Assembly (NCBI GenBank): GCA_020053275.1
Contig: JAGVNL010000026.1
Coordinates: forward strand, 6,416-70,415
Reading direction: 5' to 3'
Source of the DNA: a bacterium
GTDB taxonomy: Bacteria; Patescibacteriota; Patescibacteriia; UBA9934
Length of the DNA stretch: 64,000 nucleotides
Shown here: positions 1 to 64,000 of the stretch, piece after piece
How the letters are laid out: each line of letters opens with the position of its first letter
How positions within the stretch are numbered: position 1 is the first letter of the stretch
Program-made: the position numbers and the translations under genes
The notes under the pieces: model-generated
The model's database searches: none
Seen by the model: only the letters and a program-made list of their open reading frames with translations
Told to the model about the DNA's origin: nothing

Positions 1-2
1 TT

Positions 3-1214
3 CTACTGCGACAAATAACTCATTGGGTTAACAGGAATACCACCTTTTCTTACTTCAAAGTGCAAATGTGGCCCAGTAGATAACCCAGCTCCTTGCATGC
101 CGGGCCTACCACCAGATAACCCAATCTGATCACCACGACTGACGAACTGATCTGCCTTCACATCCATGCGCATTAAGTGAGCATAAAGCGTCGCCATGCC
201 GTTAGTATGAATTATCATTACGTAGTTACCATACTGACTGCCAGTTTTAGCCCAAGCAACATAGCCAGGTGCGGCAGCAGCTACCGAAGTTCCAACTGGT
301 ACCGCAATATCTAGCCCAGGATGCTCAAATAGATTACGGAATGGATACGATGTGTCGTGAAATAAAGCAGTGATAATACCCCGCAAAGGCCAGGAAATAT
401 CCGACGACCCTTCCCCGCTTTGGTCATTCTGTTTCAGCTTCTCTTCAACAGAGTTCTGCAAAGCAGCAATTTGTGACGCCACACTCTGCTGCTCCTGTCG
501 CAGCTCACTCATTAATGTTATATACCCCGCCTGGTTGTTCTCTGTTTGCGCCATCAATACCTCCTTCGCCTGTTGCTGTGAAGCTAACTTTGCCACCTTC
601 GTAGCCAACTCACTAGCTAAATCGTTTAACGAAGCTATTTTAATTTCATGGTCAGCTTTATCTGCTTCCAAATCTGCCTGCACGGCCTGTGTGGCATCTA
701 CCGTCTGCTTTAAGCCTCTATTCACATCCTCAAGTTGTGCCACGCCATTAAACGCCTCATGAAAATTCTCTGCTCCAAAAAATGTCGCTACCAAACCATG
801 ATCCTCACGCTGATTAAGCGTAAATAGCATATCCGACAACATCGCTCGCTGGCGAGCAATGTCTGCAGTTTTCAAACTAATATCTGCCTCCAGTACACGC
901 ATCTCCAAGTTCTGTTGTTCGATCTCCGTCTCGGTCGCAGTAATATCAAGCTCCGCTATAGCCGCCTCATTCTCAAGCAACGCCACATCATTTTCTAACG
1001 AGGCAACCATCTTCGATGCCCCGGATATTCTTTTCCGCAAAGTATCAAGTTTACTATTTACATCACTTATCTTAGCCTTCTTTGCAGCGATCTGCTCCTG
1101 TAATTCCTGCGCAGTCGTGTCATCCGCCCAAACATAACCAATCCGACTACCAAACAAGACCACTACCATTAGTGGAATTATTGCCAACAAAGTAATTGTT
1201 TGGCGTTTAGTCAT
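3..1214 (-). CDS. M23 family peptidoglycan metalloendopeptidase with N-terminal membrane anchor and long coiled-coil region (EnvC-like activator/hydrolase)
   Basis: 403 aa ORF. N-terminal TM helix, ~250 aa of heptad-like Q/E/A/L-rich coiled coil, C-terminal LytM/M23 motifs (HxH 'GPHLHFE'). Stop TAG at 3-5. Confidence 0.75.
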   Translation of the reverse strand: MTKRQTITLLAIIPLMVVVLFGSRIGYVWADDTTAQELQEQIAAKKAKISDVNSKLDTLRKRISGASKMVASLENDVALLENEAAIAELDITATETEIEQQNLEMRVLEADISLKTADIARQRAMLSDMLFTLNQREDHGLVATFFGAENFHEAFNGVAQLEDVNRGLKQTVDATQAVQADLEADKADHEIKIASLNDLASELATKVAKLASQQQAKEVLMAQTENNQAGYITLMSELRQEQQSVASQIAALQNSVEEKLKQNDQSGEGSSDISWPLRGIITALFHDTSYPFRNLFEHPGLDIAVPVGTSVAAAAPGYVAWAKTGSQYGNYVMIIHTNGMATLYAHLMRMDVKADQFVSRGDQIGLSGGRPGMQGAGLSTGPHLHFEVRKGGIPVNPMSYLSQ

Positions 1215-1223
1215 GATAATAGA

Positions 1224-2696
1224 TTAACCGATTAATTTTTGTGCTTGCTGCAAACGAACAAGTGTTTCATCCTTACCCAAAACCCACAACAACTCATACG
1301 GGCTAGCAGACTTTTCAAGCCCCGATAAAGCAACGCGCAACGGCCACAGCACATTACCGTTCTGCAATCCGTTACTATTAATATACTCCTTTATCGCAGC
1401 CTCGAGAAGTGTCACCGAATCGAACACAGCATCTTCCAACAGAGATAGAACATTTGAAATATTCGTAAGCTGCAATAACGAATCCTCCTTTGTAGATTTC
1501 TTCCATACTAAGACCTCCGGATTATATGAGGCTATACTAACATATGAGCTCAATTTATCCGCAAATTCAGTCAACCGGCTTACTCGTTCTCGCTCTATCA
1601 TCAACGCTTTCTGCAAAGTTAGTGACGACAAATCTAATGTCGTAAAAGGTTGTACAACTGCTACCAACTCACCCTGCGATAATTGCATTAAGTATTGATG
1701 GTTCATCCAATCTAGCTTTTCAATGTTCATCACAGCCCCTGCCCTACTCACCTTAGATAAGTCAAATAATTTCACTAACTCAGCTCGCTCATATATTTCC
1801 TGATCAGCCTTCGGATTAAACCCAAGCGTACTAATAAAATTAATTAAGGTAGCTGGCAAATAACCTTTAGCTAAATAGCTTTCAACAGACACATCCCCCT
1901 TTCGCTTGCTAAGTTTTGTTTTATCCGGATTTAAAATTAACGGAACATGAGCATAGATTGGCATCTGTATGTCAAGCATCTCGCACAATATAATTTGTTT
2001 CGGTGTAGAAGAAATCCATTCCTCGCCCCGCAACACATGGCTTATCTTCATCAAATAGTCATCAACGACAACCGCCAAATGATAGGAAGCAAAACCATCA
2101 GACTTAACAATAACCTGATCGTCAACATCGGCATTATTAAAACTAATTTCCCCACGAATCGCGTCAACAAATCGTGACTCACCTTCCGGAATTCTCATTC
2201 TAACTACATATCTTTCTCCTGCATCCTGTCTAGCCTTTACCTCATCAGGACTGAGCGCCGCACAGCGACGATCGTACCTAGGATTTTGCTTAGCGGCCAT
2301 CTGTGCAGCGCGCATCTCAGTCAACCGCTCGGTAGTGCAAAAACAAACATAAGCATTACCGTCAGTCAGCAATTTATCTGCGTATGGTTTATACAAGTGC
2401 AATCGCTGTGACTGAGTATACGGCCCAAAATCACCCTTCTCGCCAAGCGTACCGTCAGTCAACAAAACGGGACCCTCATCGTAATCCAAATCAAGCTTCT
2501 TAAAAGTATTCAACAAACCCTCAACCGCTCCAGCAACCAGCCTAGCTTGGTCGGTATCCTCAATTCTCACTACAAACTGACCGCCAGTCTGGCGAGCTAA
2601 AAAATAGTCAAACATGACCGTCCGCAATGTGCCAATGTGCATGAAACCAGTTGGCGAAGGTGCAATTCGAGTACGAGTTACCATATTAGCGACCAA
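1224..2696 (-). CDS. gltX: glutamyl-tRNA synthetase
   Basis: 490 aa. Class I aaRS HIGH motif 'SPTGFMHIGTLRT' and KMSKS-like 'KLSKR'. Length and architecture typical of GluRS. Confidence 0.9.
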   Translation of the reverse strand: MVANMVTRTRIAPSPTGFMHIGTLRTVMFDYFLARQTGGQFVVRIEDTDQARLVAGAVEGLLNTFKKLDLDYDEGPVLLTDGTLGEKGDFGPYTQSQRLHLYKPYADKLLTDGNAYVCFCTTERLTEMRAAQMAAKQNPRYDRRCAALSPDEVKARQDAGERYVVRMRIPEGESRFVDAIRGEISFNNADVDDQVIVKSDGFASYHLAVVVDDYLMKISHVLRGEEWISSTPKQIILCEMLDIQMPIYAHVPLILNPDKTKLSKRKGDVSVESYLAKGYLPATLINFISTLGFNPKADQEIYERAELVKLFDLSKVSRAGAVMNIEKLDWMNHQYLMQLSQGELVAVVQPFTTLDLSSLTLQKALMIERERVSRLTEFADKLSSYVSIASYNPEVLVWKKSTKEDSLLQLTNISNVLSLLEDAVFDSVTLLEAAIKEYINSNGLQNGNVLWPLRVALSGLEKSASPYELLWVLGKDETLVRLQQAQKLIG

Positions 2697-3498
2697 TTAA
2701 TTGTTGAAAAATCTCTGGCAGAGTTCTATATACAGCACGCCAGAAACGACCCTCTCGTAGTGTAGTTGAAATAACCGTCGCTGGAAAGACAACCACAGCT
2801 CGCCAGATTCTAGGTAAACGGCTAGGCTCAACCCTTAAGCGCCACAGCCATTCTAATCCAAGCCGCTGCATTAGCCTTGGTGCTCGTGGCAATAAACCAC
2901 CAATCATCGCACAAGCACCACCAACACCAATCATAACCTGCACACTCGGCCAACGCCTTTTATACTTTTCAATACATGATTCCTGCTTTTGCTGACCGAG
3001 TCCAACTGCTATTACCGCAGGCTTGATTTCGTCAATTACATCTACCGCAAACCGTGGTAAATCCCCTTCTCTGTTTATAACTCCAGGATCATAAGCGACG
3101 ACATCTAAATTCGAAAACTGTTTACGAAGATTGGCTGCTGCCTGTTCGCTCACTACTCGCTCACCAAGAATTAACAATCGTTTGCTGGACGCAGCACTAA
3201 GTTCTGCCAGAATTATCAAAGCAGAAACACCTGGAACTCTTGAACGAATCACCCTGCTTTCCAGAGCCGCAGAAGCAAAACGCAAACCAACACCATCTGG
3301 CAAATTCAAATCAAAATCATTTAATAACCTGGCGAATAATTTATCAGACTTTGCTGCTAGCAAAAATTCAGAATTAGGAGTGCAAACTGTATGCGCCATC
3401 AAATGCTCATCCGTATCAAGCCACTCACTAAACATTGCCCGAGCGCAACATTCATCAACCTCATCAATTCTTACTCCAAATAAATATTGCGACTTCAT
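2686..3498 (-). CDS. WecB/TagA/CpsF family glycosyltransferase (N-acetylmannosaminyltransferase-like)
   Basis: C-terminal 'LGLEWLWRLRVEPSRLPRIW' signature of the TagA/WecG family. Start moved to the ATG at 3498, which forms an ATGA overlap with the upstream ORF stop; the ORF-track start at 3534 would overlap by 40 bp. Confidence 0.6.
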   Translation of the reverse strand: MKSQYLFGVRIDEVDECCARAMFSEWLDTDEHLMAHTVCTPNSEFLLAAKSDKLFARLLNDFDLNLPDGVGLRFASAALESRVIRSRVPGVSALIILAELSAASSKRLLILGERVVSEQAAANLRKQFSNLDVVAYDPGVINREGDLPRFAVDVIDEIKPAVIAVGLGQQKQESCIEKYKRRWPSVQVMIGVGGACAMIGGLLPRAPRLMQRLGLEWLWRLRVEPSRLPRIWRAVVVFPATVISTTLREGRFWRAVYRTLPEIFQQLIGR

Positions 3499-3911
3499 AA
3501 GCCACGCCACAAAACAACACAAGTCGCTCCACAAAAATCGAAGAGCAGATCCTTCATTGTATCAATAACGCTCGTCTGTGCCACCAACCAACCAAATTCT
3601 GGCGCCATTACATTATCGCTAATAAACTCATACCATTCCCAACCAACTCCAATCATCATCGTAAAACCAACCACCATCACAAAATAAAACAATCTCTTAT
3701 AAATTTTATTTTTATGAGTAAGGGAAATAGTTTTGATATTATGATCAAACAGAGCAAAAGCCAGCACGGCCACTGCTAACCCACCGGCAAAATGCATAAA
3801 AATATCATAGTGTGGATACCATGAATATAGAGCAATCAGTCCCAAAATATGAAAAAACACTACCCAAGCTATGGCTTTAACCGCTTGTTTATAAGTTGTC
3901 ATATTGCCCAA
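3495..3911 (-). CDS. small integral membrane protein, function unknown
   Basis: 138 aa, three or four hydrophobic helices, no recognisable motif. Confidence 0.5.
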   Translation of the reverse strand: MGNMTTYKQAVKAIAWVVFFHILGLIALYSWYPHYDIFMHFAGGLAVAVLAFALFDHNIKTISLTHKNKIYKRLFYFVMVVGFTMMIGVGWEWYEFISDNVMAPEFGWLVAQTSVIDTMKDLLFDFCGATCVVLWRGL

Positions 3912-3942
3912 TTCTAGCAGTAAAAATTATTGCAAGCAAGGC

Positions 3943-3983
3943 TTGACGACGCTCATCTAGCACTCTATACTTACGACTGCTAA
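3943..3983 (+). promoter_or_regulatory. sigma-A type promoter (TTGACG-N17-TATACT) overlapped by a CIRCE-like inverted repeat (CTAGCACTC-N9-GACTGCTAA), the HrcA operator upstream of clpB
   Basis: TTGACG at 3943-3948, 17-nt spacer, TATACT at 3966-3971. The inverted repeat at 3957-3983 matches the CIRCE consensus TTAGCACTC-N9-GAGTGCTAA in 15 of 18 positions. The same architecture precedes hrcA. Confidence 0.6.
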
Positions 3984-3995
3984 CGATTCCATTCT

Positions 3996-6647
3996 ATGAT
4001 GCCAAATAATTTTACCAGCAAGAGCAACCAAGCCATGCAGGCTGCTCAAATGATCGCTGCCGATAACGGCCAGCACGGTATTGAGCCAATTCATTTGCTC
4101 GCTTCTCTCCTCGCCCAAGATGATGGCATGGTCATGACTTTACTACAAAAACTCGGATCACCCATTCAAGCTATCCAAAACGATATTGTTCGCATGCTGG
4201 AAACAATCCCCCGTCATGCCAGCGTGGAGCAGCCAATCCCAGGTCAAATCTTTTTGACGCCGCCTCTCGCTCATGTTTTAGAAAATGCCATTGCTCTAGC
4301 CAAACAATTTGGTGATGAATATATTTCGACTGAACATCTTCTCCTTGCTCTACTCACAGAAAAGATGACCGGCCAACTCCTAGTCAATCACGGCCTAACC
4401 GCGGAAGATATAGTTAAAACTCTAAAAGAACTTCGCGGCGATAATAAAATTACCAGCCAAGATCCAGAAAAGAAGACACAGGCCATAGAACGCTTCAGCA
4501 TCAACCTAACAGAACTCGCCCGTCGTGGTAAACTCGATCCAGTGATTGGACGAGACGAAGAAATTCGCCGCGTCATGCAAGTGCTTTCTCGCCGTACAAA
4601 AAATAATCCAGTATTAATCGGCGAAGCTGGTGTTGGTAAAACCGCCATCATTGAAGGGCTAGCACAACGCATTATTGCGGGTGATGTACCAGAGTCGCTT
4701 AAAGAAAAAGAAATCGTTTCGCTTGACTTAGGCGCCATGGTAGCCGGTACTAAGTTTAGAGGTGAGTTTGAGGAACGACTCAAAGCTGTTGTTAATGAAA
4801 TCAACGCCAGCACTGGTAAAATAATTCTCTTCATCGACGAGCTGCATATGTTGGTTGGTGCTGGTCATGGTGAAGATGCGCCAATGGACGCCAGCAATCT
4901 ACTCAAACCAGCGCTTGCCCGCGGAGAAATTCGCGTAGTCGGTGCAACCACCACCAAAGAATATCAAAAACATATCGAAAAGGATCAAGCGCTAGAACGA
5001 CGCTTTCAGCCTATCATGGTGAACGAACCAAGTATTGACGACACCATCGCTATCCTGCGCGGCATCAAAGAGCGCTACGAAATTCATCACGGCGTGCGTA
5101 TTTCCGACAACGCTATTATTGCTGCTGCCGAGCTCTCTACCCGCTACATTACGGATCGCCAGCTACCAGACAAAGCAGTAGATTTGATTGACGAAGCTGC
5201 CTCCGCCCTCCGTTTGCAAATCGACTCCATGCCAGAAGAACTAGACAGACTAAAACGCGACGAAATGCGTTTACAAATAGAACGCCAAGCATTATTAAAA
5301 GAAGAAGATAAAGAATCAAAAAAGCGTCTCAAAGAAATTGAAAGGCAAATTGCCGATCTCAAAGAGCAATCAGGTGCGCTAGAAATTGCTTGGAACTCCG
5401 AGAAACAACTCATCGAGGCAATTCGCGCTGCCAAAAATGAAATGGATCAGTTAATTAACGAAGCTGAGTTTGAGGAACGCCGCGGAAATCTACAACGCGT
5501 AGCAGAAATCCGTTATGGTCAAATCCCCACCAAACGAGAAACACTCAAACAAACAGAAACAAATCTAAAAATCCTCCAGCAACAACGCGGACTATTAAAA
5601 GAAGTCGTCGGTGAAGAAGACATTGCTGCAGTTGTTGGCCGTTGGACGCATATCCCAGTCTCAAAAATGTTGGAAGGTGAACTCACAAAACTTGCCCGCA
5701 TGGAAGAAGCCTTGAGCAAACGAGTAATCGGCCAAGCAGAAGCAATTCACGCCGTCAGCAACGCCCTCCGCCGCTCTCGTGCTGGCATAAGTGAAGAGAA
5801 TCGCCCAATCGGTAGTTTTATCTTCATGGGGCCAACCGGCGTCGGCAAAACCGAGCTAGCCAAAGCATTGGCGGAGTTCATGTTTAACGACGAAAAGGCC
5901 CTCGTTCGCTTAGATATGAGCGAGTACATGGAGCGCCACTCTATGAGTAAAATGGTGGGCTCGCCACCAGGCTATGTTGGCTACGACGAAGCTGGCCAAC
6001 TAACAGAAAAAATTCGTAAGCACCCCTACTCCGTCGTCCTCTTTGACGAAATTGAAAAAGCTCATCCAGATGTCTTCAACTTACTCCTGCAAATTTTAGA
6101 CGACGGTAACATCACCGACGCCAAAGGCCGTAAAGTAAACTTCAAAAACACGGTTATCATCATGACGAGCAACATTGGTTCAGACGCAATCCTAACCAAC
6201 CAGCAGCAATCAAGCCTCGGTTTTCATGACGGTACAGTCACCGCCGACGATGCCACAAAAAATAAAGTTATCGAGTTACTAAAAGAACACTTCCGCCCAG
6301 AGTTCCTAAACCGTATAGACGAAACTATCGTCTTCCATGCTCTCAGCAAAGAACAAATCGCTGAGGTTGTCGAGCTCCAACTGGCACTCGTCAGTCAACG
6401 CCTAATTACCGAACGCGGAATTGGCCTCAAAGTCACCGAGAAGGCAAAAAAGTTGCTCGCTCTTCGTGGCTACGATCCACAGTACGGTGCTCGCCCCCTC
6501 AAACGCGTCATCCAATCCATGATTCTTGACCCACTCGCCATGAAAATAATCACGGGCGATATAAGTGACAGCTCATCCCTCACCATCGACGCCAACAAAC
6601 AGGAAGAAATAGAGATTCGTAATAAACAACGGGTTGGTAGTTTGTAG
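3996..6647 (+). CDS. clpB: ATP-dependent chaperone ClpB (AAA+ disaggregase)
   Basis: 883 aa. Clp N-domain, two AAA+ modules (Walker A '[10 protein letters not shown]' and '[12 protein letters not shown]') and a long coiled-coil M-domain between them. Confidence 0.93.
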
Positions 6648-6661
6648 TTAGTAGTTGGTAG
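6633..6661 (+). repeat. 'gtag' repeat block (ggtag-tttgtag-ttagtag-ttggtag) overlapping the last codons of clpB
   Basis: Tandem heptamer-like units (t/a)(t/a)(g/t)GTAG. Related blocks at 52627-52657, 53724-53747 and 56859-56882. Confidence 0.5.
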
Positions 6662-6671
6662 AATAAAGAAG

Positions 6672-6702
6672 AGCCCGGCCTGAGCCGAGCTTTTCATTTT
6701 TT
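6672..6702. terminator. rho-independent terminator between the convergent clpB and ppa genes, probably bidirectional
   Basis: Hairpin agcccggcc-tga-gccgagct followed by tttcatttttt; the complement carries a T-rich tail on the other strand. Confidence 0.55.
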
Positions 6703-6722
6703 AAACTACTTTCTACCAACTA

Positions 6723-7229
6723 TTATCTTTTATAATTCTCCATCGCAGCTACGATAATTTCTTTAGCAGCAGCGGCGTCGTGCCACTCCTCGATCTTCGT
6801 CATCTTTTTCTCCAATATCTTATAGCTCTCAAAGAAAAATGAAATCTCGTCCTTCAAGTGCTGCGTAACATCAGCTAAATCGGTAATATGCTTGAAGCGC
6901 ACATCATCTTTGGCCACTGCTAAAATCTTCTCGTCCTGCCCTTTATCATCGCTCATCACCAACACGCCAATCGGCCGAACATCAACGGCTACTCCAGGAA
7001 AAAGTGGATTGCTCACCATCACCAAAACATCTAGTGGATCGCCATCACCACCCAGCGTTTCTGGAAAAAATCCATAATCGCAAGGGTAAAACATTGGTGA
7101 GAACAAAACTCGATCCAGCTTGATTACGCCCTGTTCGTGATCAAACTCATACTTGTTCTGACTTCCACGAGGCACTTCTATGATTGCCTGACAAATGTCT
7201 GGTGCTTTGCTGCCGATTGTAAGTTGCAT
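6723..7229 (-). CDS. ppa: inorganic pyrophosphatase (family I)
   Basis: Family I PPase motifs 'DGDPLDVLV' and 'EIPRGS'. Start moved to the internal ATG at 7229 (168 aa) because the 203-aa ORF-track start at 7334 would overlap the divergent gene at 7318; the start choice is uncertain. Confidence 0.85.
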   Translation of the reverse strand: MQLTIGSKAPDICQAIIEVPRGSQNKYEFDHEQGVIKLDRVLFSPMFYPCDYGFFPETLGGDGDPLDVLVMVSNPLFPGVAVDVRPIGVLVMSDDKGQDEKILAVAKDDVRFKHITDLADVTQHLKDEISFFFESYKILEKKMTKIEEWHDAAAAKEIIVAAMENYKR

Positions 7230-7317
7230 AGATCCAATAGTTAGATTGATAGCCCTATAGTAAGGCTCATTTTGCCCTATGTCAAAGGCATTTCTGCCTG
7301 TGGTATAATAAAACCCT

Positions 7318-8679
7318 ATGAAACGACTCCTCATCAGTCTTGCTTTTAGCAGTCTTGTCCTAGCGCCTTTTGGTTCTGCGCTAGCTTTTGACCCAAATTA
7401 TATCATCTCAGACGAAGATCTTACCAACCCTTTCGCCCTCGACCGCAACCAAATTCAAGCGTACCTCGACCGCGGATTCCTCGGCACCTACCGTACGGAA
7501 GACAACACCGGGGTCGTGCGTTATGCTGCCGACATTATTTTACGCACAGCCCAAAGCGCCGGTGTCAGCCCAAAATTTCTACTCGTTCTGCTCCAAAAAG
7601 AACAAAGCTTAGTGGAGGACGACGCCCCAACCGACAGTCAACTCGACTGGGCTACTGGTTACGCGGTCTGTGACGACTGCTCCAAAGACGACGGCACCAT
7701 TCAACGCTGGCGTGGTTTTGGTAAACAAGTAAACTCTGCTGCACTCCAATTCAGTGAAGGCTATTTAGCAGATATCGAAAACTCTGGCAGCACTCAAGGT
7801 AAATACGGTCCCGATCTTCCAGTCAAAATCGACAGCACCACAGTCACCCCGGCCAACGCCGCCACCGCCGCGCTCTACGCTTATACACCGCACCTTCACG
7901 GTAACTCCAATTTCGCCTCAATTTGGGATCGCTGGTTTGGCGAAAATTACCCATCCGGGTCGCTACTTCAGGCAGTCGGCGATCCAAATGTCTATTTAAT
8001 TACCGATGGCTACAAACGACTAATCACCAGCTACAGCGCCCTTACTTCTCGCTTTAACTCAAGCTTAATCATTCAGGTAAACACAACATTACTCAGCAAT
8101 TATCCAGACGGCACACCTATCAACTTCCCAAACTATTCACTCCTACAGGATGAGGATAGTAATATTTTTCTACTTGTCGACGAAACTCTAAGGAAGATTG
8201 ACAGCGATAAAACTTTTAACAGTATTGGTTTCTCTAGCGACGAGATTGTTGACATCACAAATACAGAACGAGCTCAATATTCAGAAGGCCTGGCTATTAC
8301 CAGCGCTACCATCGCGCCCACTGGCCAACTCTACCAGCTAAAAACCAACAAAGCTGTTTATTATGTTCGTGACGGTGTAAGGCAAGTAATCGTAGATCCA
8401 GCTATTCTCGCAGCTCGTTTTCCGAATGAGGAGCCAACACCTGTCGACTCAGTCATCATCGAACAATATAAAGAAGGCAAAGCGCTACTCCTACCAGACG
8501 GCAATTTAGTTAAAGGCGCCGGCAGCCCTACAGTTTACATCATTACCGACGGCATGCGGCGTGCTATCGACTCCGAGTCTACCTTCTTAAGTTTTGGTTG
8601 GTCGTGGAATAAAATCCTCACCATCAGCGACGAAGCGCTTGCTCTCCACCCACTCGGTGCAGCACTTACCTCCGAATAA
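7318..8679 (+). CDS. secreted protein with Sec signal peptide, N-terminal conserved domain and three C-terminal ~90-aa repeats; function unknown
   Basis: Signal peptide 'MKRLLISLAFSSLVLAPFGSALA'. Three repeated modules marked by 'VYLITDGYKRLI', 'VYYVRDGVRQVI' and 'VYIITDGMRRAI'. Confidence 0.6.
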   Translation: MKRLLISLAFSSLVLAPFGSALAFDPNYIISDEDLTNPFALDRNQIQAYLDRGFLGTYRTEDNTGVVRYAADIILRTAQSAGVSPKFLLVLLQKEQSLVEDDAPTDSQLDWATGYAVCDDCSKDDGTIQRWRGFGKQVNSAALQFSEGYLADIENSGSTQGKYGPDLPVKIDSTTVTPANAATAALYAYTPHLHGNSNFASIWDRWFGENYPSGSLLQAVGDPNVYLITDGYKRLITSYSALTSRFNSSLIIQVNTTLLSNYPDGTPINFPNYSLLQDEDSNIFLLVDETLRKIDSDKTFNSIGFSSDEIVDITNTERAQYSEGLAITSATIAPTGQLYQLKTNKAVYYVRDGVRQVIVDPAILAARFPNEEPTPVDSVIIEQYKEGKALLLPDGNLVKGAGSPTVYIITDGMRRAIDSESTFLSFGWSWNKILTISDEALALHPLGAALTSE

Positions 8680-8680
8680 T

Positions 8681-9472
8681 ATGATCGTTTTTGCTGCCCA
8701 TGTTCCAAACTCTCCTCTCCTGCTGCCCTCAATCAGTGGTGACAGAATTGGTGCCGTAAAAAAAACCTGTTCGGCACTCGAACAACTCTCTGGCGAACTT
8801 TACGCAGCAAAACCAGATACCATCGTCCTCATCTCTGACCACCCAACCAGGTACAGCGAAGCCTTTTCAATTTCCGTCAGCGATCCTTTCATCGCTAATT
8901 TAGCGGAAGTCGGAGATCTCAGCTATCAAAAGTCATACCATCTAGATTTTGGTTTAATCGACGCCTTACAGCGCGGGCTACGAAAACTCGATGAACCTGT
9001 AACCCTAACCACAGATCCTCACCTCAACTTCGCATCTGCAATCCCACTTGATTATCTCACCAAGCACCTGCCAGGCATTAAACTGGTGCCAATAAGTCCG
9101 TGCGATCTTGACCCCAAATCTCATTTTAGTTTTGGCCAATCACTCAGTCACAATATAATCGAAAGCTCCAAACGCATTGCCGTAATTTCTACCGGTGACC
9201 TCGCACATACCCTTACCGACTTCGCTCCAGGCGGCCTGCATGCCAGCGGAGAACTTTATGATGACACGCTACTCACCATGCTCGAGCAACACAATGTCGT
9301 CGGTCTACTACAAATCGACGAACAACTCCGCCATGAAGCCCAAGAATCAGCCTATCATAAACTATTAATTTTGCTTGGCGTTCTAGACGGTATGCCAATT
9401 TCCACTAATTTATTAAGCTACGAATACCCATACGGAGTTGGCCTAGCCGTCATTAATTTTTTATTGGAGTAA
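8681..9472 (+). CDS. LigB/MEMO1-like protein (class III extradiol dioxygenase fold)
   Basis: N-terminal 'VFAAHVPNSPLLLP' and 'TIVLISDHP' resemble the 'HGSPM' and 'SAHW' metal-ligand motifs of the LigB/YgiD/MEMO family. Start moved to the ATG at 8681, 1 nt after the upstream stop; the ORF-track start is an in-gene TTG. Confidence 0.4.
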   Translation: MIVFAAHVPNSPLLLPSISGDRIGAVKKTCSALEQLSGELYAAKPDTIVLISDHPTRYSEAFSISVSDPFIANLAEVGDLSYQKSYHLDFGLIDALQRGLRKLDEPVTLTTDPHLNFASAIPLDYLTKHLPGIKLVPISPCDLDPKSHFSFGQSLSHNIIESSKRIAVISTGDLAHTLTDFAPGGLHASGELYDDTLLTMLEQHNVVGLLQIDEQLRHEAQESAYHKLLILLGVLDGMPISTNLLSYEYPYGVGLAVINFLLE

Positions 9473-9476
9473 TTCT

Positions 9477-11312
9477 GTGTACCTCCGAGTTTTTCCTATC
9501 CTTCGACTGCCCAGGAGGTTCGGCGTCTTTGACTACGAAATACCAGACGGACTAAATGTCTCAGCTGGAGACTTAGTGCATGTCCCTTTTCATAATCGAA
9601 TAATCCTAGCGGTTGCCGTTGCCACAACAGAACAAACCGAAGTCAGAAGTAAACTCGCTCAAGTTATAGATGTCGCTTACCATGCCGCCCTCACAGAATC
9701 AGACATCAGTCGCCTAGTGAGTCTGGCCGAATCAATTGCGCAGTCGCCCCCCACTATTTTTTTATCAACCTTCGGCAAACTCACCAACGAACAATCCGCC
9801 CCTCATCTAGTGTCGTCAAATAACTCCTCACTCTCTCTATCAAAAGACCAAGTTGAACAACTGCAGCACATTTTAAAATTAATTCGGCAGGACCCGACGA
9901 AAACTCTTACGCCCCAAAACCTCAGCGTTCAACATATCTGTTGCCAACTTGGCACCGAAGCTTCTTTTACTCTCGCCAAACTCCTCCGCCAAAAAACTAA
10001 AGAACAGATGCTCATCGTTATGCCGCGCGAACGCGATGTGGATCTTCTCGCAAAACTCATCAACCTCGGCCCGAGCACTGCCGTACTCCACGGCCACACA
10101 AAACCATACGAACGCGAAAAAATTATCCGCGCTTGGCGTTCAGGCCGCTTGTCAACATTAATCGGTACACTGCAAGCCACCCTTATCCCAGCCCAAAAAA
10201 TTGATACCGTTCTCCTCATGAACTCTGGCACAGACGATCACTTTTCTAACCGCCGCAATCCTCGCCTCGACAATCGCCTCACGGCCGCTGCACAAGCCTT
10301 ACAACATAATGCGCTCTTCATCACCACAGACTTTTTACCGCGCCCCGAAGAACTCGCTAACTCCTCATCTACTATCTACTCTCTACCTTCTACCAATCAA
10401 ATAATCATTGATCTTAAAAAACCAGACGAACAAACAGACACGCAATTACTGTCAGAAACACTCATTTCTGAGATAAATAAGGCTTTACAAAGCCGAAAAA
10501 AGGTGCTACTTTTCTACAACCGTAAGGGAGTAGCCAAACGCGTTGTCTGCTCAAGTTGCTGCGCCATGGTCATTTGCGGAGCCTGTGGCAATGTCCCGTC
10601 AATCAAGCCACCGAATGCGCATTGTCTGCGTTGCGGCAGCATCTGGCCAATCCCAGATAAATGCGGCGCCTGCACAACTGGTCGACTCAATCTCAAAGGA
10701 ATCGGTAATGCTCACCTCGAAAAAGCGTTAACAGCACTCTTCCCCGCTTTTACCGTCGGTCGCGTCGAGAAAAATCATACCGCAGGAACAGGCGCCCAAA
10801 TCCAACTTGTTACTGAGTATTTCTTTTCGAGCATCGTCAAACCATTCTCCAAAAAAGAGTATGGGTTAGTAGCGGACCTAGCAGCCGACCTGTCTCTCAA
10901 CCCAGAAAACTTTAGAGCAGAAGAAGAAACCGCCAGAAAGCTTCATCGAATATCAAACTTCGGTAAACAACAAAATGCGACTGTACTAATCCAAACATGG
11001 TTGCCGAATCTAATCGACGAAATGCGCAACGCCGAAGCATGGCTTAATAACGAAACTGCCACCCGGCAAAACTACAAACTACCACCCTTCGCCGCCCAGG
11101 TTACAGTTCGCCACGCCGACGCCGCTGCCCTCACTGCCATCACCAACCAAACATTCACCAACATTCCAGAAAAGCTTGAAGCAACCGGCCGGATTCCTTA
11201 CCATAAACTAAACGAGGTTATCACTGCAATTGCCTCACTACCTGACACCGCAGTTGTCTCTATTGATCAAACCTATGCCAGCTCTCACAGTACTCACGAA
11301 TCCAAATCCTGA
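9477..11312 (+). CDS. priA: PriA-like primosomal protein N' homolog with degenerate helicase ATPase motifs (zinc-binding module intact)
   Basis: GTG start with a GGAG Shine-Dalgarno 7 nt upstream. The N-terminal 3'-DNA-binding region aligns with PriA ('LPRRFGVFDYEIPDGLNVSAGDLVHVPFHNR'). The C4-C4 zinc module 'CSSCC...CGAC...CLRCG...CGAC' is present. Walker A reads 'GTEASFTL' instead of GSGKTEVY, Walker B DEEHD is replaced by 'NSGTDDH', and the motif VI arginine finger is absent. Confidence 0.7.
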   Translation: MYLRVFPILRLPRRFGVFDYEIPDGLNVSAGDLVHVPFHNRIILAVAVATTEQTEVRSKLAQVIDVAYHAALTESDISRLVSLAESIAQSPPTIFLSTFGKLTNEQSAPHLVSSNNSSLSLSKDQVEQLQHILKLIRQDPTKTLTPQNLSVQHICCQLGTEASFTLAKLLRQKTKEQMLIVMPRERDVDLLAKLINLGPSTAVLHGHTKPYEREKIIRAWRSGRLSTLIGTLQATLIPAQKIDTVLLMNSGTDDHFSNRRNPRLDNRLTAAAQALQHNALFITTDFLPRPEELANSSSTIYSLPSTNQIIIDLKKPDEQTDTQLLSETLISEINKALQSRKKVLLFYNRKGVAKRVVCSSCCAMVICGACGNVPSIKPPNAHCLRCGSIWPIPDKCGACTTGRLNLKGIGNAHLEKALTALFPAFTVGRVEKNHTAGTGAQIQLVTEYFFSSIVKPFSKKEYGLVADLAADLSLNPENFRAEEETARKLHRISNFGKQQNATVLIQTWLPNLIDEMRNAEAWLNNETATRQNYKLPPFAAQVTVRHADAAALTAITNQTFTNIPEKLEATGRIPYHKLNEVITAIASLPDTAVVSIDQTYASSHSTHESKS

Positions 11313-11754
11313 ATTACGGGTTCTCTCCGTCGCTTTAAGTAGCGAGGAAATCTTATTACCGCACACCCAGAAGATAATCGACGACTTGATAGAAACAATG
11401 CGCGTGGAAGATGGCGTTGGTATCGCCGCCCCACAAGTCGGCTCACACCTCCGTATCATAATCGCAGAAACCCCTCACGGTAACGAAGCATTCATCAATC
11501 CAGTCATCACCTCCAGGTCGGTCAGGCTCATCAACTCAATCGAAGGCTGTCTCTCCGTGCCCGGCATGTCAGGCACAGTAAAACGCAACTCAAGCGTCAA
11601 AGTAACAGCCCAGGACCGCACCGGCAAAACCGTCGACCTCAAAGCCAACGGCCTACTCTCGATAATCTTTCAGCACGAAATTGACCACCTAGACGGCATC
11701 CTCTTTATTGACCGCGCTGAAAAAGTAGTCACCGATGTCAAATCTCGTCTTTAA
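11275..11754 (+). CDS. def: peptide deformylase
   Basis: PDF motifs 'GIAAPQVG', 'EGCLSVPG' and 'QHEIDHLDG'. Start placed at the first ATG (159 aa); the ORF-track start at 11230 is a TTG inside priA. Confidence 0.9.
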   Translation: MPALTVLTNPNPELRVLSVALSSEEILLPHTQKIIDDLIETMRVEDGVGIAAPQVGSHLRIIIAETPHGNEAFINPVITSRSVRLINSIEGCLSVPGMSGTVKRNSSVKVTAQDRTGKTVDLKANGLLSIIFQHEIDHLDGILFIDRAEKVVTDVKSRL

Positions 11755-11762
11755 CTCAATCC

Positions 11763-11807
11763 TAGTCTACCCCAGAGGTAGACGCAGTCTTCCTCCGGGG
11801 TAGACTA
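11763..11807. repeat. nested perfect 11-bp inverted repeat (tagtctacccc / ggggtagacta) filling the def-fmt spacer
   Basis: The 11-bp perfect inverted repeat encloses a second imperfect 9-bp stem (gaggtagac / gtcttcctc). Predicted as a stable ~45-nt hairpin between co-oriented genes. Confidence 0.6.
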
Positions 11808-11811
11808 TACT

Positions 11812-12723
11812 ATGAAAATAATATTTTTCGGCACCCCACAATTTTCCGCTAACTTCCTTCAAGGACTCTTAAACGAGCCTTCTTTCGATGTCACTGGCGT
11901 CGTCTGCCAACCAGACGAACCAATCGGTCGTAAGAAGATTTTGACGGCGCCGCCTACCAAACAATTAGCCGAGTCTCACAGCATCCCAGTCTTTCAGCCA
12001 ACTAAACTCAAGGACGAAACATTCATCGAATCTCTCCGCCAGCTAAACGCCGACGCCTTCGTGGTCGTCGCTTATGGTCGCATCATCCCACAAATTATTT
12101 TAGATATTCCAAAACTCGGCGTAATCAATCTGCACCCGTCATTACTTCCAAAGTACCGTGGCCCGTCCCCCATGCAGTCCGCCATCGCAGCTGGGGAAAC
12201 GAAAACCGGCATATCCATCATGCTGCTCGACGCCCTCATGGATCACGGCCCAATCCTCGCCCAAACAAAACTCGCCATCACCCCAACTACCACCAGCAAA
12301 TCGCTTATGACCGAAGTTGTTGCTACTGGCGTGCCATTACTAATCGAAACTTTGCAGAAGCTTGAGCATAGCGAAATCACACCAACCGAACAAGACCACT
12401 CTGTAGCCACTACCTGTTCAATGTTGTCACGAGCTGATGGCATAATAAATTGGAACCAACCAGCAGCCCTCATCGACGCCAAAATCCGCGGCCTCAACCT
12501 CTGGCCAGGCACCAGCACCACCAACCTCAAAATATTCTCAGCTATCAACACCGACCGGTCCCTGCCACCAGGCCAAGTCCTCATCGCCGCTGACCACTTG
12601 TTCATCGGCACCGGCACCACCGCTCTAGAAATTACCGAACTCCAACCAACCGCTGGCAAACGCATGCCCGCCAAAGCCTTCATTGCCGGCCATCACGAAC
12701 TTAACGGTACGAGTCTCCTGTAA
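11812..12723 (+). CDS. fmt: methionyl-tRNA formyltransferase
   Basis: N-terminal 'KIIFFGTP' and 'HPSLLPKYRG' formyltransferase motifs. Canonical def-fmt arrangement. Confidence 0.92.
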   Translation: MKIIFFGTPQFSANFLQGLLNEPSFDVTGVVCQPDEPIGRKKILTAPPTKQLAESHSIPVFQPTKLKDETFIESLRQLNADAFVVVAYGRIIPQIILDIPKLGVINLHPSLLPKYRGPSPMQSAIAAGETKTGISIMLLDALMDHGPILAQTKLAITPTTTSKSLMTEVVATGVPLLIETLQKLEHSEITPTEQDHSVATTCSMLSRADGIINWNQPAALIDAKIRGLNLWPGTSTTNLKIFSAINTDRSLPPGQVLIAADHLFIGTGTTALEITELQPTAGKRMPAKAFIAGHHELNGTSLL

Positions 12724-12758
12724 ATTGTTTATTGAGCCTGAGCCTTATAAGAGCGAGT

Positions 12759-12918
12759 GACTGCACTAATCCTCACGACAACGCCAAGACCGCCTCGTGT
12801 GAATCTCTCTCGAGTTCGACGAGAGCCTTAGGAGATTCGCCGGTCGCCATTCCAAAATATAGTCAGCTATAAAATGTGGCGGGCGTGTCTGCAGCTAGAA
12901 GTAAGGATTAGTGCAGTC
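12759..12918. repeat. 15-bp perfect inverted repeats (gactgcactaatcct / aggattagtgcagtc) flanking a ~130-bp structured spacer; MITE-like element or structured RNA
   Basis: The inverted repeats are at 12759-12773 and 12904-12918. Internal stems include gaatctc/gagattc (7 bp), tctcg/cgaga and cacga/tcgtg. The element sits in the 222-bp gap between fmt and the truncated UvrA-like gene. Confidence 0.45.
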
Positions 12919-12945
12919 GCGAGCGACCTCAAGTTTTGGTTATTG

Positions 12946-14232
12946 TTAAAGTTCAATCACCGCATCGCAATTGTTTATAAGTTCATCACGATTGTCTGCA
13001 ATGAGAATCGTGTTATTTTTATCAATAATTTTTTGGAAAACTTTTATTATTACTGGAAGATCACTCAAGTGCAAACCACGAGAAGGTGTGTCGAGAATAT
13101 AAATACACCTATCGCCAAGCTTCTTAGACAATATCTTCGCCAACTTCACCCGCTGTGCCTCACCACCGCTCAATGTTCCAGAGCGTTGGCCGAGCGGTAA
13201 ATAACCAAGACCGACTTCCTGCAAAAAGCCCAGCTTTCGTTGCACAAGAGGAAATGCAGAAAACAGAGCAACAGCGTCATCAATAGTCAGCTTCAATAAA
13301 TCATTGATTGAAATATCCTTATACTCAATCTTCGCCACTGCTGCCGAGTCAGCCTTGCCGTCTTTAGTATTAAAACTGAAATGTGCCTTCTTTAGCTTAG
13401 CCTTTTTGCTAGCTGGCAAATTAGCATAAACTGCACGAATCACATCCCATACGCCAAGATAGGTCGCTGGCGTGCTGGTGGGCGAACCGCTTAATGGCCG
13501 CTGATCCACAAAGTATGATCGACGGACATCAGACTTGCCCTCTATCCCTTTGAAGCCAGTTTTAAGTTTCCAAGCACCATTACCCTTAAACAACGCACCA
13601 TAAACCACACTCAATAATGTCGACTTACCAGAACCGGAAGGCCCAGTAACGCACACCAAATTATTCAACGAAATCGTCACCGAATAATTTTTCAACGAAT
13701 TTTTAGTAATACCATTAATCGTCAACTCTCGTTTCCTCATGCGCAGAGCCTTCTCACTTGGCTTTCTAGCATAGTCGATAGTTTCGGCAAGACTAGAAAA
13801 AGCATAACGAGCGGTTGGCGTCTTAGCTTTCTTAAACTCGGCAATGCCACCAGCAAAAACCACCTCGCCACCTTTCGATCCAGACTCAGGGCCAAACTCA
13901 ATAACATATTCAGCGCCAGCAATAATATCTTTGTTATGCTCAACAACAATTACAGAAATATCTCGTGCTACCAATTCTCGTAGCAGCTTTAGCACCTCCT
14001 GTCGTTCCTTGTGAGCCAAACCTGCGCATGGTTCGTCAACAATCAACAAATCGTCCTTTTTCATTGTTCGTGCCGCCTCTCGTAGTAAATACCAATTAGT
14101 CTCACCCAAACTTTTACCAGGCAAAGCAACCACCTTCTGCGCCACCACATGAGTCTTCGGCAAACCGGTCACAACTGCCTCCACCTTCTTATCCGAGGTT
14201 GTTAGCCTTGGCGTTCTTAATAGAAATTTCAT
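12946..14232 (-). pseudogene. UvrA-like ABC ATPase fragment (degenerate or truncated excinuclease subunit A paralog)
   Basis: The 428-aa ORF aligns to UvrA from the end of NBD-I ('LLIVDEPCAGLAHKERQ...VIVVEHNKDII...FGPESGSKGGEVVF') through the NBD-II Walker A ('GPSGSGKST') and signature ('LSGGEAQRVKLAKIL'). The NBD-I Walker A, UvrB-binding and zinc-finger regions are missing, the third zinc finger is deleted, and the NBD-II H-loop His is replaced by Asp ('IADNRDEL'). The ORF ends about 70 aa before the usual UvrA C-terminus. Confidence 0.6.
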
Positions 14233-14267
14233 TTGCCATACAACTTAATTGTCCGTCAAATAAGCAA

Positions 14268-16025
14268 TTATGGCAAGAATCCGCCAGCCTGGATGCTCCA
14301 AAGCTTATTATAAGTCCCTTCGCGTTCAATAAGCTCTTGGTGCGTACCAGTGTCAACTACTCTGCCCTTTTCTATAACGACGATCCTATTCATCTGCATA
14401 ATTGTAGAAAGACGGTGCGCGATAACAATAACAGTTTTGCTCTTCATTAGTTCTCGTAACGCATCCTGAATAAGCGACTCACTTTCACTATCAAGGCTGC
14501 TGGTAGCCTCGTCAAGAACAAGAATTGGCGCGTTCTTAAGAATTGCTCTAGCAATAGCAACCCGTTGTCGCTCACCACCAGAAAGCTTAATGCCCCGTTC
14601 ACCAACCTTGGTATCGTAGCCATGTGGCAATTCAGAAATAAACTCATGACAATGCGCTTTCTTACTGGCTGCAATCACTTCCTTATCACTAGCATCCCGC
14701 CGGCCATAACGAATATTCTCCATCACCGTCCGGTGAAATAGCAACGAATCCTGCGGCACGAGCGAAACAAGTGTTCGCAAACTATCCTGCGTCACTTTAC
14801 TAATATCCTGCCCATCAATAGTTATCAAGCCTCTTGAAACATCAAAAAATCTCATCAGTAGCTTAATTATCGTACTCTTTCCCGCCCCACTTGGCCCAAC
14901 AAAGGCCACCTTTTCTCGTGGCTTTATCTCGAGCGTCATGTCACTCAAAATTTCTCGCCCATCGCTATAACTAAACGACACCTTATGAAAGTTTATTTCA
15001 CCTTTTTTAACCATTAGCTTCTTAGCGCCCCTCTTATCAACTAACTCATACGGCATCTCAAGAATATCTACCATCTCTCTGGCCTCTGCAAAACCGTCAT
15101 ACAAATCGCGAATAACTCGACCAAAATCGAACAACCGAATAAACAAACCAATGAGCGCCGTCTGGATAAGAGCAAAATCACCAAGCGTTATGACACCAGC
15201 AACATACATATTGATAGCTACAAACATCGACACCGCGTTCAACAGCAACATAAAACCACCTTGCACAGCGTCGTTGATCACACCAAGATTCCAAGTAAAA
15301 ACCGCCATCCTGTGCCATCGACCGTTGACTTCCGCAAATCTCGCTTCCTCAAATTTCTTACCAACAAACTGCTGAATGGTCACAGCGTTACCCACCGCAT
15401 CAGCCAAAACTCCACTTGATTCCGTATCTAGCTCAGCCCGTTTTATATCCCATTTCAACTTCCACCTAGCAACCATGATATTAATAACAACAAACAGCAC
15501 TGCCCAAATGCTAAGTATAAACGCAAACAACGGACTACGAAGATAAAAAATAACAATCGTACCAACAATCGCCACTACAATCTGTATCAACTTCCAGGTC
15601 AGCAAGTCCATCAGCCGCTCAAAAGATCTGCCAAAACGGTGCACCTTTTTAACCAGTGAACCTGCAAAATTATCAGTGAAAAACCGGTACGAATGATTCA
15701 ATAAGTGCGCAAAAGCGGTCTGCTCAAGGTCGACGATAATCCGTGGCTGCAAATAGTTATTAAGAAAATCGGCAATACGGCGCACCACCCACATACCAAC
15801 ATCAAGCCCTACCATCAAGAACAGTACACCAAACAAAGTTGCTGCCAAAGCAGTCCCCGATTGGCCTGTCGCGAATGAGTCAAAAAACTTTTTACTTAAC
15901 AGCGCAGGTACCAAATTAGCTAAATCTAGCACCAGTAAAGCAACAATAAAAATCGAAAATCTAATCGGGTAGCGCCTAACATGAGCCCAATATATTTTGA
16001 TTGTTGGCCTAACAGATAATGACAT
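14268..16025 (-). CDS. ABC transporter, fused permease/ATPase (MsbA/exporter type)
   Basis: 585 aa. Six N-terminal TM helices, Walker A 'GPSGAGKST', signature 'LSGGERQRVAIARA', Walker B 'ILVLDEATS'. Confidence 0.9.
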   Translation of the reverse strand: MSLSVRPTIKIYWAHVRRYPIRFSIFIVALLVLDLANLVPALLSKKFFDSFATGQSGTALAATLFGVLFLMVGLDVGMWVVRRIADFLNNYLQPRIIVDLEQTAFAHLLNHSYRFFTDNFAGSLVKKVHRFGRSFERLMDLLTWKLIQIVVAIVGTIVIFYLRSPLFAFILSIWAVLFVVINIMVARWKLKWDIKRAELDTESSGVLADAVGNAVTIQQFVGKKFEEARFAEVNGRWHRMAVFTWNLGVINDAVQGGFMLLLNAVSMFVAINMYVAGVITLGDFALIQTALIGLFIRLFDFGRVIRDLYDGFAEAREMVDILEMPYELVDKRGAKKLMVKKGEINFHKVSFSYSDGREILSDMTLEIKPREKVAFVGPSGAGKSTIIKLLMRFFDVSRGLITIDGQDISKVTQDSLRTLVSLVPQDSLLFHRTVMENIRYGRRDASDKEVIAASKKAHCHEFISELPHGYDTKVGERGIKLSGGERQRVAIARAILKNAPILVLDEATSSLDSESESLIQDALRELMKSKTVIVIAHRLSTIMQMNRIVVIEKGRVVDTGTHQELIEREGTYNKLWSIQAGGFLP

Positions 16026-16066
16026 GGCAGGATTATACCATAGTGAATACCCCAGGTGTATTCACA

Positions 16067-17578
16067 CTACAAACTCCGCAACACCCGATAAATCTCCACC
16101 ATCGCCCAGGTGTCCAGTGCGCAATAGTCGAGCAAGTCGCGTGCAATCTTCTCTTTTTCAGTCGCCGAAGTTTTTGCCGAAATCAACTTCTCCCACCTCT
16201 CACTCGCCTGATCACCTTTACTAATATTCATCACCGAGTAATTAAGGGCTGGCACAAGCACCGGCAACACCTTTTTGATACTTGCACTCCCCTTAAAAGC
16301 CGGGTCAACATAGTGGCCATCGGAAAAAATTGTCATCAAATCAAACATCTTGTCATTAATCTCCTTCAAGAAACTCGCGTACTCCGGGTGTAATTCGGCT
16401 AGTTTATCGTTCCGCTGTTTCTCATAACTACTGTACCAACTAATCACCGTTCCCGCAGGATCAATGTCCACCTTCATTCGCTCAATAAGTGGTAAGGTCA
16501 AATCCCCAGTCGGCTCGGTGATGATGAATTCACGATGTTCAATCTCCCCACCAGCTTGCATGATATGAAGTGAATACTGAAACGGTACCTGCTCGTACGC
16601 CCCAAAACCATCGAACATTGGAATCGCACTGCCATAACCCTCATAGTCAAAAAACTGGAGCGGAAATACCAAACCATCCAGCGCTTTCCTAACTGCAGCG
16701 TAATCGATTATTGCCTTGTCCAACAGGCAAGCTGTGTACTGCAATTTCTGCGCTTTATTCAAATCTTCTGGATTATGAATCTCAGTCAACGCCAATTCCC
16801 CCCTATCCACCCAATCCTCAAGCTTCTTCTTACTCATGCCAATCCGATTGAAGTTATGAACAGAATAAGCCGGCACCTCTGGATTAGAATAAGCAAATGT
16901 TGAGCAATGGTTGCTCCTCCCCTCATACAAACACGCACAACCAGCCTGCTCTGGCTGCTCCAAGCATTCCTTCATCTGCTCCATCTCTCCCCTTACCTGT
17001 TCTTCCGCGGCCATCACCTCCGCCGTCAAATCCTCCTCCATGAATAATGCGTGATTATTCACCTCACCATTCTTTCTGTATTCGCGATTAAGGTGAATGA
17101 CGCCAGCCTTAACTATTTTCACCCCGCAAGCCTCAATCACGATCTTCTGAAAAGCTAAATCGTTGACATGGTGATGCGGCGCTCTTCGTTTCACCTCATT
17201 CGTCGCCTTCACCTCAAACAACTCCCATCCACCAAGCCCTGAAGTGACGATTCCATCGTCTACTACCGGGCCAACACACTTCAAAATATCTGCCCGCAAA
17301 TAAAACACATCATTCTGGAATGTTGCCTGAAAAACCGTCTGCCTATCCGCCATCACCTCCTTAGTATCAATTATCGCCTGCCCATGATGGCTCTCAATCA
17401 ACACTCCCTCCGGATAAAGCAACCTACACGCCGCCTCCGCCAAGTTACCGTCCTCAATAATCTTCTTCTCAAAATCACTAAACTCCATACCCTCAAACAA
17501 CTCTGGCTTATGCTTCCGCAACCACAAATTCTTTTTGCAAAATGTGTACTCTAGGTAATCAGTTTTAGTGATTAACAT
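16067..17578 (-). CDS. PD-(D/E)XK-superfamily nuclease-like protein (DUF2779-like)
   Basis: N-terminal 'ITKTDYLEYTFCKKNLWL' matches the characteristic start of DUF2779/Cas4-like proteins. A D...ExK signature lies around 'RADIL...ELFEVKATNEVK'. Confidence 0.45.
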   Translation of the reverse strand: MLITKTDYLEYTFCKKNLWLRKHKPELFEGMEFSDFEKKIIEDGNLAEAACRLLYPEGVLIESHHGQAIIDTKEVMADRQTVFQATFQNDVFYLRADILKCVGPVVDDGIVTSGLGGWELFEVKATNEVKRRAPHHHVNDLAFQKIVIEACGVKIVKAGVIHLNREYRKNGEVNNHALFMEEDLTAEVMAAEEQVRGEMEQMKECLEQPEQAGCACLYEGRSNHCSTFAYSNPEVPAYSVHNFNRIGMSKKKLEDWVDRGELALTEIHNPEDLNKAQKLQYTACLLDKAIIDYAAVRKALDGLVFPLQFFDYEGYGSAIPMFDGFGAYEQVPFQYSLHIMQAGGEIEHREFIITEPTGDLTLPLIERMKVDIDPAGTVISWYSSYEKQRNDKLAELHPEYASFLKEINDKMFDLMTIFSDGHYVDPAFKGSASIKKVLPVLVPALNYSVMNISKGDQASERWEKLISAKTSATEKEKIARDLLDYCALDTWAMVEIYRVLRSL

Positions 17579-17591
17579 ACATTTATAATAA

Positions 17592-19187
17592 TTATATCTT
17601 CTGTCCCCTCGTAGTCACCGTCTGCGCCAGCTTCGGCAATCGTAAAGGTACCTTCTCACCTTCTTGTTTAATCATCGACGCTGTGAGGCCCTCCCAATCA
17701 AAGAACGGCAACACAAAAATCATATAGCCTAAGCCGATCGGGTGATTGAGGTACGGCGAGAAAATGTGAGTCACGAAGAGCGCCACCAAGCCAGCGTAAA
17801 GACCAATGACTAGCCATCTATTACCGTGAGTTTGGTAGGTGTAGTAGAACGCACGACTAACAACAACCATATACCAAACAAAAGCAATCAGGCCGAGCAA
17901 GCCCATCTTGAGCCAAATGTCCTGATAACCCCACTCAAAACGATAGGTTGTATATTCACCAGTTTGGTTCAAGGCGCGAATACGAGGGTCGTCCGTGATG
18001 AAAGTAACATCATGGCCAAAACCACGGCCGAGCATCGGGCTGGCCACGATTTCCTGATACATCGGGTAAAGCAAGTTCCAGCGGCTACTAACGGCTAGAT
18101 TCCTATCGTCAGCTTGCGTCGACTTATAAAAAGCGGCCTCTTTTAGATTAGGATGTTTAGGAATCGGCGACACTATTACCGCCCAGAACAATACCGCTCC
18201 GATAACTATTAACACACCAACTCTAACACTATTGAGGAGGTGTTTACTGACAGTTTTTTTTGCCTCAAGCCACACAAACAACATTGTGATAATTGCCCCA
18301 ACAAAAGCACCAATCATAAAGCTTCGTGAGAGGCTGGCAATAAATGTTGCAACACATAAAACAAATGTGGCCCGAGCAGCAAGCGGCATCTTCTCACTTT
18401 TCCATACCGTAAACTTTGCAGCCACCAGCGCAAAAATCATTACTAGTGGAAAGAAATGAGCTGGCTCAAAAACCCTAAAATACCACGAACTAGCATTTGA
18501 TAAGAAGTTATTTACAAACCAGCTCGGCCCAGTCAACAGCGTTACCTCGGCAATCCGAGCGTCGCGCACAAACTCATAAACGCCGCGCAAAACTCCGCCA
18601 GGCAGATGGGTGAATAGGAAGACAACAAGCAAAGTGTTAACGCAAATAAAGATGGTGCTGGCAAAAAATACCTGGAGCAATTCGCGTTTTTTATTGCTAT
18701 CCCAAGCAATAGACAACATCGGTAAGAGGTAGGCAATCGTAATGTAGCTATTAGCGTCGTCAAAAACCTGTCCGGCATTGTTCTGCAGGAAGCCAATGAC
18801 AGTACCGACCACCACAGCAACGAGCAGCAACACCCACGGCGTGTCGCGTAGTACCATGAACTTCGGCCAGTTGTTTGTCCGTATCGACGAGATGAGCCAA
18901 GCCAACATCACGGCCACAAAAATTACCATCCTGATCGACAAACTGAATCCGCCAACGGAAGCATCTATTAAGTGCCCGTGCCCTCCCACCATAATCTCGG
19001 CAAAAGCAATCAGCAAGCCGTTTATCGGCGAGCGAGACGACATGACAGCCGTCATCACAAATATCAAACCGAGCACGATCAACGACGGAATTTGCTGGTG
19101 TTGGATAGGAATCGCTACCAGCGCCGTCAGCGTCAAAGCCACAATGGTGATTAACGAAGTCCTACCTATGAATTGTTTAGTAAACAT
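17592..19187 (-). CDS. polytopic membrane protein, O-antigen ligase/Wzy-polymerase-like
   Basis: 531 aa with 10 or more predicted TM helices and a long loop. First gene of a glycosyltransferase/flippase cluster. Family assignment is tentative. Confidence 0.35.
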   Translation of the reverse strand: MFTKQFIGRTSLITIVALTLTALVAIPIQHQQIPSLIVLGLIFVMTAVMSSRSPINGLLIAFAEIMVGGHGHLIDASVGGFSLSIRMVIFVAVMLAWLISSIRTNNWPKFMVLRDTPWVLLLVAVVVGTVIGFLQNNAGQVFDDANSYITIAYLLPMLSIAWDSNKKRELLQVFFASTIFICVNTLLVVFLFTHLPGGVLRGVYEFVRDARIAEVTLLTGPSWFVNNFLSNASSWYFRVFEPAHFFPLVMIFALVAAKFTVWKSEKMPLAARATFVLCVATFIASLSRSFMIGAFVGAIITMLFVWLEAKKTVSKHLLNSVRVGVLIVIGAVLFWAVIVSPIPKHPNLKEAAFYKSTQADDRNLAVSSRWNLLYPMYQEIVASPMLGRGFGHDVTFITDDPRIRALNQTGEYTTYRFEWGYQDIWLKMGLLGLIAFVWYMVVVSRAFYYTYQTHGNRWLVIGLYAGLVALFVTHIFSPYLNHPIGLGYMIFVLPFFDWEGLTASMIKQEGEKVPLRLPKLAQTVTTRGQKI

Positions 19188-19197
19188 ATTGTTAAAG

Positions 19198-20082
19198 CTA
19201 ACCTCGCTTAATTACTGCCGCCCCATACGCTAGCACGATGAACAACGGTGCCAGAATCCACAATATCATCGCCGGGCCTACACCGTGGTGCTTGGCAAAA
19301 TATTTTCGCATACTCTCCCTCACCCACTTCTGTTTGCGGATTGTTGCCAATTGGTCAAAAGTGTGACCCTTATGATGAACAATCTCTACATCCGCATAAT
19401 GACGAATCTTAAAGCCAGCGTCATATGCCATTTTACAATAATCCACCTCCTCAAACCAAATAAAGTAGCGCTCATCAAACAAACCAATCTTCTCAATCAC
19501 ACTCCGGCGAATCATCATGAACGCCCCCATGATCGAATCCACATCCTGCGTTTTAAAAGCATCCACATCTCGCATCATATAGTCATCAATGCTCCATACT
19601 CGACGAATGAAATGCGGCACCTTGAGCATGATCAGTAGCTGGTCTATCATCCTAGGGAAACGGCGAATACTGTCCTGTAGCTCACCGTTCGGATAACGAA
19701 TAATGCAACTCCCAATCCCCACCTCCGTATCCGCATCCATATGCTTGACCATTTGTTCGATGGCATCTGGCGGCACAACAGTATCCGGGTTCAAAAGAAG
19801 AACATAGCGCCCAGTCGCCAACCTCATTCCCTGATTCACCGCCGCCGCGAACCCTCGATTAATATTATTCGCGATGTACTCAGCATCGGGCAATAACTCA
19901 TTAACGAGTTCCTTCGTGGCCAAACTTCCAGCGTTATCGACCACTATCAATTCATAATCACAGGTCTCTAAGTGACCTGCCCTGTCTCTAAGAGACCTGG
20001 AGCTCGCAACCGCCGCCAAACACGCCGCCAGCACTTCAGGCGCTTCTTTGTAAGTTAGGATAACGATTGATACATCGGTCAT
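19198..20082 (-). CDS. family 2 glycosyltransferase
   Basis: N-terminal 'VSIVILTYKE', 'VVDNAGS' and DxD-like 'LNPDTVV' motifs; ~290 aa GT-A fold. Confidence 0.8.
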   Translation of the reverse strand: MTDVSIVILTYKEAPEVLAACLAAVASSRSLRDRAGHLETCDYELIVVDNAGSLATKELVNELLPDAEYIANNINRGFAAAVNQGMRLATGRYVLLLNPDTVVPPDAIEQMVKHMDADTEVGIGSCIIRYPNGELQDSIRRFPRMIDQLLIMLKVPHFIRRVWSIDDYMMRDVDAFKTQDVDSIMGAFMMIRRSVIEKIGLFDERYFIWFEEVDYCKMAYDAGFKIRHYADVEIVHHKGHTFDQLATIRKQKWVRESMRKYFAKHHGVGPAMILWILAPLFIVLAYGAAVIKRG

Positions 20083-20813
20083 ACAAGATGATGTTTTTTA
20101 ACAATTATCTTCCGCGCTGCCTCGTACCGGCTAACTCGTGCTGGCTTCCACGGCAACCAACGCCACGGTAGCTGGTAGACAAATGACGGCAACCAACTGG
20201 AACCAATTCGCGAAGCTCCTTCAATACGGACATTAAACCAAACACCCCCACGAATAGCTGAGCTGGCAGGCACCAACACACCCTCGAACCCGCGTTCGAG
20301 CATAGTCAACCAAACATCCCAATCCTGGAATCGTTTGATGGTCTCGTCAAAGCCAGAAAAGACGCTGTGCTTAACCAAACAAGTTGTATGAATATAATTT
20401 ACGCGTCGTAAACGAGCGGCAGAGAAAGGCACCCCGCGAAATACCTTCCAACCAAAACGGAATCCAGTATACGCATAACCAACATTACTTGGCGCCGACT
20501 CAAGTGTCGCAAAACATTTAGTCAACATTCCTGGCTTCAGAACGACATCCGCATCTGCAAACATGAGATACTTACCCGTCGCCGCATACAGGCCTCGGTT
20601 GCGAGCTGGGTTAGAACCTTTGTTCTCTTGGCGAATAACCGTCACTCTATTCGCATATTTCTTCAACACCGCTGGCGTATTATCCGTACTCCCATCGTCG
20701 ACAACAATCACTTCAATCCCAACTCCCGCCTGTGCCAAAATAGAATCCAAACAAGCCGGTAGTGTTGCCGCGTGTTGATATGTTGGCACAATTACGGAAA
20801 TGAGTGGCTTCAT
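20079..20813 (-). CDS. family 2 glycosyltransferase
   Basis: 'ISVIVPTYQ...IEVIVVDDGSTDNT' motif. 4-bp overlap with the downstream glycosyltransferase. Confidence 0.8.
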   Translation of the reverse strand: MKPLISVIVPTYQHAATLPACLDSILAQAGVGIEVIVVDDGSTDNTPAVLKKYANRVTVIRQENKGSNPARNRGLYAATGKYLMFADADVVLKPGMLTKCFATLESAPSNVGYAYTGFRFGWKVFRGVPFSAARLRRVNYIHTTCLVKHSVFSGFDETIKRFQDWDVWLTMLERGFEGVLVPASSAIRGGVWFNVRIEGASRIGSSWLPSFVYQLPWRWLPWKPARVSRYEAARKIIVKKHHLV

Positions 20814-20814
20814 A

Positions 20815-21870
20815 CTAACTCAGTAATTCATCTAACTTCGACATCTGCGCCAACCTTGTAAACTCCGCCAACACTCGTTCTCTCCCCCTCTTTCCTTGTT
20901 CCTCGCCGAGCCTCTCATCGTTTTGATATCTCTCGATGGCCTTCGTTAGTTCTTCGACCGAGCCATCGATAAGTGTGCCAGTCATATTATCGATAACTGC
21001 CTCGTCAACACCGGGTGTGTTATTGGCGATAACTGGCAAGCCGAACAGCCCAGCCTCAAGATAAACTATACCGAACCCCTCGCGATCCGTCGCCGTCTTC
21101 TTAGCTGGCATCACAAACACATCAGCATCACGGTAAAACTGCACCAGTTCATCATTACTAACGATACTATGCACAGTTACACGGTTGCCTAAACCGAGTT
21201 CTACAATCTTCTCCTCGATGACCTTTAGGTATGGTCCATCACCCACAATATCATATCTAACCTCAGGCAAGTTCTTAATGGCTTCGAGTACCGGCAAATG
21301 GCCTTTGCGTTCCACCAACCTCGCCACCGTCAGCAGCCTTAGCCCAACCTCATCGTTTTTTATTCCATCGATTACCTTCGCGGCAGCCACCATCTCATCC
21401 GCCACACACGGATAAACCACTAACGGCTTCACACCTAGCACAAAGCCCGCCACCTCACCCGCCAATGCAGCTGAGTTCGTCACCACCTTCTTAGCGAGCC
21501 TCAATATTCTCTTCGTTAATTCTCTTCTGATAAGTCCTTGTCGAGCTAAGTCAAAATCCAACCCATGCAGAAAAATAACATACGGTTTACCACCAAGTAA
21601 CTTCGCTGCCAACGCCGCCGTCCCCAATGGCAACACATGCTGAATCCACAGCTGATCATAGTCTTTTCGTCTCAACCACAACATTTTCAACATGCCATAG
21701 TAACTCCAGGTCTCCAAGTGACCTGACAGGTCTCTAAGAGACCTTGGTGCCATCGTAAAAACCGTCACTTCCACATTCCCAGGAAAAGTTTTCTTGATAG
21801 CCTCAATATAGCGAGCAATCCCGCCCTTGAAACCTGGCGCTTCAATTGTCGGCAAAAGAATGCGAGCCAT
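20815..21870 (-). CDS. family 1 (GT4-type) glycosyltransferase
   Basis: C-terminal 'EGFGIVYLEAGLFGLPVIANNTPG' GT4 motif. Start moved to the internal ATG at 21870, 1 nt from the upstream stop; the 373-aa ORF-track start would overlap the flippase gene by 65 bp. Confidence 0.75.
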   Translation of the reverse strand: MARILLPTIEAPGFKGGIARYIEAIKKTFPGNVEVTVFTMAPRSLRDLSGHLETWSYYGMLKMLWLRRKDYDQLWIQHVLPLGTAALAAKLLGGKPYVIFLHGLDFDLARQGLIRRELTKRILRLAKKVVTNSAALAGEVAGFVLGVKPLVVYPCVADEMVAAAKVIDGIKNDEVGLRLLTVARLVERKGHLPVLEAIKNLPEVRYDIVGDGPYLKVIEEKIVELGLGNRVTVHSIVSNDELVQFYRDADVFVMPAKKTATDREGFGIVYLEAGLFGLPVIANNTPGVDEAVIDNMTGTLIDGSVEELTKAIERYQNDERLGEEQGKRGRERVLAEFTRLAQMSKLDELLS

Positions 21871-21871
21871 A

Positions 21872-23302
21872 TTAACGGCGACGCAGTAACGCCCGGAATG
21901 ACCTGGCATGATCAAGAGTAAAGGCTCGGCTGACAAATATACAAATAAGATAAACTACAGCCCCGACTATCATCGACACAACAAACGGCACATATGACTT
22001 TACTGCAAAGACAGCTAACGCCATTACCAAACCAGAAGCATAAAAGCCACCAACGCTCTTAACCAACTCGACAAATTTGAGGGAGGCTATTGGCGACACA
22101 AAATACCAGCCAACAACGAACATGAAGACGAAAGATATAATAGCTGCCACACAGGCGCCGGCAATACCGAGGATTGGAATTAGAATTATATTTGCGACGG
22201 CATTAATAACCATGACGACTCCCATGATGGCAGTTTTTATGTGCTGGCGACGGGTGGCGTTGAGCAGTGATCCGATCGGGAAGTCGAGAAATATTGGCAA
22301 GAGGACGAAAATTAAAATCGACAAAGGAATGGCAGCATTCGCGTAGTCAGGGTTAAAGTAACTAATAATTTCTGGCGCCAAGGACCAAATACCAAAAACT
22401 ATTGGTGCGGCTAAAAACGAAACATACCATTCAGCATCAAGGAAAATCTTTTTCAAGCGAGCAGGGTCATCCGCCGCCGCGCTCATGGTTGGGTAGAGCG
22501 CTCCAACAAATGCTAATGGCAAGAACTGAAAAGCATAAGTCAACTTATAGGCGACGCTATAAACACCAACCGATGCTTGACCAAGAATAGCATTCAGCAC
22601 AAAGCTGTCAAAGTAGGAATAGACCTTAACAAAGATGGCTGCCAAGAAAAACGGTAGGGCCATACGCAACAGTACGGCGTCAAACTTGATTGAAGGCACT
22701 AAAGCTTTTATGCCCAAACGACGGGTAACCTGCCATGCACCGAATATAAGATTGAAACAACTGCCGAGCGTCAATGCAATAACTAAACTCGTCAGGGTGG
22801 CATGATGCGTAACAATCAATCCTATACCGAGCAGCGTCGACAACAACTGCCCAGTAAAGATACCAAGTGATTCATACTGCAAAATTTGCAGGCCGCGCAG
22901 TACACCATAAAATGTGAGCGACAGAGTGTCCGCTATCATGATACCGAGCGCTACTATCACCAAACCCTGCACCTCGTGGCTGTAGCCAAGCGTCGACGGC
23001 AATACAAAAAGAGCAATGATCGATAACGGAATAGTAAACACTTTGTAACCAAGCACGCTGCGCAACCACCTTACTGCGTCCCCTGGCGTTCTAGCCACCT
23101 CGCGAGTCAAGACACTCGTCAACCCAATGTCATCAAAGACGCCAATCATGACAACTAAGCCGAGCGCTAAAAAGTAAGCACCGTTCCCGCTACTCCCCAA
23201 ATAATTCGCCAGTACAGCAAAATAGGCAAAAGCTATGCACTTCTGCCCAATACTCGCCGCTGTCAAAAACAAGGTATTTTTAGCCAATATGCTACCTGCC
23301 AT
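21872..23302 (-). CDS. oligosaccharide/polysaccharide flippase (Wzx/MOP superfamily)
   Basis: 476 aa, ~12 TM helices. N-terminal 'KNTLFLTAASIGQKCIAFAYFAVLANYLG' is typical of the polysaccharide biosynthesis protein family. Confidence 0.75.
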   Translation of the reverse strand: MAGSILAKNTLFLTAASIGQKCIAFAYFAVLANYLGSSGNGAYFLALGLVVMIGVFDDIGLTSVLTREVARTPGDAVRWLRSVLGYKVFTIPLSIIALFVLPSTLGYSHEVQGLVIVALGIMIADTLSLTFYGVLRGLQILQYESLGIFTGQLLSTLLGIGLIVTHHATLTSLVIALTLGSCFNLIFGAWQVTRRLGIKALVPSIKFDAVLLRMALPFFLAAIFVKVYSYFDSFVLNAILGQASVGVYSVAYKLTYAFQFLPLAFVGALYPTMSAAADDPARLKKIFLDAEWYVSFLAAPIVFGIWSLAPEIISYFNPDYANAAIPLSILIFVLLPIFLDFPIGSLLNATRRQHIKTAIMGVVMVINAVANIILIPILGIAGACVAAIISFVFMFVVGWYFVSPIASLKFVELVKSVGGFYASGLVMALAVFAVKSYVPFVVSMIVGAVVYLICIFVSRAFTLDHARSFRALLRRR

Positions 23303-23391
23303 GTGGCTGTATGGTAGCGCAAAATGGCAATTACGACAACAGAAATCCCCCGTAAACGGAGGATGTCTGCTGGCCGTAGTTAATCAGAGGA

Positions 23392-23787
23392 TTAACGCTT
23401 GCGCCACTGTGGTGAACGGCGAGCACCATGCTTACCGAACTTCTTGCGTTCCTTCTTGCGAGGATCACGAGTTAAGAGGCTCTGGGCCTTCAAAGTTGCC
23501 TTGAGAGCTTCGTCCATCATGACGAGGGCTCGAGCAATACCGAGCTTTACGGCGTCGGACTGACCGGTTGGGCCACCACCAACAGTCTTGATAGTGACAT
23601 CCATGCTGGTCAGGTTGCCTGTCTCCTTGAGTGGGCGTTCCACCGAGGCTTGTAAGGTTGGAGTGGTGAAGAACTCCTTATATGGTTTACCGTTTACAGT
23701 GATCTTGCCACTGCCAGCTGGGTACAAACGAACCTGAGCTATTGCAGTTTTACGACGACCGACGGATTGGAAATATTTTTCAGCCAT
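23392..23787 (-). CDS. rpsI: 30S ribosomal protein S9
   Basis: 'GRRKTAIA' N-terminal motif and basic C-terminus ending in ...WRKR. Confidence 0.9.
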   Translation of the reverse strand: MAEKYFQSVGRRKTAIAQVRLYPAGSGKITVNGKPYKEFFTTPTLQASVERPLKETGNLTSMDVTIKTVGGGPTGQSDAVKLGIARALVMMDEALKATLKAQSLLTRDPRKKERKKFGKHGARRSPQWRKR

Positions 23788-23788
23788 A

Positions 23789-24157
23789 TTAGGAAATTGA
23801 CAACCGCTTCATACGGTTCGTGCGGTGCTTGTTCTTTGGAAGCATACGGGACACTGCGGCGCGGAGAACGGAAGCTGGATCCTTTTCCCACATAACTCGC
23901 ATAGTAGTCTCGTGAATACCGCCTGGGTGACCGCTATGGTGGAAATACTTTTTGTCTTCGTACTTCTTACCAGTCACTTTAATACCGGAGCAGTTGGTAA
24001 CGACCACGATGTTGCCAGCGTCTACATTCGGCTGGTAAACAGCACTGGTCTTGCCCATCAGGTTCATGGCAATTTGTGTTGCCAAGCGACCAAGGATCTT
24101 ACCAGCGGCGTCAAAGGCCACCGTCTTACGGACTGGATTGATTATAGTATTTGCCAT
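23789..24157 (-). CDS. rplM: 50S ribosomal protein L13 (short form)
   Basis: 'AAGKILGRLATQIAMNLMGK' L13 signature. 122 aa; located immediately upstream of rpsI as usual. Confidence 0.85.
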   Translation of the reverse strand: MANTIINPVRKTVAFDAAGKILGRLATQIAMNLMGKTSAVYQPNVDAGNIVVVTNCSGIKVTGKKYEDKKYFHHSGHPGGIHETTMRVMWEKDPASVLRAAVSRMLPKNKHRTNRMKRLSIS

Positions 24158-24159
24158 AT

Positions 24160-24510
24160 TTAGACGAATTCGATGAGTGCCAAGTCGGCCGCATCACCCT
24201 GACGAGCACCGAGTTTGGTAATCCGAGTATAACCACCAGTACGGGTCATGAAACGAGGTCCCAAGACTTCGAGCAGCTTTTTGACTGGCTGTTCAGTAGT
24301 GAAGTAGCCAAGCAAGGCGCGGCGAGTGGCCAGGTCATTCTTGCGAGCCAAGGTAACCAACTTCTCTACCGCTGGCCTGGCATACTTAGCCCGAGCAATG
24401 GTTGTCTCTACCTTCTCGTAGGTAATGAGACTGGTAACCAAGTCGCGTAGTAATGCTTTGCGGCCAGAGGTATGGCGACTAAAGGTTTTCTTATTTTTAC
24501 GATGTCGCAT
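24160..24510 (-). CDS. rplQ: 50S ribosomal protein L17
   Basis: 'MRHRKNKKTFSRHTSGRKALLRDLVTSLITYEKVETT' L17 signature. Follows rpoA. Confidence 0.92.
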   Translation of the reverse strand: MRHRKNKKTFSRHTSGRKALLRDLVTSLITYEKVETTIARAKYARPAVEKLVTLARKNDLATRRALLGYFTTEQPVKKLLEVLGPRFMTRTGGYTRITKLGARQGDAADLALIEFV

Positions 24511-24515
24511 AACTG

Positions 24516-25259
24516 TTAGCCTTCGGCCGAAGCATCAGATGCTTTCGCAATCTGTTCGGTGAGTGAGGCGTGACTCAACTGGCTTTGAATCCAGGTGAAG
24601 TGATTGAGAATAATTTTGGTGGCGTGTTCGACTGCTTCCTGCGGCGTCACCGTGCCGTCTGTGATGATGTTCATGATGACCTTGTCGTAGTTGGTAATTT
24701 CACCAACGCGCGTGTTCTCAATGCGGATACCACACTGGCGCACCGGGCTGAACAAAGCGTCCACACCGATCATACCAATCTCTGTGTTTGGTACTTCGCG
24801 CTCCTCGGTTGGCATGTAACCACGGCCACGAGATACCACGATGTCCATTTCGAAGTTGATGCTGTCGGTCAGCGTGCAAAGTACTAAGTCTGGGTTCATG
24901 ATTTCCACATCAGCGTTGGCAGAAATGTCTGCAGCGGTGACGATACCTGGCTTGTTAGCTGTTACGCGTAAAATTACAGGCTCTTCTGAGTGTACCTTCA
25001 TGCGCAACTGCTTCAGGTTCAACATGACCTCCAAACCATCTTCTTTGACACCGGTGATGGCAGCAAACTCATGCTGCACACCCTTGATCTTCATGGCTGT
25101 AACTGCCGCACCAGGCAAAGACGAAAGCAATACTCGGCGCAGTGAGTTGCCAACTGTAGTGCCATATCCATGATGGAGAGGCTCGATGGTAAGAATGGCC
25201 TCGTGCTCTTGTTCACCGGTCGTGAAGTACATCTTTGACGGAAGAAGAATGTTCTCCAT
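24516..25259 (-). CDS. rpoA: DNA-directed RNA polymerase alpha subunit, N-terminal domain only (no alpha-CTD encoded)
   Basis: 247 aa. Alpha-NTD motifs 'LTIEPLHHGYGTTVGNSLRRVLLSSLPGAAVTA'. The ORF stops about 10 aa after the NTD and is followed directly by rplQ. No linker or CTD ('…NCLK…' HhH) region is present. Confidence 0.85.
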   Translation of the reverse strand: MENILLPSKMYFTTGEQEHEAILTIEPLHHGYGTTVGNSLRRVLLSSLPGAAVTAMKIKGVQHEFAAITGVKEDGLEVMLNLKQLRMKVHSEEPVILRVTANKPGIVTAADISANADVEIMNPDLVLCTLTDSINFEMDIVVSRGRGYMPTEEREVPNTEIGMIGVDALFSPVRQCGIRIENTRVGEITNYDKVIMNIITDGTVTPQEAVEHATKIILNHFTWIQSQLSHASLTEQIAKASDASAEG

Positions 25260-25271
25260 AGGATGATGGGA

Positions 25272-25895
25272 TTAGCGCATCGAGTAAAACTCGACGATAA
25301 GTTTAGGATCAAACACTTCCTTAAGGTCCTCGCCTGCCGGAATGCTGACCACTTTGCCCACATTATTCTCCATATTGAGCCAACCAGGAACGGTTGTGGT
25401 CTTCAAACGATCACTGAGGTCGCTGAATACTTTCTTTTCCTTCTTGTTCTCACGAAGCCCTACCACATCGCCGACACGGACCTGATATGAAGGAATGTTT
25501 ACCTTGATACCATTCACCGTGAACATACCGTGGCTAACCATTTGACGAGCCTGTGGCCTAGTCTTGGCAAAACCGAGACGGAAGGCTGCATTGTCCAAGC
25601 GAAGCTCGAGCAAGCGGCACAACTGTTCGCCAGTGTTACCTTCCGCTTTCTCTGCCTTGGCAAAGTAGTTGCGGAACTGTCGCTCCATGATGCCGTACAA
25701 TCGTTTAGCTTTTTGCTTCTCTCGTAGCTGCTGGCCATAGACCGAGAGGCGTGATGGGCGACCCATGTTCTTTTTACCGTGCACACCCGGTGGGTATGGA
25801 CGCTTTTGCATGAGCTTGAGGATGCTGGAACTCGTGGAAAGTGGGACGCCTTCACGACGACTCATCTTGCCGAGTTTATTTAATGTTTTTCCCAT
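25272..25895 (-). CDS. rpsD: 30S ribosomal protein S4
   Basis: 'LGKMSRREGV' N-terminus and S4 domain. Sits in the rpsM-rpsK-rpsD-rpoA order. Confidence 0.9.
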   Translation of the reverse strand: MGKTLNKLGKMSRREGVPLSTSSSILKLMQKRPYPPGVHGKKNMGRPSRLSVYGQQLREKQKAKRLYGIMERQFRNYFAKAEKAEGNTGEQLCRLLELRLDNAAFRLGFAKTRPQARQMVSHGMFTVNGIKVNIPSYQVRVGDVVGLRENKKEKKVFSDLSDRLKTTTVPGWLNMENNVGKVVSIPAGEDLKEVFDPKLIVEFYSMR

Positions 25896-25898
25896 AGA

Positions 25899-26366
25899 TT
25901 ACATGCGTCGTGCTCGACGAGGACGGCAGCCGTTGTGGGCTACTGGTGTCAAGTCGTTGATCGAGAGAACATTGAAACCGTTACCGTTCAAAGCGCGCAG
26001 GGCTCCGTCGCGGCCATTGCCGATACCACTAACGAAAACATGCAAATCTTTGAGTCCGTACACTGCACTAGCCTCCGCAATCTTTTTGACGATGACGCTA
26101 GCAGCGTATGGAGTAGCCTTCTTAGGACCTTTGAAGCCACAGTTACCGGCGCTAGACCAAGTAACAGTGTTGCCGTTTGGATCCGTCAGAGTAACGATGG
26201 TGTTGTTGAAACTGGCTTGGATGTAAGCACGACCCTGTGGAATAGTCCGCATCACGCGCTTCTTACCTTTGGCTGTGCGGAGTGTCTTGTCGGCCTTACC
26301 TTTACCAACTGGAGCTTTCGCCTCAGTTGGCTCGGCAGCCTTATCTTGGATTATTTCATCAGTCAT
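25899..26366 (-). CDS. rpsK: 30S ribosomal protein S11
   Basis: 'GRAYIQASFNNTIVTLTDPNGN' S11 signature, with an N-terminal Lys/Ala-rich extension. Confidence 0.9.
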   Translation of the reverse strand: MTDEIIQDKAAEPTEAKAPVGKGKADKTLRTAKGKKRVMRTIPQGRAYIQASFNNTIVTLTDPNGNTVTWSSAGNCGFKGPKKATPYAASVIVKKIAEASAVYGLKDLHVFVSGIGNGRDGALRALNGNGFNVLSINDLTPVAHNGCRPRRARRM

Positions 26367-26374
26367 AGTCAGGC

Positions 26375-26761
26375 TTATGTCTTGGTGAGCATTCGGCGAC
26401 CACTGCCGGCCGTCTTACGAACATTGCCTCGTACTGTACGAGAGTTCGACTTGGTTCGTTGACCACGAACTGGCAAGTTCTTAGAGTGACGGGATCCGCG
26501 GTAAGAACCAATGTCTTTCAGGCGCTTAATGTGACCCATTACTTCGCGACGCAATTCACCTTCTACGCGGAATTCTTTTTCCACAATCAAGCGGATGGAG
26601 TTTTCCTCGTCTGGGGTTAAATCCTTGACGCGAGTCTCGGCACTTACCTTAGAACGGGTTAAAATGTCTGCTGCACGGGTCTCACCAACTCCGTAAATAT
26701 ATTGGAGGGCAATGACGATGCGCTTGTTGTTTGGGAGTGTTACTCCAGCAATGCGGGCCAT
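26375..26761 (-). CDS. rpsM: 30S ribosomal protein S13
   Basis: '[26 protein letters not shown]' S13 signature. Confidence 0.92.
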
Positions 26762-26763
26762 AG

Positions 26764-26880
26764 GCTAACCTTGTCGTTGTTTATGTTTTGGACTCTTTGG
26801 GCAAATGACATGTACTCGACCCTGGCGGCGAACCACCTGGCAGTCGCGACACATCGGCTTCACTGATGCACGAACTTTCA
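26764..26880 (-). CDS. rpmJ: 50S ribosomal protein L36 (not in ORF track, below 60 aa)
   Basis: Hand translation gives [38 protein letters not shown], 38 aa with the CxxC...C...H zinc ribbon of L36. Sits between infA and rpsM. Confidence 0.85.
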
Positions 26881-26979
26881 TACGCAGATTAATTGACGAA
26901 CTAGGTTTTAGCGTGTCTTACGACAAAATCATCCGGCAAACGGGGGATGATTTTGACGAAGGATGTCATGCCTTCCCGC

Positions 26980-27195
26980 CTAGAAACGGAAAGTGATGCG
27001 TCCTTTTGTGAGATCGTACGGACTGATCTCTACTTTGACATCGTCACCTGGCAGGATACGAATGCGGTTTTGACGCATTTTTCCGGACAAATGAGCGAGA
27101 ATCTCTTGGTCGTTCTCGAGTGTTACTCGGAACGCTCCTGCGGGCAAGGCCTCCATAACCTCTCCCCGCATCTCAATGAACTGCTTTTCTACCAT
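26980..27195 (-). CDS. infA: translation initiation factor IF-1
   Basis: 71 aa S1-like OB fold. '[30 protein letters not shown]' is nearly identical to bacterial IF-1. Confidence 0.93.
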
Positions 27196-27206
27196 AGTGT
27201 AGCGGG

Positions 27207-27235
27207 ACTATAGCAAATCTTCGCTAAGTATGCAA
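27207..27235 (-). promoter_or_regulatory. candidate promoter P2 of infA-rpmJ-rpsM (TTGCAT-N17-TATAGT), giving a near-leaderless transcript
   Basis: On the minus strand, TTGCAT-N17-TATAGT ends 11 nt before the infA ATG. Confidence 0.4.
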
Positions 27236-27263
27236 GAAAAGCCTGGTTTCTTGAGCTGGCGAT

Positions 27264-27292
27264 ATGGTAATGCATGCAAGATTTACTGTCAA
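27264..27292 (-). promoter_or_regulatory. candidate promoter P1 upstream of infA (TTGACA-N17-TACCAT)
   Basis: Consensus -35 TTGACA, 17-nt spacer and TACCAT -10 on the minus strand, about 70 nt upstream of infA. Confidence 0.4.
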
Positions 27293-27304
27293 TTATTTGA
27301 TGTA

Positions 27305-27874
27305 TTATTTCTTCTCACTATTCCCAAACATCTTATTGAACCAACCCTTCACATTCTCAACTAATCCTTTTGCTGGCTTTTTCTCGGTAGAGCTGTAAGT
27401 CCTGTCCCACCCGCTTCTCCCTTCTGTTAGTACCGCTGTTTTTACGCCACCGAGCTCTGGAGGCAAGCCTGGCCGAGATGGCACCCCCTTAACAGCCGCC
27501 GTCCTGACACCCTTCAATTCTGGCGGTAAAGGCGCTGCATCGACCACAGGCTCTCCTTCGCCTCCCTCCACCACCAAATTACCCTTTTTATCCAAAACCA
27601 AATACTCGGTATCCGCCTCAGGTCGAGCCTTCATCCCCTTGCCTGCCTCTAGTTTAGCTCGAATCTCACCCACACGCTTGTCTGCAAAAGTGGTATCAAC
27701 CGCCTTCCAATCTTCAAGTTGTGCCTTGCCACTTGCAGCCTCAACTAATCTACCTCGCATAGCGGCATCCTCCTTAGCGTTTTGCCTCCTTGCCTGCTGT
27801 TCAGGCGACATCCGAATATAAGTTTCAGGCCTTTTATCACCTCCTCGCTCCCCGCCAGATGATCGTTCTACCAT
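27305..27874 (-). CDS. hypothetical Lys/Glu/Gly-rich protein with internal 'LPPELxGV(K/R)TA' repeats
   Basis: 189 aa, moderately GC-rich, low complexity, no recognisable domain. Internal duplication PLPPELKGVRTAAV / GLPPELGGVKTAVL. Confidence 0.45.
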   Translation of the reverse strand: MVERSSGGERGGDKRPETYIRMSPEQQARRQNAKEDAAMRGRLVEAASGKAQLEDWKAVDTTFADKRVGEIRAKLEAGKGMKARPEADTEYLVLDKKGNLVVEGGEGEPVVDAAPLPPELKGVRTAAVKGVPSRPGLPPELGGVKTAVLTEGRSGWDRTYSSTEKKPAKGLVENVKGWFNKMFGNSEKK

Positions 27875-27911
27875 AAAATTGATTCAATTTTTAATCTCTT
27901 AAAGTATACCA

Positions 27912-29756
27912 CTAAACTCCCAATACCGCCTTAATGCGCCGTACACCAGCCGACACCGCCTCTTCCTTAACAATCTTAAAGCCGCCAAGCTCACCCGTGC
28001 GTAGAACATGCGGCCCGCCACAAATCTCCTTGCTATAGTCGCCTACGAAATAGACTTTGATTTTGCCGCCGACGCTGGCGTATTTATCTTCAAACAAGCC
28101 GATGGCTCCGCGAGCCTTGGCTTCCTCCACCGTCAGCAACTCAAACCTAACGGGCAAATCTTTCTTAATCTGCTCGTTGACGATCCTCTCCACCTCCGTA
28201 ATCTGCTCTGGAGTCATCTTCTCGCCGTGGCTAAAGTCAAACCTCATCCGTTCCGCCGTAATGTTGCTCCCTTTTTGACCAACATGACCGCCGAGCACAT
28301 CTCGCAACGCTTGCTGCAACAAATGCGTCGCCGTATGCAACCGCGTCGTTTCCACTGAATGATCCGCCAGCCCACCAGCGAACTTCTGCTCCGAACCAGC
28401 CCGCGACAAATCTTGATGTGCCTTGAAATCAGTCTTGAATTGATTTTCGTCCACACTCAAATTATAGGTCCTAGCTAATTCTTCGGTAGTAAGCTCCAGC
28501 GGAAAACCAAACGACTGATAAAGATTAAAAGCATCAGTCCCAGTTATTGCCTGATTCTTCTCCACAATCTTCTTCAGCTCTCGCAAACCCTGCTCAACAG
28601 ATTTCCCAAACTTAGTCTCTTCATTCTCAAGCTCCTTCAGAATCATCTCTCGCTTTTCTATCAGTTCTGGGTACGCATCTTTATAGGTCTCAATATAAGC
28701 TGTGGAAACCTGCCTAATCAACGCCTCTTCAACCCCGAGCCGACGAGCCAAACGAACAGCCCTCCTGATTAAACGACGCACAAAGTAACCCTGATCCTTA
28801 TTACCAGGCAAAACGCCGTCACCAATCAAGAAGGTTGCTGCCTTAATATGATCAAGCACGACTCGGAAAGCAAAAGTCTCGTCTACATTGACACCGTATT
28901 TCTTACCAGACGCTTGCTCAATTATTGCTCTAGCCTCATCAAACAAACTACTCATGAATATATCCGGATTGTTCAACACTGCCGCCGCTAAGCGCTCTAA
29001 ACCTCCGCCAAAGTCAACATTGCGTTTTGGCAACGGCACAAAACCGCTCTCCGTCTTCATGTACTGCATGAAAACATTATTACCAATCTCCATGTATCTC
29101 CCGCAATCACAGTTCACATGACACGCTTCATCCTTCCAGACCGAAACCTCATGCAAGCCAAGTGCTGCACCAAAGTCCCAAAACATTTCAGTGTCAGGGC
29201 CACCTGGTTCGCCAACTGGCATCTTGTCAGGCGTGCCAGATCGTGACCACCAGTTCTTGCTTTCTGGATAAAAGAAAATTCTTTCACCTACCTTCGCCTC
29301 AAGGCCGACACTCGCAAAACATGATTGCCACAAAGCTACCGTTTCGTCGTCCTGCGGAATGTTAATAGCCGGCGAACCAGCGAACACAGACACATAAAGC
29401 TGTGCAGGATTAAGCCCCAACTCCTTAGTTAAAAACTCAAACATCCAGGTAACCTGCTCTTGCTTAAAATAATCACCAAGCGACCAATTACCAAGCATTT
29501 CAAAAAAAGTTGTATGACGGTTGTCGCCCACCTCCTCAATATCCTGCGACCTAAAACACTTCTGACTATCCACCAAACGCGTGCCGAGCGGATGCGTTTC
29601 ACCAAGCAAGTACGGCACCATCGGTTGCATGCCGCTACCAGTAAACAAAGTGGACGGATCATTCTCCGGTACCAGCCTGGCCGATGGAATTACCACATGA
29701 CCCTTACTCTTAAAAAAATCCAAGTACTTCTGACGCAATTGATTGGCAGTAATCAT
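27912..29756 (-). CDS. alaS: alanyl-tRNA synthetase, short form lacking the C-terminal C-Ala domain
   Basis: The N-terminal catalytic core ('FTGSGMQPMVPYLLG', 'SQKCFR') and the editing domain ('HTATHLL', 'CGGPHV') are present. The protein is 614 aa versus about 870 aa for the canonical enzyme. Confidence 0.88.
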   Translation of the reverse strand: MITANQLRQKYLDFFKSKGHVVIPSARLVPENDPSTLFTGSGMQPMVPYLLGETHPLGTRLVDSQKCFRSQDIEEVGDNRHTTFFEMLGNWSLGDYFKQEQVTWMFEFLTKELGLNPAQLYVSVFAGSPAINIPQDDETVALWQSCFASVGLEAKVGERIFFYPESKNWWSRSGTPDKMPVGEPGGPDTEMFWDFGAALGLHEVSVWKDEACHVNCDCGRYMEIGNNVFMQYMKTESGFVPLPKRNVDFGGGLERLAAAVLNNPDIFMSSLFDEARAIIEQASGKKYGVNVDETFAFRVVLDHIKAATFLIGDGVLPGNKDQGYFVRRLIRRAVRLARRLGVEEALIRQVSTAYIETYKDAYPELIEKREMILKELENEETKFGKSVEQGLRELKKIVEKNQAITGTDAFNLYQSFGFPLELTTEELARTYNLSVDENQFKTDFKAHQDLSRAGSEQKFAGGLADHSVETTRLHTATHLLQQALRDVLGGHVGQKGSNITAERMRFDFSHGEKMTPEQITEVERIVNEQIKKDLPVRFELLTVEEAKARGAIGLFEDKYASVGGKIKVYFVGDYSKEICGGPHVLRTGELGGFKIVKEEAVSAGVRRIKAVLGV

Positions 29757-29840
29757 AATGTACAGAGTGTAGCTGAGCCCAGCTTCCTTGCCAACCCCTG
29801 GGGTCGGTCAACCCCCGGGGTTGATTATGAAGATGCCGTG

Positions 29841-29876
29841 AAAAAAAGTCGACGCCCCCATTTCTGGAGGCGTCAT
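29841..29876 (-). terminator. rho-independent terminator for the GC-rich ORF 29900-30358
   Basis: On the minus strand: gacgcc-tccagaaatgg-ggcgtc followed by gacttttttt. Confidence 0.55.
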
Positions 29877-29899
29877 ACGAGGAGCAATAGTCACGATTG

Positions 29900-30358
29900 T
29901 CACGAACGGAGCGAGAACGGCCGCCTACCACTACCCCGGCTAGAGTTTCTGCCTAGGCCGAGCCGGCGAATCGGCGCTGGCCGTGGCACAGCTGGTTCAC
30001 CTCCCAACTCCTCGTCGAACAGGCAGGCTTGAGCTTCAACCTCAACTAAAGGTAGCAAACCGACTGGCCGCATCCGACAATCTGCCAAGAAGTGTATTGG
30101 CTCGTCAGGAAGCGTCGGCAAAATATGTACTGGACACTCCTCATGTATTACCTCCTCCCCTGTATCGTCATCGACCACTACTAGGACAGCAACCGCAGGT
30201 GCCTCCGTCACCGGATCGCTTGCGATTATGGGTAGAGGACCGATCTGTATTCCAGCAGGAACTCGATCCTTCCGCCGCACACGGTACGACTCTAATCCAA
30301 ACGCCAACCATAGCGCAGCCGTCACCAAGCAGCAACAGCCGCCGAGCAATTGTTGCAT
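29900..30358 (-). CDS. small secreted protein or lipoprotein, unknown function, in a high-GC islet
   Basis: 152 aa. GGAGG Shine-Dalgarno 4-5 nt before the ATG, signal peptide 'MQQLLGGCCCLVTAALWLAFG', own terminator. Codon usage is GC3-rich, unlike its neighbours. The overlapping plus-strand ORF 29983-30381 was rejected. Confidence 0.4.
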   Translation of the reverse strand: MQQLLGGCCCLVTAALWLAFGLESYRVRRKDRVPAGIQIGPLPIIASDPVTEAPAVAVLVVVDDDTGEEVIHEECPVHILPTLPDEPIHFLADCRMRPVGLLPLVEVEAQACLFDEELGGEPAVPRPAPIRRLGLGRNSSRGSGRRPFSLRS

Positions 30359-30402
30359 CGTGCCTCCAAGAGCAACACTAAACTATCAAAAATAAGCTAA
30401 TC

Positions 30403-31068
30403 TTACAAGCCTTCGTCCCAGGTCACCTGTCCGTCACCGGTAATATCTATCGTTGCCCCCTGGTACTCTGGCAATGCTCCGAACAACACCTCCACATACG
30501 CTTTAACTATCGCAAATCTCTCCCGCAACGCAAACTGCTCATCTTGAGCATAGGCTTGTTTCTCTACCGCCACTCCATAAGCATCAATCCCTAGCGCCTG
30601 ACCTATATACAAAGCCCGTGGCAAATGAAATGTCTGACTCGCTACAATCGCCGACTTCACCCCAAAAATATGTGCTGCTCGGTACATTGTATCGTAAGTG
30701 TCCACTCCAGCATGATCAAGAAATATATCCTGTGGAGCGACACCAAGCGTCAGCAAATACTTACGCATCGCGTTCACCTCGTCATAGTCGTCAGTCGTGT
30801 GGTCACCAGAGAGCAAAATCTTCGGCGCCTTGCCGGCCGCATACAATTCATTCGCCATCAATAACCTGTCTCGTAACACATCGGAAGGTTGACCGCTTGG
30901 CAAGACACTCGCCCCAGGCACAATTATCACCTGAACCGCCGGCACCTCGTCGACGCTAAGAATACGGTTTGCTAACGACCCAACCGCCGCCTGCGCCGAA
31001 ATAAATAGAGCAATCGCCAAACCAATCAGCACAACAATTCCTCCCCAAACTAAGCGAGCTAACCTCAT
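30403..31068 (-). CDS. SanA/YdcF (DUF218) family envelope protein
   Basis: N-terminal TM helix plus the DUF218 core ('IIVPGASVLPSGQPSDVLRDRL...AGKAPKILLSGDHTTDDYDEVNAMRKYL'). Confidence 0.7.
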   Translation of the reverse strand: MRLARLVWGGIVVLIGLAIALFISAQAAVGSLANRILSVDEVPAVQVIIVPGASVLPSGQPSDVLRDRLLMANELYAAGKAPKILLSGDHTTDDYDEVNAMRKYLLTLGVAPQDIFLDHAGVDTYDTMYRAAHIFGVKSAIVASQTFHLPRALYIGQALGIDAYGVAVEKQAYAQDEQFALRERFAIVKAYVEVLFGALPEYQGATIDITGDGQVTWDEGL

Positions 31069-32675
31069 AAGCCGGTACTCATTTCTGTTGGCTGAGCAGA
31101 TCTCAATAATTTTCGTTTCAAACCACTAACTACTGAACGCATTTCAGGACTTCCTGAATAATATGCCACAACAGAATAAACAATAAGTCCAACGCCACCA
31201 GCCACTACTGTTTGCAAAAACACATGCCAGAATGTATCCAACTCCCACACGGCCGACATTCCATACTTAACCAACTGCATAACCCCAGCTGCCACTCCAC
31301 CAGCAAATAATAATACCGACACCGACCATAAAATTTTCTTCTCATCCAAATCCCCCAGCCGCTTATGCAGTAACGCCCACAACACACCAGCCTGGAAAAT
31401 CGCTGTTAGCGTAAAAGATAACCCAAGCCCTTCCACGCCCATACTCCGCGTAAATATCCACGCTCCAGCAACATTCAACAACGCCGAACCTAAGCCTACT
31501 AAGAACGGTGTTACTGTATCCTCATAAGCAAAGTAAGCTCGCACCAAAACATACACCAACGACTGGGCAAAAAAACTGATCGCGAAGAAACCAAGTATAT
31601 TGGCCGTGGTAATGGTCGCTGCCCAATCAAAACTAGGCGATCCATAAAGTACCCGCACAATCTGCGCTCGCAGCAATAGTGTTACCGCGGTAATTGGAAT
31701 TATAAAAAACATAACCTGCCGTACAGTTTCGGAAAATGAATTACGGAAAGCTTCAATATTCTTCTTGTTCGCGAAATCACAAAAAGTTGGATATGCCGCA
31801 ATCGCATAAGACACCGCAAAAACGCCAATCGGAAAATAATTGAGAGCGTAAGAAATATTTAGTAAAGTTGCGGAACCAGCCACCAGTGACGACGCCAAAA
31901 TATCCATCACTAAAAAATTGACCTGGTTAATTGCCAACCCCATGACTCGCGGCCCCATTTGCTTAAGTGAACGCCAGACATCCGACTCCTGCCAAAACTT
32001 TACAAAAGCAAACCTATAACCCAAACCAAACACACCTACCAACTGAATTGAAGCGTGGAGTAGGGCACCGAAAACAGTTCCGTAAGCCAAGCCAATCGGA
32101 CCAAAAATCGGGACAAAAAATATCGCACCAAAAATAATTCCTAAATTATTCAAGATCGGCGCAAATGAATATAGGAAAAATCGCTTAGCTCCCTGCAAAA
32201 CAGAACCAAACACCATGGAAATACTGAAGAACGCTTGCCCAATAAACATTATGCGCATCATTTTAACCATCAGTGCTCGCGTTTCTGGTGGGAAGTTAAT
32301 ACCAAGCGGTATCGCCAAAACTGGCGCTAGTATTTCACCAAGAATCGCCAATCCTAAAAACCCTATCACTAGCGTCACCAACATCGCATTCGTATAACGC
32401 CAAGCCTTCTCCTCATTATTAGCAAAGTAATAGCGCGAGAATATCGTAATGAAACTCGCCGACAGTGCACCTATAACAAACAGTTGGAGTAGAATGTCTG
32501 GAATCCGCAACGCCTGATAATAAGCATCAGTTATCTGATCTTGACCGTAAAATAAATGCAGTAATATCCTATCGCGAACAAAACCAGCAATTCGGGATGC
32601 TATAGAAAAGACACCAACAATTATCGCCGCACTCGCAATCGTCGGTGAAACATTGTTAAACAATTTTTTCATCAT
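31065..32675 (-). CDS. murJ: lipid II flippase MurJ (MviN)
   Basis: 536 aa, 14 TM helices. N-terminal 'SRIAGFVRDRILLHLFYG...DAYYQALRIPDILLQLF' is diagnostic of MurJ. Confidence 0.85.
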   Translation of the reverse strand: MMKKLFNNVSPTIASAAIIVGVFSIASRIAGFVRDRILLHLFYGQDQITDAYYQALRIPDILLQLFVIGALSASFITIFSRYYFANNEEKAWRYTNAMLVTLVIGFLGLAILGEILAPVLAIPLGINFPPETRALMVKMMRIMFIGQAFFSISMVFGSVLQGAKRFFLYSFAPILNNLGIIFGAIFFVPIFGPIGLAYGTVFGALLHASIQLVGVFGLGYRFAFVKFWQESDVWRSLKQMGPRVMGLAINQVNFLVMDILASSLVAGSATLLNISYALNYFPIGVFAVSYAIAAYPTFCDFANKKNIEAFRNSFSETVRQVMFFIIPITAVTLLLRAQIVRVLYGSPSFDWAATITTANILGFFAISFFAQSLVYVLVRAYFAYEDTVTPFLVGLGSALLNVAGAWIFTRSMGVEGLGLSFTLTAIFQAGVLWALLHKRLGDLDEKKILWSVSVLLFAGGVAAGVMQLVKYGMSAVWELDTFWHVFLQTVVAGGVGLIVYSVVAYYSGSPEMRSVVSGLKRKLLRSAQPTEMSTGL

Positions 32676-33655
32676 ACTTCGCGTTCGTTCTCTTCATTCA
32701 CAACAGCCACACTTGAACCGCGAGCATTACGCCTACGAACAACTATCACACTCAATAAGCAACCAATAGCCAACAGACCAAGCACAATGACCAAAATCTG
32801 AATGACTGGATTACTCAAACGCCAAAACGAAACCGTAGAATTACCTGGTTCTGCTTCAGCAGCTACGGCATTGTCAAAAATACCATACGCCTTATCTGGC
32901 CAAACTATTCCAGCCTTGGCGTTCGTCGAATCACTTGCTAATTCGGAGTTTGCAAAGGCTACAGCACTGCCAGTACTCGCACCATCAACTATGGAATTAG
33001 CTATAGTTGTCGGCGTTTGGGCTTCAGTGTTCTGTATCACCGTCTTAGCCAAAGTTACAGCTGGTGCAACAGCTACCGTCTTCACAGGAACAGCTGTTGG
33101 CAGCGGTGTCACCGGCGGGACGATTACTGGCTTAGGAGTATTGTCGACACTATCACAAGCGTCACCAATGCCATCATTATCAAGATCAGCCTGATCTGCA
33201 TTCGCGTTGTCCCGACAATTATCAACATCATCTAGCACACCATCTTTATCCGCATCAAGAATAGTCGCATAGAGCACGGTCATTGCAGAATCGTTACTTG
33301 AGTTCTGATCGGCTGGTACTGAACCAGCCAAAACTGCATAAATATTAAATGATGTACTTGGCAGTAAAAAGTCGACGAACACTTCTTCTGGTGCTCCACC
33401 CACTCGCAAGGAAACCGGCTGTGTAGCACCAACCACCTTAGAACCATTATAAAAAACCACACTCGCCTGCATATCAACATCGCCTAAATTGCGGACGCGA
33501 GCATAAATCCTGACAATATCGCCGCTATAAAAAGTAGACGAGGAGAAAGTAATGGAATTGTTATCAATCGCTATATCAGCAACTGCTGCCTGAGCTCGCG
33601 AAGGTAGCCAAAAAATAAAGAGGAGACTGAGAAAAAATAATCCTATTTTTTTCAT
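32672..33655 (-). CDS. cell-surface protein: signal peptide, CARDB-like beta domain, thrombospondin type-3 calcium-binding repeats, Pro/Thr/Ala linker, C-terminal TM anchor
   Basis: 'DKDGVLDDVDNCRDNANADQADLDNDGIGDACD' TSP3 repeats; 'VRIYARVRNLGDVDMQASVVFYNG' CARDB-like; C-terminal 'VIQILVIVLGLLAIGCLLSVIVVRRRN'. Confidence 0.6.
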   Translation of the reverse strand: MKKIGLFFLSLLFIFWLPSRAQAAVADIAIDNNSITFSSSTFYSGDIVRIYARVRNLGDVDMQASVVFYNGSKVVGATQPVSLRVGGAPEEVFVDFLLPSTSFNIYAVLAGSVPADQNSSNDSAMTVLYATILDADKDGVLDDVDNCRDNANADQADLDNDGIGDACDSVDNTPKPVIVPPVTPLPTAVPVKTVAVAPAVTLAKTVIQNTEAQTPTTIANSIVDGASTGSAVAFANSELASDSTNAKAGIVWPDKAYGIFDNAVAAEAEPGNSTVSFWRLSNPVIQILVIVLGLLAIGCLLSVIVVRRRNARGSSVAVVNEENEREV

Positions 33656-34227
33656 ACAACACGAAGTTTACCATGCACCACCCCGCTAATCCAATATTCG
33701 CGAGCAATATCTGGATGAATATGCAATCGCAAACGATAGCTTGGGTGCACGCGAACAATAATATTCGTCAATATAACTGGCTGGTCACCAATAATCTCCA
33801 CCTCCACAATCTTGCCGTTTGTCAGGTGTAAACTCGCCGCTTCCGTGTCAGAACAATGCAAATGCGCTTGCGGAATAATCACACTCGCTTCCGCCATAAC
33901 TTCCCCAGCTGGCCCAACCAAACGGCAAGTTGCAGCTCGACTAGCATCGCCGGACCTGGCAACTAGTGCATTCAAACCAAGCAAAGCCGCTTCTGTCGGC
34001 GTCAATTCAACTTGCGTATTCTGACGATACGGCCCAAGCACTCGTAAAGTTATTGATCGCTTGAGCTTACCAAAAACCTCAAGCGACTGTGCATAAGCGA
34101 ACTGCCCACTCTGCGCCAAGGTGTGAGTAATGGTCGACGCCATACCAACGCCAAACAACACCACCTGATGCTCTTCAGACAAGTGAATATGCGAAGGCAC
34201 GATTTCTATCGGAATAGGACGCGACAT
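33652..34227 (-). CDS. pduL: PduL/EutD-type phosphate acyltransferase
   Basis: Two PduL half-domains with 'PSHIHLSEEH' and 'PQAHLHCSDTE' (SxRHxH-like) motifs; ~190 aa. Confidence 0.65.
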   Translation of the reverse strand: MSRPIPIEIVPSHIHLSEEHQVVLFGVGMASTITHTLAQSGQFAYAQSLEVFGKLKRSITLRVLGPYRQNTQVELTPTEAALLGLNALVARSGDASRAATCRLVGPAGEVMAEASVIIPQAHLHCSDTEAASLHLTNGKIVEVEIIGDQPVILTNIIVRVHPSYRLRLHIHPDIAREYWISGVVHGKLRVV

Positions 34228-34239
34228 AGCTTTAGTATA

Positions 34240-34956
34240 TCACTTCTTTACTTTATCGTAAGCGTTACCATACGACGGCCGCTTAATTGAGCCGAATAAC
34301 ATAATATAAGGCTCAGCCAAACCGTTGACGAGGAGAAAACGCAGTCTGCCAATCTTCTCTTGCCGACGCATCGTAATGCCGACTTTGACGCTGTTCAGTA
34401 CGCCGAATTTATAACCAGCGTCTCTTACCAGCAAGCCATAATCATGATCTTCAGCAAATGTTACTGCTGGATCAAAGCCACCAATCGCGTTGTGCACCTT
34501 GCGCCAGACCATCATCATCGTGCCAATCGGATGCGGGTGCCTACTTCCCCACAACCGTACATAACGGTTATAAAATTTAAACGATAATCTATCAAGCCTC
34601 GTGCCGCCCTTTACCGCTACATCACAAGTTACCAAATCAAATTTTCGTTCCTCAAACTCAGCCACCGCCTTCGCCAACCAATCATTGCCCTCAATAATCG
34701 CATCGGCGTCCAAAAATAATACAATCTCTGCCGTCGACGCCTTAACGCCAGCGTTCCTACCAACTGCCGCAATCCCACCGTGCACCACCGTCACGCCCAC
34801 AAAACTCCTGGCAACCTCCCTCGTACCATCCGTACTCCCAGCGTCCGCCACAATAATCTCATCTGGTACCCTCGTCTGCCGCAAAAGCGCCGTCAGCAAC
34901 ACCGGCAAATACTTCGCTTCATTCTTCGCTGGAATCACCACGGCAAGACGCATCAT
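34240..34956 (-). CDS. family 2 glycosyltransferase
   Basis: 'LAVVIPAKNEAKYLPVLLTALLRQTRVPDEIIVADAGSTDGT'. Start set at the Met13 ATG. Confidence 0.75.
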   Translation of the reverse strand: MMRLAVVIPAKNEAKYLPVLLTALLRQTRVPDEIIVADAGSTDGTREVARSFVGVTVVHGGIAAVGRNAGVKASTAEIVLFLDADAIIEGNDWLAKAVAEFEERKFDLVTCDVAVKGGTRLDRLSFKFYNRYVRLWGSRHPHPIGTMMMVWRKVHNAIGGFDPAVTFAEDHDYGLLVRDAGYKFGVLNSVKVGITMRRQEKIGRLRFLLVNGLAEPYIMLFGSIKRPSYGNAYDKVKK

Positions 34957-35068
34957 AATATAAGTATTGTAACATATATCGCTGCCAGGCATATGCTAGG
35001 CAGCAGACTGATATTTTTTTGACATCTCAGGCCTATCATGCCAACATTCAGCGACCCAGGAGCCCATC

Positions 35069-35641
35069 ATGACCATCCCCCTTCTCACCTTCCTCGCCCT
35101 CTTCACACCAACCGCCGCGGCTGGAGTGTCCGCCCAACTCAACATCAAAGTTGCAGGTAGCGCCAAACTCACGGAGAAGATTGACCTCGGCGTGTTCGCC
35201 AACGCCATGCTACTACCCGGTACCACCGCCTACTACTGCACCTACACTGGCCCAGGATTCCAGCTCACCCCGTGGTGGTGGGCAAGCCCCCGTGGTGGCG
35301 TCATCCTCAACTGGCCGGCCACCGGCCAAGCATCGCCCATCGCCTCGCTCTGGAACTACTTCACGCTCCACGGCGGCGACCTCTCGCTCTTCACGGAAAC
35401 CGAGGTATACCCGTTGCCAGGCGGCGGCGTTGACTACTTTGGCTTCTACCAGGCCGACTACAACTTCACGGCGCTGAGCCTTGGACTCATGGCGGAACAG
35501 GTGAACACGAGCATCACGGCTGGGCCAATAGTGTCTTACTCCTTCAACAAGAACCTGAGCGCTGGCGTGGAGTACCACCTCAACCCCCTCGACCTCACCG
35601 CCCAGACCATCCGCGGCAACCTGTCCCTCAAGTTCAACTGA
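35069..35641 (+). CDS. secreted beta-strand-rich protein of unknown function (high-GC islet)
   Basis: AGGAG Shine-Dalgarno 7 nt upstream. Signal peptide 'MTIPLLTFLALFTPTAAAG'. Alternating hydrophobic beta pattern, Trp/Tyr/Gly-rich, ends ...LSLKFN. About 62% GC with a G/C third-position bias. Confidence 0.55.
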   Translation: MTIPLLTFLALFTPTAAAGVSAQLNIKVAGSAKLTEKIDLGVFANAMLLPGTTAYYCTYTGPGFQLTPWWWASPRGGVILNWPATGQASPIASLWNYFTLHGGDLSLFTETEVYPLPGGGVDYFGFYQADYNFTALSLGLMAEQVNTSITAGPIVSYSFNKNLSAGVEYHLNPLDLTAQTIRGNLSLKFN

Positions 35642-35666
35642 CACCACGGTCAGTTTCCCTCTCCTA

Positions 35667-35709
35667 CGCCGCCCCAGAAGCCCTCGTGCTTCACGGGCGG
35701 CTTCTTAAT
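35667..35709 (+). terminator. rho-independent terminator after the beta-rich secreted protein gene
   Basis: gccgccc-[gaagc-cctcgt-gcttc]-gggcggc followed by ttcttaatt. Confidence 0.5.
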
Positions 35710-35737
35710 TACCAAAAATAAAGTATACTTGCAATAT

Positions 35738-36046
35738 ATGATAAATCCAAAAGAACAATTCCCAGCACTTCACGATTTCCTAAGTGCCTACTATCACGAA
35801 GACTGGAATGTGAACGCACAAACAGCAAATAATGTTATAATTCATTTTCTTTCCAACGCCAGTGCATCCGAAATTCCAACTCAAATCGCTGAAGAAATTG
35901 ATGAACTGCTCACAGCTAAAATTAATGATTCGGAACTAAACAACCTAATCTTCGATCATCTTGGTTGTTATTATAGCCCCGAAGCAGATAATCTAACCGT
36001 CCGAGACTGGCTCGCATCAATCGCGAAACAAATGCGTAATCATTAA
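35738..36046 (+). CDS. CdiI-like polymorphic-toxin immunity protein, candidate orphan immunity gene
   Basis: AT-rich (about 36% GC) gene inside a GC-rich islet. 'FPALHDFLSAYYHEDWNVN...ELNNLIFDHLGCYYSPEAD...RDWLASI' matches, from memory, the pattern of CDI-system immunity families (F/YxxAYFHQDW...LGxYY...W). TATACT sits 8 nt before the ATG. The ORF-track start is a TTG three codons earlier. Confidence 0.4.
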   Translation: MINPKEQFPALHDFLSAYYHEDWNVNAQTANNVIIHFLSNASASEIPTQIAEEIDELLTAKINDSELNNLIFDHLGCYYSPEADNLTVRDWLASIAKQMRNH

Positions 36047-36095
36047 AACAAAAGCGGACGCCCGACCCGAGAGTCGTGCGTCCAGTTGTTACCGC
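36046..36095. terminator. bidirectional rho-independent terminator between the CdiI-like gene and the convergent small ORF
   Basis: ggacgc-ccgacccgagagtcgt-gcgtcc. On the minus strand it is followed by gcttttgtttt. Confidence 0.5.
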
Positions 36096-36110
36096 CGTTG
36101 TTCTTGGCAG

Positions 36111-36377
36111 CTAGGCATGTCCCAACATCCGTACTCCATCCTCGCACCGCTGCTTCTCCGCCTCGAGATACCCGGACACATCGTAGGTCACAGGCACAGC
36201 ACCAAGCAGCTTGACGCGCTTCTCCCAGGCCGCCTTGATGATGTCATGGTCAGCCGGGATGGCAGTTCTCCGGTAGACGATGAGGTTGGCCAGGCAGGCC
36301 ATGTCGATCTCATCTGCCTCCTTGATCGCCTCGACGATCGACTTGTGGAAAGGCACCGGCTTCTTGTTCTCGTCCAT
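36111..36377 (-). CDS. small hypothetical protein (88 aa), GC-rich
   Basis: GGGAG Shine-Dalgarno 4 nt before the ATG, own terminator, no recognisable motif. The overlapping plus-strand ORF 36117-36419 was rejected. Confidence 0.45.
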   Translation of the reverse strand: MDENKKPVPFHKSIVEAIKEADEIDMACLANLIVYRRTAIPADHDIIKAAWEKRVKLLGAVPVTYDVSGYLEAEKQRCEDGVRMLGHA

Positions 36378-36443
36378 GACTCACTCCCTGATTGCAGGTT
36401 ACTTGCTCGGCCACCATAGCCTAAAGCAGGCTAAGACTAACAA

Positions 36444-36470
36444 ACAAAAAAGGCTCGGTCAACCCGAGTC
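36444..36470 (-). terminator. rho-independent terminator immediately after tRNA-Arg
   Basis: On the minus strand: ctcgg-gttga-ccgag followed by cctttttt. Confidence 0.5.
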
Positions 36471-36475
36471 TCTCT

Positions 36476-36552
36476 TGGTGTATCTGGCGGGATTCGAACC
36501 CACGACCTTCTCCTTCGGAGGGAGACACTCTATCCAGCTAAGCTACAGATAC
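36476..36552 (-). tRNA. tRNA-Arg (anticodon CCG), CCA encoded
   Basis: Cloverleaf GTATCTG...TTCGAATCC...CAGATAC-A-CCA. Anticodon loop CUCCGAA, read as CCG. Confidence 0.85.
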
Positions 36553-36557
36553 ATAAA

Positions 36558-36995
36558 CTACTGGGCCTTCGTTAAGACATACATCGCGATTCCACTGGCT
36601 ACCGAGACATTCAGCGACTGCTTCTTGCCCATGGGGATAACTACCAATCCGTCGAGTAATCGCCGAGTTTCAACATCAATTCCCGCCACTTCGTTGCCTA
36701 ACACCAGCGCAATTTTTCTCACTCCAATCACCCCAATATCCTTTGCCTCATCCCCCGTTTCCAAACCGAGCACAGTGTAACCCGCCGTCCGGCACTCGTC
36801 GATAGCTTGGCTAATCTCAGCCTTAACCCAGTCAACCAAAAGCTCGGCACCCAAAGCGACCTTAGCAATCTCCTTGCGTGGCGGCGTCTCCGTAAACCCC
36901 GTCAAATATAGCTTTTCTATGTTAAAAGCAGCCGCATTACGGAATATACTACCAACATTGTGCAGGCTGCGAATGTCGTGGACGATAATGATCAT
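36558..36995 (-). CDS. SpoU/TrmH-family tRNA 2'-O-methyltransferase (TrmL-like)
   Basis: 145 aa SPOUT fold. 'LGNEVAGI' and 'SLNVSVASGIAMY' motifs. Confidence 0.75.
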   Translation of the reverse strand: MIIIVHDIRSLHNVGSIFRNAAAFNIEKLYLTGFTETPPRKEIAKVALGAELLVDWVKAEISQAIDECRTAGYTVLGLETGDEAKDIGVIGVRKIALVLGNEVAGIDVETRRLLDGLVVIPMGKKQSLNVSVASGIAMYVLTKAQ

Positions 36996-37078
36996 AGCGG
37001 TGTGAGCATACTAGGATTAGCCAAAAACGACAATTTCTGGCATAGTCGCGGCAAATCAACCTGTAATCTCAATTCAAT

Positions 37079-38233
37079 ATGAGCCAGTTCCCTACTCTCC
37101 GTACCAACCTTTGTCCCAACCCCGACCTCTGCGGCAGCTGCGGCTGGTCACATATTCCCTACGACAAACAGCTCCAACAAAAAATGTCGGACATTAACGG
37201 CAGCTTTGCGATCAAAAAATTACGCTACCAGGTCGAGGAAATTATTGGCGCTAACCAAACCGAACACTACCGCAACCGCATGGACTTCGTAATTGACTTC
37301 CAAGGTAAAGTTGGCCTACGCGAAAAAGGTAAATGGTGGAGCGTGATTGACGACCACACCTGCTTCCTGGGCGACGAGAAAATCGAAGAGCTCTTCCACA
37401 CTACCCGTACCTGGAGCAAAACCGCCGGCCTCACCTTCTTTGACCGCAAAGCCCATACCGGCCTACTCCGTTACGCCGTCATTCGTGCCACGAGCACTGG
37501 CGAAAGCATGATTACCATCGTGACTAGTGCGCCAACAGACGAAATCGAAAAAGCCGCCATCACCACAGCCCTACAGAATTTAGCCGAAGTCTCCAAGGCT
37601 ACCACCGTTGTTTGGTCAATCAATCACACTATTACTGATGTCAGTTTCGGCGACGAGCTCATTACCATCACGGGTGAGGGCGTAATCAACGAGGAAATCG
37701 GTGGTGTTAAGTATTGCATTTCACCTAATGCCTTCTTCCAAACAAACTCCCACATGGCCGCCGTGCTACTCGACACCGTCCGCGAGTTTGCTGGCGACCT
37801 AACAGATAAAACTCTACTCGACCTCTACTGCGGCACTGGTTTCTTTGGCCTAGCCCTCGCCTCCCATGCTAAAAAAACCATCGGCGTAGAACTTAACGCC
37901 GACGCCATCAAGGATGCCAAGGTCAACGCCGCCATAAATAAAGTCGAAATTGACTTCCACGATTTCGCCACAGAAAAGTTTGATTGGATGTCGCTCGGCG
38001 CCGATGTCGTAATTCTCGACCCACCTCGCAGCGGCATGCACGACAAAGCCCTGGCCGACATCATCGCCACTAAACCAGAACGCATCGTCTATATCTCCTG
38101 CAACTACAAAAACTTCGCCCGCGAGCTAGTACAACTGCAAACCTACTACACCATCGAATCCATGCGCGCCATTGATATGTTCCCCCACACTCCCCATGTA
38201 GAACTGGTCACCGCCCTTGTCCGTCGTCCATAA
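37079..38233 (+). CDS. RNA (uracil-5-)-methyltransferase, RlmD/RumA/TrmA family
   Basis: N-terminal Cys cluster 'CPNPDLCGSCGWSH', SAM motif 'DLYCGTGFFGLALA', 'ILDPPRSGM', and catalytic 'YISCN'. Confidence 0.8.
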   Translation: MSQFPTLRTNLCPNPDLCGSCGWSHIPYDKQLQQKMSDINGSFAIKKLRYQVEEIIGANQTEHYRNRMDFVIDFQGKVGLREKGKWWSVIDDHTCFLGDEKIEELFHTTRTWSKTAGLTFFDRKAHTGLLRYAVIRATSTGESMITIVTSAPTDEIEKAAITTALQNLAEVSKATTVVWSINHTITDVSFGDELITITGEGVINEEIGGVKYCISPNAFFQTNSHMAAVLLDTVREFAGDLTDKTLLDLYCGTGFFGLALASHAKKTIGVELNADAIKDAKVNAAINKVEIDFHDFATEKFDWMSLGADVVILDPPRSGMHDKALADIIATKPERIVYISCNYKNFARELVQLQTYYTIESMRAIDMFPHTPHVELVTALVRRP

Positions 38234-38296
38234 TCGTGCTACTCTCTCCCCTTATTTAATCGGCGCCGAGTAACCCTCGACGATCACCTAACCTCT

Positions 38297-39154
38297 ATGA
38301 AAAAGTCAGGATTCGTGTCAATCATCGGCCGCAGCAATGTCGGCAAATCAACCCTGCTCAACAGCTTAGTCGGCAGCAAGGTCTCCATCACCACGCCAAA
38401 GCCACAAACAACTCGTCGCCCAATCCAAGGTGTTATTACTTGCGACCAGGGTCAAGCAGTGCTCGTCGACACCCCAGGCTTCATGCAAAAAGCTCGCGAT
38501 CCACTAACCCAAAAATTAACCGGTTGGATTAAAGACGCTTTGCGCGATGTTGAACTGGTAATTTATGTAGTGGACCCTACTCGTCAGATTGGCGACGAAG
38601 AAAAAGCATCACAGCGCATGATTGAGCATGTCACCGTGCCAAAACTCCTCGTCATCAATAAAATGGACGACCCAACATTCCGTTACAATGTAGACTTCTA
38701 CCGCGACCTCGCCAAAAAGTTTGACGCTTATGTAGAGGTTTCTGCCCTCACTGGTAAAGATGTTAACCTAATCAAGCGCTGGATCTTCGACAACCTGCCA
38801 GAAGGCGAAGCACATTACCCAGACTTCCAGCTCACCAACCAAAGCAACAAAGAATGGCTGAGCGAACTCATTCGTGAAAAACTCTTCCTCCGTTTGCGTG
38901 AAGAATTGCCATATTCCACCCATGTCGAGGTTGAAGACATCAACGAACGCCAAAACGGTGTAGTCTATGTCAAAGCCACCGTTTTCACCTCTGCCGCTCG
39001 TTACAAACCGATGATCATCGGCGTTGGTGCGCGAGGCATAAAAGAAATAGGCCAAGCCACTCGCCGCGAACTCGAGGCCATCACCAACAAAAAATATTAT
39101 CTTGATCTCAATGTTGAGGTCGACGCCAGCTGGCTCAACCGTTTGGAAATATAA
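38297..39154 (+). CDS. era: GTPase Era
   Basis: G1 'GRSNVGKST', G2 'TTR', G3 'DTPG', 'NKMD', and a C-terminal KH domain. Confidence 0.9.
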   Translation: MKKSGFVSIIGRSNVGKSTLLNSLVGSKVSITTPKPQTTRRPIQGVITCDQGQAVLVDTPGFMQKARDPLTQKLTGWIKDALRDVELVIYVVDPTRQIGDEEKASQRMIEHVTVPKLLVINKMDDPTFRYNVDFYRDLAKKFDAYVEVSALTGKDVNLIKRWIFDNLPEGEAHYPDFQLTNQSNKEWLSELIREKLFLRLREELPYSTHVEVEDINERQNGVVYVKATVFTSAARYKPMIIGVGARGIKEIGQATRRELEAITNKKYYLDLNVEVDASWLNRLEI

Positions 39155-39205
39155 AAAAACATCTCCCGGAGGCAAGCAAGCCCTCCGGGAGATGTTTTTT
39201 GTTTT
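39153..39205. terminator. strong bidirectional rho-independent terminator after era
   Basis: 13-bp perfect stem catctcccggagg / cctccgggagatg flanked by an A-run and a T-run. Confidence 0.7.
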
Positions 39206-39215
39206 TGATTCAGAA

Positions 39216-39467
39216 TTAATCTTTTCTTACAATACCGACAATACCACCAAGCACTGCACCCAACACTGTACCAACAGTCATGGAACCGACTGAAAGATAG
39301 CTAACGGCTCCAGCGTAACTACCAGCGTCACCATACCTAGCAATCAAAGCCATAATGGCGCCGAGGACAATGCCCCCTACCAAGCCAAACAAGCTACCCA
39401 AGAAAGCGTGAGCCACTGTGCGGTAAAATGGGTCGCTGAAAGTGTTCAACTTCATGTTCAATTTCAT
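39216..39467 (-). CDS. small glycine-zipper membrane protein
   Basis: 83 aa with GxxxG-rich helices ('LGSLFGLVGGIVLGAIMAL', 'VGTVLGAVLGGIVGIV'). Confidence 0.45.
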   Translation of the reverse strand: MKLNMKLNTFSDPFYRTVAHAFLGSLFGLVGGIVLGAIMALIARYGDAGSYAGAVSYLSVGSMTVGTVLGAVLGGIVGIVRKD

Positions 39468-39476
39468 ACACGAAAA

Positions 39477-40376
39477 TTAATAACTAACTGAGTTAATTGT
39501 ATACCCTGCTAAGGATTTTACCAGACTCATAGAAGAAAGCATAGTAAACCCTAACGATAGCGGTTTTATTGACACCTTGAGGATGAGTGGATTCTCCGGA
39601 TTTGCCAAAACCACATAGTCGGCCAATTTACTGCTGGCCTTCACCGTTCGCACTTTTGTCGCTACTCCATTCACCAGCAACTCGTAACTCCCCCAATCCT
39701 CGGCCGCTGTCAGTTTTGTAATGTCAGTATTACTGGTAGAGTCACCGTCGGCCAGCTTACCTTGCAATTTGTCTAACGCCGATGTCACATTACTACCGAA
39801 ATTCAAAACATTTTGTAACGATGAATCAAACAATCCCAGCGCTATATGACTCTCGCGTTCAGTTACTAATTCATCATACTGTGCCTTAGAAAGCCATAGC
39901 AAACTATTCTGCTCTCCATTCACATCATAATCACCCGTTGGCCAATACGCTGGCAACAAAATCCGTTCCGCATTGCCAAGCGCGTCTGTAGTGATGGAAC
40001 CCTCAGTATCAATGTCCACATAAACTGGATCCGGTATCTTCGCGATCTGTCCAACTGGTACTTTTGACGCCGCTGCTCGTGCTGCCACAGACTCTACCGT
40101 TTCTTCTCGCGACTTCAGTGTCCATGATAGCTTAGTTGACAATCCAGTCTGCCAATCATCAATAACAATCTGCCGTTTACCATAAATAGGATCGCTTGGC
40201 GTAGTAATACCAAACCAATTTTGCCCAACTGTAATAGTCGACCCAGCCTTAAAATCTACCACCTCCGCTGTTTCAGCTGCGGGTGCTTCTTGCTGCCATG
40301 GCAAGCAGCCACTGCCAATCGTCAGCAGCAACGATCCAGTCAGCAGAAAAGAACTAACACGATTATAAATCTTCAT
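39477..40376 (-). CDS. lipoprotein, unknown function
   Basis: Signal peptide ending in a lipobox 'TIGSGC'. 299 aa, no known motif. Confidence 0.5.
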   Translation of the reverse strand: MKIYNRVSSFLLTGSLLLTIGSGCLPWQQEAPAAETAEVVDFKAGSTITVGQNWFGITTPSDPIYGKRQIVIDDWQTGLSTKLSWTLKSREETVESVAARAAASKVPVGQIAKIPDPVYVDIDTEGSITTDALGNAERILLPAYWPTGDYDVNGEQNSLLWLSKAQYDELVTERESHIALGLFDSSLQNVLNFGSNVTSALDKLQGKLADGDSTSNTDITKLTAAEDWGSYELLVNGVATKVRTVKASSKLADYVVLANPENPLILKVSIKPLSLGFTMLSSMSLVKSLAGYTINSVSY

Positions 40377-40377
40377 A

Positions 40378-40638
40378 TTATTTTCCTAAAGCCCAAGCCT
40401 TCAACGCTTCATAATCTGCACTCCCACAAATGTTTTTCTTGCTTTCAGTATTGTAAAAAAACGGTACACCACCACATTCACCAGAATCACACTTTTCAAG
40501 GTTGGCGGCGTTCTGTTCATTATTCCAAACCTCAAATTTCTCTACACTGACACCTAACTCATTCTCCAACTGCTCGACGAGCGGCCTCATAGTGATACAA
40601 TGCGGACAAGTCTCCCCGTAAAATTCTTGCAAAGCCAT
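40378..40638 (-). CDS. thioredoxin-fold CxxC protein (glutaredoxin/NrdH-like)
   Basis: 'FYGETCPHCITMRPLV' CPHC active site in an ~86-aa protein. Start at the internal Met; the ORF-track start at 40677 adds 13 aa. Confidence 0.55.
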   Translation of the reverse strand: MALQEFYGETCPHCITMRPLVEQLENELGVSVEKFEVWNNEQNAANLEKCDSGECGGVPFFYNTESKKNICGSADYEALKAWALGK

Positions 40639-40679
40639 AACTATTTTAATAGTATTAAACCGATTATAGTTTATCACTT

Positions 40680-41309
40680 ATGACCAATCGTCGCACTATT
40701 ACTCTTATTGCCTGCATAGTATCACTAGCAACCCTGCTACTTGTTGGTAATCGATTAGGCTATTTCTGGGCTGGTGGTGATAGTGTTATTGAACCCGAAA
40801 CTACCGAGCTTATTGATGTCTTTGCTGCCACCAGTAACAGTCATGCCGCCGACACCCAGCTTACCACCTATCTCCCTGGAGAAATTATCTCGACGCCAGC
40901 CGACCAGTTCTTCGCCCTCCGCACCAACGGCCCTACCAACGCCCCAGTCTTTAATCTAGACATTAACTCACAATTAAAAATCGTGGAGACCGCTGGCGAC
41001 GATATTACCATCAACCTAATTACTGGTCGCTTAGTAGTCGACGGCCGGGTAACTGTTGTTGTCCGCGATACCACCATCAGCCTCGACGGTATTGCTACTC
41101 TAGTAAACTATAACTGGCTTGAAAAAATGGATGTCAGCGTGCTCTCAGGCACTGCCACAATTCATCAGGGCCAGTACTCCACCGTCGTCCGCGATAATCA
41201 TGCTGTGAGCCTAGACACGCTGCCGCCATTTAACGAAATCAAACCGACCTCGTTCAGTCTTGACGCAACTTCCGTAAAAGTCTTTTACGACTGGGCACTC
41301 GGGCGCTAA
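40680..41309 (+). CDS. membrane-anchored secreted protein, beta-rich (FecR-like?), with an N-terminus paralogous to the M23 peptidase at 3-1214
   Basis: 'MTNRRTITLIACIVSLATLLLVGNRLGYFWAGG' versus 'MTKRQTITLLAIIPLMVVVLFGSRIGYVWADD' in gene 3-1214. The rest is beta-rich. Confidence 0.5.
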   Translation: MTNRRTITLIACIVSLATLLLVGNRLGYFWAGGDSVIEPETTELIDVFAATSNSHAADTQLTTYLPGEIISTPADQFFALRTNGPTNAPVFNLDINSQLKIVETAGDDITINLITGRLVVDGRVTVVVRDTTISLDGIATLVNYNWLEKMDVSVLSGTATIHQGQYSTVVRDNHAVSLDTLPPFNEIKPTSFSLDATSVKVFYDWALGR

Positions 41310-42682
41310 AGCTCAAACGATTGACCAAGCTGAGGAACTGTAACATTAGTAATTCCTTGCGTTTTTAGAAAATCAGTAAAACGATTTTTAATATCAGTTT
41401 CCCCGTGCGTCAAAAAAATCTTCGGCACTGCACCATGCAACGGATGCATAAATTTTAACAACTTAGTTCTATCGCCATGTGCAGAGAATGATTCAATGTT
41501 ATGGATTGACGCCTTAACCGCAACCTTGTCATGAAAAATCTCAACCGTTTTAGCGCCATCCTGTATTTGCCTGCCCAATGCGTAAGCCGCCTGATAACCA
41601 ATGATCAGAATAGCCGACTTTACATCACCAAGATACCGCAACATATGGTGTAAAATACGCCCACCAGACATCATACCGTTACCAGCAATAATAATTTTCG
41701 GCTTGTGGTTCACATTAATTTCTAATGACTCCCGTTGCGTTAGCGTCTCATGCAAATTTGGAAAAGCAAAAAAGTCACCATCATTGCTGGCTGGATGATC
41801 AAACACTAAATACGCTTTGCAATCACGGTAAATCTCCGTCGCTCTAATGGCTAGCGGGCTATCAAGATAAATCGGCACCTCTGGTATCTTTTTCTCACTA
41901 AGTAAAATATCAAGTTCATACAATAACTCCTGCGTTCGCTCAATCGAGAAAGCTGGAATCATCAGCGTCCCTCCCCTGCCAATTACCGTATTAACTACCT
42001 CTGCTAATTTAGCCCCTCTTGTTGACACCTCTTCGTGCACTTTATCGCCATAAGTTGACTCGCAAATTAAAATATCTGCATGATCGAGCGGTTCAGTATC
42101 TGGCAAAATCGGCGTATTGTCATTGCCCAAGTCACCACTAAACACGATTCGTTCCAGTTTACCTGTCGCTGTCTCACTACCATCAATATCAAGCGTAATA
42201 TACGACGACCCCAAAATATGACCAGCGTCATGAAACATGGCGAGCACTCCCGGTGCCACTTGTACCTGCTCCCCATAACTCACACCCTTCATGTGACCCA
42301 TGCAAGCCACCACATCCGCCTCCTCGTACGGCACACCATGGCCACATTTCGCCGCCTGACTACGCATTACGCTAAGCGAATCCTCCAGCACGATATGCGC
42401 CAAACTCTTGGTTGGCGTGGTGGCATAAATAATTCCAGTAAACCCATCTCGTACTAACTTTGGTAAACGGCCAGTGTGGTCAAAATGCGCGTGCGTCACC
42501 AAGGCCACAGAAATTTCTGACGCCTCAAACGAAAAATCCTTCATGTTAGTTGTCGCACAAGCTGGCTCACCCTGAATGGCACCACAGTCAATCAATATAT
42601 TCGCCTTACTGGTTTGCAATAAAAAACAAGACCCAGTAACAGACTCGGTGGCGCCATAAAATGTGAGTTTCATACCAATCAA
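41306..42682 (-). CDS. MBL-fold beta-CASP RNA-metabolising nuclease
   Basis: 'VTHAHFDHTGRLP' HxHxDH motif plus a C-terminal beta-CASP/RMMBL region; 458 aa. Confidence 0.65.
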   Translation of the reverse strand: MIGMKLTFYGATESVTGSCFLLQTSKANILIDCGAIQGEPACATTNMKDFSFEASEISVALVTHAHFDHTGRLPKLVRDGFTGIIYATTPTKSLAHIVLEDSLSVMRSQAAKCGHGVPYEEADVVACMGHMKGVSYGEQVQVAPGVLAMFHDAGHILGSSYITLDIDGSETATGKLERIVFSGDLGNDNTPILPDTEPLDHADILICESTYGDKVHEEVSTRGAKLAEVVNTVIGRGGTLMIPAFSIERTQELLYELDILLSEKKIPEVPIYLDSPLAIRATEIYRDCKAYLVFDHPASNDGDFFAFPNLHETLTQRESLEINVNHKPKIIIAGNGMMSGGRILHHMLRYLGDVKSAILIIGYQAAYALGRQIQDGAKTVEIFHDKVAVKASIHNIESFSAHGDRTKLLKFMHPLHGAVPKIFLTHGETDIKNRFTDFLKTQGITNVTVPQLGQSFEL

Positions 42683-42892
42683 TTATTCTTTTGGAACACG
42701 AGCTACATATTCGTCAAACCTATCCTTCAAATGCGTCTCCTGCCCTTCAGTATTTTGATCTAAATCTAAGCCACCAATATCGATGTTATCATTTATTACA
42801 CTCTCAACTATCGAGTCATAACCCTCCTTATCCAAAACCATATCCAACTCTCCTCGTTCCACAATCTGCTCGAACAATTCATCTTCAGTCAT
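42683..42892 (-). CDS. small acidic hypothetical protein (69 aa)
   Basis: Abuts the beta-CASP gene stop; Asp/Glu-rich; no motif. Confidence 0.35.
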   Translation of the reverse strand: MTEDELFEQIVERGELDMVLDKEGYDSIVESVINDNIDIGGLDLDQNTEGQETHLKDRFDEYVARVPKE

Positions 42893-42989
42893 AAGATATA
42901 ATCAATTATCGTAGCCTTAGTATAGCATGAGAGGCGGGGTAGACCGAACAGCTTGCCAGGAACGCTAAAATCTGCTATTATTCTCGCTT

Positions 42990-44120
42990 ATGTCAGCCCT
43001 TAATTGGTCATCAATTCCTCGTCCGATTATCGCCCTCTCACCGATGGCAGACATGACCGACTCCGCCTTTTGTCAGGTTGTAAAAGAAGTAACAGATAAT
43101 CAGCGCTTCGAACTAGAGGCTTCGTCACAGCGGGTGGCGACGAGCAGGTGCCCTGCGGGTCGCGCCGTTGCAGCCTCTGCAACTAGCGACTCGGAGGGTG
43201 CGAGTCAGACAGGACCCGCTGCAACCAAAAAGAGATCCAATGAGCTCATTGTTTTCAGAGAAATGGTTTCGGCGGAAGCTGTTGTACGCGGCAATAACAA
43301 AACTTTAGAAATGACGGCAATCAACGACGCCGAACGGCCGCTCGTACAACAACTCTTTGGTAGCGATCCGGTATCCATGGCCAACGCTGCAAAAATGATT
43401 GAAGCAGAACATCACCCTGAGGGCTTTGGCATCAACATGGGTTGCCCAGTTTACAAAATCGTGCACAATTTTAATGGTGCTGCACTAATGCAGAATATGG
43501 AACTAGCGAGCAACATCGTTCGTGCCGTGAAGGCGGCCATCACCGTCCCCTTGTCTGTAAAAATCCGTCTTGGTTGGAGCAATCCAAACGACTGCGTCGC
43601 CTTTGCGCAAGCTTTGGAAGCCGCCGGTGCCGACTTGATCACCGTTCATGGTCGTACTAAAGTACAGGGTTATGGCGGCGTAGCGGACTGGCGCCAAGTC
43701 GGCGAGGTAAAAAAAGCTGTCAGCATTCCAGTCCTCGTCAACGGCGACATTCACACCGCAGAAAAAGTGGTTGAGGCACTTGCGCAAAGTAACGCCGACG
43801 GTGTCCTTATAGCTCGTGGTGCGCTCGGCAACCCCTGGATTTTCTCCCAGATAAACGAGGTGTTAGCTGGCCTGCCAATCACCCAAGTAACTATCAGTGA
43901 ACGACTGCGCGTCGTCCGTCGCCATCTCGATTTACACCTTGAACAATACGGCGAATCGTCAGTTCCAACATTCCGCAAACATCTCTCATGGTACTTTAAG
44001 GGCCAGCCTCACATGAAGGACTATAAACAAAGTATGATGACGGCCTCGACCAAGGTTGAACTGACAGCTATACTTGACGCATTCCTCGCCGCACATAACA
44101 CTACCAAAACTATTATATGA
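42990..44120 (+). CDS. dus: tRNA-dihydrouridine synthase with a ~48-aa low-complexity insertion
   Basis: 'SPMADMTDSAF', 'GFGINMGCPV' and 'VKIRLGW' Dus motifs. GC-rich insert 'QRFELEASSQRVATSRCPAGRAVAASATSDSEGASQTGPAATKKRSNE' lies between conserved blocks. Confidence 0.8.
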   Translation: MSALNWSSIPRPIIALSPMADMTDSAFCQVVKEVTDNQRFELEASSQRVATSRCPAGRAVAASATSDSEGASQTGPAATKKRSNELIVFREMVSAEAVVRGNNKTLEMTAINDAERPLVQQLFGSDPVSMANAAKMIEAEHHPEGFGINMGCPVYKIVHNFNGAALMQNMELASNIVRAVKAAITVPLSVKIRLGWSNPNDCVAFAQALEAAGADLITVHGRTKVQGYGGVADWRQVGEVKKAVSIPVLVNGDIHTAEKVVEALAQSNADGVLIARGALGNPWIFSQINEVLAGLPITQVTISERLRVVRRHLDLHLEQYGESSVPTFRKHLSWYFKGQPHMKDYKQSMMTASTKVELTAILDAFLAAHNTTKTII

Positions 44121-45061
44121 AGATCGGTATCCTCACATTCAGCAAAACAAAAAAAGCCTTAGCGGTTGGTACGCTTAGTATTGCCAAAGAAGCAAAAAAA
44201 CGGGGCCACGAAGTCACCTTCCTGTACAGCAATAATGTTGGTCTCGTTTTTGGCAACGGTAAACGCATTTCCTACGAAGGCCAAAACATCACACCAGCCG
44301 ACTTTGCAGTAATTCTTGTTCGTCCCGGCTTTACCGGCGACCCTAGTATTAACGCTAGCATCATTAAGCAGTTTCAACTCGCAGGATTTTTTGTAATAAA
44401 TAATTACCTAGCAGTCTTCCGTGCCAAAAACAAAATTCGTACCATGCAGATGCTCGACTACTTCGGCGTGCCTGTACCAAAAACACTGGTCGTAGCTAAT
44501 CCAGCACAAATCGCAGCTGCTGCTGCCGAGTTTACCTTCCCAGTTATTATCAAAACAATTTTTGGCACACACGGCACCGGCGTCTTCATTGCAGAAAGCA
44601 TGCGTTCACTTTCCCCAATCGTCGACTACCTAACTAAAAAAGAACGAGGTCCAATCAAACTCCAAGAATATATTGCCGAAGCTCAAGGCAAAGACATCCG
44701 CGCCTTCGTCTGCGGTAAAAAAATTGTCGCCGCCATGGAACGCGTTGCCAAGGACGGCGAGTTCCGCGCCAACTTTCACAAAGGTGGTAGTGTTGGCAGC
44801 GTCATCCTAACAAAGCTCGAGCAACAGCTCGCCATTAAAGCTTCCCTAATTCTCGGCCTAGACATTTCTGGCGTTGACATTCTGCGCACTAACTCTGGCC
44901 CAAAAATTATCGAAGTTAACAGCAACCCCGGCTTGGAAGGTATCAGCAAAGCAACTAATATCCCCGTCGCCGCCAAGGTGGTAGACTTCATCGAACACCG
45001 CGTCGCCACCGTCGGCCTCAAACGCGCCAAGCCACTACCGAAACGGAGGATGATTGAGTAA
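44117..45061 (+). CDS. rimK: RimK-family ATP-grasp alpha-L-glutamate ligase
   Basis: 'QEYIAEAQGKDIRAFVCGKKIVAAMERVAKDGEFRANFHKGG' closely parallels RimK '[42 protein letters not shown]'. Confidence 0.7.
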   Translation: MKIGILTFSKTKKALAVGTLSIAKEAKKRGHEVTFLYSNNVGLVFGNGKRISYEGQNITPADFAVILVRPGFTGDPSINASIIKQFQLAGFFVINNYLAVFRAKNKIRTMQMLDYFGVPVPKTLVVANPAQIAAAAAEFTFPVIIKTIFGTHGTGVFIAESMRSLSPIVDYLTKKERGPIKLQEYIAEAQGKDIRAFVCGKKIVAAMERVAKDGEFRANFHKGGSVGSVILTKLEQQLAIKASLILGLDISGVDILRTNSGPKIIEVNSNPGLEGISKATNIPVAAKVVDFIEHRVATVGLKRAKPLPKRRMIE

Positions 45062-45112
45062 TTGACGCTAACCCCCCAAAATGTTATCTTCCTCTCGCAA
45101 TACATAGATTCA

Positions 45113-45186
45113 TCCGGGATCGTCTAGCGGCAGGACACCTCCCTCTGGAGGAGGGTACCGTGGTTCGAATCCACGTCCCGGAACCA
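45113..45186 (+). tRNA. tRNA-Gln (anticodon CUG), CCA encoded
   Basis: U1:A72 acceptor pair TCCGGGA/TCCCGGA, T-arm CGTGGTTCGAATCCACG, anticodon loop CUCUGGA. Confidence 0.75.
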
Positions 45187-45188
45187 AC

Positions 45189-45217
45189 AAAAAATCAGCC
45201 TCTGGCTGGTTTTTTGT
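45189..45217 (+). terminator. rho-independent terminator after tRNA-Gln
   Basis: aaaaaatcagcc-tct-ggctggttttttg. Confidence 0.55.
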
Positions 45218-45271
45218 CTACTATTAGACACTTATTGCGGATTTTACTAAAAAACCGTACTCTTTCGCTAT

Positions 45272-45730
45272 ATGGATCATAATACTTTTAAGGAATTAGA
45301 CGGCGGCAAAATCCGCGTCGCGATTGTTCGCGCGCGATTCAACGAGGAAATTACGCAAGGCTTATTAAACGGTGCTGTTGAGGCTCTACACCAGGCTGGC
45401 GTCACCGACGACAAAATTAAAGTTATCGAGGTTCCTGGCTCGTTTGAAATCATTCACGCCGCCAATGTTATCGCCAAGCAAAACACCTACAACGCAATTA
45501 TCTGCCTCGGTTGTATTATTCGCGGTTCTACCAAGCACGACGAGTACTTGGCAAGCGCCGTATACAGTGCGATGAAGGATATTATAATCGAACACAGCGT
45601 GCCAGTAATCGCCGCCGTACTAACTGTGAACGACAAGCAACAGGCGGTGGAGCGATCAAGCACTGGCCCCATGAACCGCGGCACCGAAGCTGCACTCGTG
45701 GCACTCGAAATGGCTAACCTCTCACTATGA
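45272..45730 (+). CDS. ribH: 6,7-dimethyl-8-ribityllumazine synthase
   Basis: 'IRVAIVRARFNEEITQGLLNGA' and 'VPGSFEI' lumazine synthase motifs; 152 aa. Confidence 0.8.
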   Translation: MDHNTFKELDGGKIRVAIVRARFNEEITQGLLNGAVEALHQAGVTDDKIKVIEVPGSFEIIHAANVIAKQNTYNAIICLGCIIRGSTKHDEYLASAVYSAMKDIIIEHSVPVIAAVLTVNDKQQAVERSSTGPMNRGTEAALVALEMANLSL

Positions 45731-46086
45731 TAATCCGAGGTACAGTAACCGCTGGCTTAGGAATAGCCAGCAAAGTATTCGGCATACCAACTGCCAATCT
45801 TATTATCAACGAACCATTAAGTCTAAACTCTGGCGTCTACATTGGCCACACAAGCTTCAACGGTACTTCATATCCATCTATTATTTGCTATGGAATCGGA
45901 TCCACAAACAAATTCGAGGTACATTTACTTAATACAAATCTCAATCTATACGGAGAGACCTTAACTGTCGACATCGGTGAAAAAATAAGTGAGATAGTTG
46001 CCGAACCAGACCTAGAAAAGCTCAAAACAAAAATACTAGCAGATGTTGAAAAAGCTAAACAACATTTCCGCCAAATGCATCCGTAA
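45727..46086 (+). CDS. riboflavin kinase domain protein (monofunctional RFK)
   Basis: 'GTVTAGLGIASKVFGIPTANL' is the RFK glycine-rich flavin-binding motif. 119 aa. ATGA overlap with ribH. Confidence 0.6.
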   Translation: MIIRGTVTAGLGIASKVFGIPTANLIINEPLSLNSGVYIGHTSFNGTSYPSIICYGIGSTNKFEVHLLNTNLNLYGETLTVDIGEKISEIVAEPDLEKLKTKILADVEKAKQHFRQMHP

Positions 46087-47602
46087 GTAATGCTACAGCA
46101 GCTTCCTCTTTGGCAGACGCTGCCACAACCTCCGTCACAATAATCGGCCGTTGCATCATCACACCAGCAATCGCGTCCTCAAGCAAACGCAAATTTTTAG
46201 CGTCCTTCAGGGCGTCGGCATGAAAAGCATACGGAAAAGAAACGGTTAGTTTAGAACCATTGATCGCAATCGGCTTGCCAGTTCGCAAAGTAATCGGCAA
46301 CGAGACATTTAGATCATTTACTTTGTCACAGCAGCGCTCCCATTTATCTTGAATTTCTGCCAGCGTAAATGTAATCGGCATAACACTATTTATGTTATCA
46401 GCGATATTCAATGGCGGTAACGAAGCCTCAACAGCAACGATTTTAACATCAGATGCCGAACGAGGTGCTACTAAGCCTCCAATATTACCAGTAGCTGCGT
46501 TCGGTTGCATCGCTGCAATACTAGACGAAACAGGCAGGTTCGCAGTCTCCCGCACTACCGAGTCATCGCCAAGCATAAACTCCACCAACGCCAGCTCTAG
46601 CGGTAATTGAGGTAAAGCCGACAACGAGTGTCTACCACGAGCAGTCAACAACAAATCAAGCAATCGCCTGGCCTGAACGGACTCAAATACTGCCTGCTTT
46701 CCGGAGATCGAGTTCATTAAATCCTCACGGACTTCTTCGATAAGTTCGTCAGTAAAATGCTTGATCGAACCACCATCAACCACGAACGCACTAATCTTAT
46801 CGAGTGTAGCACCCACATCCTTCTTCACTAACAAATCGATAATTTCACGAACAAGCGTAATTGTAGTTACGGGTAAAATCAAAGAGGCTAACGAGGCCGT
46901 AATGTGTTTATCGCCAAGTGACAAAACTTGGCCAAGCAAGCTTTCTGCATCACGCAAACACCCTTCAGAAATCTTGACGATAACCCGCAAGACCTCGTCG
47001 TCCACCTCAACGCCCTCTTTTTTAGAAATTGATAATAAACGAGCTACCATCTCGGGAGCAGCAATCTTATGAAAATCAAACCGTTGACACCTACTAACAA
47101 TCGTCGCTGGTATTTTATGTAGTTCAGTCGTCGCCAATATAAATATGACATGAGCTGGCGGCTCCTCCAGTGTTTTCAATAATGCATTGAACGCAGACGC
47201 AGAAAGCATGTGAACTTCATCTATAACAAAAACCTTATACTTCCCTTGCTGCGGCACAAACCGCACATTCTCAATTATATTCTCCCGCACATTATCTACA
47301 CCCGTATTACTCGCCGCATCAATTTCTACTGTATCCAAAAACCGTCCATCGCCAAAAGCCAAGCAGTGATCGCAAATACCACACGGCTCACTCTCACCTT
47401 CTTTTCGATTTAAACAATTAACAGCCTTTGCAAGTAGTCGAGCAATGGTGGTCTTGCCAATCCCTCGTGAACCCGAAAACAAATAGGCATGCGCCAATGT
47501 ACCGCTGGCTATTTGGTTCTGAATAGTTTTTACAACATGTTCCTGCTCAGCGACATCCTCAAACCTAGCCGGGCGATATTTTCTATACAATGTCTCACTC
47601 AT
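46055..47602 (-). CDS. dnaX: DNA polymerase III subunit gamma/tau
   Basis: 'AYLFSGSRGIGKTTIARLLAKAVNC' Walker A, zinc module 'CGICDHC', 'VFVIDEVHML', SRC motif. Confidence 0.9.
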   Translation of the reverse strand: MSETLYRKYRPARFEDVAEQEHVVKTIQNQIASGTLAHAYLFSGSRGIGKTTIARLLAKAVNCLNRKEGESEPCGICDHCLAFGDGRFLDTVEIDAASNTGVDNVRENIIENVRFVPQQGKYKVFVIDEVHMLSASAFNALLKTLEEPPAHVIFILATTELHKIPATIVSRCQRFDFHKIAAPEMVARLLSISKKEGVEVDDEVLRVIVKISEGCLRDAESLLGQVLSLGDKHITASLASLILPVTTITLVREIIDLLVKKDVGATLDKISAFVVDGGSIKHFTDELIEEVREDLMNSISGKQAVFESVQARRLLDLLLTARGRHSLSALPQLPLELALVEFMLGDDSVVRETANLPVSSSIAAMQPNAATGNIGGLVAPRSASDVKIVAVEASLPPLNIADNINSVMPITFTLAEIQDKWERCCDKVNDLNVSLPITLRTGKPIAINGSKLTVSFPYAFHADALKDAKNLRLLEDAIAGVMMQRPIIVTEVVAASAKEEAAVALLTDAFGGNVV

Positions 47603-47628
47603 AGACCCCTATCCTACCCTAATTCAAG

Positions 47629-50178
47629 CTACAGGCCAACCGGAGGCAGGGGGACAACTGGTTGCACTTGTTTAGGCACACCGACGCCAGAACGCAGAGC
47701 AATCTCGCGCTCCACAATCTTCTTGTCGCGACCATAAAGCAAACGAGAAATTTCTTTGAGAGCCTGGCCAACTTTTGGACTGCCTTCTTGTTTATTGTCG
47801 ACGCGAAGTGTAAACGGCTTACCCTGAGCGTTGTCGATGATAATCTTACAATTCCATGTTAACGCCTCATTATTCATCAGGTCGTAAGCAGAAAATGTAG
47901 GCTCAAACACTTTCTCCAGTACCTCGGTATCATCAGGGCCGACACGCGACACAAACATGCTGCCCACATTGCCGAGCACAGCATCACGAATCTCACTCTT
48001 GCCGTCCTTCACCAACTGGCCCATATACTGGTGCGCCATGATCAAGTTAAGACGATACTTACGAGCCTCGGACAAAATAGTAGCAATACTTGGCGTCACG
48101 AAGTTTTGGAATTCGTCGACATAAAGATAAAAATCTTTGCGTTTACTCTCCTCCATATCAGCACGAGCAAAAGCCGCCATCTGCAACTTGGCCACAATAA
48201 TCAAACCAAGCAGCGACGCATTAACTTCGCCAGTTTTACCTTTAGACAAATTGACCAAAAGAATCTTACCCTCGTCCATTATTTCACGGAAGTTGAAGGC
48301 GGATTTACTTTGACCGATAATGTTACGCATCATCTCGTTCTCCACAAACCTACCAACCTTACTCACTAGATATCCCATGGTTTCACTCTTGTGGTAGTCA
48401 CTAGTCTTGGCCTGCTCATCCTCCCAGAAACTACGCACAACAGGGTCCTTAACACGAGCAATCCACTCCTTCTGGAAAGCGTCGTCCGCAATCATGCGTG
48501 GGATTTCTGCAATCGTACCAGGGTAAGTCGGGTCCGCCATCAAGGTAAGCATGAAGTTACGCATGGAGTGCTCAAACATCGGGCCGATCATTTCCGGTGG
48601 GAACAACATATAGAAGATGCTGATCATCTCCTGCACCGCAAAGTCGCGCATGTCCTCACTTGGTGCCTCCAGCATGTTTAAGCCCATTGGTCGTTCGGTA
48701 TCGCTTGGGTTGAAGTAAACAACATCATCGTATCGTTCTTTTGGAATAAGCTCCATTATGCCGTCTGCCAAGTCTCCGTGCGGATCAATAACACCAACAC
48801 CTTTACCAGCAATAATATCTTGAATAACCAAGTTCTTAATAAACTCAGACTTACCAGAACCAGTCTTACCAATAATGTACATGTGGCGACGGCGGTCACC
48901 GTCTTTGATAAATACTGGTTTTGTAGCGCCGCGATAGGTGTTGGTACCCAAACGCAAACCTTCAGTTGGCGTGTTAGTTGGGGCCGGGGCGACACGCGCC
49001 ATCATCCACAAAATATTCGGCGTATCAGTACTTGGCAACGGCAAATGCCACATAGACGCCATTTCTTCGGTATTCAAAATAATTTTCTGATACCTGGCAA
49101 AAGTACGATAAATGAAGTGCTCGATTAAACGGCGCTTGCGGAGCGGCAACACCTTCTGCAAGGAGTTACCATACTCATAAATGTTATATTGACCGAACGC
49201 TTGCAATGCATTGTTTAGGTTCGCCAACGCCATTTGAGCGGATTTCGCCGAAGAAACGATGCGAATATTTACTTCCATTCCGGCCTTAGAAATTTTATTT
49301 CCAACTCCCTCCAACATCTTAGATTCCGTTTGTGACAACTGTTTTTGATCTCTTCGTTCAGACTTTTGTTTCTCAATATCTTCTTTACTCGCAAACCAGC
49401 TACCAACAGTTTTACCCTTTTTCGCTTCTTCAAGCGACATGCCATTCTGCATGTTCCTTATAATCTTAGTACCCAGTTCACGCCAATTATGGTGAGTTGG
49501 GCGAATAATATATTGTACTACCAAACCATCGCCTTCTTCTACCTTAGACAAAGCATTGGTTAATGAATTCAACGGGTCTGAATCATTTTCTTTATAAGTC
49601 TTGAGAGGGAAAATAGACTCTCGTTTCAACTCTAAATAGCCGCCGAGAACAATGCCAGTAGTTGAAAAAATATTATAATCCTCAACCTCCTTCAAGCTGG
49701 CGTCACTATACTGAGCGTGCAACTGCTGCTGCACAAAATCATACATGTTGCGCGGTACATTAATGTAAAAAGAAACGAGCTTGTTATGAGCTACAATTTC
49801 TAATGCAATGGAATCTGTTCTCCCAGCAAACCAAGCATGAATACCAAAACCATGATGTGGTTTTACGCCACCAATAGCCGCAAAAAAAGTTTCCGCAATA
49901 GCAATCGACTCCTTAATAACTTGTGCTGTTTCATTACCCTTAGCTTCTTCTTGGTTGCGGTACCGAGGAATGGTTACTAGTAATGTAATGTTGGTATGCT
50001 TGCCTCCCTGCTGTCTAAACCTGCGATGCATCTTGTAACGCAACAGAAATATACCGCCAATTATTGCCCCAACAATCAGCAAAGCAATTATTAAACGCAA
50101 CCAAATGGACGAGCCACCGGTTGCAACATACTGTGTAGTTGCTACTTCGCCTGCAATGAGAAATAAGCCTGGAAGCAC
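47629..50178 (-). CDS. type IV secretion-type ATPase (VirD4/TraG/TraD coupling-protein-like or VirB4-like) with two N-terminal TM helices
   Basis: 849 aa. Two N-terminal TM helices, Walker A 'IIGKTGSGKSEF' at roughly residue 430, Walker B 'LYVDEFQNF' (a T4CP-like DEFxN). Confidence 0.5.
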   Translation of the reverse strand: MLPGLFLIAGEVATTQYVATGGSSIWLRLIIALLIVGAIIGGIFLLRYKMHRRFRQQGGKHTNITLLVTIPRYRNQEEAKGNETAQVIKESIAIAETFFAAIGGVKPHHGFGIHAWFAGRTDSIALEIVAHNKLVSFYINVPRNMYDFVQQQLHAQYSDASLKEVEDYNIFSTTGIVLGGYLELKRESIFPLKTYKENDSDPLNSLTNALSKVEEGDGLVVQYIIRPTHHNWRELGTKIIRNMQNGMSLEEAKKGKTVGSWFASKEDIEKQKSERRDQKQLSQTESKMLEGVGNKISKAGMEVNIRIVSSAKSAQMALANLNNALQAFGQYNIYEYGNSLQKVLPLRKRRLIEHFIYRTFARYQKIILNTEEMASMWHLPLPSTDTPNILWMMARVAPAPTNTPTEGLRLGTNTYRGATKPVFIKDGDRRRHMYIIGKTGSGKSEFIKNLVIQDIIAGKGVGVIDPHGDLADGIMELIPKERYDDVVYFNPSDTERPMGLNMLEAPSEDMRDFAVQEMISIFYMLFPPEMIGPMFEHSMRNFMLTLMADPTYPGTIAEIPRMIADDAFQKEWIARVKDPVVRSFWEDEQAKTSDYHKSETMGYLVSKVGRFVENEMMRNIIGQSKSAFNFREIMDEGKILLVNLSKGKTGEVNASLLGLIIVAKLQMAAFARADMEESKRKDFYLYVDEFQNFVTPSIATILSEARKYRLNLIMAHQYMGQLVKDGKSEIRDAVLGNVGSMFVSRVGPDDTEVLEKVFEPTFSAYDLMNNEALTWNCKIIIDNAQGKPFTLRVDNKQEGSPKVGQALKEISRLLYGRDKKIVEREIALRSGVGVPKQVQPVVPLPPVGL

Positions 50179-50179
50179 A

Positions 50180-50689
50180 TTATATTGCGTTCATGCTATG
50201 GTGAGCTTTGCCTTCACCGTAAGCGATAATAAGATCTGTCTTAATCTTAGCCTCCTGCTCAAGGAAAAACCGATTGATACCAGGAATACTGTGCAGCCAC
50301 TCCTTAATCATTTTAAGTACGGCGTGAACCTTTATTTTTCCTTTGGCAATCATCTCCCTTATTTTGTGCGCAACTTCCTCACCCTTCGCTCTAAACTTTG
50401 GTTTTCTATCTTCCGCTAAATTCTTATACAAATCAGCTATACCTTTAGACAATATATCCTCAACGCCCTTCAGAATCTCATCCTTAGCTAAAACAACAGG
50501 AGCTTCAGAAATTGTCGTAGCGACTGGAACTGTTACCGGTGCCTGTTCCTCCTCCGGAACATTCTCAACACCACTATCTTCCCCCTCCCGACCCAACGAT
50601 TCCTGTTCCACCTCTTGAGCCTCAACAATGCCCGGTACTTCCGGGTTCAGCATATTGACGCCTAACTTTTCCATTACTTCATCACTCAT
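50180..50689 (-). CDS. hypothetical protein, acidic N-terminus; possibly coupled to the upstream ATPase gene
   Basis: 169 aa. 1-nt spacing to the downstream gene suggests co-transcription. Confidence 0.45.
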   Translation of the reverse strand: MSDEVMEKLGVNMLNPEVPGIVEAQEVEQESLGREGEDSGVENVPEEEQAPVTVPVATTISEAPVVLAKDEILKGVEDILSKGIADLYKNLAEDRKPKFRAKGEEVAHKIREMIAKGKIKVHAVLKMIKEWLHSIPGINRFFLEQEAKIKTDLIIAYGEGKAHHSMNAI

Positions 50690-50706
50690 GGCAACATTAT
50701 ACCACG

Positions 50707-52098
50707 CTATCGTCGCTCACGCAGCTTCTGACCACTCGAACTATCCTGAACCGCATAGCCCAACCCAAACAACTCATCGCGTAGTAAATCTGACCTCTCC
50801 CAATCCTTAGCAATTCGTGCTAATTCTCGTTCTTTAAGTAATTTCTGTGCTTCATCACTCACCCTGACCGGCCTAGCAACCACATCTTCCAACGCCAAAC
50901 CAAACACTTCATCCATCTTCAAAACCGTCGCCGCCTTCACATCAGTACCAATGGCACCATTGTTCACAAAATTCCACATTATCGCCAAAGCAGCTGGCGT
51001 GTCCAAATCATTATTCACCGCCGTCATGAATGTCTCCATCACCCCACTATCCACACTACTCGGCTTCTGCCAGTCGCGAACCATGTCGACTAAATTATTT
51101 AACGCATTCTGCGCAGCCTCCGCACCCTCCCAAGTAAAGTTCAACTGCGTTCGGTAATGCGCGCCAAGTATAAAATAACGGAAAGCCAACGGCGAAATTT
51201 CTTTAGCCTGCAAATCATCAAGTGAATACACATTACCAAGCGACTTGCTCATCTTTCCGTTATCAATCAAGACAAATTCGTTGTGCAGCCAATAATTGGC
51301 CTCCATAACACCACGAGCTGCTAGCGTTTGGGCAATCTCATTCTCATGATGCACAGCAATATGGTCGACGCCACCCGTATGAATATCAAAAGGCACACCC
51401 AAATATTTTTCGCTCATCGCCGAGCATTCCAAATGCCAACCCGGAAAACCCTTACCCCACGGCGACTCCCATTCCATATGTCTCTGTTCACCTTCTGGCG
51501 AAAACTTCCACAAAGCAAAGTCGCTCAGATTGCGTTTTTCTGCATTGACGCCCACCCGAGCACCTGCCTCCTTCTCTTCACTTTTCTGACCCGATAGTTG
51601 GCCGTACTCTGGCAACTTGGCAGTATCAAAATAAATCCCATCGTGAGTTGCGTAAGTAAAACCTTTCGCTTCCATTGCCTCAATTAAGGCAATCTGCTCA
51701 GCGATGTGATCCGTCGCCTTAGGCATGACATGTGGCGTTTCAATATTTACCCGTCTTATATCGTCAACAAATAGTCTAGTGTATTCAGCTGCAATATCCC
51801 ACGCCGTTTTGCTCGCCTTGTCCGCCGACATTTGCAACTTATCCACACCCTCATCGCCATCACCAACTAAATGGCCAACATCAGTGATATTCATCACCTC
51901 CGTAACGCTCAAATCATTAGCTTGTAGCACACGACGCAAAGTATCGCCAAAAATATAAGAGCGTAAATTCCCCACATGCGCTCTGGCATAAACAGTCGGG
52001 CCACAAACATAAAGACCAACTTTTCCAGGTGTTATTGGTACAAACTCGTCAGTCGCCTTAGTTAATGTGTTATGAAGAAATATTTGCATAATAGACAC
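50707..52098 (-). CDS. cysS: cysteinyl-tRNA synthetase
   Basis: 'CGPTVYARAHVGN' HIGH region and 'KMSKSLGN' motif. Confidence 0.92.
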   Translation of the reverse strand: MSIMQIFLHNTLTKATDEFVPITPGKVGLYVCGPTVYARAHVGNLRSYIFGDTLRRVLQANDLSVTEVMNITDVGHLVGDGDEGVDKLQMSADKASKTAWDIAAEYTRLFVDDIRRVNIETPHVMPKATDHIAEQIALIEAMEAKGFTYATHDGIYFDTAKLPEYGQLSGQKSEEKEAGARVGVNAEKRNLSDFALWKFSPEGEQRHMEWESPWGKGFPGWHLECSAMSEKYLGVPFDIHTGGVDHIAVHHENEIAQTLAARGVMEANYWLHNEFVLIDNGKMSKSLGNVYSLDDLQAKEISPLAFRYFILGAHYRTQLNFTWEGAEAAQNALNNLVDMVRDWQKPSSVDSGVMETFMTAVNNDLDTPAALAIMWNFVNNGAIGTDVKAATVLKMDEVFGLALEDVVARPVRVSDEAQKLLKERELARIAKDWERSDLLRDELFGLGYAVQDSSSGQKLRERR

Positions 52099-52115
52099 AC
52101 TTTAATGAAAAAACA

Positions 52116-52601
52116 CTAACCGCGCAACAAGGCCATCGTAACCAACGGCGCAAAAATTAAAATCGAACGAATAATCGGATCCATAAAGACCCGAGCAAAG
52201 TTTGGTGAAAAGTCACCAGTTACTGCTAATGGCAGCATAGTTACCAAAATGACTACAACTACAATCACTTGCAATAACGAATAAACAGCTACGCGCCAGC
52301 CATGCGGATTATATACATCGTCAAAAAAAGTACTGCGCGCCAAAACGAACATCATGAGCGCCGTCATAATAGCCAATAAACCGAGCGACAACCATAAACT
52401 TGGAATTGGTATTAAAGTTTTCAGCATGGCCAGGACTGGCGCCAACAAAATAACCGCCCCAGCCAAGTACAACGCCACGAGCAGCATGATGATCCTGTAC
52501 TTACCGATAGTGTAGTTGTAAAACAACAGCACTCCAAACAAAATCACGACCGCACCAACATCAACTGGTACGCCAGCCACTAATGTATGCAAGACCTCCA
52601 T
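52116..52601 (-). CDS. small polytopic membrane protein, unknown function
   Basis: 161 aa, four or five hydrophobic helices. Confidence 0.45.
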   Translation of the reverse strand: MEVLHTLVAGVPVDVGAVVILFGVLLFYNYTIGKYRIIMLLVALYLAGAVILLAPVLAMLKTLIPIPSLWLSLGLLAIMTALMMFVLARSTFFDDVYNPHGWRVAVYSLLQVIVVVVILVTMLPLAVTGDFSPNFARVFMDPIIRSILIFAPLVTMALLRG

Positions 52602-52626
52602 GGTGAGGAAAGTATAGCATACTTAG

Positions 52627-52657
52627 AGTTGGTAGATGGTAGTTAGTAGTTGGTAGT
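52627..52657 (+). repeat. 'gtag' repeat block (ttggtag-atggtag-ttagtag-ttggtag) immediately 3' of the dnaJ stop and 5' of the membrane protein gene
   Basis: Same heptamer family as at 6633-6661 and in the elements upstream of dnaK and dnaJ. Confidence 0.5.
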
Positions 52658-53716
52658 TTATTTCTCATTCAGTTCCAGTTCTTCCAGTAACCTTCGTTGT
52701 TCTTTATCGAGCTTACGCGGCGTCACCACCTGAATAGTGACTATCTGATCACCTCGTCCTCTACCTTGTGGCACACCCTTGCCGCGTAGTCGCAGTTCCT
52801 CACCAGACTGCGTACCAGCTGGAATCTTCATGCTCACCTTGCCGTCCACTGTATCAACCTCTACTTCACAACCAAGCGCCGCCTGAGTAAAACCAACAAG
52901 CCGCGTCACAAAAATATTATCACCTTCGCGCACAAACCGAGCATCTGGTTGCACCCTTACTTGGAGGTACAAATCTCCAGCTTCACCGGCAGCACCAAGT
53001 GCCTCGCCATGCCCGCGTACTCTAATTTGCATGCCATTGTCGACGCCAGCCGGAATCTCCACTCGCACCGACTTCTTGCCTTGCTGTACGCCCTTCCCAG
53101 CACAAACAGCACAAACCTTTTCGGGCATTTCTCCGCGACCGTGACAAGCGCTACAAGCATTTCGTGTTTGAATGGTGCCAAAAACAGTGCGCTGCTGACC
53201 AATTACATGGCCCTGGCCGTTACAAGTATTACATTTCTTAAGGCTCGTTCCAGGCTCTGCACCCACGCCACCACAGCGCTCACAACTAAAAGATTTGTTG
53301 AGCGTAATCTCTTTTTCGACACCAAACACGGCCTCCTTAAACGACAATGTCACTTGCACCGCCAAGTCCTGGCCTTTCTGTCGACCGCCACCTCCCCCGC
53401 CACCAAACATATCACCAAACATGCTTCCCAAGTCGCCAAACATACTCGGGTCAAAACCTTGGAAGCCACCTTGACCACCAGCAAACGGATTACCGCCACC
53501 GCTACCATCAAACGCCGCGCTGTCAAACTGATCATACTTAGTGCGCTTTTCAGCATCACCAAGCACCTGGTAGGCCTCATTCACCTCCTTGAACTTCTCC
53601 TCTTTACCTCCCTTATCTGGGTGGTGCGTATGCGCCAATTTTCTGAACGCACTCTTAATCTCATCAGCACTCGCCGACTTACTCACTCCCAGCGTTGCGT
53701 AGTAATCTTTAGACAT
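52658..53716 (-). CDS. dnaJ: chaperone DnaJ
   Basis: J-domain 'HPDKGG', Gly/Phe region, four CxxCxGxG zinc motifs. Confidence 0.93.
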   Translation of the reverse strand: MSKDYYATLGVSKSASADEIKSAFRKLAHTHHPDKGGKEEKFKEVNEAYQVLGDAEKRTKYDQFDSAAFDGSGGGNPFAGGQGGFQGFDPSMFGDLGSMFGDMFGGGGGGGRQKGQDLAVQVTLSFKEAVFGVEKEITLNKSFSCERCGGVGAEPGTSLKKCNTCNGQGHVIGQQRTVFGTIQTRNACSACHGRGEMPEKVCAVCAGKGVQQGKKSVRVEIPAGVDNGMQIRVRGHGEALGAAGEAGDLYLQVRVQPDARFVREGDNIFVTRLVGFTQAALGCEVEVDTVDGKVSMKIPAGTQSGEELRLRGKGVPQGRGRGDQIVTIQVVTPRKLDKEQRRLLEELELNEK

Positions 53717-53723
53717 AGGTACA

Positions 53724-53771
53724 AGTTTGTAGTTGGTAGTATGTAGTTGGGCCTGCCCGGCTCCGCCGGGT
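53724..53771 (-). promoter_or_regulatory. conserved 48-nt element in the dnaJ 5' region (gtag repeats plus GC hairpin), paralogous to the element upstream of dnaK
   Basis: agtttgtag-ttggtag-tatgtag-ttgggcctgcccggctccgccgggt matches 56859-56906 at 43 of 48 positions. Contains the hairpin cccgg-ctccg-ccggg. Confidence 0.5.
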
Positions 53772-53791
53772 CTCGCGTTGACGAGAGCTTT

Positions 53792-53962
53792 CTAATCCAC
53801 AATCTTACCCTCAACTATCTTAACTCCTCTTTTTACATCAATCCTCCCAGTCACCCAACGCCTAATAAACCTAAACGATAACAGCCACATAGCGAATGAC
53901 GCCATTCCAAGTAACCCTTTTATCACCCATAATTGCTTATTAGGCGTTTGAGTGTTGGTCAT
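53792..53962 (-). CDS. candidate unannotated small single-TM protein (56 aa)
   Basis: Hand translation gives MTNTQTPNKQLWVIKGLLGMASFAMWLLSFRFIRRWVTGRIDVKRGVKIVEGKIVD. Starts 1 nt after the upstream stop and fills an otherwise empty 247-nt spacer. Confidence 0.3.
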   Translation of the reverse strand: MTNTQTPNKQLWVIKGLLGMASFAMWLLSFRFIRRWVTGRIDVKRGVKIVEGKIVD

Positions 53963-53963
53963 A

Positions 53964-54353
53964 TTATTTCGCTACTTCCGTCTTCCGTTCTGCGACCCAG
54001 TTGCAAAGAGCAATAGGTTCGCCGCCGTCAATACGCGCTGCAAAACGATACTCGCCTGCTTTATCCACCTTCAACCCGTGCATCTTGGCGATGATGTGCA
54101 CTTGCGGCCCCTTCACTGCTTGCTTGAACACGCTACTCTTGTCTACCAACACATTCTTTTCGTCCGTAATATAAATCTCCAGGTTGGCATCCACTGGTAC
54201 ATCGCGCAATCTCACGGCCAAAAAGCCATTAAGCGTAATCGGCCCTTCACCCACCGTATTCGTCCGGTCAAACACATGAGCATAAGTATAGAGCCCGTTG
54301 GTCGACTGCGTCAGAAACTCACAGAGCAAAGCGTATTCTTTTAATGGGTTCAT
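53964..54353 (-). CDS. hypothetical protein inserted between dnaK and dnaJ
   Basis: 129 aa, soluble, no motif. Confidence 0.5.
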   Translation of the reverse strand: MNPLKEYALLCEFLTQSTNGLYTYAHVFDRTNTVGEGPITLNGFLAVRLRDVPVDANLEIYITDEKNVLVDKSSVFKQAVKGPQVHIIAKMHGLKVDKAGEYRFAARIDGGEPIALCNWVAERKTEVAK

Positions 54354-54361
54354 GTATTAGC

Positions 54362-54940
54362 TTATGGTGAGTTAGGTAGATCGAGACCAATATTGCCTGT
54401 CACAAAATCATAATAATAAAGACCACCATAAATCCAGAAGTACAAACCTGGGCCAGAATACTCTAACTCTGGGCGCAATGGATCACTACCCGTTGTTTCA
54501 TCGTACGGTATGTTGTAGCCAGTAGTCCGGTCTTCATCGATCTCGAATATTTTCTGAATTGATGAGTCAAACCACAATGGATCATTGACGAATTCACGAG
54601 TAAGTTTTGTCACTCGACCTGTTTCGAACTCGGTAAATGTAAGATCAACTACAGTACCTGGTTGATCAAGTACCTCTGCACTACGAGGCTTACTCATGGT
54701 CATTTGGAAACCAAACTGACCAATCGTAACATTGTAGACACCGTCGAGCTTATACCAGCTGCCTTCGCTAAATTGATGATCATCTACACCGCCAGTTGAA
54801 GTCGGTGTATCATTTTCTGAACCTATTGTAGTTGGTAGATCCTTCACGAAGTTATTGTCGTTGTGAATTGCAACCCAAAAGATAACAAAGCAAACTGCGA
54901 GAGCTGCAACTATTACGCCGATAGTTTCTTTAAATGTCAT
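54362..54940 (-). CDS. membrane-anchored hypothetical protein inserted between dnaK and dnaJ
   Basis: N-terminal TM helix 'IGVIVAALAVCFVIFWVAI' plus a ~160-aa extracytoplasmic domain rich in Tyr, Gly and Asp. Starts 2 nt after the dnaK stop. Confidence 0.5.
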   Translation of the reverse strand: MTFKETIGVIVAALAVCFVIFWVAIHNDNNFVKDLPTTIGSENDTPTSTGGVDDHQFSEGSWYKLDGVYNVTIGQFGFQMTMSKPRSAEVLDQPGTVVDLTFTEFETGRVTKLTREFVNDPLWFDSSIQKIFEIDEDRTTGYNIPYDETTGSDPLRPELEYSGPGLYFWIYGGLYYYDFVTGNIGLDLPNSP

Positions 54941-54942
54941 AA

Positions 54943-56841
54943 TTATTCTTTTGGCGCGTCCTTAAACTCCGCATCCTTTGGCCCTTCTTCGGGCTTCGGT
55001 TCGCCGCCGTTCATATCTGGCATCGGGCCTGCACCACCATCTGCTGGTTTGTAGAAAGCCGCCCCTACGCGCTGTGCTTCCGTGGTCAAAGCGTCGGCCG
55101 CAGTCTTGATTGCCTCAACATCCTCGCCGTCCTTCACAGCTTTCACCGCCACCATCTTTTCGTCGAGAATCTTCTTATCTTCCTCACTAACCTTGTCCTT
55201 ATTGTCAGCGAGCATCTTCTCCACCGTGTAAACCATACTGTCCGCCAAGTTTCGAGTCTCAATCAATTCCTGCTTCTTCTTATCTTCCTCAGCGTGACTT
55301 TCAGCGTCGGCAGTCATCTTGGCAATCTCATCCTTACTCAAACCGGATGACGAAGTGATGGTGATGTTCTGGGTTTTATTTGTTCCCTTATCCGTTGCAG
55401 AAACATGAAGAATACCGTTTGCATCAACATCGAACTTAACCTCAATCTGTGGCGTACCACGAGGGGCTGGTGGAATACCAGAGAGATCAAACTGGCCGAG
55501 CAACTTGTTGTCGCCAAACATTGGTCGTTCACCTTGGGCGACGCGAATCGTCACGGCTGGCTGGTTGTCCGCCGCTGTACTAAAAACCTGACTCTTACTT
55601 GTAGGAATCGTGGTGTTGCGTTCAATGAGCTTGGTCATGACGCTGCCCATGGTTTCAATACCGAGCGACAACGGAGCGACATCTAGCAACAACACATCCT
55701 TTACGTCACCTTGCAACACACCAGCTTGCACAGCCGCACCAACGGCCACAACTTCGTCTGGGTTGACGCTGACATTTGGCTTCTTGCCAAAAAAATCTTC
55801 CACCTTCTTAAGTACAAGTGGCATACGGGTCATACCACCCACCATTACAATCTCCGCAATACTACCCTTGTCCATCTTGCTATCCTCGAGTGCCTTGCGC
55901 ACTGGGCCAAATGTTTGCTCAACCAAACCAGCGACAAGTTCCTCCAACTTCGAGCGAGAAATCTTGAGTACCAAGTGCTTAGGGCCTTCGTTGCTGGAAG
56001 TAATAAACGGTTGATTGACCTCAGTCTCCTGCGCGGTGGAGAGTTCAATCTTGGCGCGTTCAGCCGCGTCCTTAATACGCTGCATGGCCAAAGCGTCGCC
56101 AGACAGATCCACGCCTTCCAACTTTTTAAACTCTTCAAGAATATATTTCATGATGAGCAAGTCAAAGTCATCGCCACCTAAATGAGTGTCACCATTCGTC
56201 GCCAAAACTTCTACTGTGCCTTCGCTAACATCAAGCACGGAAACATCAAAAGTACCACCACCAAGGTCGTAAACCATTATCTTCTGGCCAACTTTCTTAT
56301 CGAAGCCGTAAGCCAAAGCCGCGGCAGTAGGTTCATTAATAATGCGCAAAACCTTGAGGCCGGCAATTTCACCAGCGTCCTTAGTCGCCTGGCGTTGCGC
56401 GTCGTCAAAATAAGCTGGAACAGTAATGACGGCCTCAGTAATGGTCTCACCAGTACGCTCTTCAGCGTCCGCCTTCATCTTGCCCAAAATCATGGCGCTG
56501 ATCTCCTGTGGCGTCATGTCCTTCTCGCCGAGCGTCACAGCCACACCTTCGCCCTTCTTAACAATGGCGTACGGCATCAACTTAATGTCGCGCTGCACTT
56601 CCTCGTCGCCAAACCGTCGGCCAATTAAACGCTTAATCGAATAAAGCGTATTCTTTGGGTTCGTCACCGCCTGCCTTTTAGCTGGCATACCAACCAATCT
56701 TTCCCCATTCTTCGCCACCGCAACTATACTCGGCGTAGTGCGCATCCCCTCCTTATTCTCCAAAACCTTTGGCTGACCACCTTCCATAATGGCCATGCAG
56801 CTGTTGGTTGTTCCTAAGTCGATACCAAGAATCTTGCTCAT
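54943..56841 (-). CDS. dnaK: chaperone DnaK (Hsp70)
   Basis: 'IDLGTTNS', 'DLGGGTFD' and other Hsp70 signatures; 632 aa. Confidence 0.95.
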
Positions 56842-56858
56842 ATATTTTTTAAGTTAGT

Positions 56859-56906
56859 AGTTTGTAGATAGTAGAATGTAGATGGGCCTGCCCAGCTCCG
56901 CCGGGT
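56859..56906 (-). promoter_or_regulatory. conserved 48-nt element in the dnaK 5' region (gtag repeats plus GC hairpin)
   Basis: agtttgtag-atagtag-aatgtag-atgggcctgcccagctccgccgggt, the paralog of 53724-53771. Confidence 0.5.
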
Positions 56907-56908
56907 AG

Positions 56909-57475
56909 TTAACTCGTTAGTTTTTCGTTCACAATCACCTTCGATGGCCTTAGCACAATCTCGCCGAGCTTCCAGCCTTTAATCAGCTCCTCGACCACTT
57001 CATGCTCTGGCCGAGCCTCGTCAAACTTACTCCCACCAGATTCGTGAATGTTAGGATTGAACGGTTCGCCCACGGCTTTGATTGGTTCAACGCCGAGCGT
57101 CTTAAGCACTTCCTCAAACTGCCGAGCGATGTGTGTTATTCCAGCAAACCAACTTTTGAGATTATCTGGCACTTCAGTTGGCGCAAACTTGATCGCCTGA
57201 TCAAAGTTATCCACAACCGGCAGTAACTCTTGCGCCATGTTGATGCGGACTCGTCGTCGATCGTCATCTCGCGCTTCCGAGTTTCGTTTCTGCAAATTCT
57301 CGTAATCGGCGAGCGCTCGTTTCCAACCTGCGAGATATTCAGCGTTTTGTTCTTCCAAAGTTGGCGTCGACCCACCTACTGGCGAGCCAGCACCCTCATT
57401 ATTTACATCCTCCCCTAGCCCCTCCATACCTGGAGAGGTATTTACAATGTCATCGTTTAAATTTTGATCGGTCAT
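56909..57475 (-). CDS. grpE: nucleotide exchange factor GrpE
   Basis: GrpE coiled-coil plus beta domain; 4-bp overlap with hrcA. Confidence 0.88.
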   Translation of the reverse strand: MTDQNLNDDIVNTSPGMEGLGEDVNNEGAGSPVGGSTPTLEEQNAEYLAGWKRALADYENLQKRNSEARDDDRRRVRINMAQELLPVVDNFDQAIKFAPTEVPDNLKSWFAGITHIARQFEEVLKTLGVEPIKAVGEPFNPNIHESGGSKFDEARPEHEVVEELIKGWKLGEIVLRPSKVIVNEKLTS

Positions 57476-58182
57476 ACATCTGTAAAATTACTATCAAGCA
57501 TTTTTTTCACTTCTTGCAGTAAACCGATGTTGCGCCCGTACTTCATTCGTAACGGCCCGAGCAGTCCGAGCAAACCAACACTCCCGTCGGGCAGTCGCAC
57601 ACGAACAACGACCGTAGCCATCTCCGCACTTATGGGACTCTCACTCCCCAGCCACACTCTAACATCCTCTTGCGCTAGCTTTAGTAAAGCGTCCACCGCG
57701 TTATCTACCCGATCAATCGCGTCAGCAATCTCTTCACGATGACCTTCTACCTCGAACTCAGGTTTACGCATCAAGTTAGATAACCCCGTGTACTGCGTGG
57801 CGTGATTGTCACTCGCCACAAAGGCTGTTTCGCCACTCATCGAGGACAATGCTCGACTGACAGCGCGCAACACTTCTTCACTCGTCGACGCTTGTCCGAC
57901 GGCGACCTTCAGCTCTGCCGCGATCCTGTCCGCTCGTTCCACTTTCATGAAGTGGTCCAGGTAATAGCGGTAGGCAGCCTCGGTTGGCACACGCCCCGCC
58001 GAAGTATGCGGCTGGAGCAGAAACAGTGCCTCGGTTAACGCCATCAAGTCATTGCGCACTGTCGCCGGCGACACCGCTGGCAAGTGAGTATCTGCAATCA
58101 TTTTGCTGGCCACTGGTTCGGCTGTGCGGATATATTCCTCCACCACAGCTCGTAATATATTGGCTTGTCGGTCATTCAACAT
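57472..58182 (-). CDS. hrcA: heat-inducible transcription repressor HrcA (short, 236 aa)
   Basis: N-terminal wHTH 'RQANILRAVVEEYIRTAEPVASKMI'. First gene of the hrcA-grpE-dnaK operon with a CIRCE element upstream. Confidence 0.85.
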   Translation of the reverse strand: MLNDRQANILRAVVEEYIRTAEPVASKMIADTHLPAVSPATVRNDLMALTEALFLLQPHTSAGRVPTEAAYRYYLDHFMKVERADRIAAELKVAVGQASTSEEVLRAVSRALSSMSGETAFVASDNHATQYTGLSNLMRKPEFEVEGHREEIADAIDRVDNAVDALLKLAQEDVRVWLGSESPISAEMATVVVRVRLPDGSVGLLGLLGPLRMKYGRNIGLLQEVKKMLDSNFTDV

Positions 58183-58196
58183 ACGCCTAAAACAAA

Positions 58197-58237
58197 TTAG
58201 CAGTCTATAGTATAGAGTGCTAACTATTCTTCGTCAA
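58197..58237 (-). promoter_or_regulatory. hrcA promoter (TTGACG-N17-TATACT on the minus strand) overlapped by CIRCE (TTAGCAGTC-N9-GAGTGCTAA)
   Basis: CIRCE at 58197-58223. The -10 is the complement of 58209-58214 and the -35 the complement of 58232-58237. Same architecture as the clpB promoter. Confidence 0.65.
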
Positions 58238-58245
58238 TAGTCATT

Positions 58246-59910
58246 TTAGGCCGCTTTTTGCTGCTTCGCGAGCTTCCGCCAACCGCTTTTTGCAATTTTC
58301 TTCTCTTTTAAGTACTGCCCCAAATGCTCGCCACCTAACACACTCGGAATAACAGCATAGGTTGCACCGAGCTTATAACAACGCGCTGCCTCCTCCGCAT
58401 TTTTTACAGTTACGATAATCGTCCCGTGAGCATGATGAGTTCGTAGGTAATCAAGCAAATCGATAGTAACTAGAATATCAGGAATAGTAGAAATTATCAG
58501 CTTCGCTCTAGCTACGCCAATAAAATGCAAAAGATCATCGCTCCCAGCGTCGCCATACATTGCAGCTATACCAGCACTCGCCAACTCTTCAATCACGACT
58601 GGATTATAATCGACAACCAGAGATGTGCCTGTCATTTTTTTAAGTTGCGGCCACAACCTACGGCCAGAGCGGCTATAACCAAAAAGTATATAATCCGCCA
58701 CCTCGGCAGACCGCTTGTCAATATGCTTACCAAGACCAAAGCGTTCCAGAACAACAGAGAAGTGTTCGTAAAGCTGTTCGTTGTAAGCAATAAAATATGA
58801 CGACAGCGTAATCGTAATCAACGCAACAATGGTAGCTAGAGCAAGCGAACTCTGCGTTACCAAACCAGCAGCAATTCCAGCCGTCAATAAAATAAATGAG
58901 AACTCACTAATCTGCGCCATGGTCGTACCAGTCAAAAAAGCAGTTCGTGGATGATAGCCTAATAACCGCATCAGTAACCAAGCGATAAGCGGATTACCCA
59001 CTAGAATATAGAGACTGATGACCACAGCCGGCAAGAGCAAAGCCTGCAAACTGCCGAGCGTCAACCCAGTACCGAGTACGATGAAGAATATAATGAGAAA
59101 AAAATCGCGCAGCGTTCGAATCTTTGCTTCAATCTCGTGCTGAAATCCACTAGCTGCCAAACTAATACCAGCCAACAACGCACCAATTTCAATACTAAAA
59201 CCAATATTAAGTAATATCGACGCCACCGCAAAACACCAACCAAGCGCCACCAAAAATAGTAATTCTTGCGAACGAGCAACAAACTTAAACAATAACGGCA
59301 ACACCGTTTTTGATAATAAGAAAAGGGCAACAACTACCAATACGCCCTTAACTAGTGATGTTGTTACAATTTGCGAAATAGAACCACCGTCATGCCAAGC
59401 ACCAAGCATGAGTAGCGCAAACATGGCCATCATGTCCTGCACAATTAGCATGCCGACGCTGATCCGACCGTAAAGCCGATCAAGGTCGTCTTTATCCGAC
59501 AGCAGCTTAACAATAATGATGGTTGACGAGAATGAAAACGCTAGGCCTAAAAATAAGCTCGTCGTTGTATCAAACCCAAGTGCGGTAGTAATGCCGTAAC
59601 CAATCGCGGAAGTAATAATCACCTGACAAATACCACCAATAAGAACAACTGGCCCGACATCACGAATACTCCGCCAATTCAGATTCAATCCCACAATAAA
59701 CAACAAGAGCGCAATCCCAAACTTTGACAAGCCACCAAGCACATCCGTGGACTGCACCAAGTTCATCACCCCCGGCCCCACCAATACACCAGTCAAAATG
59801 TATGCAATAATCAGCGGTTGCCTTAATTTATACGCCAAAATTGCGAGTATTCCCGCTATCACCATGACAACTCCCACCTCTACAAATAAATACTCCATCA
59901 TAGCCTCCAA
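58246..59910 (-). CDS. monovalent cation:proton antiporter (CPA2, Kef-type) with a C-terminal TrkA-N/RCK domain
   Basis: 554 aa. About 12 TM helices plus a C-terminal Rossmann-like 'GYSRSGRRL...' RCK domain. Confidence 0.8.
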   Translation of the reverse strand: MEAMMEYLFVEVGVVMVIAGILAILAYKLRQPLIIAYILTGVLVGPGVMNLVQSTDVLGGLSKFGIALLLFIVGLNLNWRSIRDVGPVVLIGGICQVIITSAIGYGITTALGFDTTTSLFLGLAFSFSSTIIIVKLLSDKDDLDRLYGRISVGMLIVQDMMAMFALLMLGAWHDGGSISQIVTTSLVKGVLVVVALFLLSKTVLPLLFKFVARSQELLFLVALGWCFAVASILLNIGFSIEIGALLAGISLAASGFQHEIEAKIRTLRDFFLIIFFIVLGTGLTLGSLQALLLPAVVISLYILVGNPLIAWLLMRLLGYHPRTAFLTGTTMAQISEFSFILLTAGIAAGLVTQSSLALATIVALITITLSSYFIAYNEQLYEHFSVVLERFGLGKHIDKRSAEVADYILFGYSRSGRRLWPQLKKMTGTSLVVDYNPVVIEELASAGIAAMYGDAGSDDLLHFIGVARAKLIISTIPDILVTIDLLDYLRTHHAHGTIIVTVKNAEEAARCYKLGATYAVIPSVLGGEHLGQYLKEKKIAKSGWRKLAKQQKAA

Positions 59911-59970
59911 TCTATGATAAGATTATAGCACATTATTTTGACCTCACCCCTACTCCCCACTTAATTTATT

Positions 59971-60405
59971 TTGTTTCTTTACAATATGGACAAAAAAGAT
60001 TTGGTGGCAATATCCACCATTGTTACGAACGCAATTCAAGCCACGGTACCAAACATGATCGAGTCCGTAATCAAGAAAACGGTACCTGGCATGATTGAGG
60101 CTGCCATCAAGAAAACTGTACCTGACATAATCGAATCGGGAATCCAGAAAACAGTACCAGGCATGATACGAGAAACCGTCAAAGACTTACTCGAACAGAA
60201 TAACCACATCTTTAAACTGGAACTGCGTGACGAAATGTACGCCATGAACAAAGCCATGGAAAATCGCCTGACCAAAAAAATCGAGGACACCAGATCCGAA
60301 ACCATCACCGACATCGGCGAAATCCTTGACCAATCAATCCTTCCACAAATCGGCAACCACGAGCACCGTCTCTTTAAAATCGAAAATCGTCTAGCAATTT
60401 GCTGA
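59971..60405 (+). CDS. hypothetical protein with four tandem 11-residue repeats (I/V-x-K-K-T-V-P-x-M-I-E)
   Basis: 'TVPNMIESVIKKTVPGMIEAAIKKTVPDIIESGIQKTVPGMIRETVKD', followed by a coiled-coil-like tail. Confidence 0.5.
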   Translation: MFLYNMDKKDLVAISTIVTNAIQATVPNMIESVIKKTVPGMIEAAIKKTVPDIIESGIQKTVPGMIRETVKDLLEQNNHIFKLELRDEMYAMNKAMENRLTKKIEDTRSETITDIGEILDQSILPQIGNHEHRLFKIENRLAIC

Positions 60406-60427
60406 CCTGTTGGCTTGCTGTAGAGTC

Positions 60428-60460
60428 ACAAAAATACCTGACATCTGTCAGGTATTTTTT
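60428..60460. terminator. bidirectional rho-independent terminator between the repeat-protein gene and tRNA-Glu
   Basis: Perfect stem aaaaatacctgaca-tct-tgtcaggtattttt. Confidence 0.65.
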
Positions 60461-60534
60461 GGTGACTCTACCGGGAATCGAACCCGGATTAAAGGCTTGA
60501 GAAGCCTCTGTCCTAACCGTTAGACGATAGAGCC
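60460..60534 (-). tRNA. tRNA-Glu (anticodon CUC), CCA encoded
   Basis: GGCTCTA...TTCGATTCC...TAGAGTC-A-CCA. Anticodon loop UUCUCAA. Confidence 0.75.
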
Positions 60535-60658
60535 ATGCTCTTAATTTCGTGCGAAGTGTAGCAAAACTAAGAATAAAAACAAGACCCCACGCCAGAAACG
60601 ACACGAGGCCGCTCCGGGTGGAGTACCTGTCGCCTAGCACGGGGTAGAAGTTCGCAGC

Positions 60659-61243
60659 CTACTGGCCATCAGCCTCGACTGTAGCGAAATAGTCGAACAC
60701 CGCCTGGTTGTTGCTGATCTTGGCTACAACCATGACACTATCAATGGCCTGCCAGCCGAGTGCCAAGCCAATCAGGTGATCCGCCAGCTCGTCGACAGGT
60801 GAAGCAAAACCCGAGGTCGAGACGATCCGTTCGCACTCCCCCATACGAACAGCACCCTGGTAGATGTGCTCCATGGAGTTGCGGCTACTCGTGTCCTGGA
60901 TCTCGAAGCTGAGGACACGGTCGTCGTACAAGCTGAGGCTGTACCCCTTCTTGATGCTGTGAAAGCCGTAGCGCAGCGACTGGTCCGCACTGATGTCGCC
61001 GATGGACACCACACAGATCAGCTTCCAGTGCGTGATTGGTTCGATCACCTTCTCCCACAGGGCAACGCAACAACCAGTGTCGGTTGGGTCGCCGCGCAAG
61101 GCGATGGGGATGACGATGTCTGTCACCACCCGGCGAGCAACCGCTGCAAAATGAGCCATGAAGGCTTCTTCTCGAGGAGTTCTTTTGATGTCGTCAATAA
61201 GCAAAGTAGCCTCACAGAGTTGAGTATGCCACAGGGAATCCAT
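60659..61243 (-). CDS. hypothetical protein in a high-GC islet, divergent from 61398-62147
   Basis: 194 aa; about 58-60% GC with GC3-biased codons; no motif. Several overlapping shadow ORFs were ignored. Confidence 0.45.
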   Translation of the reverse strand: MDSLWHTQLCEATLLIDDIKRTPREEAFMAHFAAVARRVVTDIVIPIALRGDPTDTGCCVALWEKVIEPITHWKLICVVSIGDISADQSLRYGFHSIKKGYSLSLYDDRVLSFEIQDTSSRNSMEHIYQGAVRMGECERIVSTSGFASPVDELADHLIGLALGWQAIDSVMVVAKISNNQAVFDYFATVEADGQ

Positions 61244-61280
61244 AGCAATACCATCAGACTAACAGAATATATTGCTTGCG

Positions 61281-61313
61281 TCCACTTAGTGGAGTCGTCT
61301 TCCACTAAGTGGA
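61281..61313. promoter_or_regulatory. double-palindrome operator-like site (TCCACTTAGTGGA-N7-TCCACTAAGTGGA) in the divergent promoter region
   Basis: Two 13-bp self-complementary half-sites in mirrored arrangement between the two GC-rich genes. Confidence 0.5.
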
Positions 61314-61397
61314 ATGAGTTGACCAAAAAACTAAAATGGGCTAATCTCAGCCTCGTCGATTGCTGGCAATCAAGCCAAAACTCGACCTGGAGCACTC

Positions 61398-62147
61398 ATG
61401 TCCATCGAACTCGTCAAAACTGAGCCAGCCAACCCAACCTCACAGGACGACAACACGAGCCTGGAACTCCACGGCCTCATGCCTCGCCCGTATATCGACA
61501 TCGTCCTCGAGCACCTAGCACTGCTCGCCGACACTCCCCGTTGCGACTGGCTGGCCGGCAATGTCCCCTTCGGCCAGTTGCCTCCCAACCTGCAGGGTCT
61601 CGCCGAGCTGCTGATCTGCGACGAGCTGGCCTGTCTGATTGGCCTGTTCATCCCCGAGGGCATCCGCGCCACCACCTGCAACAAGATCGTGCGCTACCTC
61701 AAGGCCATCAGCAAGAAGGTCAGCGGGATCGACAACCGTCTGTGCGTTGCCCTCGCCATCACCTGGTTCAACGACTACCGACGAGACAGGCAGAGCCTCA
61801 GTCCACAGATCCTCGACGCCGATCAGCGTGCCATCAACGCCATCACGGCGCTGAACCACGAGCCGCTAGCTCGCTGGTCGTTCAACAGTCGTACCTACAA
61901 GGAGCTCAACTCTGAGGGCAATGTGGCTATCCACGACTTGGTGGAGAACACCGTCGTCTGGCGCATCGACCGTATGGTCAAGCGAGTAGAGATCCCGGCC
62001 AGCCGCCGCCCCGCCACCTGCCATCGCCTGATCAGCGAGCTCAAGCATCTCAACGACTGGCGCGTCAGTAGAGCCTCGAACCGTCAGGTTGTTCTGCACA
62101 ACCAGGTCTGGCTCGCCCGCTACCGTGAAGGGTTGCTGCGGCCATGA
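61398..62147 (+). CDS. hypothetical protein in a high-GC islet
   Basis: 249 aa, GGAG 8 nt upstream, own terminator, strongly GC3-biased codons (ctc, gac, ggc, atc, aag). Confidence 0.5.
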   Translation: MSIELVKTEPANPTSQDDNTSLELHGLMPRPYIDIVLEHLALLADTPRCDWLAGNVPFGQLPPNLQGLAELLICDELACLIGLFIPEGIRATTCNKIVRYLKAISKKVSGIDNRLCVALAITWFNDYRRDRQSLSPQILDADQRAINAITALNHEPLARWSFNSRTYKELNSEGNVAIHDLVENTVVWRIDRMVKRVEIPASRRPATCHRLISELKHLNDWRVSRASNRQVVLHNQVWLARYREGLLRP

Positions 62148-62152
62148 CCCCT

Positions 62153-62190
62153 GTCTCCCCTCGCTTCGGCGAGCGGGAGACTCCTTTTTA
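62153..62190 (+). terminator. rho-independent terminator after 61398-62147
   Basis: gtctcccctcgc-ttcg-gcgagcgggagac followed by tcctttttatg. Confidence 0.6.
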
Positions 62191-62208
62191 TGTTATACTT
62201 TTCGTAGT

Positions 62209-63330
62209 ATGAACCACGAATCCCTACAACCAAGAATAGATATTGATAAGGGTAGTATTATATTTCTACCTGACGCTGATAAAACAAGAACTCACCGAAA
62301 TAAATTAGACACACTCCGAGTAGCTGAACGCAACCGAATATTGCGCGAAGAACACAACAAACTGCTACAAATAGAAAGGAGTCAATCAGAAAACGACGAT
62401 ATAATTAAAACCACAGTTTTCCACGATGTTCTAAGAATGCAAAGCGAACTAGATTTTGATACTCGTGTCGTCGACTATTACAATAACCTAGCTGACAAAC
62501 GAGCCACTGCCTGGGAAGCTGGCGATCCAAAAGCCATTCACAATCTACAGATCAAAATTACCACACTAAGCAAAATCGCGCCGCTGCAAATCTCAGGGTT
62601 AGCTGCCGCCGACACCTCAAAAACATGGTATAATAAAAACAATATGACTGAAAAATTTTCCCAAAGCACAGCCGACCACGACTGGCAAGCACCCCGTCCC
62701 ACAATCGGTGAGCTACCAACCCCTGATTATCGTGGCGTTCACGCCAAAGAAGTCCATTCTGCACCAAATACCTTCGGCCGCGAAGCTTATTTGCATAACA
62801 TAAAACAACAAGACGCTGACATTGCAAACCTCGCAAAAACAGAAATACATAAAGATCTGCAAAATCTAGACCTCGATGTTTATAGCCGTGGCCTAAACAA
62901 AAGAATTAAATCTATAGAAAACAACATGGAAGACGCACCCGATTCCGACATTCGGGAATTACAATTACTTCGCGAAAAGCAAAAAGAAGTAAATGCAAGA
63001 TTAGCTATAAAGCCAGCAGCAGGCGTGCCAAAATTAGATAGTCAATTCGCCAGACGCCAAGAAATCGAAAAAGTTCGTCGCGAAGCAACAAAAATTATCG
63101 ATCAAATTAAATCCGTTACAGCCGAACGAGCTAAGCTGAGCTCCTGGAACCCCTTCAACTGGAGCCGCATTCGCGATCTTGATACTCACCTAGACACTCT
63201 CAAATCACGCAAGGAAGAATGGCAACTTCGCTCTAAGAGCAACGCCCTCCAAGAAAAACTATTCGCATCAAAAACCCCAGAATACAAAATTAACGACGAA
63301 GCAGATTTAGAAGAGTTGGAAACTGGCTAG
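62209..63330 (+). CDS. hypothetical coiled-coil-rich protein (AT-rich, host-like codon usage)
   Basis: Start placed at the first ATG after the terminator (373 aa); the ORF-track start lies inside the previous gene. Lys/Glu/Gln-rich with heptad patterns. Confidence 0.45.
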   Translation: MNHESLQPRIDIDKGSIIFLPDADKTRTHRNKLDTLRVAERNRILREEHNKLLQIERSQSENDDIIKTTVFHDVLRMQSELDFDTRVVDYYNNLADKRATAWEAGDPKAIHNLQIKITTLSKIAPLQISGLAAADTSKTWYNKNNMTEKFSQSTADHDWQAPRPTIGELPTPDYRGVHAKEVHSAPNTFGREAYLHNIKQQDADIANLAKTEIHKDLQNLDLDVYSRGLNKRIKSIENNMEDAPDSDIRELQLLREKQKEVNARLAIKPAAGVPKLDSQFARRQEIEKVRREATKIIDQIKSVTAERAKLSSWNPFNWSRIRDLDTHLDTLKSRKEEWQLRSKSNALQEKLFASKTPEYKINDEADLEELETG

Positions 63331-64000
63331 TGCCGTAACCAATATTTTTCCTGACGAACCAGCAGTTTAGCAGCATTAAGTGGATCCGCCACAATGTCCT
63401 TGACTGCTTTTTCTATTCTAGCACTTTGCGAACCCTTACAGAAAACTATATCGCCAGGCCGCACATTGGCATCTAAATAACGGCCAGCCTCCACCGGCGT
63501 CGCAAACCACACCACACAGTCTGCTGCCATGCCGGCCTCTACCGCCGCCTGCGCCGCGTCTTTCATTTCCTCACCAACTGCCACAAATAAATTTGCTACC
63601 TCGGCCACCCGCTTGCCAACCGCAATATGCTCATCACGGCTAATGCTACCAAGCTCCGCCATCTTGCCAAGAACCGCAATCCGGCGCATTTCCATCCTGT
63701 GCGGCACAAAACTATGCAGCACCTCTAAACCCGCTTTCATCGACGCTGGCGCTGCGTTATACGAATCATCAAGAATAAGGCTGCCACGAATCCCAGCCAG
63801 CGGGTTAAGTCGCCCGGCCACTGGTTGCATTCCCTTATTCAGTCTCTCAACCGCATCCGCCAGACTAACGCCAAGCTGATGAGCTACCGCAATCGCCGCC
63901 AAACAAGCCGAGATTGACGACCTGCCGAGGCAGTTCTTGAGTACCAGCTCCGCTTCCTCCCCAAACGCTTTAACTATTGCACGAGTACAGATGGTTGGTT
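63327..64000 (-). CDS. murF: UDP-N-acetylmuramoyl-tripeptide--D-alanyl-D-alanine ligase, C-terminal part (runs off the window)
   Basis: Mur ligase C-terminal domain 'ILDDSYNAAPASMKAGLEVL'. The reading frame stays open to position 64000. Confidence 0.7.
   Translation of the reverse strand, partial: PTICTRAIVKAFGEEAELVLKNCLGRSSISACLAAIAVAHQLGVSLADAVERLNKGMQPVAGRLNPLAGIRGSLILDDSYNAAPASMKAGLEVLHSFVPHRMEMRRIAVLGKMAELGSISRDEHIAVGKRVAEVANLFVAVGEEMKDAAQAAVEAGMAADCVVWFATPVEAGRYLDANVRPGDIVFCKGSQSARIEKAVKDIVADPLNAAKLLVRQEKYWLRH

Follow-up and report, generated by a model that had tools for sequence, protein, structure and literature searches.

The window analysed here, a 64-kb stretch of DNA, carries on its forward strand an intact open reading frame (ORF) for a PriA-like protein, preceded in the same block by genes for a 453-aa protein and a LigB/Memo-like protein and followed directly by def and fmt (Table 1). 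The 453-aa protein had no match in a Pfam scan. The N-terminus of the priA product, MYLRVFPILRLPRRF, lines up with the N-termini of its relatives in the family alignment, and a synteny comparison showed that the overlap or adjacency of priA and def is also kept in related loci. Moreover, the order of the block, from the gene for the 453-aa protein through the Memo-like gene, priA and def to fmt, was seen in 36/36 species loci recovered, and a Falkowbacteria locus carries the same block plus AMMECR1. The priA-def-fmt neighbourhood recognised in the initial annotation is therefore a kept position, and a tblastn search with five canonical PriAs found only the locus of this ORF within the 64-kb window. 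Positional orthology supports that the ORF is the genomic priA, the search for a second copy covering this window.

Table 1. Positions in the window of the priA ORF, its neighbouring genes and the features of its product.
Feature	Position (nt)	Strand	Remarks
Two upstream genes	7318-9472	+	453-aa protein and LigB/Memo-like protein; same block
Shine-Dalgarno sequence / ribosome-binding site	9466-9469	+	GGAG, 7 nt 5' of the GTG; read from the sequence
priA ORF (putative pseudohelicase)	9477-11312	+	611 aa; GTG start at 9477, TGA stop at 11310-11312; intact
3'-end-binding domain (3'BD)	9477-9776	+	Residues about 1-100; PF17764, E 1.5e-9
3'BD pocket	9528-9536	+	F18-D19-Y20; aligns with E. coli F16-D17-Y18
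Short linker	9777-9926	+	Residues about 101-150; one helix; at the place of the canonical winged-helix (WH) domain
RecA-like lobe 1 (HD1)	9927-10376	+	Residues about 151-300; ATPase motifs erased
Former Walker A site	9933-9959	+	H153-E161, HICCQLGTE; no P-loop, no lysine
P-R-E-R-D motif	10023-10037	+	At the position of motif Ia (canonical PEIxLT); lineage-specific, conserved
Former Walker B site	10209-10232	+	V245-T252, VLLMNSGT; Mg-binding Asp and catalytic Glu replaced
DDH and RRNPRxDxR	10233-10277	+	Residues 253-267; what remains of the aromatic-rich loop of canonical PriA (YKQ..PRYHARD)
RecA-like lobe 2 (HD2), first part	10377-10547	+	With retained motif IV, NRKGVA
Cysteine-rich region (CRR)	10548-10673	+	Residues 358-399; two predicted Zn sites
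RecA-like lobe 2 (HD2), second part	10674-11087	+	Holds former motifs V and VI
Former motif V	10809-10847	+	Now TEYFFSS
Former motif VI	10947-10970	+	Now RISNFGKQ
Predicted shortened C-terminal alpha/beta domain	11088-11276	+	Residues about 538-600; tail 602-611 disordered (DSSP, pLDDT)
def (peptide deformylase)	11275-11754	+	38-nt overlap with the 3' end of priA
fmt (methionyl-tRNA formyltransferase)	11812-12723	+	TIGR00460, 271 bits

Profile and structure comparisons confirmed that the product is a PriA homolog over its full length, with a 3'-end-binding domain, two RecA-like lobes and a Zn-binding region, followed by a predicted short domain at the C-terminus. The Pfam profile PriA_3primeBD (PF17764) matched residues 14-91, phmmer against PriA in the PDB gave an E-value of about 1e-24, and hhalign of the family profile against the canonical PriA profile returned a probability of 100% (E 2e-60) over 520 aligned columns, the alignment stopping at residue 545. 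The NCBIfam model TIGR00595 (priA) scored 129.8 bits, which is under its curated equivalog cutoff of 230.35, and the Pfam profiles PriA_CRR (PF18319) and PriA_C (PF18074) had no match in the ORF product. The AlphaFold2 model (pLDDT 92.5, pTM 0.92) has a predicted bilobed RecA-like core with a PriA-type global fold; in Foldseek its top nine matches were all PriA (TM 0.65-0.73, best E 5.6e-34 with TM 0.73), including 4NL4, 6DCR and 8FAK (E 1e-33 to 1e-34, TM 0.68-0.73), and the lowest rmsd among full-length matches, 5.9 Å, was obtained with the delta-WH form of E. coli PriA (6DCR). A Pfam Helicase_C match at residues 166-231 and weak DEAD-box matches in the PDB might suggest that the protein is instead a divergent member of the RecG, Mfd or DEAD-box helicases. 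This can practically be dismissed, as only PriA fits its 3'BD, its CRR and its overall fold (in Foldseek, E 1e-34 with TM 0.73 for PriA, whereas Mfd, the next fold, reached E 1e-11 with TM 0.3) and hhalign spans 520 columns. The Helicase_C match was also considered as a sign of domain rearrangement and rejected; it is located in lobe 1 and stems from the general similarity of RecA folds.

Most of the PriA-specific features outside the ATPase motifs are retained. The FDY pocket of the 3'BD is present in 85/86 family members, and the roles of the corresponding D17 and Y18 in E. coli PriA have been described (PMC5778457). In the linker that follows, DSSP of the AlphaFold2 model assigned a single helix, residues 123-137, and in both the alignment and hhalign about 100 columns or more of canonical PriA have no counterpart here, so that the WH domain is absent. 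The WH domain aids E. coli PriA in binding to forks without a 3' end. It is not strictly defining for PriA, because some motif-intact PriAs (P0461 and P0379) also lack it. In lobe 2, residues N348, K350, G351 and A353 of motif IV are invariant in the family, and the PriA-specific blocks DLaaD..FRAeE..ARKL, QT and R..Y.LPP are kept. The CRR inserted in this lobe has eight cysteines (C358, C361, C367, C370, C383, C386, C396 and C399), all of which are invariant in the family as well as in canonical PriA, and their spacing of 3-6-3-13-3-10-3, compared to 3-6-3-15-3-10-3 in E. coli, makes the hairpin loop two residues shorter; the two Zn sites are predicted from this invariance and spacing. At the C-terminus, a small alpha/beta domain is predicted where canonical PriA has its S10-like domain; PF18074 is silent there, and hhalign ends at residue 545. 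The residues that E. coli PriA uses to dock PriB and the SSB tail could not be located on the ORF product. The proposal that zinc- and DNA-binding modules are intact hence holds for the eight cysteines and the 3'BD and fails for the WH domain.

In contrast, the helicase motifs of superfamily 2 (SF2) are gone. The counts given here come from a family alignment of about 87 close relatives, some columns being counted over 86. At Walker A, canonical GVTGSGKTE is aligned to HICCQLGTE and the lysine is replaced by G159; this column holds K in 0/87 family members and reads D52/S26/N4/G3/A1. The P-loop columns are hypervariable and therefore unconstrained. At Walker B, DEEHD is aligned to MNSGT, and the Asp column is L/F/Y/I/M/V in 87/87. 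Motif III has changed from SAT to TDF, motif V from GTQMLAKGHHFP to VTEYFFSSIVKPF, and motif VI from GRAGR to NFGKQ, with loss of both motif VI arginines in the query. A regex search found none of GxxxxGK[ST], DExH/D and GRxGR anywhere in the 611-aa protein, so the motifs I (GxGKT), II (DExH) and VI (GRAGR) typical of PriA have not simply moved elsewhere. Likewise, the P-loop was missing in all of the best 150 representatives (E <= 1e-76) from a search of 1.84 billion proteins. GK[ST] strings occurring in relatives were rejected as P-loops, since they sit either in insertions or in LHGKT, which corresponds to LHSGL in E. coli. The initial annotation had reported every ATPase element as degenerate, including the RAGR of motif VI, and had suggested that orthologs be compared for the same substitutions; all of this stands. 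Its conversion of Walker A GSGKT into GTEAS was shifted by about three residues, which leaves the conclusion of loss unchanged, and its conversion of Walker B DEEHD into N-SGTDDH was right about the loss but included a DDH that is itself conserved and that more likely belongs, without gaps, under the SSY after DEEH.

The protein thus descends from PriA with the Walker A lysine and the Walker B residues substituted, and lacks every residue required for ATP binding or hydrolysis; judged by its sequence, it is probably inactive as an ATPase. It is very improbable that the protein has kept ATPase or helicase activity by way of a non-canonical nucleotide site, as might be argued from the acidic residues and the His remaining near the old Walker B and from older work on E. 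coli PriA in which an additional, weak site for nucleotides was postulated (PMC5778457). No P-loop occurs anywhere in the protein, the Walker A columns vary freely, both motif VI arginines are absent, and K230R alone already kills the activity of E. coli PriA (PMC5778457).

The lobes have acquired conserved motifs of their own. In P-R-E-R-D, the residues P, R, E, R and D are found in 81, 73, 72, 82 and 77 of 86 sequences, respectively. Further downstream, N261 and P262 of RRNPRxDxR are invariant and R260 is kept in 82/86, and a graded series of sequences reveals the homology of this segment to PRYHARD of the aromatic-rich loop (ARL), which touches lagging-strand ssDNA in E. coli PriA (PMC5175346). 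An acidic-acidic-His triplet, DDH in the query, is conserved at residues 253-255 just ahead of it. While hhalign pairs this triplet with EEH of DEEH by means of a 4-residue insertion, once intermediate sequences are added to the alignment it comes to lie gap-free under the SSY after DEEH, and we consider the pairing by hhalign less likely than the gap-free alignment backed by these intermediates. Altogether, 32 columns are invariant in the family, new lineage-specific motifs among them; full or near-full invariance is seen for the eight cysteines, FDY, NRKGxA, TEYFFSS, RNP and R491.

According to NCBI names, on which the family taxonomy is based, the family is distributed across Candidatus Uhrbacteria, with a less degenerate branch in Candidatus Falkowbacteria, and many of its members carry annotations such as 'hypothetical' or 'helicase-related'. 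The members P0007, P0043, P0071, P0085 and P0158 lie on contigs 0.75-0.96 Mb long. Its length and its own invariant motifs are kept in >200 cluster representatives. The dN/dS of priA was 0.05-0.12 (0.076 in the least saturated pair, at dS 0.56), as compared to 0.07-0.11 for fmt and 0.03-0.07 for def; values for the LigB-like gene were left out, as the frames extracted for it did not agree. The initial annotation had raised relaxed selection in a reduced genome as an option, with the loss of motifs as erosion towards a pseudogene. In favour of this are the loss of all catalytic motifs, the sub-cutoff TIGR00595 score and the finding that priA is the fastest-evolving gene of the conserved block, with about 33% identity against 50-60% for its neighbours at the deepest comparisons. 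Nevertheless, the ORF is intact, its dN/dS equals that of the essential neighbours, the 32 invariant columns include new motifs, and the AlphaFold2 model is confident, which makes erosion hardly tenable. The motif loss in Uhrbacteria PriA is not decay; purifying selection on the gene is strong.

Intermediate sequences form a stepwise series, from full motifs through loss of motif VI, of Walker A and of Walker B to the loss of everything. In a neighbour-joining (NJ) tree, which is rough and prone to long-branch artefacts, the degenerate forms appear as a grade away from the canonical forms and not as a sister paralog clade, faintly hinting at a single origin. These observations bear on the idea that the ORF encodes a specialised paralog with a side role, while another part of the genome carries an intact priA with helicase activity. 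The search for a second priA covered 64 kb of the genome, and canonical short PriAs without a WH domain do exist in other uncultured lineages, both of which leave some room for a paralog. On the other hand, in each of the 36 species loci the gene occupies exactly the ancestral position of priA next to def and fmt, and the degenerate forms make a grade in the rough NJ tree. Bacteria of the Candidate Phyla Radiation (CPR) have small genomes of about 1 Mb, and priA normally occurs as a single copy. We therefore regard a paralog as decidedly unlikely.

[quoted passage not shown] Canonical and Uhrbacteria PriA also have in common the eight cysteines, motif IV, the blocks downstream of motif V and, within the ARL, PR..R; they differ in the SF2 ATPase motifs that the latter lacks. 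The compact layout is also found in the WH-less canonical PriAs of other uncultured lineages, for example P0461 (658 aa) and P0379 (657 aa), which adjoin fmt as at the Uhrbacteria locus and have their Walker A at about residue 152, the place of the erased motif in Uhrbacteria PriA. Unlike Uhrbacteria PriA, they keep GVTGSGKT, DEEH/Q and GRAGR, showing that loss of the WH domain preceded, and was independent of, loss of the ATPase.

A PriA without ATPase is of a kind already known, since the Uhrbacteria protein resembles both the ATPase-dead E. coli PriA K230R and the natural pseudohelicase of Deinococcus radiodurans. The latter has neither ATPase nor helicase activity, yet binds ssDNA, forks and DnaB (Lopper, Boone and Morrow, 2015, PMC4504706). 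Deinococcus-Thermus PriA and Uhrbacteria PriA are both natural orthologs with non-functional Walker A and Walker B whose gene is retained; the inactivity and the binding are experimental findings in Deinococcus, and the scaffold logic would, by analogy, extend to Uhrbacteria. While Deinococcus PriA, as published, has a recognisable P-loop with a change of K to R and a poor Walker B (PMC4504706), nothing is left of motifs I, II, III, V and VI in Uhrbacteria PriA, the P-loop region is hypervariable, and the protein, from the CPR/Patescibacteria phylum, is compact at 611 aa, without a WH domain and with a CTD that is predicted to be shortened. The losses in the two lineages are likely independent, because the graded series lies inside uncultured, CPR-like lineages. 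The engineered K230R and K230A (priA300) variants, with which PriA-PriB restart and the loading of DnaB still work (PMC5778457, PMC10175261), offer a mechanistic template; apart from a single substitution they are canonical, having a WH domain and the partners PriB and DnaT, whereas in Uhrbacteria PriA the whole cleft is remodelled.

We propose, with a probability of roughly 70%, that the priA ortholog of Uhrbacteria has evolved into a pseudohelicase that serves as an ATP-independent scaffold for fork recognition and helicase recruitment. The suggestion of a helicase-dead PriA, possibly a restart scaffold, made in the initial annotation agrees with this and is supported by profile, structure-prediction, family and synteny evidence. 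The missing WH domain and an evolution faster than that of the neighbouring genes count against the proposal. Such a protein would presumably bind DNA, lack ATPase activity and act with a partner in replication restart. The F18-D19-Y20 pocket of the 3'BD would cap the 3' end of the leading strand, and PriA would recognise abandoned forks or D-loops in which the lagging-strand template is already single-stranded. This ssDNA may be held between lobe 2, the CRR and the CTD, the RecA-like lobes forming a structural and ssDNA-binding platform with the ARL remnant (RRNPRxDxR) and motif IV. The CRR and the surface of the core could then be the docking site that recruits the replicative helicase DnaB, directly or via a partner, with no unwinding by PriA itself.

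Two other readings assign a new function to the cleft. In one, the protein is neofunctionalised: the old ATP cleft, with PRERD, [DE][DE]H, RRNPR and TEYFFSS, binds a different ligand or partner, and the main job is not restart but, for example, that of a DNA-structure sensor or regulator. The residues replacing the catalytic ones are indeed conserved more strongly than a scaffold would need, and the acidic-acidic-His triplet at 253-255 is retained. However, conservation is highest in the features of fork recognition, which comprise the pocket of the 3'BD, the CRR, what is left of the ARL and the blocks of HD2 that are specific to PriA, synteny is unchanged, and the Deinococcus protein is a direct precedent for a pseudohelicase PriA that keeps fork and DnaB binding; a main job outside restart is thus unlikely. 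In the other, which we consider doubtful though slightly less so, PriA in a large radiation within the CPR (Uhrbacteria, Falkowbacteria and relatives) would be an ATP-independent fork clamp whose cleft has gained a new function, PriA alone making up the whole restart primosome. A cleft lined by the four lineage-invariant motifs could grip lagging-strand ssDNA or dock DnaB directly. The hosts would manage without PriB, DnaT, DnaD and DnaC, and the graded intermediates would record a stepwise route from motor to adaptor.

Our preferred reading, a scaffold for fork recognition and helicase recruitment, would make Uhrbacteria PriA the second natural lineage, after Deinococcus, in which PriA is kept as a fork-recognising scaffold and not as a helicase. 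A literature search on PriA in CPR/Patescibacteria, or on other PriA pseudohelicases, found nothing beyond Deinococcus, and the lineage, the completeness of the motif loss and the WH-less architecture appear to be undescribed so far. Since the family scores under the curated PriA cutoffs, priA may be counted as absent in surveys of CPR genomes. The exception would be more radical than that of Deinococcus, and it extends over at least two CPR lineages and hundreds of sequence clusters. In conclusion, the family may provide a natural separation-of-function series that pinpoints the surfaces PriA needs for its ATP-independent core job; besides motif IV and the blocks downstream of motif V, these would be the pocket of the 3'BD, the CRR and what is left of the ARL.

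The pseudo-priA product, a PriA homolog without ATPase motifs, carries the PriA 3'-end-binding domain (3'BD) at residues 14-91 (Pfam, E 1.5e-9), was matched by all NCBIfam PriA models, each under its cutoff (TIGR00595, 129.8 vs 230.35), and had PriA as its sole significant match among PDB sequences (phmmer, E ~1e-24). A profile of 86 family members matched a profile of 25 canonical PriAs over 520 columns (probability 100%, E 2e-60). The AlphaFold2 model computed from the family alignment was confident (pLDDT 92.5, pTM 0.92), and its best nine PDB matches were all PriA (4NL4, 8FAK, 6DCR, 6DGD, 4NL8), with TM 0.65-0.73 and E-values down to 5.6e-34. Since the next fold was Mfd, at E 1e-11 and TM 0.3, identity as RecG, Mfd or a DEAD-box helicase was ruled out. 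Among these matches, 6DCR, an engineered E. coli PriA without the winged-helix domain (WH), showed the lowest rmsd of the full-length matches, in agreement with alignments in which a 50-residue linker replaces WH between 3'BD and lobe 1. The Pfam domain Helicase_C, normally assigned to lobe 2, matched lobe 1 of the query and is also found in precomputed annotations of many relatives, a misplacement that can mislead automatic domain architectures; some relatives are annotated as "helicase-related protein" or "hypothetical".

Motif positions were obtained from MAFFT alignments with canonical PriAs, the most informative being the one including evolutionary intermediates. In the query, GVTGSGKTE of motif I is replaced by HICCQLGTE, PEIGLT of motif Ia by PRERD, DEEHD of motif II by MNSGT, GSATP of motif III by TTDFLP, GTQMLAKGHHFP of motif V by VTEYFFSSIVKPF and GRAGR of motif VI by NFGKQ, and a string search of the whole protein revealed no P-loop, DExH/D or GRxGR. 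The loss of the helicase core motifs proposed in the initial annotation was thereby confirmed, whereas the Walker A alignment given there was displaced by some three residues, an error of no consequence. The old P-loop columns are hypervariable across the family, as expected of an unconstrained loop. Residues D253-D254-H255 are conserved; hhalign pairs them with EEH of DEEH via an insertion, whereas the graded-series alignment sets them, gap-free, under the residues after DEEH.

Neither the Walker A Lys nor the Walker B Asp was present in any of the ~87 clusters from a word-indexed search (31-78% identity, 550-650 aa), and the P-loop was absent from all of the best 150 matches (E <= 1e-76) of an HMM search exhaustive over 1.84 billion representatives, indicating at the sequence level that pseudo-PriA is a conserved family and not an accident. 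Named members belong to Candidatus Uhrbacteria and "Patescibacteria group", and a less degenerate branch of ~645 aa, including a Candidatus Falkowbacteria protein, retains D[DN]EE together with a complete C-terminal domain (CTD). Among intermediate PriAs of ~655-670 aa recovered in the searches, P0372 keeps GPASSGKT (Walker A) and DEEQ (Walker B) and has lost the motif VI arginines; in P0371, P0374 and P0327, Walker A is gone but DDEH, DEED or DEEH remains. Since WH-less PriAs with all motifs intact exist (e.g., P0461, whose GVTGSGKT lies at residue 152), WH was lost before the ATPase. A rough NJ tree placed the canonical forms on one side, with a grade of intermediates leading to the Uhrbacteria clade, which is no proof of, but would be compatible with, one ancient ATPase loss followed by progressive erosion.

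The intact pseudo-priA gene has a GGAG 7 nt 5' of its start, and the N-terminus aligns in register with those of relatives; by public protein names, close relatives are Candidatus Uhrbacteria, in Patescibacteria. The LigB/Memo-like gene ends 4 nt before this start, and def, followed by fmt, overlaps the 3' end by 38 nt. Pseudo-priA was present in 36 GTDB species representatives, and every locus long enough to judge had the order up453 (encoding a 453-aa protein), Memo/LigB-like, pseudo-priA, def, fmt. Falkowbacteria have the same block with AMMECR1 between the Memo-like gene and priA; therefore, the upstream pair seems to belong to a set of the AmmeMemoRadiSam type that lacks its radical-SAM member. 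Because the block order is conserved in these species and in Falkowbacteria, and a canonical short PriA adjoins fmt in another lineage, pseudo-priA holds the ancestral priA slot; the genome may still carry another priA outside the window. The relaxed selection in a reduced genome offered as an alternative in the initial annotation was rejected since, although pseudo-PriA evolves fastest within its block, dN/dS (Nei-Gojobori) across the window and the three relatives nearest to it was 0.05-0.12 (0.076 in the least saturated pair; dN 0.043, dS 0.56), compared to 0.07-0.11 for fmt and 0.03-0.07 for def.

Coordinates of pseudo-priA, its gene block and other features of the window
Feature	Position	Strand	Remarks
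Five-gene block	7318-12723		Also L001-L037 (loci compared for gene order); up453 has no Pfam match
pseudo-priA	9477 (GTG) to 11310-11312 (TGA)	+	611 aa
Helicase_C match	9972-10169	+	Residues 166-231
ABC-type ATPase	12946-14232	-	428 aa, soluble; matches PF00005 and SMC_N only
Full ABC exporter	14268-16025		Adjoins the 428-aa gene
rpoA	24516-25259, with 24160-24510	-	247 aa only; RNA_pol_A_bac and RNA_pol_L (Pfam)
dnaX	46055-47602		
VirD4/TrwB/HerA-type ATPase	47629-50178	-	849 aa; T4SS coupling protein type, weak matches (E ~1e-8 to 1e-9)

The window is ordinary chromosome of a small-genome bacterium, encoding clpB, ppa, gltX, alaS, cysS, rpoA, rpsD, rpsK, dnaX, dnaK, dnaJ, grpE, hrcA, era, murJ and glycosyltransferases. 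Its rpoA locus, where rplQ, rplM and rpsI directly follow rpoA, does not encode an alpha C-terminal domain. By its sequence (GPSGSGKST ... LSGGEAQRVKLA), the ABC-type ATPase resembles one half or a piece of a UvrA-type protein, not a subunit of a transporter, and the VirD4/TrwB/HerA-type gene directly adjoins dnaX in a housekeeping region. Strand asymmetry was very strong, with an overall + strand GC skew of -0.19. At third codon positions, the skew was -0.51 for genes of the + strand and, read along the coding strand, +0.31 for those of the - strand (29 of the 40 window genes), so that the + strand is far richer in C than in G irrespective of which way a gene points. In a comparison of window positions 1-64000 with L001, L002 and L020, close relatives had skews of -0.17 to -0.22; other Uhrbacteria loci were milder (-0.05 to -0.13). 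The pattern resembles a replication-strand mutational bias of unusual strength. The priA-block strand was C-rich (negative skew over the ~5-22 kb locus) in 34/36 loci. Several public MAG records (TPA_asm bins) titled "uncultured Gammaproteobacteria bacterium" (L001, L012, L014-L016, L018, L019, L021, L025, L026, L030-L032) carry the Uhrbacteria-type block, with proteins up to 77-88% identical to those of the window, and the taxonomy in these titles seems to be a placeholder or wrong.

PriA pseudohelicases are a known kind (Lopper et al., 2015), and a 2018 review names Deinococcus as the only exception to conserved PriA helicase activity; full-text literature searches yielded no report from CPR or Patescibacteria, and none besides Deinococcus. 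While Deinococcus PriA has a K to R change, Uhrbacteria PriA has lost all five ATPase-related motifs, lacks WH, has a reduced CTD and comes from a large radiation of uncultured bacteria in which a series of intermediate forms can be seen. The 3'-end pocket F18-D19-Y20 is present in 85/86 members (PMC5778457 describes what D17 and Y18 do in E. coli), all eight cysteines of the cysteine-rich region are retained with E. coli-like spacing, and motif IV (NRKGxA) and the PriA-specific blocks C-terminal to motif V (D..D..FRA.E, QT, R..Y.LPP) persist. Of the aromatic-rich loop, which contacts lagging-strand ssDNA in E. coli PriA (PMC5175346), the P-R...R framework survives as an invariant R-N-P-R..D.R.

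E. coli PriA K230R/A is devoid of ATPase, helicase and translocase activity, cryo-EM has shown 3'BD and core recognizing the fork, and D. radiodurans PriA, a natural pseudohelicase, binds forks and DnaB. The Uhrbacteria protein retains exactly the modules used in these published ATP-independent steps; it would presumably be catalytically inactive, bind DNA and zinc, and act with partners. Most likely, it would recognize abandoned forks or D-loops by their structure and recruit the replicative helicase, without unwinding the lagging strand. Since residues replacing the catalytic ones are strongly conserved (PRERD, DDH, RRNPR, TEYFFSS), we suggest that the old cleft may have a new structural or binding role.

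Follow-up and report, generated by a model that had tools for sequence, protein, structure and literature searches.

The locus at 12946-14232 raises a simple question: is an ORF that matches part of UvrA the remnant of a lost excision repair gene, or does it belong to a protein family in its own right? The ORF lies on the reverse strand of the window, by which we mean the whole 64,000-nucleotide stretch of Patescibacteria DNA that was analysed. The initial annotation offered two readings, a decaying uvrA pseudogene with loss of nucleotide excision repair (NER) or a minimal UvrA-like ATPase encoded in the same orientation as an adjacent ABC exporter. Our analyses indicate that the locus is likely a damaged copy of a conserved Patescibacteria family, here called mini-UvrA, for which we propose an asymmetric ATPase model with one catalytic site. 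The ORF, its motifs and the repeat beside it are as follows.

12946-14232, reverse strand: called ORF, 428 aa, ATG start
14101-14112, reverse strand: degenerate signature I, SLGE for LSGGE (aa 41-44), contributed to the predicted non-catalytic site 2
14029-14049, reverse strand: NBD-I Walker B, LLIVDEP (aa 62-68), Asp-Glu pair intact and 100% conserved in the family
13933-13947, reverse strand: NBD-I H-loop, VVEHN (aa 96-100), His 100% conserved in the family
13618-13644, reverse strand: NBD-II Walker A, GPSGSGKST (aa 197-205), Lys 100% conserved in the family
13318-13380, reverse strand: short Cys-free linker FSFNTKDGKADSAAVAKIEYK in signature domain II, placed by alignment with 3pih and 6n9l; no CxxC
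13150-13173, reverse strand: signature II, consensus LSGGEAQR (aa 354-361), completing the predicted catalytic site 1
13084-13104, reverse strand: NBD-II Walker B, IYILDTP (aa 377-383), catalytic Glu replaced by Thr; T/I/V/N in the family, never Glu
12988-13005, reverse strand: NBD-II H-loop position, LIADNR (Asp413), Asp for His; E/D/S in the family, never His
12759-12918, no strand assigned: inverted-repeat, strongly folding element between the convergent fmt and mini-uvrA genes, adjacent to the gene and not part of it

This layout of signature I, Walker B I, NBD-II Walker A and signature II agrees with the initial annotation, as does the Asp at the NBD-II H-loop position. The ORF matches ~positions 510-860 only of UvrA models that are 924-943 positions long, a portion equivalent to residues ~436-863 of T. 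maritima UvrA (3pih). Against the NCBIfam UvrA equivalogs TIGR00630 and NF001503 it scored 301.6 and 304.4 bits, where the curated cut-offs are 729.8 and 1147 bits; family member P0004 did not reach these canonical-UvrA cut-offs either (364.6 and 369.8 bits). Profile searches did not detect the full UvrA domain architecture in the ORF. The UvrB-binding domain (UvrA_inter, PF17760) had no match in the ORF, in P0004 or in P0035, the CxxC motifs of the zinc modules were absent from the ORF and P0004, and no NBD-I Walker A was found in the ORF, so that the three absences first remarked on (P-loop I, UvrB-binding domain and zinc fingers) are real. The linker FSFNTKDGKADSAAVAKIEYK stands where canonical UvrA has its Zn3 finger/beta-hairpin (3pih 718-743).

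An early stop beside an inverted repeat had likewise been described correctly: the canonical C-terminus lies ~50-70 residues beyond the end of the ORF, and the repeat, with 18-nt arms at 12759-12776 and 12901-12918 that are 94% complementary, is found 27 nt past the stop. Reading the early stop and the His-to-Asp change as marks of damage did not hold, since both are native to the whole mini-UvrA family. The C-terminal AVIEL of the ORF aligns with the C-termini of all members, in which the native end is ..VIxL after the NBD-II H-loop region.

Mini-UvrA is a conserved, apparently undescribed family of ~465-residue reduced UvrA-like ATPases. The best 120 database matches of the ORF were proteins of 357-495 aa (mostly 460-480 aa) from Patescibacteria MAGs, with 49-77% identity, and all share a common C-terminal end and an N-terminal VVGKSGSGKSS P-loop, the latter missing in the window copy. 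The ORF and its relatives are currently labelled 'excinuclease ABC subunit A' or, generically, 'ATP-binding cassette domain-containing protein', and among the titles and abstracts listed by literature searches on UvrA with Patescibacteria, CPR or Parcubacteria none concerned such a family. A search of a representative library gave four mini-type 50% representatives among the matches listed (P0048, P0174, P0210 and P0266).

In architecture the family is hardly more than the tandem-NBD core of UvrA. Signature domain I, the UvrB-binding domain, the insertion domain, the zinc modules and the C-terminal tail are absent family-wide; NBD-I is cut to the ATP-binding domain (P-loop, Q-loop, the relic signature SLGE, Walker B and H-loop), and NBD-II keeps signature domain II without zinc finger or C-terminal tail. 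Any CxxC was found in just 5 of the 136 members, and the canonical UvrA of L085 has five such motifs. A motif between signature II and Walker B II, AKxLSKKLxDRxxY, matched the window exactly as a DNA pattern at 13099-13140; among 85 loci in all, the pattern matched 9/9 family genes and 0/76 others. The proteins are strongly basic, with a median pI of 9.74 and a net charge of +31 (pI 8.2 and +4 for the canonical UvrA of L085). The AlphaFold model of P0004 (pLDDT 91.5, pTM 0.89) has the UvrA-type tandem-NBD fold with signature domain II, and its best PDB matches are the UvrA core constructs 3ux8 and 6n9l (TMq 0.87-0.88; Foldseek E = 1.5e-40).

Some observations concern the searches themselves. 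Top matches in the representative library were mostly duplicated UvrA proteins of 1,300-2,300 aa. The contig scan with the family alignment was dominated by the generic P-loop pattern, and two loci with colinear matches in that scan, L009 and L024, were rejected as family members, being canonical UvrA proteins of 954-989 aa.

Residues 14-428 of the ORF are homologous to positions 50-465 of the family profile (682.7 bits over that range), and a match starting at position 50 is seen in the window copy alone among complete-context members from 53 lineages. Codons 1-13 of the called ORF cover the gene's true N-terminus in the wrong frame, as the following features indicate.

14189-14239, reverse strand: relic of the native 5' end, ATG (14239), MANEISIKNAKANNLG, TAA; found by three-frame translation against family N-termini and by DNA alignment
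14198-14199, reverse strand: approximate junction of a 107-nt deletion; alignment columns 104-210 are gapped in the window only, and the junction could be shifted by a few nt

The native ATG lies 7 nt upstream of the called start and reads MANEISIKNAKANNLG followed by a stop. The first 15 native codons are still readable, and the native start now heads a 16-codon stub (14239-14189) in a frame other than that of the ORF. Compared with its two closest relatives, the window copy has a 107-column gap in the DNA alignment, and a deletion of this size (3x35+2) causes a frameshift. The ~36 codons lost correspond to ..KNxSxKIPLxxLVxVVGKSGSGKSSLVYDVLYxxS.., which in the P0004 model form three beta-strands and the NBD-I P-loop with its helix, and this segment is not encoded anywhere else in the 64-kb window. 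Since the deletion removed the family-invariant NBD-I P-loop, GxSGSGK[ST][ST], the window copy is a disrupted and not an intact member. The suspicion that the gene is damaged was thus right as to the fact of disruption and wrong as to its kind, which is a P-loop deletion with frameshift rather than uvrA decay. From the sequence we infer that ATP binding and hydrolysis at site 1 would be impossible in this copy and that the core of the NBD-I sheet would also be gone. With both missing, the window copy is probably a recently inactivated mini-UvrA member, the most likely outcome unless the deletion is an assembly artefact. Other disrupted copies occur in the family, one with four in-frame stops (L139) and one that is split (L149).

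Other accounts of the N-terminus were tried and rejected. A split gene with its N-terminal half elsewhere was dismissed because in intact members the P-loop belongs to one chain with the rest of the protein and the window encodes no such segment. A recurrent short isoform was dismissed because the apparent truncations have other origins: P0061 is interrupted by a scaffold N-gap, and in P0041 and P0088 the start was placed at an internal Met codon.

The remaining 415 codons are free of decay. At highly conserved columns the window copy retains 89 of 90, the same as intact members, and relative-rate tests on its lineage were non-significant or marginal. Such preservation, which fits recent inactivation, also fits an error of assembly or sequencing, or a variant from a minority strain, in which case the real genome would have an intact ~465-codon mini-uvrA. 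We regard this as unlikely, though it is favoured by a gene that is pristine outside the gap, with no internal stops and no clear acceleration, by a deletion known from one assembly and one contig, and by the precedent of P0061, another apparent truncation in the family that is due to a gap in the scaffold. On the other side, the sequence is continuous at the junction with no N run or assembly scar, and truly disrupted copies do exist in other lineages. Collapses of ~100 nt in non-repetitive coding DNA are, moreover, uncommon assembler errors.

A tolerated truncation would fit the same preservation. The 428-aa product from the ATG at 14232 could be functional as it is, for example as an ATP-binding, non-hydrolysing nucleic-acid binder that uses NBD-II alone; its frame is open, all remaining family-conserved residues are kept, and NBD-II has lost neither its P-loop nor signature II. 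This ATG is just 7 nt from the native start and could therefore share the native upstream translation signals. AlphaFold folds residues 19-428 with a mean pLDDT of 88.2, a result that is alignment-driven and says little on stability. We nevertheless consider this account quite improbable. The form occurs in no other complete-context member among 53 lineages, the deletion took helix 1 of NBD-I along with its P-loop and three core beta-strands, and the lost P-loop is the only one of the catalytic site, invariant in 136 members. A ribosome would also encounter the native ATG before this one and terminate 16 codons later.

The relation of the family to excision repair was assessed from the relatives. 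On one contig (L085), mini-UvrA P0035 is ~10 kb from uvrB (672 aa), uvrA (843 aa, carrying UvrA_inter) and uvrC, and in L126 a canonical 950-aa UvrA is encoded 283 nt from a mini-UvrA. The canonical UvrA of L085 gave a clear UvrA_inter match (E = 2.2e-23) and 1235.4 and 1310.5 bits against TIGR00630 and NF001503. In the comparison with related genomes that the initial annotation proposed, canonical uvrA genes were found near mini-UvrA as separate genes. Identity of the ORF to a canonical Patescibacteria UvrA was ~35% over the shared core, versus 50-77% to mini-UvrA members. Mini-UvrA thus reads as a paralog of canonical UvrA. Given this coexistence with canonical uvrABC in relatives, mini-UvrA says nothing about loss of excision repair.

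Selection on the family points the same way. A dN/dS ratio, as the initial annotation proposed for the gene, is not computable since synonymous sites are saturated, and pN versus pS and the relative-rate tests were used in its place. Values of pS were 0.73-0.89 and of pN 0.17-0.35; the mini-UvrA family is under purifying selection, which speaks against decay of a uvrA gene. That the ORF is a canonical uvrA decaying in situ in an organism that has lost NER is hardly credible: its best database models are UvrA equivalogs and the 64-kb window contains no uvrB, uvrC or second uvrA, but 64 kb is too small a sample for inferring the absence of uvrABC, relatives have both genes, identity favours mini-UvrA, and every 'missing' feature bar the NBD-I P-loop recurs in over 130 intact relatives, which are under purifying selection. 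The pseudogene reading is accordingly replaced by that of a disrupted copy of a conserved ~465-aa family.

The conservation of the two ATP sites was scored over 136 unique full-length members. The motifs of site 1 (NBD-I P-loop, Walker-B Asp-Glu and H-loop His, with the LSGGE signature of NBD-II) were 100% conserved (n = 136). At site 2, the Walker-B position is T, I, V or N in 63, 18, 13 and 3% of members, with Glu in 0/136, and the H-loop position is E, D or S in 47, 45 and 5%, with His in 0/136; the site keeps its P-loop Lys, and signature I is SLGE. The window ORF carries this degenerate site-2 set as DTP, Asp413 and SLGE together with GPSGSGKST and its P-loop Lys, and a ~395-aa subgroup keeps the same asymmetric design. 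By these motifs the family is predicted to be an asymmetric ABC ATPase with one consensus and one degenerate site.

In the mechanism that we propose, mini-UvrA would be a single-turnover-site ABC switch in which the NBDs stay joined through ATP at the degenerate site 2 and are reset when site 1 hydrolyses ATP. The switch would gate binding of a polyanion, most likely DNA, via the retained signature-II surface, and would act independently of UvrB. The suggestion of DNA over RNA or some other partner has two grounds, the homology of signature domain II to that of UvrA and the strong positive charge of the proteins. Signature domain II has the most extensive DNA contacts in UvrA (PMC12796330). 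The class IIa protein Ecm16 loses DNA binding without its insertion domain (PMC10192343), and the absence of this domain from the mini family counts against the DNA-binding model. The segment that holds the canonical dimer interface and the 'wedge' is 18 residues shorter in the mini family, which makes a UvrA-like dimer doubtful.

The gene adjoining the ORF is an ABC exporter.

14268-16025, reverse strand: ABC half-transporter, 585 aa, ABC_membrane and ABC_tran, 6 predicted TM, co-oriented and ending 35 nt upstream of the ORF

Exporter-type ABC genes were enriched beside mini-UvrA genes, and no other gene class was. Using an exporter HMM trained on the near set (genes close to mini-UvrA), they made up 16/197 genes within +/-3 positions versus 0/216 farther out (Fisher p = 5e-6), and adjacency was seen in 16 of 53 lineages. 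The second reading of the initial annotation is thus right at the family level, since the association is significant across lineages. The neighbouring exporters are mutually 31-36% identical only; the exporter is upstream in the window and usually downstream in other lineages, an APH-type kinase lies between mini-UvrA and exporter in two lineages, and gene context is otherwise unconserved. The loose but significant link to exporters and APH-type kinases hints at an accessory role connected with toxins or antibiotics in Patescibacteria, and sporadic loss (the window, L139 and L149) fits an accessory gene. Mini-UvrA may cooperate with the exporters beside it, by analogy with DrrC or Ecm16. A fuller proposal, which we put forward as speculative and on balance rather doubtful, is that the family is a functional, undescribed single-site class acting on nucleic acid without UvrB, which in many Patescibacteria would form a resistance module with an exporter and sometimes an APH-type kinase, and would dislodge or sense DNA-bound toxins for export as a minimal analogue of DrrC/DrrAB or Ecm16.

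Searches around the gene gave little else. The inverted repeat had no match in Rfam at gathering thresholds or at E <= 10 and contained no tRNA or tmRNA, and a promoter and terminator scan did not rise above shuffles. The NBD of the adjacent exporter matched the best-scoring PADLOC models, mad3 and mad8, equally well, so these matches reflect generic ABC similarity, and no defence partners were found in family neighbourhoods.

Counting mini-UvrA genes as UvrA, or as uvrA pseudogenes, would lead to wrong excision-repair inferences in reduced-genome bacteria. As a natural minimal UvrA core, the family shows which parts of UvrA can go while selection persists, and its predicted one-active-site design would be a convenient system to tell apart what the proximal and the distal ATP site do.

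Among the closest known systems, canonical (class I) UvrA shares the fold (tandem-NBD ABC, TMq 0.83-0.88 to UvrA structures), and P-loop I, Walker B I, linker, P-loop II, signature domain II, LSGGEAQR and Walker B II are colinear. It differs in having signature domain I, the UvrB-binding and insertion domains, three zinc modules, the C-terminal 50-70 residues and two consensus ATPase sites, whereas mini-UvrA lacks these parts, has one predicted degenerate site, is much more basic and scores half or less of the curated cut-offs of canonical models. The engineered cores (3ux8 and T. maritima UvrA delta117-399, 6n9l) have lost the UvrB-binding and insertion domains to a roughly equal extent but retain signature domain I, Zn3, the C-terminal tail and both consensus sites.

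Heterodimeric exporters such as TM287/288, and CFTR, are asymmetric ABC ATPases in which one site is consensus and the other degenerate. As in mini-UvrA, one NBD is without its Walker-B Glu and H-loop His, the partner signature is degenerate and the P-loop Lys is kept; those proteins are membrane transporters, whereas mini-UvrA would be a soluble tandem-NBD protein of UvrA ancestry. ABC-F proteins (EttA) and ABCE1 are also soluble and basic with two NBDs per chain, but their fold and sequence matches are weak and distant (TMq 0.32-0.57, far weaker than UvrA), NCBIfam ABC-F scores were far under cut-off, and mini-UvrA has neither the ABC-F linker/PtIM nor an Fe-S domain.

The class IIb UvrA proteins to which the ORF had been likened are a subdivision named in a passage of PMC9328131, which credits it to Marszalkowska et al. 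2013. The class IIa paralogs (D. radiodurans UvrA2, DrrC and Ecm16; PDB 2vf7, 7sh1) have ~750-850 aa, keep signature domain I, the insertion domain and Zn modules 2 and 3 (PMC10192343) and hydrolyse ATP (PMC9328131). In contrast, the mini family lacks those domains and modules and has one consensus site only; ~10 residues separate the NBD-I Q-loop from the signature relic, with no Cys motifs. UvrB-independent action is expected of both. DrrC and Ecm16 are Streptomyces resistance proteins against DNA-binding drugs (PMC9328131, PMC10192343), and their role in drug resistance has its possible counterpart in the enrichment of the mini family beside ABC exporters.

The ORF at 12946..14232 on the minus strand is real, with 428 codons and an ATG start. 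Its match to UvrA is limited in profile searches to approximately positions 510 to 860 of the 924- to 943-position UvrA models, and a structure-sequence search places it across approximately residues 436 to 863 of T. maritima UvrA (3pih). The motifs claimed in the initial annotation were borne out, from SLGE to LIADNR:

SLGE, degenerate signature I
LLIVDEP, NBD-I Walker B
VVEHN, NBD-I H-loop
GPSGSGKST, NBD-II Walker A
LSGGEAQR, signature II
IYILDTP, NBD-II Walker B
LIADNR, Asp at the position of the NBD-II H-loop His

The reported lack of a UvrB-binding domain and zinc fingers also held: no UvrA_inter domain was detected in the ORF by domain search and no CxxC motif by motif scan, and a short linker takes the place of the Zn3 segment (3pih 718-743). 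The inverted repeat described beside the ORF end is present, with 18-nt arms just past the stop codon. The observation on this ORF was therefore confirmed, while its interpretation was supported in part. The repeat or structured element itself (12745-12930) lies in the 222 nt that separate the convergent fmt and mini-uvrA genes; this intergenic stretch has a long, multi-branched fold, which an 18-bp stem closes (arms 12759-12776 and 12901-12918), with z-scores of -6.7 (plus strand) and -4.9 (minus strand). Neither an Rfam match, even at E <= 10, nor a second full copy within the window was found; the element could represent a structured RNA that lacks annotation, or else a palindromic element.

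A 5.8-billion-protein collection was searched with the ORF and the best 120 matches were taken; these are 357 to 495 aa long, mostly 460 to 480 aa, and 49 to 77% identical to it. Named sources among them are Patescibacteria MAGs (Parcubacteria, Pacebacteria, Shapirobacteria). Two members (P0065 and P0090) are labelled 'Nanoarchaeota archaeon' by NCBI, which reflects either CPR contigs binned wrongly or a transfer to DPANN archaea. Judged by sequence, the window ORF belongs to a conserved family, here called mini-UvrA, and is not a remnant. A literature search at title and abstract level found nothing concerning a family of this type, which appears to be undescribed. Since every aligned member shares the C-terminal end ..VIxL with the window ORF, the early stop is the native C-terminus of the family.

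Intact members carry, in order, the NBD-I P-loop, Q-loop, approximately 10 residues, SLGE, Walker B, H-loop and a linker, followed by the NBD-II P-loop, a signature domain II that has no zinc finger, LSGGEAQR, Walker B, the H-loop position and the end. For P0004, the closest full-length member, AlphaFold gave a confident model (pLDDT 91.5, pTM 0.89), which superposes best on 3ux8 and 6n9l, two engineered constructs of the UvrA core (TMq 0.87-0.88). Two smaller subgroups were also seen. One of approximately 395 aa (392-406 aa; loci L095, L103, L114, L115, L123, L127, L136, L148 and L151) keeps KKLGDR and the design with a single active site (Walker B II FDNP, H-loop II Glu); it has lost the SLGE relic together with part of the linker and a further portion of signature domain II. 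The other, of approximately 429 to 432 aa (proteins P0050, P0052, P0055, P0057, P0058, P0060 and P0062), has an intact N-terminus and is without profile positions ~304-342, the signature domain II stretch that bears Zn3 in canonical UvrA; its likeness in length to the window ORF is coincidental, the cause being different.

Missing from the window ORF are approximately 50 N-terminal residues of intact members, a perfect Walker A among them (VVGKSGSGKSSLVYDVLY). The absence of the NBD-I Walker A, as originally noted, was traced to loss of the P-loop-coding segment relative to intact relatives: aligned at the DNA level with its two closest relatives, the window copy has a single 107-column gap, exactly on that segment, and because 107 = 3x35+2 the frame is shifted. 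A second ATG at 14239, seven bases upstream of the called ATG and in another frame, reads MANEISIKNAKANNLG up to a stop, which is the genuine N-terminus of the family; homology picks up again in the frame of the ORF at KKVEAVVTGLPKT. In the P0004 model the lost residues correspond to three beta-strands, the P-loop and helix 1 of NBD-I, and the segment is not encoded anywhere else in the 64-kb window. Among 53 independent lineages with usable context, only the window copy has a profile match starting at position 50. The locus is a 5'-deleted, frameshifted, otherwise pristine copy of a mini-UvrA paralog. A model of the truncated 428-aa product is disordered over its first 18 residues and confident over the remainder, a confidence that is alignment-driven and says little about stability.

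The remainder of the ORF is not detectably decaying. It retains 90 of the 97 columns that are at least 95% conserved in the other 119 sequences, and 89 of these 90 are unchanged (the other is Leu to Ile), which equals the median of intact members. Relative-rate tests against the two closest relatives gave no significant result with three outgroups and a marginal one with a fourth (chi-square ~4). The deletion, known from a single assembly, is therefore recent, tolerated or an artefact. Truly wrecked copies are found at two other loci. At locus L139 (~4970-6263), four in-frame stops replace Gln, Gln, Glu and Glu, alongside numerous changes toward Phe, Leu and Ile (DEPCAG to DEFCAG among them), so that either the copy is a real pseudogene or its sequence is heavily deaminated. 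The copy at L149 is split. The apparent truncation of P0061 (357 aa) is only a scaffold gap, a run of N at approximately 2870-2970 of locus L154.

The suggestion that a decaying uvrA implies loss of nucleotide excision repair is not supported, in view of the intact family of approximately 460 to 480 aa and of a relative's contig. There, uvrB (672 aa), uvrA (843 aa) and uvrC (392 aa) lie ~10 kb from the mini-UvrA P0035 on the same 523-kb contig. This UvrA has UvrA_inter, CxxC motifs, consensus motifs in both NBDs and a normal C-terminal tail; it scores 1235 and 1310 bits, above the NCBIfam UvrA cut-offs, versus 365 to 370 bits for P0004, and is 35% identical to mini-UvrA across the shared core. 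At another locus (L126), a canonical 950-aa UvrA lies 283 nt from mini-UvrA. Since canonical uvrA is found on the same contigs, mini-UvrA is a paralog, and its presence or damage is therefore uninformative on the loss of excision repair. Within the 64-kb window there is no uvrB, uvrC or second uvrA-like gene, which is uninformative for the whole genome. The canonical Patescibacteria UvrA used for comparison (L085 12225-14756) is short at 843 aa, with UvrA_inter detected and no Pfam match to the insertion/DNA-binding domain; this suggests that canonical UvrA of CPR may be trimmed too.

Motif conservation was counted over 136 unique full-length members, with site 1 formed by the NBD-I P-loop and NBD-II signature and site 2 by the NBD-II P-loop and NBD-I signature:

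Site 1, NBD-I P-loop SGSGK: 100% conserved
Site 1, NBD-I Walker-B Asp-Glu: 100% conserved
Site 1, NBD-I H-loop His: 100% conserved
Site 1, NBD-II signature GGEAQR: G, G, E, Q and R invariant, A 95%
Site 2, NBD-II P-loop Lys: 100% conserved
Site 2, NBD-II Walker-B catalytic position: T/I/V/N, never Glu
Site 2, NBD-II H-loop position: E/D/S, never His
Site 2, NBD-I signature: SLGE

This co-varying pattern is that of a predicted ABC ATPase with one catalytic and one degenerate site. In the family, pN is low (0.17-0.35) while synonymous sites are saturated (pS 0.73-0.89), which indicates purifying selection. Members are strongly basic (median pI 9.74, net charge +31), compared with a pI of 8.2 and a net charge of +4 for the canonical UvrA encoded in a carrier genome.

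Using a family-specific DNA pattern, 68 metagenome loci were retrieved and their flanking ORFs clustered. The sole strongly recurrent neighbour class was exporter-type ABC half-transporters of 585 to 609 aa. Counted as ORFs of 480 aa or more with three or more predicted TM segments, exporters lie at most three genes away in 13 of 53 dereplicated lineages (52 with any neighbour), on the same strand as mini-UvrA in 10 of the 13 and usually downstream. A TMD-only HMM raised the count to 16 of 53; exporter-type genes accounted for 16 of 197 near genes, against 0 of 216 distal ones at the same loci (Fisher p = 5e-6, with the HMM trained on the near set). The neighbouring exporters are mutually only 31 to 36% identical. 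In two independent lineages an APH/fructosamine-kinase-type phosphotransferase stands between mini-UvrA and the exporter (L002 1703-2482 and ORF L094_2, homologous, 259 and 260 aa, with HGDLHxNNVMF), and at L154 exporter genes lie on both sides. The window exporter (14268-16025) is upstream of the ORF, co-oriented and 35 nt away. The alternative reading as a minimal UvrA-like ATPase co-oriented with an exporter holds at the level of the family, where exporters are enriched nearby.

Other features of the window were as follows:

9477-11312, plus strand: PriA-like protein, 611 aa, matching the PriA 3' DNA-binding domain and Helicase_C only weakly; possibly a primosomal helicase in divergent or reduced form
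16067-17578, minus strand: 503-aa DUF2779 protein (E = 3.9e-37) whose N-terminus gives a weak Cas4-like match; it lies immediately upstream of the exporter on the same strand
47629-50178, minus strand: 849-aa protein with VirD4/TrwB-type coupling-protein and HerA-like ATPase matches (T4SS-DNA_transf, TrwB_AAD_bind, DUF87); a relative is also near mini-UvrA in locus L008

GC skew is negative in all 2-kb bins (approximately -0.03 to -0.31) except 24001-26000 (+0.008), and the minus strand carries most long ORFs, consistent with a window inside one replichore.

The window locus alone is modestly interesting; the family is a new form of the UvrA kind and deserves biochemical study. By analogy, a role beside exporters, like that of DrrC or Ecm16, is possible but weakly supported; the insertion domain, which Ecm16 needs for DNA binding (PMC10192343), is absent from mini-UvrA. 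In canonical UvrA the proximal site comprises the NBD-I P-loop and signature II and the distal site the NBD-II P-loop and signature I; affinity for ATP is high at the distal site, and the proximal site can take up nucleotide only once the distal site is filled (PMC12796330). The most extensive DNA contacts are made by signature domain II, and ATP-binding domain I (residues ~54-85) provides the dimer interface and DNA 'wedge' (PMC12796330). Our best reading is that mini-UvrA would be a UvrB-independent, ATP-gated nucleic-acid-binding switch, in which ATP at the degenerate distal-type site would keep the NBDs engaged and hydrolysis at the single proximal-type site would reset the protein. Like canonical UvrA, mini-UvrA has kept signature domain II; unlike it, mini-UvrA has lost the zinc hairpin, and its spacing from P-loop Lys to Q-loop Gln is 32 residues versus 50, 18 fewer.

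Follow-up and report, generated by a model that had tools for sequence, protein, structure and literature searches.

Organization and base composition of the locus

The whole stretch of DNA analysed here, called the window, comprises 64 kb with a GC content of 47.5%, and its 65 called open reading frames (ORFs) show an average GC3 of 0.496 (sd 0.095). Related genomes were read as ±10 kb around each locus. On its left side the locus is flanked by the gene of a family-2 glycosyltransferase (GT2; 34240–34992, minus strand; Pfam Glycos_transf_2, E 5e-28) and on its right side by tRNA-Arg(CCG) (36476–36552, minus strand; ARAGORN; Rfam tRNA, 66.7 bits), followed by the gene of a SpoU-type RNA methyltransferase (36558–36995, minus strand; Pfam SpoU_methylase, E 3.8e-30). 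Between them we found a gene for a 190-aa, predicted Sec-exported and porin-like beta-barrel protein (35069–35641, plus strand), termed the barrel gene and supported by AF2 modelling, synteny and a family of 102 clusters. It is followed by a variable slot with an orphan immunity gene of the CdiI_2 type and a gene for an 88-aa protein. The order GT2, barrel gene, slot, tRNA-Arg and SpoU was common to the window and two related genomes, L001 and L004. In both relatives the glycosyltransferase (87–89% amino acid identity) and the methyltransferase (86–87%) were kept, and tRNA-Arg(CCG) was found at the same position. A preliminary description of this DNA had placed the interval on the 3' side of tRNA-Arg(CCG) beside a glycosyltransferase gene, which ARAGORN, Rfam and Pfam confirmed. 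It had also noted two ORFs of high GC and strong GC3 flanking a low-GC CdiI-like gene, and this was found to be accurate: GC and GC3 were 0.609 and 0.806 for the barrel gene (z +3.3 versus the window ORFs) and 0.588 and 0.798 for the 88-aa gene, while the CdiI-like gene, with a full-length match to PF18593, had a GC content of 0.384.

Two further islets had been proposed to carry the same signature. At 60.65–62.2 kb this proved to be the case, with two ORFs (60659–62147) of GC3 0.70 and 0.81, sited, however, on the 5' side of tRNA-Glu. At 29.8–30.4 kb it did not hold, since the GC content of 0.57 of the ORF at 29.9–30.36 kb was due to a GC1 of 0.69 with an ordinary GC3 (0.53). The proteins encoded by the four GC3-rich ORFs were compared for kinship and found to be unrelated. 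Structured RNAs as the nature of the GC-rich stretches were rejected, as an Rfam scan of the window yielded three tRNAs and nothing else.

The barrel gene as a conserved resident

Upstream of the barrel gene a -35-like TTGACA (35019–35024, plus strand) and, downstream of it, a weak -10-like CAACAT are separated by 17 nt, and the sequence TTTGACA was unchanged across the window, L001 and L004. As a generic promoter scan gave no call there, TTGACA is treated as a putative promoter element. The Shine-Dalgarno sequence AGGAG (35058–35062, plus strand), read from the sequence 6 nt before the ATG, was invariant in the same three genomes. Downstream, an intrinsic terminator (35668–35709, plus strand; dG -23.3 kcal/mol, z -5.9) with a nested hairpin (35668–35701) and a T-rich tail was kept in L001 and L004 and forms the left edge of the slot. 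The barrel gene is located on the C-rich lagging strand, an unusual place for a very highly expressed gene. Paralogues were absent from the window. A genome scan for close homologues returned two close species only, and a metagenome scan at least 2 loci.

In the same synteny, the barrel protein was 78–79% identical at the amino acid level between the window and L001 or L004, with a GC3 of its gene of 0.81 in the window, 0.86 in L001 and about 0.82–0.83 in L004. At four-fold sites the “memory” among the three genomes amounted to 20–31% in the barrel gene and to 10–40% in its neighbours; about 70–80% of the four-fold sites of the barrel gene were turned over between related genomes, with no decay of GC3. 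Because this synonymous turnover was large and GC3 nevertheless remained unchanged, we do not regard the composition as a fading foreign signal. Judged from these comparisons, the barrel gene appears to be a long-resident, monocistronic and conserved gene and not an imported one.

The variable slot and the insertion of an orphan CdiI_2 gene

The slot of 0.73 kb (35710–36440) extends between the terminators of the barrel gene and of tRNA-Arg, and the DNA alignment loses homology only here. Its right edge, the tRNA-Arg terminator (36444–36468, minus strand; terminator scan; dG -16.4 kcal/mol, z -4.0), was conserved in the window, L001 and L004. Between the same two conserved terminators the slot contents differed in all three related genomes: L001 carries a gene for a 195-aa low-GC membrane protein (GC 0.38), L004 a gene for a 140-aa protein and the window the CdiI_2 and 88-aa genes. 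A bidirectional terminator hairpin (36056–36083; terminator scan; -19.2 kcal/mol on the plus and -20.7 kcal/mol on the minus strand) is common to the CdiI gene (plus strand) and the 88-aa gene (minus strand). A terminator of its own, as had been proposed for each of the three genes, was found for the barrel gene (35668–35701), while the other two use this one hairpin.

The insertion itself (35724–36054, plus strand) comprises about 330 bp and a single gene, and in L004, where a homologue of the 36056–36083 hairpin is present, the two hairpins are adjacent. It is bounded by an imperfect A-rich repeat of ~10 nt, AAAAATAAAG at 35714–35723 and AAAACAAAAG at 36045–36054. The ORF (35729/35738–36046, plus strand; GC 0.384, GC3 0.321) matched the CdiI_2 family PF18593 with 73.4 bits versus a cutoff of 26.7 (E 2.6e-20, profile positions 1–91 of 91) and, over residues 8–105, CdiI of Y. 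kristensenii (PDB 5e3e_A, E 5e-9). The gene was absent from L001 and L004, and the closest plasmid-borne relatives of its product were only 29–35% identical. Its upstream neighbour is the barrel gene with its terminator, and toxin families (cdiA-CT, cdiB or other) were found neither in the interval nor among the scanned window genes. Because a cognate toxin gene was lacking directly upstream and among the scanned genes, we classified it as an orphan immunity gene. By homology, its product would protect against an RNase-type toxin of the CDI or polymorphic kind from other cells. A phage or defence origin was rejected on the basis of zero PADLOC matches and zero relatives in viral contigs; PHROGs gave only weak matches, for the CdiI-like protein (E 6e-5) and a neighbouring ORF, to families with no assigned function. 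Integrase families were absent among the scanned window genes, including those of the interval and its flanks, as were relevant repeats, and the search for an att repeat showed that a 25-nt segment of the tRNA-Arg 3' end occurs once in the window with 3 mismatches allowed.

The 88-aa gene (36111–36377, minus strand), preceded by the Shine-Dalgarno sequence GGGAG (36384–36388, minus strand; read from the sequence), is clade-specific and has no assigned function. The 140-aa protein encoded at the same site in L004 shared 36% identity with its product (E 7e-15), and the gene of this 140-aa protein shows a GC3 of 0.77. Only these two members of the family were found among 5.8e9 proteins, and the family gave no match in Pfam, NCBIfam or PDB. 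In this genome the slot holds the clade-specific 88-aa gene plus the inserted CdiI_2 gene. Of the proposal that the interval is an acquired accessory module, the variable slot with its genome-specific CdiI gene was retained. The GC-rich genes do not belong to such a module, as they are resident in the synteny of the relatives with similar GC; for the 190-aa gene this holds in both L001 and L004, for the 88-aa gene in L004. Although atypical in composition, they are present in relatives at the same site and can hardly be called recently acquired foreign genes; among the three genes, the CdiI gene alone was absent from the relatives. The low-GC CdiI_2 gene appears to be the only recent insertion at the locus, which reverses the earlier proposal.

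Extent and possible cause of the GC3 excess

For each locus an expected GC3 was calculated by applying the codon usage of the neighbouring genes to the amino acids of the barrel protein itself. In the window a GC3 of 0.81 was observed and 0.50 expected; for L001 and L004 the values were 0.86 versus 0.56 and 0.83 versus 0.54, respectively. Homologues at the other loci gave 0.75 versus 0.48 (L007), 0.76 versus 0.38 (L010), 0.86 versus 0.35 (L016), 0.70 versus 0.49 (L018), 0.87 versus 0.43 (L014) and 0.38 versus 0.29 (L012), and 0.81 versus 0.79 in the 61% GC genome L017. Distant homologues from six other lineages were thus GC3 outliers within their own loci, too. The GC content of the gene was 0.57–0.64 in 9 of 10 lineages and 40% in a 33% GC genome. 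At eight mid-GC loci the excess ended at the ORF borders, with a GC content of 0.33–0.49 in the 150-bp flanks versus 0.57–0.65 in the gene.

Amino acid composition was rejected as the source of the GC excess, since the expected GC3 was only 0.50 in the window, and a regional effect was rejected because the flanks were normal in GC. Using an operon set of seven ribosomal proteins, RpoA and IF1 as reference, the CAI of the barrel gene was 0.684, compared to 0.71–0.84 for the set itself and a window mean of 0.623. The gene favours GGC, CCC, ACG and GTG, with both C3 and G3 raised, and the rank correlation with the codon shift of the ribosomal-protein genes was 0.01, a comparison confounded by strong strand skew. 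With an unremarkable CAI and this correlation, ordinary translational codon adaptation was rejected as the origin of the GC3 values; compared to ribosomal-protein genes, the effect is both stronger and different in kind. High GC3 appears, by these codon statistics, to be a trait of the barrel gene family and not a mark of foreign origin. As the excess does not extend beyond the ORF and persisted through synonymous turnover, it would be maintained by selection acting on the mRNA or on the coding sequence, possibly tied to very high expression.

Predicted fold and family of the barrel protein

The prediction of a secreted beta-rich product agreed with our analysis of the 190-aa protein, which possesses a Sec-type N-terminus and is all-beta. 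AF2 with an alignment of 88 sequences gave a pLDDT of 94.3 and a pTM of 0.85; the deep alignment was needed, as four close homologues yielded a pLDDT of only 29.9. DSSP assigned 11 strand segments to the model, compared to 12 strands in the solved barrels that matched best. In nearly every strand hydrophobic (V/L/I/A/F) and polar or charged faces alternate. A hydrophobic core could not fill the lumen of a barrel of this width, and the hydrophobic face is therefore expected on the outside. The loops of the predicted model are very short, and Gly, Tyr, Trp and Phe are abundant in the sequence. All significant structural matches, designed transmembrane barrels included, were integral membrane barrels, with weak Foldseek E-values.

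Among the 88 family members a hydrophobic N-terminal signal was present in 82 and an aromatic residue within the three C-terminal positions in 62, with many ending in R-x-x-x-x-L-x-F; the window protein ends in LSLKFN, with Phe penultimate. A Pfam scan of these 88 sequences gave no KdgM match and one match to the generic OMP_b-brl (E 4e-6). For the window protein nothing was found in Pfam and NCBIfam at E ≤ 0.1, and a profile search of PDB sequences at E ≤ 10 returned no porin and one chance-level TonB receptor. The family is unannotated and comprises 102 clusters (about 100 at 50% identity), with homologues across different lineages only 25–50% identical. Its taxonomy is based on three organism names and on small-genome contexts: all relatives were nameless metagenome proteins or came from three named Patescibacteria. 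None was actinobacterial, and the previously suggested high-GC, for instance actinobacterial, donor found no counterpart among the named relatives.

According to the model, the mature protein would form a transmembrane beta-barrel of KdgM/NanC type, small and with short loops, that is hydrophobic outside and has a polar lumen, toward which the conserved residues E143 and R182 would face. Outside the cytoplasmic membrane it would act as a solute channel through a lipid layer, which would either belong to the bacterium itself, as an outer layer so far unrecognised, or be the outer membrane of an attached host cell. Both the membrane location and the channel function are what we infer from the predicted barrel. 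Genes for BamA/Omp85 and other outer-membrane biogenesis families were absent among the annotated genes of the 64-kb window and of ±10 kb around each relative. For CPR bacteria the absence of an outer membrane, of TonB and of PilQ was reported (PMC6744442), and a preprint (10.1101/2025.01.22.634366) likewise described them as being without an outer membrane. Our literature search yielded no account of such barrels in CPR bacteria, for which neither a membrane suited to this barrel nor a machinery for its assembly is documented.

Comparison with known systems

The members of the KdgM/NanC family (PF06178), such as KdgM of Dickeya, NanC of E. coli and VhGalP of Vibrio, are small 12-stranded outer-membrane porins. 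The 190-aa protein resembles them in its about 170 mature residues behind an N-terminal Sec signal, in its predicted hydrophobic exterior and polar or charged lumen and in being encoded as a monomer-sized protein by a stand-alone gene. It differs from them by the lack of detectable sequence similarity, much shorter loops, 11 DSSP strand segments and an F-N end instead of a C-terminal Phe; furthermore, its named family members belong to a group regarded as monoderm, and its gene has no link to sugar-acid catabolism genes. In contrast to PcoB and to the 12-stranded translocator barrels found in autotransporters and in intimin/invasin, it carries neither a passenger domain nor a plug segment and consists essentially of the barrel alone. 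The window CdiI_2 protein is, like CdiI of Y. kristensenii (5e3e), a small helical protein of about 100 aa, and its gene is a stand-alone cassette like other orphan immunity genes of CDI and polymorphic-toxin systems, but cdiA-CT, cdiB or another toxin gene does not adjoin it. With integrase-mediated tRNA islets the slot shares the position on the 3' side of a tRNA and a content that varies between close relatives. It differs from these islets in lacking an integrase and a duplicated tRNA 3' end, in its borders, which are two transcription terminators, and in the size of the insertion, a single gene of 330 bp.

Discussion

We consider the locus as two different things side by side and not as one inserted island: a resident barrel unit and a variable slot. 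A resident, GC3-rich and porin-like barrel gene together with an adjoining variable slot carrying a CdiI_2 insertion is the joint best explanation of the data, with a probability of roughly 0.7. That both GC-rich genes and the immunity gene represent one module recently acquired at tRNA-Arg from a high-GC donor is highly improbable. The GC3 values of 0.81 and 0.80 versus a mean of 0.50, the adjoining tRNA, the variation of the slot among relatives and the lack of a curated family for either GC-rich protein speak for such an import. But related genomes have both genes at this position with matching GC3, the synonymous sites have been largely replaced with no GC3 decay and distant barrel homologues show the same excess. 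Moreover, relatives of either gene were limited to nameless metagenome proteins and three named Patescibacteria, and att repeats, integrases among the scanned window genes and relatives in viral contigs were not found. An exchange restricted to the barrel gene is less improbable, though still unlikely. Alleles would then be drawn repeatedly from a mobile pool of ~60% GC among Patescibacteria, for example from high-GC Parcubacteria of the L017 lineage, and the composition of the gene would mirror this pool instead of the recipient. The GC content of 0.57–0.64 in 9 of 10 lineages, irrespective of genome GC, lies near that of the 61% GC genome L017, the excess is one gene in size and the conserved flanks could act as recombination arms. 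L001 and L004 are 93–99% identical in AlaS, MurJ, SpoU, TrmA and Era and only 78% in the barrel protein, and barrel distances among the three genomes are star-like. However, fast divergence was also seen for other surface proteins at the locus (TSP3 protein 74%, 152-aa protein 56%), and fast evolution therefore explains the divergence of the barrel equally well. The value of only 40% in the 33% GC genome indicates that composition partly tracks the host, none of 10 loci showed a plasmid, phage or transposase context, and an identity of 25–50% between lineages gives no sign of recent sharing. GC-biased gene conversion at a recombination hot spot beside the slot was considered as a further source of the high GC3 and appears very unlikely. 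Three contents in three genomes speak for a recombinationally active slot, the adjoining 88-aa and 140-aa genes are GC3-rich as well and C3 and G3 are both raised, and not just the translationally preferred codons. Conversion would not be expected, however, to stop sharply at the ORF borders and to spare the intergenic flanks; in addition, cassettes of the same slot are low in GC (CdiI 0.38, L001 membrane protein 0.38), and the excess accompanies the barrel gene in unrelated contexts without a variable slot.

For the 190-aa protein itself, we also weighed a secreted or wall-associated soluble beta-barrel with a binding or scaffold role, the porin likeness of which would be topological only. 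This is an unlikely reading, though one in line with named family members from a group without a documented outer membrane, very short loops, 11 DSSP strands instead of 12, the F-N end of the window protein without a terminal aromatic residue and weak Foldseek E-values. It has to face the observation that all significant structural matches are integral membrane barrels, designed ones included, and that one strand face is strongly hydrophobic and the other polar or charged around a lumen that a hydrophobic core could not fill. The Gly/Tyr/Trp/Phe-rich composition and a C-terminal motif resembling the beta-signal of outer-membrane proteins in many members also argue against it. With the transmembrane barrel as the preferred reading, a wider and quite tentative proposal, in our view doubtful at present, is that CPR bacteria of the Parcubacteria type widely export a minimal porin-type barrel. 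This would imply either an unrecognised outer lipid layer or a pore planted in the outer membrane of a host as a nutrient tap, and the ORF-confined GC3 excess would then mark unusually strong selection.

For the search of genomic islands the locus calls for caution, as the GC3 spike beside the tRNA belongs to what appears to be a conserved resident, while the probable true insertion is its inconspicuous low-GC neighbour. The barrel gene may also serve as a case of selection at synonymous sites, since its codon composition follows the family across genomes of 43–50% GC and, more weakly, at 33%. The predicted fold of this unannotated family is that of integral outer-membrane porins, yet all of its named members are Patescibacteria. 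If the barrel truly spans a lipid layer, either the current model of the CPR envelope needs revision, or the barrel is a candidate answer to the long-standing search for the device with which CPR epibionts tap their hosts.

Composition of the Interval Between the GT2 Gene and tRNA-Arg

The window has a GC content of 47.5%, and the mean GC at third codon positions (GC3) of its 65 called ORFs is 0.496 (sd 0.095). Three ORFs lie between the GT2 gene (34240-34992, minus strand) and tRNA-Arg(CCG) (36476-36552, minus strand): a 190-aa ORF (35069-35641, plus strand; GC 0.609, GC3 0.806), a 105-aa ORF (35729-36046, plus strand; GC 0.384, GC3 0.321) and an 88-aa ORF (36111-36377, minus strand; GC 0.588, GC3 0.798). 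Both GC-rich ORFs are GC3 outliers by more than 3 sd among the window ORFs, and the preliminary description was correct in its claim on composition. It had also placed a CdiI-like immunity gene between them, and the 105-aa ORF indeed gave a full-length match to CdiI_2 (PF18593, E 2.6e-20).

Strand asymmetry of the window is strong and uniform, with a plus strand GC skew of about -0.2 throughout. At third positions of plus strand genes C/(C+T) is about 0.6 and G/(G+A) about 0.28, with the reverse in minus strand genes. Plus strand genes are C3-rich and minus strand genes G3-rich; the 190-aa and 88-aa ORFs exceed their same-strand background in both C3 and G3. Most window genes, including the ribosomal-protein operon, are carried by the minus strand. 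The 190-aa ORF, termed barrel gene for its predicted porin-like beta-barrel product, is found on the plus strand, presumably the lagging strand.

The GC-Rich Genes Are Resident and Syntenic in Related Genomes

A search of 5.8 billion proteins yielded only three close homologues of the 190-aa protein, whose contigs were recovered. Two related lineages were compared, L001/L002/L008 (NCBI label 'Candidatus Uhrbacteria' UBA11707) and L004/L005/L009. L009, whose locus is of the L004 type, has a public record (CAYHFQ010000002.1) under the name 'uncultured Gammaproteobacteria bacterium', probably a taxonomic mislabel; gene content and synteny match the 'Candidatus Uhrbacteria' MAG. Both lineages share with the window the gene order AlaS, ..., MurJ, TSP3 protein, PTAC, GT2, barrel gene, a variable slot, tRNA-Arg, SpoU, TrmA, Era. 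Barrel gene GC3 is 0.86 in L001 and 0.82 in L004, versus neighbours near 0.55. A three-way DNA alignment of the window, L001 and L004 showed conservation of the upstream TTGACA motif, the AGGAG site, the barrel ORF and its terminator hairpin, and likewise of the tRNA-Arg gene and its terminator; DNA homology was lost only between the two terminators.

Four-fold degenerate sites in these three genomes were retained above random expectation by 20-31% in the barrel gene and 10-40% in neighbouring genes. Most synonymous sites were therefore replaced since the lineages split, and a foreign composition, if ameliorating, should be most of the way to a GC3 of 0.5. Such a decay was seen in none of the three lineages. 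The proposed high-GC island from a high-GC donor was thus largely wrong, as the 190-aa and 88-aa genes both have syntenic homologues of similarly high GC3 in relatives. An island targeted to the tRNA was rejected as well, since the tRNA 3' end is without a repeat in the window and none of the scanned genes matched an integrase family. Relatives of the GC-rich genes were not found in viral contigs, and PHROGs and PADLOC gave no match for them.

Between L001 and L004, five core proteins (AlaS, MurJ, SpoU, TrmA, Era) are 93-99% identical, the barrel protein 78%, the TSP3-repeat surface protein 74% and a 152-aa protein 56%. Either evolution is much faster in the exported and surface proteins of this locus than in the core, or these proteins are exchanged.

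A Variable Slot Contains an Orphan Immunity Gene

The slot (35710-36440) is bounded by the terminators of the barrel gene (35668-35709, plus strand) and tRNA-Arg (36444-36468, minus strand). It holds only a 140-aa gene in L004, an unrelated 195-aa low-GC membrane protein in L001, and the 88-aa and CdiI genes in the window. The 88-aa ORF shares 36% identity (E 7e-15) with the 140-aa ORF of L004, which has the same place and orientation and a GC3 of 0.77. Because of this homologue, the 88-aa ORF is a real, resident and fast-evolving gene; a profile search found no family members beyond these two.

In L004 the barrel gene terminator is directly followed by the hairpin ending the 140-aa gene, while its window homologue (36056-36083) is placed after the CdiI stop codon. 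Since hairpins adjacent in L004 are split by the CdiI gene in the window, sequence comparison places this gene in an insertion of approximately 330 bp (about 35724-36054). An imperfect A-rich direct repeat at the junctions, AAAAATAAAG (35714-35723) and AAAACAAAAG (36045-36054), may reflect microhomology or the duplication of a target by the insertion event. The hairpin at 36056-36083 is bidirectional. A terminator for each gene, as initially described, therefore holds for the barrel gene but not for the CdiI and 88-aa genes, which use this one in common.

The CdiI protein matches Yersinia kristensenii CdiI (PDB 5e3e_A, E 5e-9). Among plasmid-encoded proteins, its closest relatives share 29-35% identity with it and include a Janthinobacterium protein annotated as a CDI immunity protein. 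Judged by homology, the CdiI protein would counteract an RNase-type toxin that other cells deliver. The gene belongs to the CdiI_2 family but lacks the defining toxin neighbour. The insertion is low in GC3 (0.32) and contains no partner toxin gene; its most likely reading is that of an orphan immunity cassette.

The conserved gene order is also interrupted at 27214-27911 (compared with L001 1063-2953), which makes a second variable spot. Between IF1 and alaS, L001 and L004 carry three genes (approximately 281, 112 and 226 aa) and the window one different 189-aa ORF (27305-27874).

Two further islets had been assigned the same compositional signature. For the one at 29.8-30.4 kb this was not confirmed: the 152-aa ORF (29900-30358, minus strand) owes its GC of 0.57 to first codon positions (0.69) and has a normal GC3 (0.53). 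It encodes a Cys-rich N-terminal membrane segment (…GGCCCLV…) and is conserved yet fast-evolving in L001 and L004 (30-47% identity). The islet at 60.65-62.2 kb is GC3-rich as claimed, with divergent ORFs of 194 aa (60659-61243, minus strand; GC3 0.70) and 249 aa (61398-62147, plus strand; GC3 0.81) on the 5' side of tRNA-Glu(CTC) (60460-60534, minus strand). Each is a singleton in the protein collection, without Pfam, NCBIfam, PHROG, PADLOC or viral-contig match and without relationship to the other or to the 88-aa/140-aa family.

High GC3 Is a Property of the Barrel Gene Family

By profile search, 102 family members were identified in a set of 1.84 billion representative proteins; nearly all are 185-215 aa long. 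Loci from six further lineages (27-52% identity to the window protein) were added, and observed GC3 was compared to that expected for the same protein encoded with the codon usage of the locus neighbours. Observed versus expected values were 0.81 versus 0.50 in the window, 0.86 versus 0.56 (L001), 0.83 versus 0.54 (L004), 0.75 versus 0.48 (L007), 0.76 versus 0.38 (L010), 0.87 versus 0.43 (L014), 0.86 versus 0.35 (L016) and 0.70 versus 0.49 (L018). The 33% GC genome L012 gave 0.38 versus 0.29, the 61% GC genome L017 0.81 versus 0.79. For the five newly recovered low- and mid-GC loci, z-scores against neighbours ranged from 3.6 to 7.6. The excess ends at the ORF borders, with a GC of 0.33-0.49 in the 150-bp flanks versus 0.57-0.65 in the gene (eight mid-GC loci), and consists chiefly of C3 at the cost of A3 and T3.

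NNC codons are preferred by the ribosomal-protein operon genes of the window. Nevertheless, a stronger form of this codon bias was rejected as explanation: with the ribosomal-protein operon genes as reference, the CAI of the barrel gene is 0.684 (window mean 0.623, reference genes themselves 0.71-0.84), and the gene uses GGC, CCC, ACG and GTG, codons that are avoided in ribosomal-protein genes. It ranks 9th of 17 plus strand genes in CAI. We concluded that the high GC3 belongs to the gene family as such and is upheld by some factor that acts on the coding sequence. Expression-linked or mRNA-level selection keeping GC3 high is our leading guess, while a mobile gene pool of about 60% GC as source and biased gene conversion as cause are weaker alternatives.

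In L010 (44% GC, unrelated lineage) the barrel gene (4980-5546, plus strand) is convergent with a cluster of six tRNA genes (5631-6821, minus strand; Gly, Met, Gly, Pro, Phe, Ala), and L012 has a tRNA-Thr 1.7 kb downstream. This repeated proximity may be chance.

A Predicted Outer-Membrane-Type Barrel in Patescibacteria

The 190-aa protein has no match in Pfam, NCBIfam, PHROG or PADLOC; one family member matched Pfam OMP_b-brl. AF2 prediction reached a pLDDT of 94.3 and a pTM of 0.85 with an alignment of 88 family sequences (pLDDT 29.9 with four). In the model, an N-terminal signal segment, disordered or helical, precedes an all-beta domain with 11 strand segments by DSSP, connected by loops of 2-7 residues. 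Strand faces alternate between hydrophobic (e.g., V-A-L-I-V-G-A, L-A-V-Y-L) and polar or charged, and the near-invariant E143 and R182 are on the polar, lumen-facing side of the predicted barrel. A Sec-type N-terminus is found in 82 of the 88 members and an aromatic residue within the last three positions in 62. Many terminate in ...R-[FIV]-x-x-x-L-x-F, resembling the OMP beta-signal; the window protein ends in ...LSLKFN. Foldseek matched the model to KdgM (TM-score 0.56/0.62), in agreement with a structural comparison whose further matches were intimin, autotransporter translocators, FapF, OpcA, LpxR, OmpT, OMPLA and Tsx. The KdgM/NanC porins appear nearest by predicted fold, but the barrel was not filed with them because it failed the family sequence test and the cellular setting is different.

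Three members carry an organism name ('Candidatus Uhrbacteria', 'Candidatus Parcubacteria / Patescibacteria group' and 'Candidatus Parcubacteria'), and one relative is located on a 1.09-Mb contig. Assignment of the family to the Patescibacteria (CPR) is based on these names, all patescibacterial, and on genomic context. CPR bacteria were described without outer membrane, TonB-ExbBD and PilQ (PMC6744442; preprint 10.1101/2025.01.22.634366; PMC8871954). No outer-membrane family occurs among the genes annotated in ten barrel loci, and no description of such barrels in CPR bacteria was found in the literature searched. Type IV secretion systems are widespread in CPR bacteria according to a 2025 preprint, and the window encodes an 849-aa protein with coupling-protein domains of the VirD4/TraG/TrwB type (47629-50178, minus strand).

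As a Sec-exported barrel with hydrophobic exterior, the protein would require a lipid layer beyond the cytoplasmic membrane, and this layer may be the cell's own unrecognised outer layer or a host's outer membrane. Both the conserved, ORF-confined GC3 excess and an unannotated family of outer-membrane-type barrels with exclusively patescibacterial named members are more interesting than an acquired island.
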